Shown here: positions 1-64,000 of the stretch, piece by piece
Layout of the letters: every line of letters begins with the position of its first letter
Numbering within the stretch: position 1 is the stretch's first letter
Source: Magallana gigas
Taxonomy: Eukaryota
Assembly (NCBI RefSeq): GCF_963853765.1
Contig: NC_088859.1
Location: forward strand, 38,998,001 to 39,062,000
Direction of reading: 5' to 3'
DNA: 64,000 bases
Notes under the pieces: generated by a model
Seen by the model: only the letters and a program-made list of their open reading frames with translations
What the model was told of the DNA's origin: nothing
The model's database searches: none
Made by a program: the position numbers and the translations under genes

Positions 1-917
1 TTCCATCTATCACTCTTTGCGCTGCACTAATACTAACAAGTGTGTGTAAACTTAAACACCCCTATTATAAATAATGGTAAAGTCCGTTGAGGTTATTTAT
101 TTCAGTGGTTTGGATTATTCCATTTGAAGATAGGTATTTTTATATTTACGGTTTGTGATTGGTCAGTATTGGTCACTACTGATAGAGTTTGGCGGGAGAT
201 ATTCTTTTGTATTCTGGTTCTGTAATTCTTTAATTGCAACCAAGACTTCTAGCCAGACAGGTGTGTTTCAGACTGAGACAAAGCATACAGACTCAGACCT
301 GTAAGTTATTCTTTTAAAACATAATTCTTTAAGTAAATACAATTCTAAACTAGATTAAAATAAATAAATAAAGTTAATATATAAGCATGAGTGTGTAGAG
401 TGAACGTTTTGAATACAGTGCAATGTAAATATCAGTGAGCAGTATACGTCTTAAATATTTAATTGTATAGTAGACAAGATCTTATATATTGTATAAATTA
501 TAAATAGGTCAAGTCATATAATGAGCCTGATCCGCTGATTGATACTACGTATATGCAGTGTCGTGCACCTAGTTCCATAAATTGGTAACTATTTGTTGAA
601 ATTCATTATTGTAAATAGTTTTCATATAATCTATATATTAGAGTGATGTTTCTAAGAGTTGGAAATATTATTTAACATAAAATTCAGATTATCGTGTATT
701 GCGATTAAATGTAAAGTGATATAATTGACCTATAAGTAAATGTATGTTATACATGTTTGTGATGTCTATAATGTTTGTGTTGTTATAGTGGTGTGCTTAT
801 ATGTTTTATGTATTGTTTTAGGGTGAAACGATTAATGCGACGTAACGCTCAGAATATATAATATAGAACCCTACAATCGTCTTGGTGTTTTGTTTTATTC
901 GTCCAAGAACGGTTACA
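1..917 (+). mobile_element. Putative 3' part of an LTR (solo LTR or element end), BEL/Gypsy-like
   Basis: Ends ...AAGAACGGTTACA (CA terminus at 917) and contains an internal GTAAGT donor at ~301. The TG start would lie outside the window, so no TSD can be checked. Confidence 0.35.
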
Positions 918-1388
918 ATTGCCAAATGTTAACCAAATTTGTTAACCAAACTTAATACAAAGCATCCTTTTGGGTTGGGAATTTTAAATAACTTATAACT
1001 AGTATTTTCTGTGGCTCAAAATTTTTGCCATTTAGATTCTAACAGGTATCAAATTATATTTTGCGTTGCCAATTTTTGCGATTACATTAGACCGCAAAAA
1101 GAAATAAATTTCAACATAACCGTATTTATTATACAATGTGTATGATTTTGACTTCATCTTTCGTGTGGTTTTTTTTAACACTGTTTGGGGGAGTACCACC
1201 GATTCTGTGAGTAATGAGAGTGCTAATTTCCCATTACTTAATCAGCCACCTGTTGTCTCTAGCTGCAGTAATTGTCGAGTGGTCAGTGTTTATTTTTACA
1301 ATTTCTGTTAAAGCTCACATTTGTTTCATGTTAGATATCAGAATTTTGTAACTTAAAAATGTGCGTGAATACTTACAAATGATGATTA

Positions 1389-1604
1389 CTGTGGAATCAT
1401 TTAAATTCGTTGGGGTCAGTTTTCTTGGATTGTTGGATTTTTGCTTATTCGTGGTGATGTCATTTCGTGGATTTGTCGGTTTTTAGTATCGGCAAGATAA
1501 ACTCTTTCAAAATTTGTTTTCGTTGAGGATGTAAATTTGTGGGGGAGGGCTTCCCATGAATACCACGAAAATTGAGCCACCAAAAAATTTTAATGATTCC
1601 ACAG
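1389..1604. mobile_element. TA-flanked MITE (Tc1/mariner-type), family A copy 1
   Basis: TA|CTGTGGAATCATT ... AATGATTCCACAG|TA inverted termini. Related copies at ~39001-39207 and 52277-52497. Confidence 0.8.
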
Positions 1605-2379
1605 TACCGGTATATATATAAAATCTGTTTTAAATTTCATGTAACCAATAGTCAAATTACGCGTTTGTGTGTTTGACTGACTTTAACCCTTGATATTATA
1701 TAATTTGACTGATCGTTATTGAAGATTATTTTTACTTATCCAACACTTTACATCTAAGACTGTTGTTGTATAAAATAGGATTTGCAAATGAATTTCATAC
1801 AAGCTCTTAGAATACATTATTTGCAAATGCAGATCGATACATGTAACCTAAAAAAATAAATCGCATCTGATAATTTTGTTATTTTTGAGTGTGTATTTTG
1901 GTGATATATATACTTAGTCTAGAATATAAGTTTCTGGCACCATATTTTGCAAGTGTGAATTTTACGACTTGTTCCACCCAAATGATAATAAACTGATTAA
2001 TCAGGGTTAATTATCTTATCCTGAGTACTGAGCAACATACTGACCACATTTGAGAATACAACAGGTAGATACAGTATTCATTAAAATTAGTGAATGATTT
2101 AAGAATATTTTTCAATTTAATTTCTGCGAATTTTTCATACCCACAAAATACCGCAGAAAATAACAACTGCAGAAAATACCCATTATATGGTAGTTTAAAT
2201 AATTTTGTGTACAACCTCATAACCCTTATTCAAAAGAAGATCGCAGTATTCTTTTTATTTTTTATCTTTATTCATTTTCCAATTTTGTTATCTTTGATAC
2301 AATGAGACCAGAGATAAGATTTGTTTGTTGATGCAATAATAACTTGGATGTGATGTACTAAAAGTAGGTTTCAATTACC

Positions 2380-2545
2380 TTTTTTTAATATTTTGTTTTT
2401 ATGTATTGTCAATTCTTTTAATACATGTATACAAGAATTATTGCAAGTTTTATAACATTTAAGAAAAGTTTCAGATTTGGAAAAATGTTAAAAGCAATAC
2501 AAATCTTTTTCAGGTGAGCATTGTGGCCCATGGGCCTCTTGTTTG
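2380..2545 (+). mobile_element. 3' end fragment of a Helentron/HINE element
   Basis: CAGGTGAGCATTGTGGCCCATGGGCCTCTTGTT matches the subTIR + palindrome + CTTGTT end of the complete element ending at 48899. Confidence 0.6.
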
Positions 2546-2630
2546 AGAAACTCGGAGATTTTGTAGTGAATTGTTTAGTACAATTATAAAAGAGGTTATA
2601 TAGATAAAAACATATAAACAGAATGCTTAA

Positions 2631-3433
2631 AGCTATACACGCTATAATTTGCGTCAATTTTGAATGACAGTGAAAACGCATGTCTTTGTCAACTTATAAA
2701 AGTTATCCTTAATCTGTAAATTACAAGGGTGAATTCCATCTCGTTACAAAGATATATATTTTTAATTGTTTATTTTCCAGCTAGGAAAATATACCTTTTG
2801 ATGAATATTGATGAAGGAAGAGCAAACCGACCTCATTGCGCATGTCCGCGGAGAACTAGGTGGTCGTTATTGTTTGCCTAATTAAATATCCAACTTGATT
2901 TTTAATATGCTTAACAGTTGTTAATTTGAAATACATACATGTATAATGAGTAAAATACGCTTGCCATTCACGATACCCTTACTTCTGCATTAACACTTAT
3001 AGGATCTATAAATAGCACATAGGGGAAAAACACAGGTCTACGTCATTTCTTTAAAGGAAGTATTCATATCTACTCACAGGCTTGTATTTTTTTTCTTTTG
3101 TTTGTACTCGTATATCGGACAAATTTATGCTTTACTGAAAATATCCCTTCCTTTGTGAAACTATCACAATTATGAAGATGTTGACCCTTCACCAGTTTTG
3201 GTATGATAGGCTAAATTTAGCTGTCGATATCACGTGATAGATTGATATTCACGAGGAGGCATTACTTTCCTGGCAGGAAAATAAATATTTTTTATTGTTT
3301 AATATTTGATATATTTGTTACGTGATCGAATTGAGCATTATAATTAACAGAATAAAGGTAACTTTTATTAGTAATCAAACACATACATTTTCCCCTTTAT
3401 TCAAAATTGACGCAAATTATAGCGTGTATAGCT
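2631..3433. mobile_element. Non-autonomous DNA transposon, 35-bp TIRs, TTAA target duplication (Kolobok/piggyBac-type)
   Basis: TTAA|AGCTATACACGCTATAATTTGCGTCAATTTTGAAT (2631-2665) and its exact reverse complement ending at 3433, followed by TTAA. Confidence 0.85.
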
Positions 3434-5643
3434 TTAAAATTAATATGTTTTTCATACATAATCAAGTTGTGTTGATTCGATCTAAATAAAGAATGTACTA
3501 ACTGAAATGTTTTGATTGGTATTATTATTTTACTTTCAATTAGTCCACAATTTCATAAAGCAACGACAATATATCTCTATTATATAACAATACCTGATAC
3601 AGTATACCAACAATAAAGGCCTTTGATACAAAGACAACAAATTTCCACCTACTAAATTCAGATGCCAAAAGCTCCAAAATAAAACAATTAGCTGGAAATG
3701 TTCCCTGTAAAATATAAAAGGCACTACAATGCAGATCTCTATCACAGTGTCTATTAAGAAAGTTCCACAGATATATTAAATAGAGCTAAGTTTTGAAGAT
3801 TTACTGGTACATGGATATATATACAGAATTAATTAAGACCCTGGTCTACATTTCTTTTCAGTGTCAGTTATGTTACTACCACACAAGTTGCAGGATAGAA
3901 AATTCCCTGGGTAATGTGTGGGTATATAAACATGCAAAACAATGCTTTGACTTACAAGTACATATAAATGGTAAATGAAAAAAAAACCTCTAGACTTTTA
4001 ATACAACTCAAAGGAAATGCATATTTTTGGTCTATTTTCAAACTTTAAGCTGTGAAGAGTTCAAAGACAGGGCATTCAGTACAGTTCAGTTCAGTGCAGA
4101 TATTTCACATGTTAAAATTGTCTAAATGCATATATATCACAATAAGAGACACCTTTTAAAAAAATGCTCTTTTTTAAACACCATTCTCCAAAGTGTACAT
4201 ATTTCTTCAAAATGGTACTGAGTACTCAAATTATTGATTCTTGTACAATACAGATTCTCACAGCAAAACTTGGTCAATTGCAGTTAAAAGCTGGTAAAAT
4301 TAACTTTTGCTATATGCACTTGCATTCCATAAAAGCAATTTTCCAAATTAAGTGGTTTTAAATAAAAGAATTATGAGGCAAGCTTTCCTTCGCTGTAAAT
4401 ATCCTCGGCAATGGAATCTGCATTGGATAAACTATTTTACTGCTATCATATTAACACAGTCAAAATATCTAACTACATGTATAAACCATTATGAATCATT
4501 TCCATTATCCTCAAATTCCAACAAAGCACTTCACATAGTGTGTTTGAATTATTCAGCACTTAAGCACAGATAAAAGCAAAAAAAAAATAGTCAAATAATT
4601 GAAATACCGGTAATCATTAATGCATTTAACATATACATCAGTTTCTTAGCACATATGGTTTGTAGAGGTACCAGAATAATACTAGTAAGAATTTGTATCA
4701 TATATGGTAAATCTCCAGTTTAAATGGTAAATATAACCATGTTATGGATTAAACAGAAAGAACTGAACACTAATTTTGTTGCTTTGGTTGAGATTCTCCA
4801 AGATCAGGATTCAAATTCTAATCTTCATTCGTCAATAGTAATAATTTTTGCACCATTATTGCATGACTTCAATCCAAAAGTTATCTGCAAATTAGTAAAA
4901 AAAATGGATTAAAAGACAGTAAAGAAGCATCTTAATCTACAAGTATTGTTACCTCAAACATCACTTGTAAAACCAGTAGTTAAAGTATATCATTTATAAT
5001 TTTATCATAACTTATGCTAAGTTTTACTTGTTCGCTAAGATCAAGGTTTAGTGTTAGTTCAATGTTACTTCTTTTGAACTTCCAATAATATGTTGGTCAC
5101 CCTTTAAGTTTGACCTGCCTAGAGTCATATTTTACCCACTGAATGTATAGATATGACACTATTGTATTATTGATATTATAAATGCATATGGGCTAAAGTG
5201 GTCTAACCCTCAGACAATCTACAGTAAGTTTTTTAGCAATGTTCAATTGCTTTATCTCTAGTAAATATTTTTAACATAAATGACATATTACACATCGACT
5301 TACATAATTTTCTGGAAAAAATTTCATGTAACAAGATATATTTGCTCTAAATTTTGAAACATACTTGTCTAAATAAAGTTTGTTGGATTATGTATCAACT
5401 TAGTAATTGATTTTTATTCTCTCAGAATCAATCTCATAAATAATGGTAGCTTTATAAAATACCCAGATTAATGAACAACTAAATGCTCCATAAATCAAAA
5501 AGTTTAGGTTCACAAGATTACATTATGAATTTAATTAGTAAAAACCTAAACACTCATTAGGTAGCTGTGCACTAACAGAAATCACCTGTCAATTCAATCA
5601 CAGATGTGCAGAAATTACAACTCACCAGAGTACGAGACCTTTG

Positions 5644-8085
5644 TTAGGATGAAGACTGCTGACTGGGTTTCTGTGCCTTGTTCACATTACACAACCATTT
5701 TATGATCCTAGCATTTGTTTCTACTATAGAAGTTTGTTTGCTGTTACGCTCGGCTATTTTTTTATCTGTTTCTGACATTTCACCGCCCTGTGAAGCATCA
5801 CTGCAGGAGCTCCTATCATTTGGAGCAGACGCAATGGAACTCATGCTCTGTAACTCATGAGCCTGAGTTCTGTGGTGAAGTCTAAGCATCGGGTCCAACA
5901 CTGTTCGGTCAATGCCCATTTGATCAAAAAATCTCTCCAAATCTGTGCTTGTCCTTGACCTCCTTGAGCTGAGGTCAGACATATCTGAACTTGTCCTTGA
6001 GTGTCGACAGCTAAGGTCAGACTGAGATCTGTGGAGGGTCTTTTTTCTTCTCACTATACCATGTTCATTTTCTGACCCTTTTTTTGTAGGATTAGAGCAT
6101 CGTTTTTCAACAAGCACTGTCACTGATGTACTAAGAGACTGATATGAAGTAGGAACTAAGAAATCTTTAGATCTCACAGGTGGCTTTGGTCTCTCCGGAA
6201 TTTTGGGCTTTTCTGGAAGTTTAGGTCTCTCTGGAATTTTGGGCTTTTCTGGAAGTTTTGGTTTTTCTTTGACAGCGGAATCCATATTCACTCCATGGTC
6301 CTTATGTTTGATATCGGAACTATTTGACAAAGATGCACAAACTTTTATTTTTTGATTTTCACTCAGCACTGGGGACACAATATAATCGGGTTCTTTGGGT
6401 CCAATTCTCCCAGCTTCAGGACTGCTTTGTCCAAGTCTACCACCATCCCCACTCACCAGCCGAACACGTTTGGAAGACCCAGAATGCACCGAGCTATTTG
6501 AATTTTTCTTCTGAACACATTTACCATCAGTTCTCTCAACAGATATATGTGGTGCTGAAGTATCACCTATATGATCCAAAGAATCCCTTCCTGTTCCATA
6601 CTCTGACACAGGGCGAACAGGACAATTGCTTGGGATATTGCTATTTGACCTTAAACAGAGACAATATTGATTATAGCCTTTTATGTACATTTGTTCTCAG
6701 AAAACTCATGTCAATTATCAATCAAGCTGATGATTTTCAAATATTACTGTGATTAAGTCATTGTACCAGAAAGGGCTGCAGCTGAATTTCTTGGATGGAG
6801 AATATTGATTTATATTGATTAAATACATTTTTTGGAGTACATTCAATCATCCTCTTATACCTGCTCATCAGTTTCTACTGAAGCATAAAATGAAGCTTGC
6901 GAGTTGGATTATAAATAAGTTTTTTATTGGGGCAAATAAGTTTAATATTCCATAAGTCATTAAGAGATTTGTGTTCCTTAAAATTTATAACATCCTTCAT
7001 ATCAAAACTACCAGCAATGAAAAAGAATAACCACTTACTTTTCCGATTTTTCACTTCACTAAATACAAAATTATCTCAAAATTTTAGAGCTATTAATTAA
7101 GTATCTAAAAACAAAGATAACTAGTTGAGAGAATACTGCATCAGAAATAATGAAGTCAAACTCCCTAAAAATCAATTCTACTGCGACACCGATCTGCTGC
7201 ACTGAAATTTACATGCTGTACTTACTGATTCCCAATATGCAGAACCTCAGGGTGCTTTAGCTCCTGCTTGTGATTTAATACGCTGACACTCTTCACATAC
7301 TCCGACTTGGATGCCTCTAAAAGTTCCACCGCACTCTTGCGTCTACGAGCTGTAATTGCATGAAGAAATTTGTCAGATGTTTCATGTTATGCACTCTCCT
7401 TCAAAACTGCAGATCAACTTGAAGGACAAGCAGCCTTCACTTTTCTTTAGCTTGTGGTTTGGGATCTCTCAATGAGTGGCCTCCCTTGCCTCAACTGATT
7501 GTTTTAGCAGCAAGCATATTACCTGTTTTGATTGCCACAATATATCACTTCAGACCTGATCCTATCTTAAGAGATACACAGCTTCATCTGGATAGCATAT
7601 CAGAATCTCTTCATGTTTAGTCTTGTGAGAATTTTTTATTGATAAATCAGACAAAAGTAAAGGAGACTGCTGCTCTAAGTGGACTCCAAATTATGAAATA
7701 TATACAAAGTGCATACTGAATACTTTGAAAAAAAATATTCAAAAGCTTCCCACTTAAAAACATTAATGTAAATGTTTATTCTTTTTTGGGAAAGCATGAT
7801 AGAATAATTTTTATATCGAATACAAATAAATCTTTTAAAATAAAATCAGAATTACTAGTAATTTGTAGTATTTTATACCTGTATTTCATTTTAAATGTAT
7901 ATAGTTTCATAAAATTGAAATTTCAAATCCAGAAATCAATGGACAATAATCCTCTTTTTGGACTACCTGTACATTTTGTACTCACCAAATATCCCTGTGT
8001 TGGCATTGTTCCGCCTGAGAAATTCTGCTCCTTTGCTGGCCAGTCGGTCAGGAGTCTGAGTAATTGAGGTCAACTGAAGGCTCAT
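5644..8085 (-). CDS. FAM110: FAM110 family protein, ~409 aa, 3 coding exons
   Basis: Exons 8085-7986, 7349-7226 and 6649-5644 have GT-AG boundaries with matching phases (1230 nt). N-terminal RLASKGAEFLRR and RRRKSAVELLEASKSEYVKS, and C-terminal RSQSDLS / DLERFFDQMG / SIVETNARIIKWL, match remembered FAM110 N- and C-terminal motifs. The ORF-track Met at 6690 lies in the intron. Confidence 0.88.
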
Positions 8086-8348
8086 GTCTGAAACTCTCAC
8101 AGTCTCCTATTTGCTTCCAAATCTTCATTTGCCAATGCTACAGCCCATTAGCTATAACATAGAAAATGCCACTTGAAAAAATGTTGCAGTACCAGAATAA
8201 ATTAACAAATTAATTATGATTTGCCCTAGATATAATGCATGCATTAACACAGGTGCTTTCATTTCATTTGTTTATGGCACAATGCATACAGTGGATATAC
8301 AAATGGCATTATGTTATTGTTGATGTGCAAAATTCTTAAATATCATTA

Positions 8349-8522
8349 CAGTAAAACACGGTTATAGCGAACACGCTTATAATGAATTGACGCTTACAGC
8401 TAAGTGATTTTCATTCCCCGTGACTGTATTACATGTTGTAAACTTGACGAATATAACGAATTACACATATAACGAAGCAAATTCGCCCGTCCCTGGCACT
8501 TCGTTATAACCGTGTTTTACTG
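8349..8522. mobile_element. Mariner-type MITE
   Basis: TA|CAGTAAAACACGGTTATA ... TATAACCGTGTTTTACTG inverted termini. A related, more degenerate element lies at ~51600-52019. Confidence 0.8.
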
Positions 8523-11500
8523 CACATGTAGAGCAACTTTTTTTTCCATTTTATTAGAACTGTAGTGTAGTTTATCTTCTATTAATTAGTGTATTGTGCA
8601 GAAAAAAAATCATGTTTGTTATTGTTTCCCAGTCCCTGTGTACCTATCTGTTGTTTACATGCCCTAACAAATTTTTCAGAGGATTTAACAACAGTGTACA
8701 TGTAACTAAAGCTCAAATACACGCCTGGTTAGAGCAAATACAGAAATTTAAAGACCTCATTCTCTTTTTAAAAACTTCTGAAAATGAACTCAATTATACA
8801 ACCAAACAGATTGACAATGAAATAGCATTCAATGAATAGACAAAAACTGACTTGCTTTTCCAAATCATTAAATGCTTCTACCTTGAGTTTCCATTGTTCC
8901 TACAGATGCACAGTTTTGGTTGTCTAACAATAAAATGGTTGTCAGTGAATGGGCGAAACATTTTTTTTTTGGAAGCATTGTGTGTAAAAATAACAACTAC
9001 CAACCACAGGAAAAGTTTTATGCTTTACATCATCATTCAAATTGCAAAATATGTCGTATGACACTTAGTCAACAAGTGTTAAAAATCAATGTGAGATTTA
9101 TAAAAAGTGTTATTCAGCTAGGTTGTTTATCTTATATATCAATGATAAAAATTACATTTTTTTTAATAAATACTAAGAGAAACTAATTCACAAAGTACCT
9201 TATATATCTTCCGCATTGTACCTGCCTCACCATACTGTATTAGTGACTCATTGACATATTTAGTCTGACTAAGGTAGAATAATCAATAGTCAATACTCTA
9301 TGTCCCCCACATTGTGCAGTAAAAAGACAAATCAATAAAGGACTTGTTATCAATGAACTTTATGACACTTAACAAGCAATTAAAGCTTGGTCAAAATGGC
9401 CAGTCTTGCCCATGTAACAATGAAGTTGATCCCTTAGGTATACTTGTAATAGAAATATAAGTGATCAAAACAAGACAATCTTAAAAAGATCTTTACAAAC
9501 TAAGTATAATTATCATGCCAGCACCTTGACCCCAAATATCCAGACATGGGGAAGACTTTTAATGAACAGATTTTATGAATAATTAAGTAGCTAAGCTCTT
9601 GAGATTACAGGCCATTAAATCTAAAGTCACTAATCTTATATAAGTATGCATGACTTTCTGCCTTGGAATGATAAAGGTGTATACACATGTCGTTAATTTA
9701 CCTTAGTTTACAGCAACATTACATTAAAGCCAGTAATTTGTTTAACACCACTCCTTCAGAAAATCGTCAAAAAAACCCCAGACATCTGAAGCACACCTGA
9801 GAACATGATGAGCCCAAGATGAAAGGCACATACGTAGAAGCCGACATTAATGCTTTATCTAATTAAAGAAAATAAGATGTCCATGGGGATAAACAATTAT
9901 TAGCGAAACACACTTCTATCCTGGTTTATGGTCAATGAATCATGTTAACGAGATAGTGATCACCAAGATCAAGTCGACCATATCATTAGTAAAGGTAAAA
10001 ATGTCCGATAACTGTGTCATCAATCACTGGGTCTTATCCTAATGCCTGGCCCCTCCAAAACTCATTCTTTGTAACAAGGATGTATTTCATAAAATAGGTA
10101 TAATGTTTGCTGCGTAAAAGTCACACATCTATGAAACTCAGTAACTCTTATGTTTCAAATTTCTTTACAAAGTAGTCATGTATCTATCATTGATAAGGAT
10201 TACTGTTAAACATTAACACACGCTGACACAGAGAGCACATTAGCCTGCAATAATACTTATTCTCAGTGTACTTTTTAAAGTGTTCCCCACTTTCAAAATA
10301 TTTTAAACACCTTACCTCTTTGTCACTAATCATGAGTCCATGATATTAGCTGCGTGATAGAGACAGGTGAAATACAACAGGAAATGCCAACGTCATTTAC
10401 CAGGAGATAAAACTGAAACAACTTGAGAGAGTTGATATCCTCAGTCTATGAACCAATGACTGTGACCTGTGCCAACAACAGACTGGGTATACCTGATACC
10501 TTTGTTGTGGGTAGGAACCAATCGAGCATTAAATACCTCTATGGCTCTCTATACATTATATTGACCGATACAGAACATATTACATGGAAATACCTAGTTA
10601 AGCTTTAGTTTAATAAAGTTCAAAGAATCATCTGACAATACAGGGTCAAAGACAACATCTTTTTTTTTATAACTAAAGGTTTATTTGACCCCAGGTAGAC
10701 ACTGTGTCATATGACATAACTGTTCTGTCTCCATTATTACAAAGAAATAAAGAAAAGCCAAACATTTGGTTACTGGTTACGTGCCATTTTATCTTCACAC
10801 AATCACATAACTTGTTGCATTAAACAAAACAGCTGACAATTGTTCCCCGCTTATTTAAAGTTTCCTTGGGAAATGTTAAGCTTCCTCATACAACAACTTT
10901 AAATGTAAACATTAACTATATATACCTTGCATGTCCATTCTTCCTTGGGAATACACTTGCACAAAAGAGCATTTTTAAGCTTATGTACCTGGGCTTTATA
11001 GCATGATTTTTTTCCCAGCTTGTTTGAGGGGAGAGATTTATCATCGACCTTGAGAAGATGTAGGACATTTAAAAGTTACAGCTATAGATGTGATCTTGAA
11101 TGACCTTGTAATGAAGAGTATATGTTTCTTATTTTCATGAAATGGGTCTACATCTCTTATTACAAGTAGCAAACCTGTCTGAAAAAGTGTTGTGAAACCA
11201 TTGCTTGGGAGTTTCAAAATAGGCAATCGATGAATTGCAAAATGCATCAATTTCTGGCTTCATGTTAAAATTTGGCATACATTTACTCATTCTCAAATTC
11301 TTCTATTATATGATCCATTGAATACATGTACATATACATGCAGTATAATACTAATAAAAATAGTTTGGAAAAAACAGACCAAGGATTTTATTTTTCTGAT
11401 ATCAGTGATCACTGATGTATAATATATTTATACCATTTATTTTGCTGTATAATGATAACCATAAGGATCTTTTCATTCATCTGTTATATTTATAAATAAG

Positions 11501-13634
11501 AATAATATTGACAATGAACAGTTAAAACAAAGTGAAATATATGTGCATGCAGGAAACTCCCTGTAAAAAATATCAAAATTGAGATATATTTTACATCTGG
11601 TGCTGACAATATGCTTTATATAACCATGAGGAATTACAAAAGTGATTTTATCACTAATCCAACAACCATATCAGTTTTGCCTGCAAACATGGAGATCTAA
11701 ACAGAAGTATTGACTACTCTCGTTTCCATGCAGACAATCTCTGCTTGAGGCAGATAATTTTGTTACTTAGGAAATGTAAAATACTGGTCAAACATGAGGA
11801 CTAGGAGACTAGGAGAGGTACATGTATGGCACACCCTCATCCAGTGAAGTACTTCCTTTTGAAAAATGTGATTTCATTTTCTAGACTATTTAATAATTTA
11901 TCTGCTTTTCTTTCAGTATACATGTATAAAGGACTTCTTAATCCATCTTAAGAGTGGGGTCTAAAGATTCCAATGTCAATTTTTGTACTTTTCATCTTAT
12001 TTACTTAGCATTGAAATTGGGGGGGGGGGGGGGGGGGACTAAGCACGTAACATATTATCATGTCAAGAGATGGATTTCTAACTGTTTCTCAGACAATCTT
12101 AACTATCAGGTCCATAGTATAATTAACATCATTTTAATGATTGAACAAAAATCTAAATTCTAATTAGGTTTAACTTATTCTCTTTTGAGAAGTGACTAGG
12201 CAAAGGCATCAACCACTTCAAGTGGATGAATAAGGCTATACCTGTCCACTTCTCAAAAGAGAACAGATTTAAGAAAGGATAATCTAATCTTGCTAGGCTT
12301 TGCTCTGGTGACATGAGTCTGGTCATATTAAGCTAAACTGGGTCCGTAAGACATCTGTCATTTTACATAATAGTAAAACATTCTATCGGACACATACATG
12401 TACAGAATAAGCTCTCTGGGACTATATTTTGGCTGGTTTGTCAAGGAACATATAAACATATCCCTGCATGGTCTGTCAGCCCAATTAAACTTTCAAAGAG
12501 AAAAGAGAGATGAAGTCTTCTGTTTGCACTTTATTTATATAGCAAGAAAGTGGGAATTTTCCAGAGACACATCTAACGTCCCTGAATTTTTTAAAGATCT
12601 GCTAATCATTTTCCTAAATTTCAAAATTCTTAAATCTTTAACATATTAATCAAAATTTCATGTCCACCATCTTATAAAAAATTATCTAACAATCAACCTC
12701 AGACTAACTATTAACCATTATTTTCTTTTTTCCATAGTGAATGTAAGCATTAAACTTTAACGTTATATACTCACTGGACTCAACCGAAACGATTGCTCTG
12801 AACTACATTTAAAAGGGGCCTGAGGAAATTCAGAATAAATCACTACGTGTATGCCAAATGCACCAAAACTATGATGGAAATGTGTTCATTTGGTTTTATA
12901 AGGACAAAACAGCAATTGGACAAAATCGAAATAAACAGTAACATTACCTCTCACGGGAAAATCCAACACTTTTGACCAGCGCGGTAAACACGCACCTGTT
13001 ATTTTCAATTTCATTGTTTACATGGTGGAGTTAAATACAAGTTATGTCCCTTTGTGCAGATCTCTAGAAAAGTGCGAGTCCAGGGACGGATCTAGGTATT
13101 TCTTCTCTTGAAATGAGTCCAAAATGGACTTCACTTATTCAGTCTTATTTTGTGATATGTCTATAATCATAATTGAACTTTATACAAAATTGTCAAAAAT
13201 TGAGATCCATGCAAAACCTTTAAGGCCTACTGTACACAAGAGCATACGTACATAATATACGTACCCTGTATAATATATGGGCATAGTATGGCCCCAAAAA
13301 TGAACATCAATTTAATCTTTCTTTGTGCGGATATACATAGGTTTGTTTGGGTTTTTTTTTTTTTCATTTTGATCCAAATGCCAAATTTTTTTAAATATGA
13401 CATCAAAACGTTAGACTTTTCCCGCCATTTTCGCATTTTGGGCATAAATTATAAATGACTTGTTTTTAATATTTTTTTTAATACAAAAACATTGAGCGAT
13501 TTCTTGAACAAACAAAATATTTTCTGTAAACATAATAAGAAAAATGTTAGTTTTTTACTTAGATTCTGACGTCATATACTGCTATAGTGATTGCAATTTT
13601 TAAATAAAATAAATAAATGAAAAATATAATAGAC

Positions 13635-13785
13635 ACCGATTGCGTAGTCCAGAAAAATCTGTTTGACTTCAAAGAGCCATCATGATGGCTGAGTGGCATA
13701 CAATGAAACATAGAGCCTTACGTCACATTGCCGTTTGACACAACTATCCAAAGTCCAAGCTCTTGTTCAAATGGTTCTGTATTAA
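13635..13785 (-). mobile_element. Partial copy of MITE family B
   Basis: Reverse complement reads AACAAGAGCTTGGACTTTGGATAGTTGTGTCAAAC..., matching the copies at 20131 and 22884. Confidence 0.7.
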
Positions 13786-13954
13786 ATCGGTATTAAATTA
13801 TTATAACACTTATTTCAAAATATACTAGTAACGTAACAATGTTTAAATGTTCATGAAACACATTCCAAAAATTGCGAATTGTGGAGGCCAAAGACTTATA
13901 TCATAACTATATATAATCTATCATTTTCTTGCTGATACTGCCAACATGCATTGT

Positions 13955-13956
13955 TT

Positions 13957-13987
<31 letters not shown>

Positions 13988-14000
13988 GGGTGTGTGTGTG
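13955..14000. repeat. (TG)n microsatellite
   Basis: Direct reading. Confidence 0.9.
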
Positions 14001-37678: not shown

Positions 37679-38842
37679 TTACTTTTGGAAATTCTTCTTA
37701 AAGAGTTCAACAGCTTTGTATCTGTGTGAAATAGTGTTTTTTGTTTCTTTTGGCATCTCTGCATAGGTCTGTTTAAAACCATCAGGTTGAAAGCATGGGT
37801 CCCAGCCAAAATCATTGGGTCCCCTGGGCGCCACAATCTCCCCAGGGGTTTTCCCACAGAATAATTTCACCTCAGAGTCTTTTTCACCTGAGCTGTAGGC
37901 TAAAATACACATTGCTGTAGCTGACTTATCCTCGAAGCCACTAAGCATCTTGTGTAGACCTGTAAAATATTCCAGTCATTAGAAAAACAAAACTGTTTAA
38001 AAAAACAAATTAAATTGTTGTGAGGAAGTTTAAAAGCAAATTAAATAAAGTTCTGTGTTAGAAACCTACCAACTGATGAACGTGTGCATCACTACATACT
38101 TTGTAGTCCCACTCATATTGTGAAAAAAGTGCATCTTGACTAACAAAGATGGCAAAAAGCATTGAATGAATTTTTTATCAATAAACACTGACAAAGTCAG
38201 AAGTCTGATATTATCAAGAGAAACGGATATTTTTTGGCAAGCTAGTACATATACCTTCTGGTCCTAGCTTTTTAAGGAACCATTTGATGTAGGGACCCGG
38301 GAGTCCACCTAAAGCATTGAAGCAGAGACTGGTATCCTCGGTCACTACTGGACACTTCAACCGCTCGGCCGCCAGCTTACATTTCTCTGTGGCCACTTCC
38401 TCGGGTTCTCCTTGAAATTCCGGCAAGTCAACATCGACATTAGTGATCTGAACAGGATTTAAAAAATAAAGTTTATTAACAATCCTAATTTAAAAAAAAA
38501 ATGTTATGTTAGTTCAGTAAAAGACACTAGCTTTGCAAAAAATTCTACACTGTATAATACTCATTTCTTAAATAAGAAACCTTTACATTTTTATCTTCAA
38601 GAAATAATTTCTATTATTTCATTTAGAAACTCTGAAGGATCACCTTTTAATGCAAAATAAAAACTCAAGAATAAAAAAACCCCAATTATAACACATTAAG
38701 TAGTCTGTACAGATGGAAAAGAAGATAAATTTTCAGTTTCAATTACCTTGTAAGGAAAGTCTGGTCCTAGTATTTGCATGAATTCCTTTAGTTTATTTTT
38801 ATTCCCTGTACATAGAACAATTTCTTTTAACTCTTCCTGCAT
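37679..38842 (-). CDS. ITPA: Inosine triphosphate pyrophosphatase (Ham1 family), 189 aa
   Basis: Exons 38842-38747, 38447-38255 and 37959-37679. Motifs [48 protein letters not shown] and ISHR. Confidence 0.96.
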
Positions 38843-39000
38843 TTTTGCCTCAGAACTGAAAACTCTTTGCTAAAATTAAATAAAGAATTATATAATTTCA
38901 TTCCAAACTAAAGTCTCCATAAAGTGTAAATTGCTCAATTAACATGAAATGGAAACTACAAATTGCATTGAGTCAAAGGGAGAAGAAATAGCATTTAATA

Positions 39001-39207
39001 ATGTGGTTTCATTAATATTCAAGGGTATCAATTTTCGTGGATGAAGTGAAAATCACAGTTTCAAGGATAGGTAAATTCATGGCCAATGACCATATCAATA
39101 CAAAATGTTAATAGAAATTGCACTTCGATGAACATTTAATTTCGTGGATCAACTAAACAACGAAATCCATGAAAATTGGTATTCAACGAATATTGATGAA
39201 ACCACAG
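39001..39207. mobile_element. MITE family A copy
   Basis: ...TGTGGTTTCATTAATATTC ... GAATATTGATGAAACCACAG|TA. Confidence 0.7.
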
Positions 39208-39573
39208 TATAGATTATTCCTACTTAGCCAACACTAAATGCATCAATTCTGGCTGATGGTCAACATTGTGTGATTTCCACACTTAGATACCTGTATATGT
39301 GTAATATATATAATCTATTCTTAATTCTAGGTCTTCATTAATTCCTAATCAAAACTAGAGCAAAGCTTGTTGCAAAGAAACAAATAGGTCTTCATGTTTT
39401 GTATATAACAAAAAATAATATTAATAATTATGGTTAGTTTCCCATGCCATAAAATTCAAGATGTGATGCTGCAAGACAGGTATTTTTATTTTATTTTAAT
39501 AAATTTCCAATGGGAAATAACTTAATTTTCATATTTTTACTGAAAATGAACAACTAAGTCATTATCCTTTTCC

Positions 39574-40093
39574 ATACATGCCAGCTATACCGATTTTTGC
39601 GGGATTCTCCCGATTTCACATGGTCAAAAATACAAATCTCGATATCCCAATCGGGATTGCCAAAATCCCCCGAAATCCCGATTCTCAAAAAATCCAACCC
39701 GTTTTACGACAAGAAGTTCCGATTTCCATCAAAAGTTTTAAATCCCGCACTGCTTGTCTACACTAACCAATCAAAAAGCGGGATTATGACCGCCATTGTT
39801 GTTTACCTGTATCGCGTGTGTGTATATCTGGATGTGTGAATTGGTGTAATTACCTGTAGACTACATGTGTCTGGGTGTTTGCAAACCTAATGAGGAGCAT
39901 GTTTTGATAGTAATTGATTGGGAAGTATCGGTATGGATTGCAAAATGCCACAATTTTTATACAAACTTCGACAAGTATGGGGGGTTACACCACCAATGAA
40001 AATGAAACTTTTATCCCGATATCTCAGCAAGTTGGAGGCAGATTCCCGGTTTTTGGGATGGCTATCGGGATCGTAATTGGATGACAACTATGT
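39574..40093. mobile_element. hAT-like non-autonomous element with CGGGA/TCCCG subterminal repeats
   Basis: Imperfect inverted ends CATACATGCCA / TGACAACTATG and many CGGGA/TCCCG motifs near both ends. No clear TSD. Confidence 0.45.
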
Positions 40094-40307
40094 ATATTGC
40101 CGTGCAATAGGTATGTTTAACTTACATATAGTACAATTGAATATATTTATTGACTATATGGTAGGAGGTCATAAAATTGACAGGGTACATTCTATTGTGT
40201 ACACATGACACTAGGACAGATTGACAGCCAATACATTATTTAGAAGAAAAATAGATATGTTCAACTTTATGATTAACAAAAATTATTTTTTTTGGGTGGG
40301 ATTTTAG

Positions 40308-40660
40308 GGTAGACCATGGTGGAATGAATGATGTTACAAAGCACATGAAAACAGCCATCCATCAGGCCAGCATCAAATCCCAGAAATCAACACCTGCAGC
40401 TATCAACTTCTTTGTGAAATCAAAATTGGAGCAAGATAAAATTGTAACTAAATTTCCTTTTATTAATTTTTTAAAGTTAATATATAATATCTTTAATAAA
40501 TTTTCACGTCAGGAACAATTATAAATACTTTCTTGAATAACTTTATATAGCAACTTGACCCATAAATGCTTTTTCATATTTAATTTAATTAATCATTTTA
40601 TTTTGTAGATGTCACAAGAGCAGAGGTGCTGTTTGCCAACTTCATTGCAGAACTTACCGG
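40308..40660 (+). pseudogene. Relic of a hAT-type transposase N-terminus
   Basis: DHGGMNDVTKHMKTAIH...AINFF (end of a BED-like zinc finger), then after an AT-rich gap DVTRAEVLFANFIAE. Both match the remembered hAT transposase pattern HGGxxDxxxH...AExxFxxFIAEH. Nothing follows. Confidence 0.6.
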
Positions 40661-41926
40661 TAGTGCTTTTTGTGCTGCTATACCATACTATTTATTGTTT
40701 GTTGAGATTTTAAAGATTGGTCTATTATATGAAAATAAAGCTATGTACTTTATTCTTGATTTCATTTGAAAGAGGAGATTGATTGATAAACAATTAAGGA
40801 TAAATGATAAACAGATAAGAAAACAAATGAATTTCTAAGAGTTCAACTGTTTATGCAAAGCAATTACACGACAAAAGTCCGCGAAAATTCCTTCTAAGAA
40901 AATGTTGTCGCGCGTAAAATCCCCCATGGAGATTTTCAAAAGTAAAATTGGCATGTATGCTTTTCACTTACTGGGCCAAAAAAAAAATATTCATCATTTT
41001 TTTAAAACTTCAGTCATAGAACTTAATGAATGTTAATCCAAATCCAGTGTGTTGTGTGTTGACAGGATGTTCTAGCAAGATATAGATTTTTCCAAAATGA
41101 TAGACAACAAAATTGAATTCCCACTTTGTATTTTTATGTCTTGTAGGAATGATTTTAAATAAAACGCTAACATTTTACAAATAAATATTATGTTTACTTG
41201 CTCAACAATAAATTTTGAAACTGTGTGTATTTGTTTTTTCATGTGGATTAATATAGAAGTTATTTAGTGCTGAACATATTCAAAAAAATACATTCAATTA
41301 ATTAACACTACTCATAAAGGGCAAAGTTTGGCATAGTTTGGCATATATCACTTTTATCACTGCTATCCCTATACAACCTCTATAATAATACATGTATAAG
41401 CTAGACCTCTTCACACTTCAATATGTTAGGTATTTGCTGTTCAGGTTTCACCTGACGTACATTTTACATCACCATGTTATTCAATCGCAATAAAATTATA
41501 ACATTTTATTCACTTATTCCATGGCAGTATAAAAATATCATCAAACATACAGCCAATACATTAAACAAGGAATTAAAAGTGCAAAATCTTAGACAATGTA
41601 TTGAATGTAAAAATACTACACATTGGCCACATTGTTTTGGTTGTGCAATCGAGTGTAACAAAATCAAAGGGTTTGTATACCTACCTGTGTATTGGTGCCA
41701 ATTTATGAGTTATGATCAGCTATAGCTATGTCAACGTTTCTTGACAATTTGCCCCCCCCCCCCCCCCCCCACCAGGTCCCTTAATATGGATTTAAGTAAG
41801 GTCCCTGATATATATTGTAATCGTTGTATTGGCTATATGTAGACCAGGGAAATTTGCATGTGTATATATTCAGCATTTACATCTGAATCGTATCAAATAA
41901 AAGTAAAACTTAAAAAAAAATCATAG

Positions 41927-42269
41927 ACTTACGAAATACTTCGAAACCACAATACGAGCCCACATGTGTTTACTTTCGATTTATAGATATTTTTAGTGGA
42001 ATTTTCGTATTATCATCTTTTTTATCTCTGAAAAAATTTAGTTTTACACCAATGTGTATTAAAATATGCAATTCTATAACTATATTACTTTAAACCCATC
42101 AAGATTATGTGCATTTGACACCATTTACTTGTTTATTAATAGATACGTCATTGCGGCTAACATTATCATCCTGCTTTTGTGTAAGAAAGGGAACACAGCC
42201 AACGCGGCGATGAATATGTCATATTTTCCAACATAACATTTCTGTCTTGTACCAAATAATACATTCAAA
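41927..42269. promoter_or_regulatory. Candidate bidirectional promoter between ITPA (-) and HBS1L (+)
   Basis: CpG-richer patch. A minus-strand GTAAGT donor at 41932-41927 could end a non-coding ITPA exon 1. HBS1L ATG at 42270. Confidence 0.45.
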
Positions 42270-45200
42270 ATGTCCAGGCACCGTAACGTACGGACAATGA
42301 ACTATGAGGATGGTATGTGGTCAAGTCTTTAAAATTGTTACATGTATGATACGATACCACTTAACGTTACTAAATGTGTTACTGCGACTGTTTGTCGAGC
42401 TGTAAAATGTTGTTTTAAAAACCACTCAAATTTTCATGAAATTGTAATTAACGGGTACACTACAACTTGCCCACTTGTTCACATGTACCCAACAGACCGA
42501 TTGGCAGTTTCATGCCTCAATGTCGATTTACCCAAAAGGTGAACAACCCCTATGTTATTATATAGGTTGGGACCAATCGCCCAAATGGGATATAATAACC
42601 CAAATGGGATATAAATTTTAAGTGCAAAAAATAAACTTTTTTGATATAAATCTGCATTAGAATAGATGTAATGCAACAACTTTTGGTAAACAACTTTTTC
42701 TGTTACGGAGATCGATCCCTCAGTATATCCAAAACTTCTTGGGGATCAATCTTACAAACTGTAGACACATAGAAAAACTTCTTATTGAAAAATTGTTGCA
42801 TTTGATACATATTAATGCAGATTTAAATCAAAAATTTAGAAACTAATTTTTTTTTATTTTTTGCACTTATGTCCCATTTGGGCTATTATAACCCAAACGG
42901 GCTATTATATCCCATTTGGGTGATTGGTCCCAACCTGTTATACATGTGGTCAGGGCATTATATAGAATTGTAAGCAACAGTTACTGTTTTATAATTCTTT
43001 GTCAGGTAGCTGTACTATTGAATTCTTTAATTATACTACAGTCTGTTCCAGGTTACTGTTTCAGTCGCTTTTTGACTATAATTATAACAAAAATACACTT
43101 AGTACGTAATTTTTGTGATGAGAAACTATCATATGCGAGAGTAAATCCTTACTGAGATTTATGATGGGAAATGTTTACATCTTTTTCCATTGGAAAGTAT
43201 TCGGGACACCTTGCACAATTTTCGACTATCATGTCTGTTGCAATGCAAAATCCCTGTAGACTTTCTATTTTTGTTTGTGTATTGAAACCTTTTACTCAGG
43301 TGTCCCTAAAAATGATTGACCTTTGTAGATTATCAGCTGATCTTTCCTTTTTACCTCCACAGATATCATCCATGTATTAAATTGGAATATATATGTACCA
43401 GTACTTGATATGTCAGTATGTCATTGTTATCAACCAGCAAGATGCTTTCAAAGATGGAAATTATATCCATGTATTGCTGTGAAACAAATTTATTAAGGAT
43501 TAATTATAATTTGCATTCCAAACTTACCTACTGCAGATTTATTTTTCAGAATATTTTGATGAAGATGAAGTCTATGGACATTCCTATGATGATAGCTACT
43601 GTGTCTCACCAGCCACAGGTACAGTAGAACATATAAACAAAATATATCAAAATTCAGGAAATTTAAATACATGTACCTTTGTGTAATTGAGAAAAAATTG
43701 AGTTTGTGAAATTTTTTAGCAGTAACATGTTAAAAGAACATTTGTTGCAGCTGCACAATTCACATTTAATCGAGAAAGAGATGTCAACTTGTCGTCCTAC
43801 ATGGAGGAGGGTATTCCCGAGGAGGAGGATGAAAGTGACCCAGAGCCCCTCAGTGAATCTGGGAGGGACAACCTCAAACTTAATGATGTTGAACAAGGTA
43901 AGCTCTGTAACAGCTTTTAAAAGTTCAGTCTGCATTTATTCCAATTTAACCATTGATACTAATGTAATAACAATTAGTTAGGAAACTAGTGAGGTGAATA
44001 AATTGCAAGATTATGCATGTATCTGGTCTATGTAATAAAAATAGCAATGATATGAACACTGTGAAGTTACTGTAAGTAAAGTTATTTTTATTGCAGCTAA
44101 ACTGAATTCCTGTAAAGAGGAAATAGTGAATGTGATAGGCGACACCATTCCAGAGCACATCGTGTCTCAGGCTGTGGTCAAACACCAATACAACATTCAA
44201 GCTGCATTGAATGAACTTCTGAATCAAAGTGGTAAATTAAGCATTTTTCAATTACATTATTGATATCAGCTCAAGAGGATTGTTTGTAAACAGTGATGGT
44301 TGTTTTAGATCTAAAACTTGAAATCATTTGATAATTTTCTGTTATTTTCTGCATTATATGAAAGCAAATGTCAACTCTAAGGGAGAGAAAGTTATGCTGT
44401 AATCTTTTAAGTGTCGTTGTAAAGTTCTGTTTGATTGTTTAAACAAATTTCTTAATACTGTGTGCAAGATCTTACCTACCGGTATATCAAATTCAGTACA
44501 TGTCAAATTTGTATGAATCAGTTTGATGTTACATTTAAATTGAATAACAATTTCATGAAATTTTGAGGCAAAATTATCAAAATTTTCTGGTAGTTATGAA
44601 TTCAATACATTGTATTTATAAATGTTGTATGATACATCGCAACTTTGGTCAGAAGGAGACGTTTCCACCTTTTCATTAACTTCGTCAATTATGTTATATC
44701 ATATAACATTAGTAAAAATTCAATCTATTCCTTAACTGCATATGTTGATATGGATGATTTTTTCTATGTTTACATTTTGTTTTTATTAGAGGCGCCTAAG
44801 CCACAAAGACAACCAAGGCCTGATAGGCGAGCAAACAGACAAGGTGACTATCTCCTCTCTGTAGACTCCATTAAATGATAAAAAATAGTACCGGTATCTT
44901 AAAAAGTGAATTAAATTTAAGTAACTTTATTTGGTATTATTCTCAGTAGTTGTTCTCCCGCACCTTTTTTCATCGCTTAACATTTTGCCCTCCTTTTTTT
45001 TCATGACCTCTCAACCTGTTGGTGATTGGCTGCATGTGTTGTTCTGCTTTCTGTCATCTCTTTGTTGAAAATGATGGTATTTTGCTGAAATATTTGGCGA
45101 TGGTAAGGTAAGATGAAGATGATGACTTTGATAGTTTTTTAGAATCATTAGAAGCTGATGATGGTGACACTAGCATATTTTCAAACTTAACTAAAATGTC

Positions 45201-47497
45201 ACCCAAAATTTTACATTTTGGCTCATCGCAGAATGTTGTTGAGAATAATTTGAAAACTGTAGAAACATTATCTCCCGAGAAATCAAACTCCACCGCGAAT
45301 GATTTTTGTGAACCCGCCAGACCATCATCCCAGTTAGCAAAAAAACATGAGGGAGCTCCACAGACACATAAAGGTCTGTTCCAAGGAGAGAGTACAGGTG
45401 AAAACAAGTCAAGAATATCACTTGCTCAATTAGCAGCTAAACGGAAACCATCATCATCTCTGGCACAACTGGCATTAGCTAAGAAAGGAGATTCTCTTGC
45501 TCAAATAACATCAGGACAGCAAAGTCAATCTGTAGCTCAGCCTGCAGGACAGAAGGTGTCTGTCTTAGATTCTGGACTTAAAGTTTTACCTCTAGCACAG
45601 CTAGCCAGTAAACACAAAGTTGGTACAAGTGTTGAAGAGAAGAAACCATCTTTAGCATTACTAGCAGCAAAACAGATGGAAACTTCTGAAGGAACCATGA
45701 TATCAAAATCCTCAGGAGTAAGTCTTGCTGATCTGGCAGCAAAAGAGACCAAAAACCAATCCATTCTAGGGAAGAAAGGAGCATCTTTAACACAATTATT
45801 AAACACCTCTAAAGAACTTCATCTGGAGAAATCCCCTAAGACATCTTTAGCACAACTAGCACAAAAACACAAACAAACATCCAATATAACTGCGACTGTG
45901 AACGAAAAATTTTCAAAGGAAAAATCTCTTGCTCAGTTGGCCCTGAAGCATAAAAATGAATCATGCACCGAGACTGATGTAGAACAAAAAGGAAAGGGAA
46001 TTTCTCTTGCTCAACTTGCATCAAAACACAAAACACCACTCAGTCAGTCTGGAATATCTCTAATGCAAGTTGCAAAACAAAAGGAAGAAAGAGAAACCGA
46101 AACAAAAAATGTTAGTCTGAGTGACCTAGTCAAACAAAACAAGGAGAAATCAAGTGACAGTGACAATCCACAATCCAAAGATGGACAGCAAGTTACTACA
46201 GTCAGTCAGCCTTCTGCCCAAGGGTTGTCACTTAGAGATTTAGTCAAAGAAAGGTCAGGCAATGTTTTGAAAGACAAATCAAAGAAAATTAAGCAATTGA
46301 AAGGGAATGATACTCAAACTGTAGACAGTAGGGAAGATTCTGATGTACTTCATGAAGGAAAAACTGCAGAAGATCTCGTCATTGAAAAGCTCAGTTTAGA
46401 TTTTGATGCTTTGGTAAACATCACAAAAGGGTCGTCTTGTTTTGGAAAAGTTATTTGTGGAAGGTTTGGAGCATTTAAAAATAAACTAAAAAATAATGAT
46501 TCCCCATCTCAGGGGCCATTTTCATATGCCAAACAAAAACAAATCACTTGTCATCATTCCCCAGAGCATCAGGTGAAATTAGTGCCATTTGATTTCTCAA
46601 CACCCTCCCCAGATGATATTATCAAAGAGAAGCAGAAGAGAGCATTCACACGCCCAAAAGAGAGAAATGATTCCAAATGAAAAAAGTTTCCTCTCAGGAA
46701 ATGAACTTTCTTCCTCCCATTTGTTTTTTGAATGATAAAAGCTTAGGAAATTATTAAATAAATTTATGAAAACATGATTAATGAATAAGGCATAATGTTT
46801 TTGGCAATAATGATGAACAATTTAGAAGTGATACCTGTACTAAATGTAATATAAGGTTGATCAAATCTTAATGCTAAGTCTTGTAAGAAATATATTAATG
46901 CAAACTATATGTTATTATGTATGAAGATGGTTTTTCTGATCACCAGAGTAAAAGTAATGAATTCAATCTCAAGATAAATTAGATAATAGCGATGTATATT
47001 TTGTAAATACTTTAAAGAGCATTCAACTATTTTTTGTAATTTTTAGAATTATACATACTTCATATTTCTCATGTTTTCATTGTTTTTATGTAATGTATTT
47101 ATAATTCTTTTGATAAATAAAGGCAGCTTTCATGTCCTGTTTTATGTAAATTCTTTGATTTGAGAGGAAGTATTTTAATGATTTAAGTATAATTTATCAT
47201 GGTAACAAAAATTAAATTCTACAAAAGTTCATAGTTTAGAGTGTTTCAGGGAAGTGTTTAATTACATGCACTGAGAGTTTCTCAATTTATAACCATAGAT
47301 TATTTGTTACATAATTTTTTTTTTATTAAGTTTTGAAGTAGTGCAACAAGTACTTGACTATTGCTTGAAAAAAACTATCAATTATTGACGAAGTTAATCC
47401 AAGTAAAATTGCACCCCAAGCTATTATATAACTTACATCCCCCCCCCCCAAAAAAAAGTGTCCTTTGCATATTATCATTTTTAGCTCACTTGAGCCA

Positions 47498-47529
<32 letters not shown>

Positions 47530-47545
47530 GTCCGTTGTCTGTCGG

Positions 47546-47591
<46 letters not shown>

Positions 47592-50500
47592 AAGAACCAC
47601 TGGGCAGATTTCAACCAAATTTGGCACACAGTACCACTAGGTGAAGGGGATTCAAGTTTGAGTTTGTTCAAATGAAGGGCCACGCCCTCTTTAAAGGGGA
47701 GATAATTGAGAATTATTGAAAATTTGATGGTATTTTTCAAAATCTTCTTCTCAAAAACTATTCGGCCTGAAAAGCTTAAACTTGTATGGAGGCATCCTCA
47801 GGTAGTGTAGATTCAAGTTTGTTCAAAGCATGGTCCCCGGGGGTAGGAAGGGGCCACAAGAGGGGGATCAAGTTTTACATAGGAATATATAGAGAAAATC
47901 TTTAAAAATCTTCTTCTAAAAAACTATTAGGCCAGGAAAGCTCAAATTAAAATGGAACCATCCTCAGTTAGTGTAGATTCAAGTTTGTTCAAATCATGGT
48001 CCCTGTGGGTAGGGTGGGGCCACAAGAGGGGGATCAAGTTTTACATAGGAATATATAGAGAAAATCTTTAAAAATCTTCTTCTCAAAAAACTATTAGGCC
48101 AGGAAAGCTCAATTTGGCGTGTAACCATCCTCAGATAATGTAGATTCAAGTTTATTCAAATCATGGTCCCTGGGGGTAGGGTGGGGCCATAATGGGGGAT
48201 GAATTTTTATATATAGAGAAAATCTTTAAAAATATTCTTCTCAAAACTATTAGGCCAGGAAGCACAAATTTGAGTGGAAGCATCCCCAGATCGTATAGAT
48301 TCAAGTTTGTTTAAATAATAGTCCAGGGGTAGGGTGAGGCCACAATGGGGGATGAATTTTTACATAGGAATATATAGAGAAAATCTTTAAAAATCTTCTT
48401 TATAAAGACTACTTGTCCAGAAAAGCTTAAACTTGTGTAGAGGCATCCTCGGGTAGTGTATATTCAAGTTTGCAAAATCACAGTCCCTAGTGGTAGGGCG
48501 GGGCCGTGATGGCGGTTTGAATTTTTACATAGGATTATATAGAGAAAATCTTTAAAAATATTCTGGGAAAGTTTTCGGTTCAAAACTCAGAACTTAGTGT
48601 GAAAGCACAGGTTATGCAGATTTAAGTTTGATGAAACCATGATTCCCTAGGGGCCACGAAATGGGGGGGTGGGGGGGATACATAGGAATAGAGACAAATC
48701 TTCTTACAGGTACAACAACAAAAGGGGCTTGGTATTTACCCCCAAAAAAGAGGTGGATAAAAATTGGCAGATTTTAATTTTTTTTTAGCAAGATCTACTG
48801 TACCTAGTTGTCAAGATATTTTGATACTGTGATGCTAATTTGATCAGAATTAAGGCAATTGTTGCTCAGCTGAGTGATGTGGCCCCTGGGCCTCTTGTTC
48901 TTTATTACTTCTAATTATTCTGCATAAGTGTATCAATGCTCCCTTGGAGACTGTTGAGGCTGAGTGACCTTTTCTATGATGGAAAACATATTTTTTCAGG
49001 ATATTGTATACAGGGTTATTTTGAATCAGCAATTGTTTGCTGATTTTTTTCAGAAAATCAATTTGAATGGTAATTTTGGCACTCATTTTTGTCTTATTAA
49101 TTTGTTGTGGTCACTAAAGGTAAGTAGAAGTGTTGGTGTGTAATTTTGGATATTTTTTAAATGTTGTGTTCATATAAGGGTTAGTTCATAGTAAGAACAA
49201 TTGATACATAAAAAAGAATTGTCCTATTTTTATTTTTCAATCAGAGTTTGCACCTGTTCAGCCCACTGTTCAATTAAAAACTCCAGTCAAGAAAAATACA
49301 ACCTCGGACTTAGCCCAAGCTACCTCTGCCACCTCACAAATAAAACTGGAAACCTCAAATCAGACTGTTAAATCTGCAAATAACTCAGAAACTGTGTTCG
49401 GTACTGAGAAGAATACTGTGAAAGACTTGCGCACAAAGGCAGGGAATCTAAATGCAAACAATGAAGTGGATGTCACAGACAGTGCAGTGTTAAATGATTC
49501 CAAACTTCAGGCAGTGAATTCTGAAATAGACCTAGTCGGAGACCTTGTTGGTAGGGACTTAGACACTCCAAGTAAATCATCTAGCAGCAGTGTTCCAGCA
49601 ACTCCCAAAAGTACTTCAAAGTAAGTCAGAACGATGGGATTGTATGGTACTGTTAAAGATACATGTACGTCTAAATCGTGTAGTAATTATATTACTAGCC
49701 ATATTGTGTCACAGAAATTTATTAAATTATTTAAAATTATATATTTATATGGTAATTATGTTCAAGTCTAAAGAATAATTATTGATACGATCTGAGTGAA
49801 ATATATAGAGTATAGTATTTCCTTTGATTGTGAAAATCATTGGAAGAGATAAATTGATATTGAGCAAGCTTTAGCATGCAAACCATAAAAGATCTGCAGT
49901 AGCATATGTACAACAAATAGATTCATCTTTATACTCAGAGATTCTTTGTGTTTATTTTATAGTTTATACAAAAAAATATTGAGATATATTGGCTTTCATT
50001 TGCATTTCTACATTCTTTAGAGTAAAACAAGACAAAGCCAAACTAAAGGAAGAATATGAAAGAAGAAAAACAGGCAAAGATCTTCTGAACTTGGTTGTCA
50101 TTGGTAAGTAGAAATGTCAACATTACTAGGTAGGTTATCTGTAGAAAACCATGCCTTAGATCATACACAGAATAGTGTATGATTCTTTCACCAGCATTGT
50201 CAGCTGGCAAATTCAAGACTGGGTGAATTCAAAACAATATTTAAGTAACTATGTTAATTAAAAAGAGAATCAATTTCTAACTGTGTGTGGGAGAAATCAA
50301 GACGTTATAAAACTGTTTGCAAGGGCGAAAAAACACAGGCTGAAATAACCCGTTACAGTAGTAGTATTAAACCATATCAGTAAGATCAGATAGTACCAAT
50401 AAATCTACCAATAAATTTCACAGGTCATGTGGATGCTGGTAAGAGTACATTGATGGGGCACCTGTTGTATCAGATGGGTGTGGTCAACAAGAGAGCCATG

Positions 50501-64000: not shown

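What the first reader, a model, noticed from the sequence alone, without database searches (positions are those of the whole stretch)
45113..46680. Hidden Ski7: a 1.57-kb alternative terminal exon turns HBS1L into an exosome adaptor
The exon is in frame with exon 5, ends the protein before the GTPase domain and has its own AATAAA signals. It carries [21 protein letters not shown], matching the exosome-binding PFDFxxxSPDDIVKxNQ motif of human HBS1LV3, and SSCFGKVIC, matching the remembered PSxFxxxL-type Ski7 motif. One locus therefore encodes both the Pelota-partner GTPase and the SKI-exosome bridge. This design is established in human, plants and many fungi. I know of no specific description in a bivalve, and the long ORF could easily be misannotated as a separate gene.
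Basis: partly seen in the sequence, partly recalled or inferred. Interest (0 to 1): 0.72.

Follow-up and report, generated by a model that had tools for sequence, protein, structure and literature searches.

The report
Oyster HBS1L alternative exon encoding SKI7
The oyster HBS1L gene carries the expected alternative last exon that makes a SKI7-type exosome adaptor instead of the ribosome-rescue GTPase; this design was already reported for mollusks, but its splice acceptor holds an oddly conserved 5'-splice-site-like motif that may act as the isoform switch.

Summary
Window 45113-46680 (+) is an open 522-codon exon. It has an AG acceptor at 45111-12, is in phase with exon 5 (44790-44843), stops before the GTPase exons, and is followed by AATAAA at 46757 and 47116.

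A profile of the last ~100 residues hits human HBS1L isoform 3/SKI7 (PDB 9g8m chain E, E=2.6e-20) across all exosome-binding patches. It also hits yeast Ski7 (E~2e-3).

An RNA contig joins 44843 to 45113. Another run shows the canonical 44843/49245 join. RefSeq models in Saccostrea, Ostrea and Haliotis use the same junction. dN/dS is 0.19 over the C-terminal motifs.

The novelty claim fails. Brunkard & Baker 2018 already list mollusk SKI7-like isoforms, including a scallop.

One feature appears to be new. The acceptor reads AAG|GTAAG|R, usually GTAAGGTAAG, after a 65-230 nt AG-free tract. This holds in 12 lineages, including oysters, abalone and a shark-like vertebrate, whose exon proteins are only 25-45% identical. 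This matches the recursive or dual-specific splice-site consensus. It may be the HBS1/SKI7 switch, but that is untested.

The parts
42270..42311 (+). HBS1L exon 1 coding part ([14 protein letters not shown]); shared by both isoforms
   Evidence: tblastn with Saccostrea/Ostrea isoforms. The X1 RNA contig joins it to 43549 (loose end).
43549..43618 (+). exon 2
   Evidence: RNA joints with GT..AG ends; tblastn.
43751..43897 (+). exon 3
   Evidence: RNA joints in four runs.
44097..44231 (+). exon 4, HBS1_N (UBA-like) domain
   Evidence: Pfam PF08938, E=8e-5 on the ORF piece; RNA joints.
44790..44843 (+). exon 5 ([17 protein letters not shown] + first base of a split codon); the last exon common to both isoforms
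44844..45112 (+). intron 5a (269 nt). An AG-free tract of 156 nt (44950-45105) precedes the first AG of the motif.
45002..45112 (+). ultraconserved intronic block. It contains UGCAUG (45031-36), a pyrimidine tract (about 45037-45067) and the terminal GTAAGGTAAG.
   Evidence: 92.8% identical to Crassostrea virginica-type contigs L004/L005. The rest of the intron is ~50% identical and exon 5 is 79.6%. No significant RNA fold (z=-0.11).
45103..45112 (+). GTAAGGTAAG: two overlapping 5'ss-like pentamers that contain AG#1 (45106-07) and AG#2 (45111-12, the acceptor used for SKI7). The core AAG|GTAAG|R matches the recursive/dual-specific splice-site consensus.
   Evidence: Invariant core at the orthologous acceptor in 12 lineages. 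The 10-mer is unique in the 64-kb window.
45113..46680 (+). alternative terminal coding exon (SKI7/HBS1L3-type), 522 codons including the stop
45412..46251 (+). array of SLAQLAxKHK-type amphipathic motifs: 11 strict copies against 0.83 +/- 0.89 expected in shuffles. The last copies (46051-46083 and 46108-46140) align to human SKI7 helices H1 and H2; H2 is the SKI3-docking helix.
46420..46473 (+). SKI7-like motif / patch 1 ([18 protein letters not shown]), aligned to human 555-572, the helix in the RRP43-MTR3 cleft
   Evidence: In the reference allele, Gly sits at the position of human R559 and Ser at the conserved Pro. RNA runs mostly carry C at 46432, which gives Pro.
46513..46542 (+). patch 2 ([10 protein letters not shown]), aligned to the human 582-593 loop
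46567..46656 (+). patch 3 / Patch-4-like motif plus C-terminal helix ([14 protein letters not shown], then [16 protein letters not shown]). Aligned to human 602-616 (CSL4 contact) and 617-632 (SKI2 RecA1 contact).
46681..47140 (+). 3' UTR with poly(A) signals at 46757 and 47116
   Evidence: PolyA-RNA depth falls after ~46850. RNA contigs run to ~47020 and continue at lower depth. The block 47062-47148 is conserved in L004/L005.
49245..49620 (+). canonical exon 6, the first exon specific to the GTPase isoform
   Evidence: The X1 loose end behind 44843 equals its first 28 nt. Magallana gigas 732-aa HBS1L (P0094) reads RANRQ-EFAPVQ.
50424..53782 (+). GTPase, domain 2 and domain 3 exons of canonical HBS1L
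   Evidence: Pfam GTP_EFTU, GTP_EFTU_D2, GTP_EFTU_D3 and GTP-eEF1A_C.

Best explanation
The locus is the oyster HBS1L gene. Exons 1-5 encode the shared N-terminal domain.

If exon 5 is spliced to the distal acceptor at 49245, the mRNA encodes the canonical Pelota-partner GTPase of about 732 aa.

If exon 5 is spliced to the proximal acceptor at 45113, transcription ends at the exon's own poly(A) sites. The mRNA then encodes a protein of about 650 aa without a GTPase. This protein is the ortholog of human HBS1L isoform 3 (SKI7).

By homology to the solved human complex, its last ~80 residues would wrap around the cytoplasmic exosome. Patch 1 would sit in the RRP43-MTR3 cleft, patch 2 on RRP43/RRP45 and the PFDF patch on CSL4. 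The terminal helix would touch SKI2. An upstream SLSDLV-type helix would dock on SKI3. The protein would thereby bridge the SKI helicase complex and the exosome for 3'-5' decay of ribosome-bound mRNA.

Shown here: the exon structure, the reading frame, both splice junctions in RNA, purifying selection, and significant sequence homology to the structurally defined binding elements. Inferred: the binding and the function.

The SKI7 form appears to be the minority product, roughly 10-30% by depth.
For: Frame, acceptor, stop and poly(A) signals.

Gene identity: HBS1_N and GTP_EFTU exons on either side, and 731-732-aa canonical proteins in Magallana.

Homology: PDB phmmer hit to 9g8m_E at E=3e-7. 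The profile hit is E=2.6e-20 over chain 181-268, which corresponds to human residues 545-632 (SKI7EXO). Four yeast Ski7 chains hit at E=0.0015-0.007. Mapping to the human patches uses Kogel et al. 2024 and Kalisiak et al. 2017.

RNA evidence:
- An X11 contig joins 44843/45113 with GT..AG ends and continues to 47011.
- The X1 contig of exons 2-5 continues into the first 28 nt of exon 6.
- Stranded polyA reads lie on the exon in the gene's orientation.
- Contig depth is 22 for the exon against 96-129 for exons 2-5.

Orthologs: RefSeq isoforms with the same exon-5 junction exist in Saccostrea, Ostrea and Haliotis.

Motif conservation was seen in 24 sequences. dN/dS is 0.41 for the exon and 0.19 for the last 96 codons.

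The same nested gene design (N-terminal exons, then the SKI7 exon, then GTPase exons) occurs in unnamed animal contigs L010, L011, L016 and L038.
Against: Only one RNA contig, from one run, spans the 44843/45113 junction, with a 26-nt anchor.

The 1% samples of the two polyA raw-read runs gave no reads over 45072-45367. They therefore neither confirm nor refute the junction.

In run X1 the contig covering the exon reads through the acceptor into the last 108 nt of the intron and starts at 45005. Unspliced or internally initiated RNA therefore also exists.

The reference allele deviates from the metazoan SKI7-like consensus A+PShFAahL at the '+' position (Gly) and the Pro position (Ser). Most RNA reads, however, carry Pro.

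No binding was tested.
Confidence: 0.9

Rival explanations
1. The exon is mainly expressed as a separate transcript that starts inside intron 5, at about 45005. The conserved 111-nt block would then be its promoter or 5' UTR. Translation would begin at Met 45196 and give a 494-aa SKI7-like protein lacking the shared 40S-binding N-terminal domain.
For: The X1 RNA contig runs colinearly from 45005 into the exon, with no coverage of the first 160 nt of the intron. Its 5' end coincides with the start of the oyster-conserved block. A Met near this position is kept in all oysters. A clade of metagenome contigs seems to have a stand-alone short SKI7-like exon starting MIKSTFSR, with no HBS1 exons nearby.
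Against: The X11 contig joins exon 5 to the exon. Four mollusk RefSeq models do the same. The 27 codons before the Met ([16 protein letters not shown]...) are conserved as protein and are in frame with exon 5. Such an mRNA would carry eight or more upstream ATGs. The contig start at 45005 follows a length-polymorphic T-run that would break an assembly.
Confidence: 0.12
2. The exon also, or mainly, serves as a composite internal exon. An internal donor would join its first ~310 codons, the SLAQLA-repeat part, to exon 6. The result would be a long GTPase-containing isoform that lacks the exosome-binding motifs.
For: RefSeq Crassostrea virginica isoform X2 (P0074, 1039 aa) has exactly this structure. 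It enters at the same acceptor and leaves at ...KMSI|KFAPV.... The donor CA|GTAATT is present in L004. A weaker CA|GTCAGT lies at the same codon in the window, at about 46051.
Against: No such joint was listed in the four runs laid. The window's donor is weak. The model is a computational prediction in another species. This isoform would not exclude the SKI7 isoform.
Confidence: 0.15
3. The exon is a non-functional premature-termination trap that only lowers HBS1 output, and its protein has no role.
For: It is the minority isoform. Most of the exon is fast-evolving and low in complexity (43-44% identity between oyster genera).
Against: dN/dS is 0.19 over the C-terminal motifs. 16 alignment columns are invariant in 13 aligned sequences from several phyla. 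Homology to the structurally defined human binding region is highly significant.
Confidence: 0.03

Closest known systems
Human HBS1L isoform 3 (HBS1LV3 / SKI7; Kalisiak et al. 2017 PMC5389692; Kogel et al. 2024 PMC11540850, PDB 9g8m-9g8p)
   Same: It is an alternative terminal exon after the shared N-terminal domain and lacks a GTPase. The C-terminal order is the same: SKI3-docking helix, RxxxFxxxL-type helix, loop, PFDF...SPDDI motif and terminal helix. All of these align to the oyster exon.
   Different: The oyster has a larger array of SLAQLA-type motifs (11 strict copies). It has a 7-residue tail after the position where the human protein ends. It has Lys-Gly-Ser/Pro where human has Ala-Arg-Pro in patch 1. 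Sequence identity outside the last ~100 residues is negligible.
Mollusk SKI7-like isoforms listed by Brunkard & Baker 2018 (PMC6143672): Mizuhopecten yessoensis XP_021367803.1, Aplysia californica XP_005104902.1, Octopus bimaculoides XP_014788281.1. Also RefSeq Saccostrea echinata X2, Ostrea edulis X3, Haliotis X2.
   Same: They are orthologs, with the same exon-5 junction and the same two defining motifs.
   Different: They come from different species. RefSeq names these isoforms 'uncharacterized protein'. No full-length SKI7 isoform of a Magallana/Crassostrea gigas-group oyster appeared in the protein searches.
Yeast Ski7 (PDB 5jea, 5g06, 8qca)
   Same: It has the same bridging role, and a patch-4 motif (NFNRPSPDDIIQ) that the mollusk profile detects. 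It also has N-terminal SLLEQLA-type helices.
   Different: It is a separate gene that arose after whole-genome duplication. It retains a GTPase-like domain, has its binding elements at the N-terminus, and has no RxxxFxxxL-type patch.
Recursive splice sites / ratchet points and dual-specific splice sites (AG|GTAAG; e.g. Duan et al. 2024 PMC10809524; lariat-based RS discovery PMC10156609)
   Same: The acceptor of the SKI7 exon reads AAG|GTAAG. This is a 3' splice site directly followed by a consensus 5' splice site.
   Different: Known recursive sites were mostly described in long introns, and none that I could find was described at an alternative terminal exon. Here the motif sits in a 160-600 nt intron and has a second AG 5 nt downstream that is the one used for the coding isoform. 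Use as a recursive site was not shown.

Membership tests
SKI7 / HBS1L isoform 3 (metazoan type) | Produced from the HBS1 locus by alternative splicing, sharing the N-terminal domain | tested here: met
   The frame is in phase with exon 5. An RNA contig joins 44843/45113, and the canonical junction is also seen. Orthologous RefSeq models agree.
SKI7 / HBS1L isoform 3 (metazoan type) | Patch-4-like motif PFDFxxxSPDDIVKxNQ (metazoan consensus IaPF[D/R]F[K/D][S/T]aSPDDIV+A) | tested here: met
   [19 protein letters not shown] lies at 46579-46635. These columns are invariant in alignment A1. The region aligns to human 609-625.
SKI7 / HBS1L isoform 3 (metazoan type) | SKI7-like motif (human R559xxxF563xxxL567; metazoan consensus A+PShFAahL) | tested here: inconclusive
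   F and the hydrophobic position (Ile) are kept, as are the following Cys and Arg. In the reference allele the '+' position is Gly (Lys lies one residue earlier) and the Pro is Ser. Close relatives have KGP or KRP, and RNA reads carry Pro.
SKI7 / HBS1L isoform 3 (metazoan type) | No translational GTPase domain (metazoan form) | tested here: met
   The stop is at 46678-80. Pfam finds no domain in the exon product. The GTPase exons lie downstream from 50424.
SKI7 / HBS1L isoform 3 (metazoan type) | SKI3-docking helix upstream of the exosome-binding region (human 451-464, L454/I458) | tested here: inconclusive
   phmmer aligns [11 protein letters not shown] (46108-46140) to human NLSLSELIAE, with Leu/Val at the two key positions. 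This is sequence similarity only.
SKI7 / HBS1L isoform 3 (metazoan type) | Physical bridging of the exosome core and the SKI2-SKI3-SKI8 complex | not testable with these tools
   No oyster exosome subunit sequence could be obtained in admissible form. The PF10447 search of the genome found nothing, so no complex prediction was run.
Recursive / dual-specific splice site | 3' splice-site AG immediately followed by a consensus 5' splice site (AG|GTAAG) | tested here: met
   AAG|GTAAG lies at 45105-45112. The same core is present at the orthologous acceptor in 12 lineages.
Recursive / dual-specific splice site | Actual two-step use: an exon 5/45108 junction intermediate, or a lariat whose 5' end is at 45108 | not tested
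No such joint was listed.

The most novel reading that the evidence does not exclude
The bilaterian-conserved AAG|GTAAG|R element at the SKI7-exon acceptor is the molecular switch between the two proteins.

The intron before it is short, so it would be spliced long before exon 6 is transcribed. Splicing to the first AG (45107) would leave a regenerated strong 5' splice site: exon 5 ...AAG followed by GTAAGA. That keeps the transcript competent to splice on to the GTPase exons. This would be a zero-length recursive, or dual-specific, site.

Splicing to the second AG, 5 nt downstream (45112), removes that 5' splice site and commits the transcript to the SKI7 terminal exon and its poly(A) sites.

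A variant of the idea is that U1 snRNP bound to the tandem GTAAG masks the acceptor or suppresses the exon's poly(A) sites until it is spliced out.

Either way, a 10-nt element conserved from mollusks to vertebrates would set the HBS1:SKI7 ratio.
Probability: 0.4. Interest if true: 0.72.

Novelty: new member of a known kind. Interest (0 to 1): 0.42.

Why it matters
The exon itself matters mostly for annotation. In oysters the SKI7 isoform is either labelled 'uncharacterized protein' or seemingly missing from protein sets. As a result, the cytoplasmic exosome adaptor of a major aquaculture and model bivalve is easy to overlook or to call as a separate gene.

The more interesting point is regulatory. 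How cells set the ratio between the ribosome-rescue GTPase and the exosome adaptor from one gene is not known. A short cis-element that has remained nearly unchanged since the bilaterian ancestor, and that looks like a recursive splice site, gives a concrete and easily mutated handle on that question in any animal, including human cells.

Tried and rejected
- Pfam on the exon product gave no family. Rfam on the whole window gave no hit.
- The conserved intron/exon boundary (45000-45180) showed no significant RNA structure, z=-0.11. A structural switch is therefore not supported.
- Logan/ENA contigs carrying the exon's ORF in relatives (L001-L009) turned out to be genomic and colinear with the introns. 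They give no splice evidence. The P0007 look-up found nothing.
- Cluster members carried no names.
- No full-length SKI7 isoform of the gigas-group oysters was found in two protein searches.
- Complex prediction with exosome subunits was not run. The PF10447 (CSL4) search of the genome found no exon-level match, and no admissible mollusk subunit sequence was in hand.
- The polyA raw reads, a 1% sample, did not cover the first 400 nt of the exon, so no raw-read junction count was obtained. The tool states that a dip in depth is no finding.
- No complement of the 10-mer lies nearby, so a looping model is not supported.
- Literature searches for HBS1L with recursive splicing, and for recursive splice sites at alternative last exons, found nothing relevant.
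Full report
OBSERVATION

An AG at 45111-12 precedes an open frame of 522 codons that ends at TGA 46678-80. Exon 5 (44790-44843, [17 protein letters not shown]) ends one base into a codon. G + AT gives Asp, and the frame runs on as [16 protein letters not shown]... An in-frame TAA straddles the acceptor at 45109-11, so the frame can only be entered by splicing.

The next exon at 49245 accepts the same phase, G + AG giving Glu, then FAPVQP.... AATAAA lies at 46757 and 47116, and ATTAAA at 46753 and 47211. The exon is single-copy in the 564-Mb, ten-chromosome genome.

THE GENE

Upstream ORF pieces carry HBS1_N. Downstream pieces carry GTP_EFTU, domain 2 and domain 3. tblastn with oyster RefSeq isoforms places exon 1 (ATG at 42270) to exon 5. 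RNA joints give the exact borders of exons 2-5.

The canonical 731-732-aa HBS1L of Magallana oysters reads ...RANRQ-EFAPVQ..., that is, exon 5 joined to the exon at 49245. The window differs from the Magallana gigas protein at a few residues, so it is that species group or a close relative. I do not name the species.

WHAT THE EXON ENCODES

Pfam sees nothing in the exon product. A phmmer search of PDB sequences hits chain E of 9g8m-9g8p, 'Isoform 2 of HBS1-like protein', at E=3e-7. A profile of the last ~100 residues from 13 animals hits the same chain at E=2.6e-20 over chain residues 181-268. It also hits four yeast Ski7 chains at E=0.0015-0.007.

I derived a chain-to-protein offset of 364. 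It follows from the construct boundaries 369-632 and from L454/I458 in the SKI3-binding helix described by Kogel et al. 2024. With this offset the oyster residues map onto every defined element of human SKI7:
- [18 protein letters not shown] (46420-46473) maps to the patch-1 helix 555-572 in the RRP43-MTR3 cleft.
- [10 protein letters not shown] (46513-46542) maps to the patch-2 loop 582-593.
- [14 protein letters not shown] maps to patch 3, 602-616, on CSL4.
- [16 protein letters not shown] maps to the terminal helix 617-632 that touches SKI2 RecA1.
- Upstream, [11 protein letters not shown] aligns to the human SKI3-docking helix NLSLSELIAE.

In Kalisiak's RxxxFxxxL motif, the Phe and the hydrophobic residue are kept. 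The reference allele, however, has Gly at the Arg position and Ser at the conserved Pro. Close relatives have KGP or KRP. The RNA runs mostly read C at 46432, which restores Pro. The reference haplotype therefore carries a minor allele at a near-invariant position.

TRANSCRIPTION AND SPLICING

Twenty runs hold most of the exon's words. Three of them are on record as RNA. I laid four runs on 43000-47420. The intron further downstream holds a high-copy repeat, so I left it out.

- In run X11, a 1930-nt contig carries 26 nt of exon 5 joined to 45113, with GT..AG ends, and runs to 47011.
- In run X1, the contig of exons 2-5 continues with 28 letters that equal the start of the exon at 49245.

Contig depth is about 22 on the exon against 96-129 on exons 2-5. 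Stranded polyA raw reads lie on 45400-46850 at 1-4x in the gene's orientation, against 7-18x on exon 3. The SKI7 form is thus a minority, very roughly 10-30%.

Three caveats apply:
- The junction rests on one contig.
- The 1% samples of the raw runs had no reads on 45072-45367.
- The X1 contig over the exon reads through the acceptor into the last 108 nt of the intron and begins at 45005. Unspliced or internally started RNA therefore also exists.

CONSERVATION

The exon product finds RefSeq isoforms that combine HBS1_N with this exon in Saccostrea echinata (X2, 692 aa), Ostrea edulis (X3, 680 aa) and two Haliotis species. It also finds a shark HBS1L isoform X4. Their exon-5 junction is the same as the one proposed here.

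The C-terminal ~100 residues align across 24 sequences with invariant PS.(F/I)G..(L/I)C, FS(F/Y)..Q and [16 protein letters not shown]. Between the window and an oyster at dS=0.2, dN/dS is 0.41 for the exon, 0.47 for the repeat-rich part and 0.19 for the last 96 codons.

WHAT IS ALREADY KNOWN

[quoted passage not shown] Their supplementary alignment contains the scallop Mizuhopecten yessoensis isoform X4, Aplysia and Octopus. The design is thus already reported for a bivalve, and the oyster case is a further member.

No full-length SKI7 isoform of the gigas-group oysters appeared in my two protein searches.

A FEATURE THAT MAY BE NEW

The last 111 nt of intron 5a (45002-45112) are 92.8% identical between the window and Crassostrea virginica-type contigs. 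The exon proteins of these two are only 43-44% identical. The rest of the intron is about 50% identical, and even exon 5 is 79.6%. The block holds UGCAUG, a pyrimidine tract and an AG-free spacer. It ends in ATGGTAAGGTAAG, immediately before the exon.

The same ending occurs at the orthologous acceptor in:
- a Haliotis contig, whose ORF is 96% identical to H. cracherodii X2;
- a cartilaginous-fish-like contig, 61% identical to the sevengill shark isoform;
- eight further unnamed animal lineages from ENA and JGI assemblies.

In all, 12 lineages whose exon proteins are 25-45% identical carry it. Ten have the exact GTAAGGTAAG. Two have GGAAGGTAAG or CACAAGGTAAG, so the invariant core is AAG|GTAAG|R. 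TGGC usually lies 4-6 nt upstream. The tract before the first AG is free of AG for 65-230 nt in every lineage.

Where flanks are available, these loci have the nested design: HBS1 N-terminal exons, a 160-600 nt intron, the SKI7 exon, then the GTPase exons. One clade of metagenome contigs lacks the motif. It has a short exon beginning MIKSTFSR behind an ordinary pyrimidine-CAG acceptor, and shows no HBS1 exons within up to 3-4 kb. This fits a stand-alone gene there, although larger introns are not excluded.

AG|GTAAG is the consensus of recursive, or dual-specific, splice sites. All protein models and the X11 contig use the second AG. The first AG would shift the frame and stop after 11 codons, unless the regenerated 5' splice site is used to splice on to exon 6.

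I therefore propose, as a hypothesis only, that the first AG serves recursive removal of the long intron and yields HBS1, while the second AG commits to SKI7. U1 masking of the acceptor, or suppression of the exon's poly(A) sites, is an alternative reading. I found no paper linking HBS1L to recursive splicing. I could not examine the human gene.

OTHER POINTS

The exon carries 11 strict copies of an SLAQLAxKHK-type motif, against 0.83 expected. This agrees with a separate note of this scan. The copies that align to human helices H1 and H2 are the last ones in the array.

RefSeq C. virginica isoform X2 (1039 aa) enters the exon at the same acceptor. It leaves by an internal donor after ~310 codons and continues into the GTPase. 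The exon may therefore also act as a composite internal exon. The window has a weaker GT at the same codon.

VERDICT

The kind is already known, including in bivalves. The exon's acceptor architecture is the part worth following up.

Noticed in passing
window 45103-45112, and loci L003, L004, L006, L010-L014, L016, L018-L020, L022, L024, L026, L038: GTAAGGTAAG (core AAG|GTAAG|R) sits directly at the acceptor of the SKI7-type exon, after a 65-230 nt AG-free tract. It is conserved in 12 lineages, from oysters and abalone to a shark-like vertebrate. It matches the recursive/dual-specific splice-site consensus.
   Followed up: partly
window 45002-45112: A 111-nt intronic block is 92.8% identical between distant oyster genera, which is more conserved than the neighbouring coding exons. 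It includes an RBFOX-type UGCAUG at 45031-36. It shows no significant RNA fold.
   Followed up: partly
window 45412-46251: There are 11 strict copies (13-14 on loose counting) of an SLAQLAxKHK amphipathic motif, against 0.83 expected. There is no DNA-level tandem repeat. Similar arrays occur in Saccostrea (15 copies), Haliotis and unnamed animals. The human SKI3-docking helix is one copy of this motif type.
   Followed up: partly
window 46432 (also 46439): The reference has T (Ser) at the near-invariant Pro of the SKI7-like motif. RNA runs read C (Pro) in 3 of 5 and 2 of 2 reads and in both RNA contigs. A second variant, G>A at 46439, changes Cys to Tyr in some reads.
   Followed up: partly
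window ~46051; L004 ~2740; protein P0074: Crassostrea virginica RefSeq isoform X2 (1039 aa) uses an internal donor inside the SKI7 exon to join its first ~310 codons to the GTPase exons. The window has a weaker GT at the same codon position.
   Followed up: partly
loci L021, L023, L025, L028-L037, L039, L040: A clade of metagenome-derived animal contigs has a short (~270 aa) SKI7-like exon beginning MIKSTFSR behind an ordinary acceptor. It lacks the GTAAG motif, and no HBS1 N-terminal or GTPase exons lie within 3-4 kb. This may be a stand-alone SKI7 gene.
   Followed up: partly
window 47470-48910: A high-copy dispersed element lies in the intron after the SKI7 exon. At least 80 copies were scored, out of 7645 candidates, at ~91% identity. 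It contains a 166-bp tandem array of 5 copies at 47735-48564.
   Followed up: partly
window 42557-42950: A palindromic element of about 385 bp lies in intron 1. It matches many genomic copies in both orientations, which is MITE-like.
   Followed up: no
window 43148-43295: A ~145-nt dispersed repeat (2289 candidate copies) in intron 1 is very abundant in RNA on both strands. Contig depth is 590-650, against ~100 for the gene's exons. The reads come from other copies, at 90-95% likeness.
   Followed up: partly
window 34681-36619 (+) and 37679-38842 (-): The neighbouring genes are an annexin (Pfam Annexin) on the + strand and an ITPase/Ham1-family gene on the - strand. The latter is head to head with HBS1L.
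   Followed up: partly
window 57537-58343 (-): An intronless 268-aa ORF lies downstream of HBS1L and has no Pfam match.
   Followed up: no

Follow-up and report, generated by a model that had tools for sequence, protein, structure and literature searches.

A family of short amphipathic helix motifs in the SKI7-type terminal exon of the oyster HBS1L gene

The window that we analysed is a stretch of 64,000 nucleotides of the Magallana gigas genome (NCBI RefSeq assembly GCF_963853765.1, contig NC_088859.1, positions 38,998,001 to 39,062,000 of the forward strand), and all coordinates given here are counted from its first letter. The exons encoding the HBS1 N-terminal domain were located with tblastn, using oyster proteins as queries, at approximately 42270-42311, 43540-43905, 44096-44230 and 44789-44843, and the HBS1_N domain itself was found by Pfam in related full-length oyster proteins. 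Lying 3' of these exons and 5' of the exons that encode the GTPase domain is an open frame on the + strand (45112-46680) of 522 codons, closed by a stop. Pfam matched no family in this exon, as is expected of a disordered region. Its 3' part encodes a Patch-4-like motif and a probable equivalent of the RxxxFxxxL motif, and its residues 284-516 align in phmmer to the human SKI7 chain 9g8m_E (E = 2.9e-7). Therefore, we identify the frame as the SKI7/HBS1L3 alternative terminal exon of the oyster HBS1L gene. SKI7 is the adaptor between the cytoplasmic RNA exosome and the SKI2-SKI3-SKI8 helicase complex, and for the oyster itself the result is the ordinary annotation of a housekeeping RNA-decay adaptor. 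A preliminary description, made from the letters of the window alone, had called the exon Ski7-like, and this is borne out by the exosome motifs, by the position inside HBS1L and by transcription.

Two ways of leaving exon 4 are indicated for the gene. Among the splice joints seen in RNA runs is one from exon 4 to the canonical exon 5 (44841(+2) to 49243, with GT..AG ends), which skips the SKI7 exon, and further joints connect 49620 to 50021 and 50102 to 50423. No read crossing the alternative junction, 44843 to 45113, was among the RNA joints listed; the support for this junction comes from the frame and from gene models of orthologues, in that joining the two positions keeps the reading frame and yields a junction peptide identical to that in two NCBI models, Saccostrea echinata isoform X2 and Ostrea edulis isoform X3. 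The SKI7 exon is transcribed: RNA contigs cover 45131-46748 at a depth of 30-50, compared with 149 for the canonical exons. Poly(A) reads from stranded libraries are about as deep on it as on the canonical exons and, provided that these libraries were made in the usual stranded way, give a + strand RNA orientation. Low-depth RNA contigs that retain the intron are also present. The contig that bears the sister-species protein (P0002) looks unspliced, judging by its gene layout.

Table 1. Features of the HBS1L/SKI7 locus, in coordinates of the window
Feature	Position	Strand	Basis or remark
HBS1L exon 4, last exon common to both isoforms	44789..44843	+	donor CAAG/GTGACT after 44843; tblastn with oyster SKI7 proteins; frame and phase checked
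SKI7/HBS1L3 alternative terminal exon	45113..46680	+	acceptor AG 45111-45112; stop codon 46678-46680
Array of 14 copies, motif (G-hydrophobic)-S-L-[AS]-[QDE]-L-[AV]-x-K-H-K	45322..46257	+	peptide scan, PSSM
Copy 0, degenerate	45322..45351	+	above PSSM threshold; sister species has a clean PLSQLAKKHK there
Copies 1-3, close-packed, 13 and 12 residues apart	45418..45522	+	
Copies 4-9	45589..45954	+	cores invariant or nearly so across oyster genera
Copies 10-13, conserved terminal module, spacing +18/+19/+38 residues	46003..46257	+	colinear with human copies (phmmer)
Copy 12 (SLSDLVKQ), positional equivalent of human helix H2 (SLSELIAETI)	46114..46143	+	alignment
Probable equivalent of human RxxxFxxxL 'Ski7-like' motif (RRP43 binding)	46426..46455	+	aligns with human RPSAFASTL; conserved in oyster alignments
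Second RxxxFxxxL match, exact (RFGAFKNKL)	46462-46488	+	3 residues downstream of aligned motif
Patch-4-like motif (exosome CSL4 contact), then conserved C-terminal helix	46585..46635	+	fits published PFDFxxxSPDDIVKxNQ; columns invariant; aligns with human 9g8m_E
Poly(A) signal ATTAAATAAA	46753..46762	+	RNA cover ends ~46750-46950
Canonical HBS1L exon 5, used on skipping of the SKI7 exon	49243..49620	+	RNA joints
GTPase-domain exons	50423..51300	+	motif scan and splice joints: GHVDAGKST 50423, DAPGH 50743, GGQTREH 51022, NKMD 51252

Both motifs at the C-terminal end of the exon, the Patch-4-like PFDFxxxSPDDIVKxNQ and the RxxxFxxxL helix, have been published for SKI7 (PMC5389692). At the position that aligns with the human RxxxFxxxL motif the oyster keeps the Phe and the hydrophobic residue and has Gly in place of Arg, and sister species read RPSCFGKVI. 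The nearby exact match was considered as the RRP43 motif and rejected, because the human alignment puts the homologous motif three residues upstream. When the C-terminal 108 residues were used as a homology query, only the scallop protein was gained.

Upstream of this end, the exon encodes an array of 13 clear copies of S-L-x-x-[LIV], each with a basic tail after it (consensus SLAQLAxKHK), plus one degenerate copy. The clear copies have their first residues at 45418, 45457, 45493, 45589, 45649, 45721, 45784, 45844, 45925, 46003, 46057, 46114 and 46228, so that the 13-14 copies of the preliminary description were counted correctly: all 13 of the peptides that it listed lie in one frame at that place, and it is the 14th that is degenerate. 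Spacing from start to start is irregular, at 12-38 residues, and Ser, Lys, Glu, Gly and Thr abound in the linkers. The two residues before each copy are themselves patterned, being usually Gly and then Ile, Val or Leu, and 11 of the 14 copies have Ala at position 6 (Ala-type copies). In 20,000 shuffles of the protein, the loose pattern [SP]Lxx[LIV] occurred 1.6 times on average and at most 8 times, compared with 13 observed, and the strict pattern SLx[QDL]L occurred 0.16 times on average and at most 3 times, compared with 10 observed. Since the shuffles never reach the observed counts, chance is excluded as the origin of the array.

The copies are old and do not reflect a recent duplication of DNA. 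Tandem Repeats Finder found no array, and the best pairwise matches in a DNA repeat search were of 60-80% over 29-41 nt at irregular spacing, a degree of similarity that exists because the shared peptide imposes it. Across the 30-nt cores, the mean nucleotide identity is 55%; the invariant Leu2 is written as CTT, TTA, CTG and CTA, and Ser1 as TCT, TCA and AGT, thereby drawing on both the TCN and the AGY codon boxes. The claim that the DNA had diverged between copies with the peptide pattern kept therefore holds: there is no tandem repeat, core identity is low and the synonymous codons are mixed. Back-translated SLAQLA gave 45 matches genome-wide, compared with 35 for a control, and the only cluster was one of five matches in the SKI7 exon, from which it follows that the genome contains no second array or paralogue.

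The copies are also under purifying selection at the protein level. Ten oyster sequences were aligned. Against Saccostrea, Ostrea and a C. virginica-like oyster the overall identity comes to no more than 46-47%, yet the invariant columns of the array sit on the motif cores, an invariance that spans the Crassostrea-group, Saccostrea and Ostrea sequences (four oyster genera). Ratios of dN/dS, estimated by the Nei-Gojobori method against contigs of four relatives, were 0.23-0.39 in the motif cores, 0.5-0.7 in the linkers and 0.08-0.25 in the exosome-binding end. The value for the cores is thus only about half that for the linkers and is not near zero. Selection on the protein, which the preliminary description had read from the divergence of the copies, is accordingly supported both by the conserved cores and by their lower dN/dS.

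Arrays of this kind are not specific to oysters. An exhaustive profile search returned 310 SKI7-like representatives, and we counted copies on 127 non-redundant proteins that have the Patch-4-like motif, finding a median of 5 copies per protein, an interquartile range of 3-7 and a full range of 0-18, with at least 13 copies in nine of the 127. Orthologues were found in four oyster genera, scallop, abalone, sponge, sharks and primates. The copies passing threshold number 13-14 in the studied stretch, 15 in Saccostrea, 12 in Ostrea, 11 in a C. virginica-like oyster, 5 in scallop, 6-9 in abalone, 7 in a sponge (Halichondria), 6 in whale shark and 3 in chimpanzee and human (5-7 by eye). Ser1, Leu2, Leu5, Ala/Val6 and His9 are kept from sponge to primates. 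Given these counts from sponge to primate, the array dates to early animals and oysters lie in the upper tail of its distribution; possession of several copies is the rule in animal SKI7, and other lineages have expanded the array further, with some (P0052, P0109) carrying young, near-identical tandem copies. The preliminary description, which spoke of an expansion, was consequently right in part. The oyster count does lie above the median and above that of the human protein, and the motif is indeed conserved in other bivalves, namely in Saccostrea, Ostrea, the C. virginica-like oyster and scallop; but other animals are multi-copy as well, the sponge included, and reach up to 18 copies. Among the animal proteins, the copy nearest the exosome end more often has Val, Ile, Leu or Met at position 6 (34% vs 21%) and more often has an acidic residue at position 4 (62% vs 45%).

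The array region is predicted to be disordered apart from short helices where the copies lie, which agrees with the beads-on-a-string arrangement proposed beforehand. AlphaFold2, run with the oyster alignment, gave a model with a mean pLDDT of 41 that is mostly coil, in which 10 of the 13 clear copies coincide with a short helix (residues 104-110, 117-125, 162-165, 181-186, 246-252, 274-278, 299-304, 317-327, 336-342 and 374-377), and its most confident part is the Patch-4-like end (pLDDT 74-85). Viewed in terms of general knowledge of helix capping, the motif has the form of a helix start, in which Ser would serve as the N-cap, Gln, Asp or Glu at position 4 would form a capping box with it, and the hydrophobic residue before Ser would pair with Leu5 as a hydrophobic staple.

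Another way to view the array is by comparison with human SKI7, of which fragment 372-546 binds SKI238 (Kogel et al. 2024, PMC11540850; PDB 9G8M-9G8R). Cryo-EM places the human helix 451-464 in a SKI3 cleft between TPR 29 and 30, anchored by Leu454 and Ile458, and the L454D/I458D mutant abolishes binding; a second human helix, predicted within 430-465, contributes little ('made no substantial contribution'), and, on our reading of the constructs, fragments 136-277 and 267-386 were apparently made and tested as well, with only 372-546 named as SKI238-binding (PMC11540850). The residues S453-L454-S-E-L-I458 are a copy of the motif, with the anchors L454 and I458 at its positions 2 and 6 (we checked the human residue numbering on the 632-aa chimpanzee isoform X3). 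Human motif copies lie at S375, P414, S434, S453 and D490, and we take SLSSLAFHK at 434 to be the second helix, H1, since it is the only motif copy within 430-450. When a profile built from 78 non-human copies was run against 177,635 PDB sequences, the top two places went to the human SKI7 chains (E = 0.0075 and 0.065), the former being the 372-546 SKI-binding construct, with its copies at S375, P414, S434 and S453.

The correspondence extends to the order and spacing of the copies. Oyster copies 10, 11, 12 and 13 (residues 298, 316, 335 and 373) align in order with human P414, S434 (H1), S453 (H2) and D490, and the spacing within this terminal module is 18/19/38 residues in the oyster compared with 20/19/37 in human; the oyster spacing is also found in Saccostrea, the C. 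virginica-like oyster and sharks. In this alignment, human Leu454 and Ile458 are matched by oyster Leu336 and Val340. As judged by alignment, then, the array is homologous to the human SKI-binding fragment, and because copy 12 is aligned and near-equally spaced with the human H2 copy, it is likely to be the main SKI3 anchor. The human and oyster proteins share the origin of the exon as an alternative terminal exon of HBS1L, the C-terminal Patch-4-like motif and, probably, the RxxxFxxxL-type exosome motif. They differ in the number of copies that pass threshold (3 compared with 14) and in the regularity of those copies, the oyster ones being far more regular (SLAQLAxKHK) and mostly with Ala at position 6. 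Furthermore, the human literature consulted describes one binding helix and one predicted helix and no repeat family, and binding was shown for the human protein, whereas for the oyster it would follow from homology.

Putting these results together, we propose that the exon encodes the SKI-complex-binding arm of oyster SKI7, a disordered chain along which 14 short amphipathic helices, all belonging to one motif family, are strung, with its other end fixed to the exosome, and we assign a probability of roughly 0.6 to the reading of the array as one of SKI3-docking helices. Each copy would begin with Ser as the helix N-cap, followed by Leu2, Leu5 and the position-6 residue on one face of the helix, and by homology with human would dock by inserting Leu2 and the position-6 residue between TPR repeats, into a groove on the outside of SKI3. 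The exon's C-terminal end would be held on the exosome by the RxxxFxxxL-like and Patch-4-like motifs. Copies 10-13 form a fixed-spacing module common to oysters and vertebrates, with copy 12 as the equivalent of the human anchor H2, and the nine or ten upstream copies would provide extra, weaker docking sites that increase avidity for SKI3 and its concentration nearby, or that let more than one SKI complex be held. We infer three elements of this scheme: that oyster SKI3 is bound, that the upstream copies contribute, and that Ser1 and Gln/Asp/Glu4 cap the helix. Docking to SKI3 is less secure for the Ala-type upstream copies. A role in binding the SKI complex, which the preliminary description had put forward, nonetheless remains the best reading of the motif, in that the human helix disabled by L454D/I458D is a copy of it.

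As a counterpoint to a docking array, human H2 (Ile6, Glu4) alone is the major determinant of binding, with the Ala-type H1 being minor (PMC11540850). This raises the question of whether the array might combine two functions, in which only copies 10-13, above all the Asp/Glu-4, Val/Ile-6 copies 12 and 13, bind SKI3, and the Ala-type SLAQLAxKH copies upstream recognise something else, be it another groove of the ~40-repeat SKI3, SKI8, SKI2, the 40S subunit or another factor. That human H1 adds little to SKI238 binding and that only 372-546 pulled down SKI238 would both fit such a division, as would the mild enrichment of Val/Ile-6 and Asp/Glu-4 in the last copy and the precedent of yeast Ski7, which has three different helices for three different Ski3 sites. 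The conservation of His9 across Metazoa in Ala-type copies also fits; it is unexplained by the H2 contact as described and may point to a second site or partner. However, both types have the same core and intergrade (as in SLADLIEEH and SLSELAKQK), the human SKI-binding fragment has copies of both types, and no other partner is known, and on balance we regard a division of function as the main rival reading, though a somewhat unlikely one.

It is also conceivable that the copies have no partner at all, acting instead as transient helices that set the length or stiffness of the tether from the 40S-binding N-domain to the exosome-binding end, or as weak 'stickers' for self-association or condensates. 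The predicted disorder of the region, the wide variation in copy number between lineages (0 to 18) and the young tandem copies of some lineages are what such a role would lead one to expect. It would not, however, account for the exact residues kept from sponge to primates, nor for the spacing of the last copies kept from oysters to vertebrates, which is needless in a spacer, and one copy, in human, is a proven ligand of SKI3; we therefore consider it improbable. A further reading, that the open frame is non-coding and the pattern in it an artefact of chance or low complexity, draws on the absence of a Pfam match and on nothing else, and it is refuted by the shuffle tests, the wide distribution of orthologues, the RNA cover and the purifying selection. 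The docking array thus remains the reading that we prefer.

The preliminary description had also likened the motif to the N-terminus of yeast Ski7, for which it gave MSLLEQLARKR, and by our own comparison, which presumes that this sequence is right, about 6 of 9 residues are alike in one register. No tool confirmed the resemblance: yeast Ski7 was not reported by the motif profile against all PDB chains (E <= 10) nor by phmmer with the oyster exon, and a text search with that N-terminal sequence matched no paper. In the structure of the yeast complex, residues 1-12 of Ski7 (helix H1) place Leu4 and Ile12 in a Ski3 pocket (Keidel et al. 2023, PMC10659929), so that the stretch chosen for the comparison does bind SKI; of residues 1-12 the paper bears out Leu4 and Ile12 only. 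Helices H1-H3 are three different helices at three different sites on Ski3 TPRs 20-29 (PDB 8QCB; PMC10659929). According to Kogel et al., the yeast and human Ski3-Ski7 contacts have diverged in structure and sequence (PMC11540850). The yeast and oyster proteins would nevertheless have in common a disordered arm with several short helices per adaptor, Leu/Ile anchors in inter-repeat grooves on the convex Ski3 surface and an affinity that is weak and salt-sensitive, but in yeast the arm is the N-terminus of a GTPase-like protein and its three helices are mutually unlike.

We also searched for the proposed partner. The TPR_22 profile (PF18833) for SKI3 had no match in the genome, and the TPR_16 profile gave 41 scattered matches, of which one candidate exon matched only generic TPR proteins in the PDB and another was, presumably, Hop/STIP1-like, as judged by eye.

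Structures of the contact between SKI7 and the SKI complex date only from 2023-2024; they were described as showing one main helix in human and, in yeast, three helices unlike one another, the two arrangements being said to be so diverged as to be unrecognisable. What is known at this locus is that the oyster protein is the orthologue of a known adaptor and that its motif includes a known ligand helix; what is new, as far as the literature was searched, is the repeat family to which the human helix belongs, with its clear consensus, its antiquity and its variable copy number. A full-text search for SKI7 and SKI3 with linear motif or repeats returned nothing relevant, and these four properties were not found in the literature searched; an earlier description, most likely in Marshall et al. 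2018 (PNAS), is possible. The family runs from sponges to primates, with a four-copy, fixed-spacing module common to molluscs and vertebrates, and its consensus can serve as a simple signature by which SKI-binding arms are recognised in sequence. It also suggests that there is a reason why the 'non-contributing' human helices have been conserved.

We tentatively raise the wider possibility that a variable-number array of one SKI3-docking helix is a general, so far undescribed property of animal SKI7, present in 0 to 18 copies, sponge included, and expanded independently in several lineages including oysters. On this proposal, which we put no higher than a possibility, copy number would set how many SKI complexes the exosome holds on collided ribosomes, or how tightly it holds one, and an internal splice donor after copy 10 of the oyster exon may, through a joint from 46042 to 49243, put most of the array into a GTPase-bearing HBS1L isoform. 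If true, the combination of array and GTPase in one isoform would amount to a ribosome-rescue factor with its own SKI-recruiting arm. The natural variants, from 0 to 18 copies, offer material with which to ask whether exosome-ribosome coupling is tuned by valency. Tryptophan motifs of GW182/TNRC6, a disordered adaptor in mRNA decay, bind CCR4-NOT and PAN3 and resemble the proposed arrangement, as an analogy only, since sequences, partners and pathway are all unrelated: numerous linear motifs, each weak and all alike, lie along a disordered chain and together give avidity for a folded partner built of helical repeats, in a number that differs from lineage to lineage.

In an NCBI gene model from Crassostrea virginica (P0030, isoform X2, 1039 aa), the N-domain is followed by part of the SKI7 exon, the alternative terminal exon of oyster HBS1L, and this part is connected to canonical exon 5 and, beyond it, the GTPase domains. 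Its SKI7-exon portion stops shortly past the counterpart of copy 10 of the motif array (...SLAQLAGKQKMSI), and a product of this type would be a third isoform that retains most of the array without the exosome motifs. The window offers a phase-compatible candidate donor, CTCA/GTCAGT, after position 46042, for which the predicted junction reads ...KHKTPL-K-FAPVQ; none of the RNA joints listed supports the use of this donor.

SKI7 region and full GTPase are found within a single protein in echinoderm gene models, namely those of Patiria miniata (P0108, 1344 aa), Diadema (P0150, 1258 aa) and Antedon (P0143 and P0208). In P0108 and P0150 the match extends to the end of the profile, which is the position of the Patch-4-like motif. 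According to these models, the SKI7 exon would be internal rather than terminal in these echinoderms, an arrangement that resembles the internal SKI7 of plants and fungi. A sponge protein from Halichondria panicea (P0042, 327 aa) carries seven copies of the motif and a Patch-4-like end. Its annotation is that of a stand-alone 'uncharacterized protein', and the sequence may represent either a SKI7 exon that went unrecognised or a gene of its own. One good match to the motif, GISLSDLAKRH, also occurs at residues 759-771 of a chain of Xrn1, another mRNA-decay enzyme (PDB 3pie_A, E ~1), and is most likely due to chance.

RNA contigs cross unspliced from exon 4, the last HBS1L exon common to both isoforms, into the SKI7 exon (44816-45134), at a depth of 5.5-6.7 compared with 30-50 inside the SKI7 exon, and in one of these contigs 16 nt are deleted at 44883. 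These contigs represent pre-mRNA, intron retention or DNA carry-over. The interspersed repeat in the downstream intron is internally repetitive and has numerous copies in the genome at ~91% identity (7717 first-look candidates), with very high RNA cover and numerous chimeric joints. At the start of the SKI7 exon, the acidic segment and the SPKIL(H/K)FGSSP patch are both conserved across oyster genera.

Positions in the window of features in and downstream of the SKI7 exon
Feature	Position	Location
Acidic segment (predicted helix) and SPKIL(H/K)FGSSP patch	45113-45170 and 45199-45240	Start of SKI7 exon
Interspersed repeat, non-coding	47450-48950	Intron downstream of SKI7 exon
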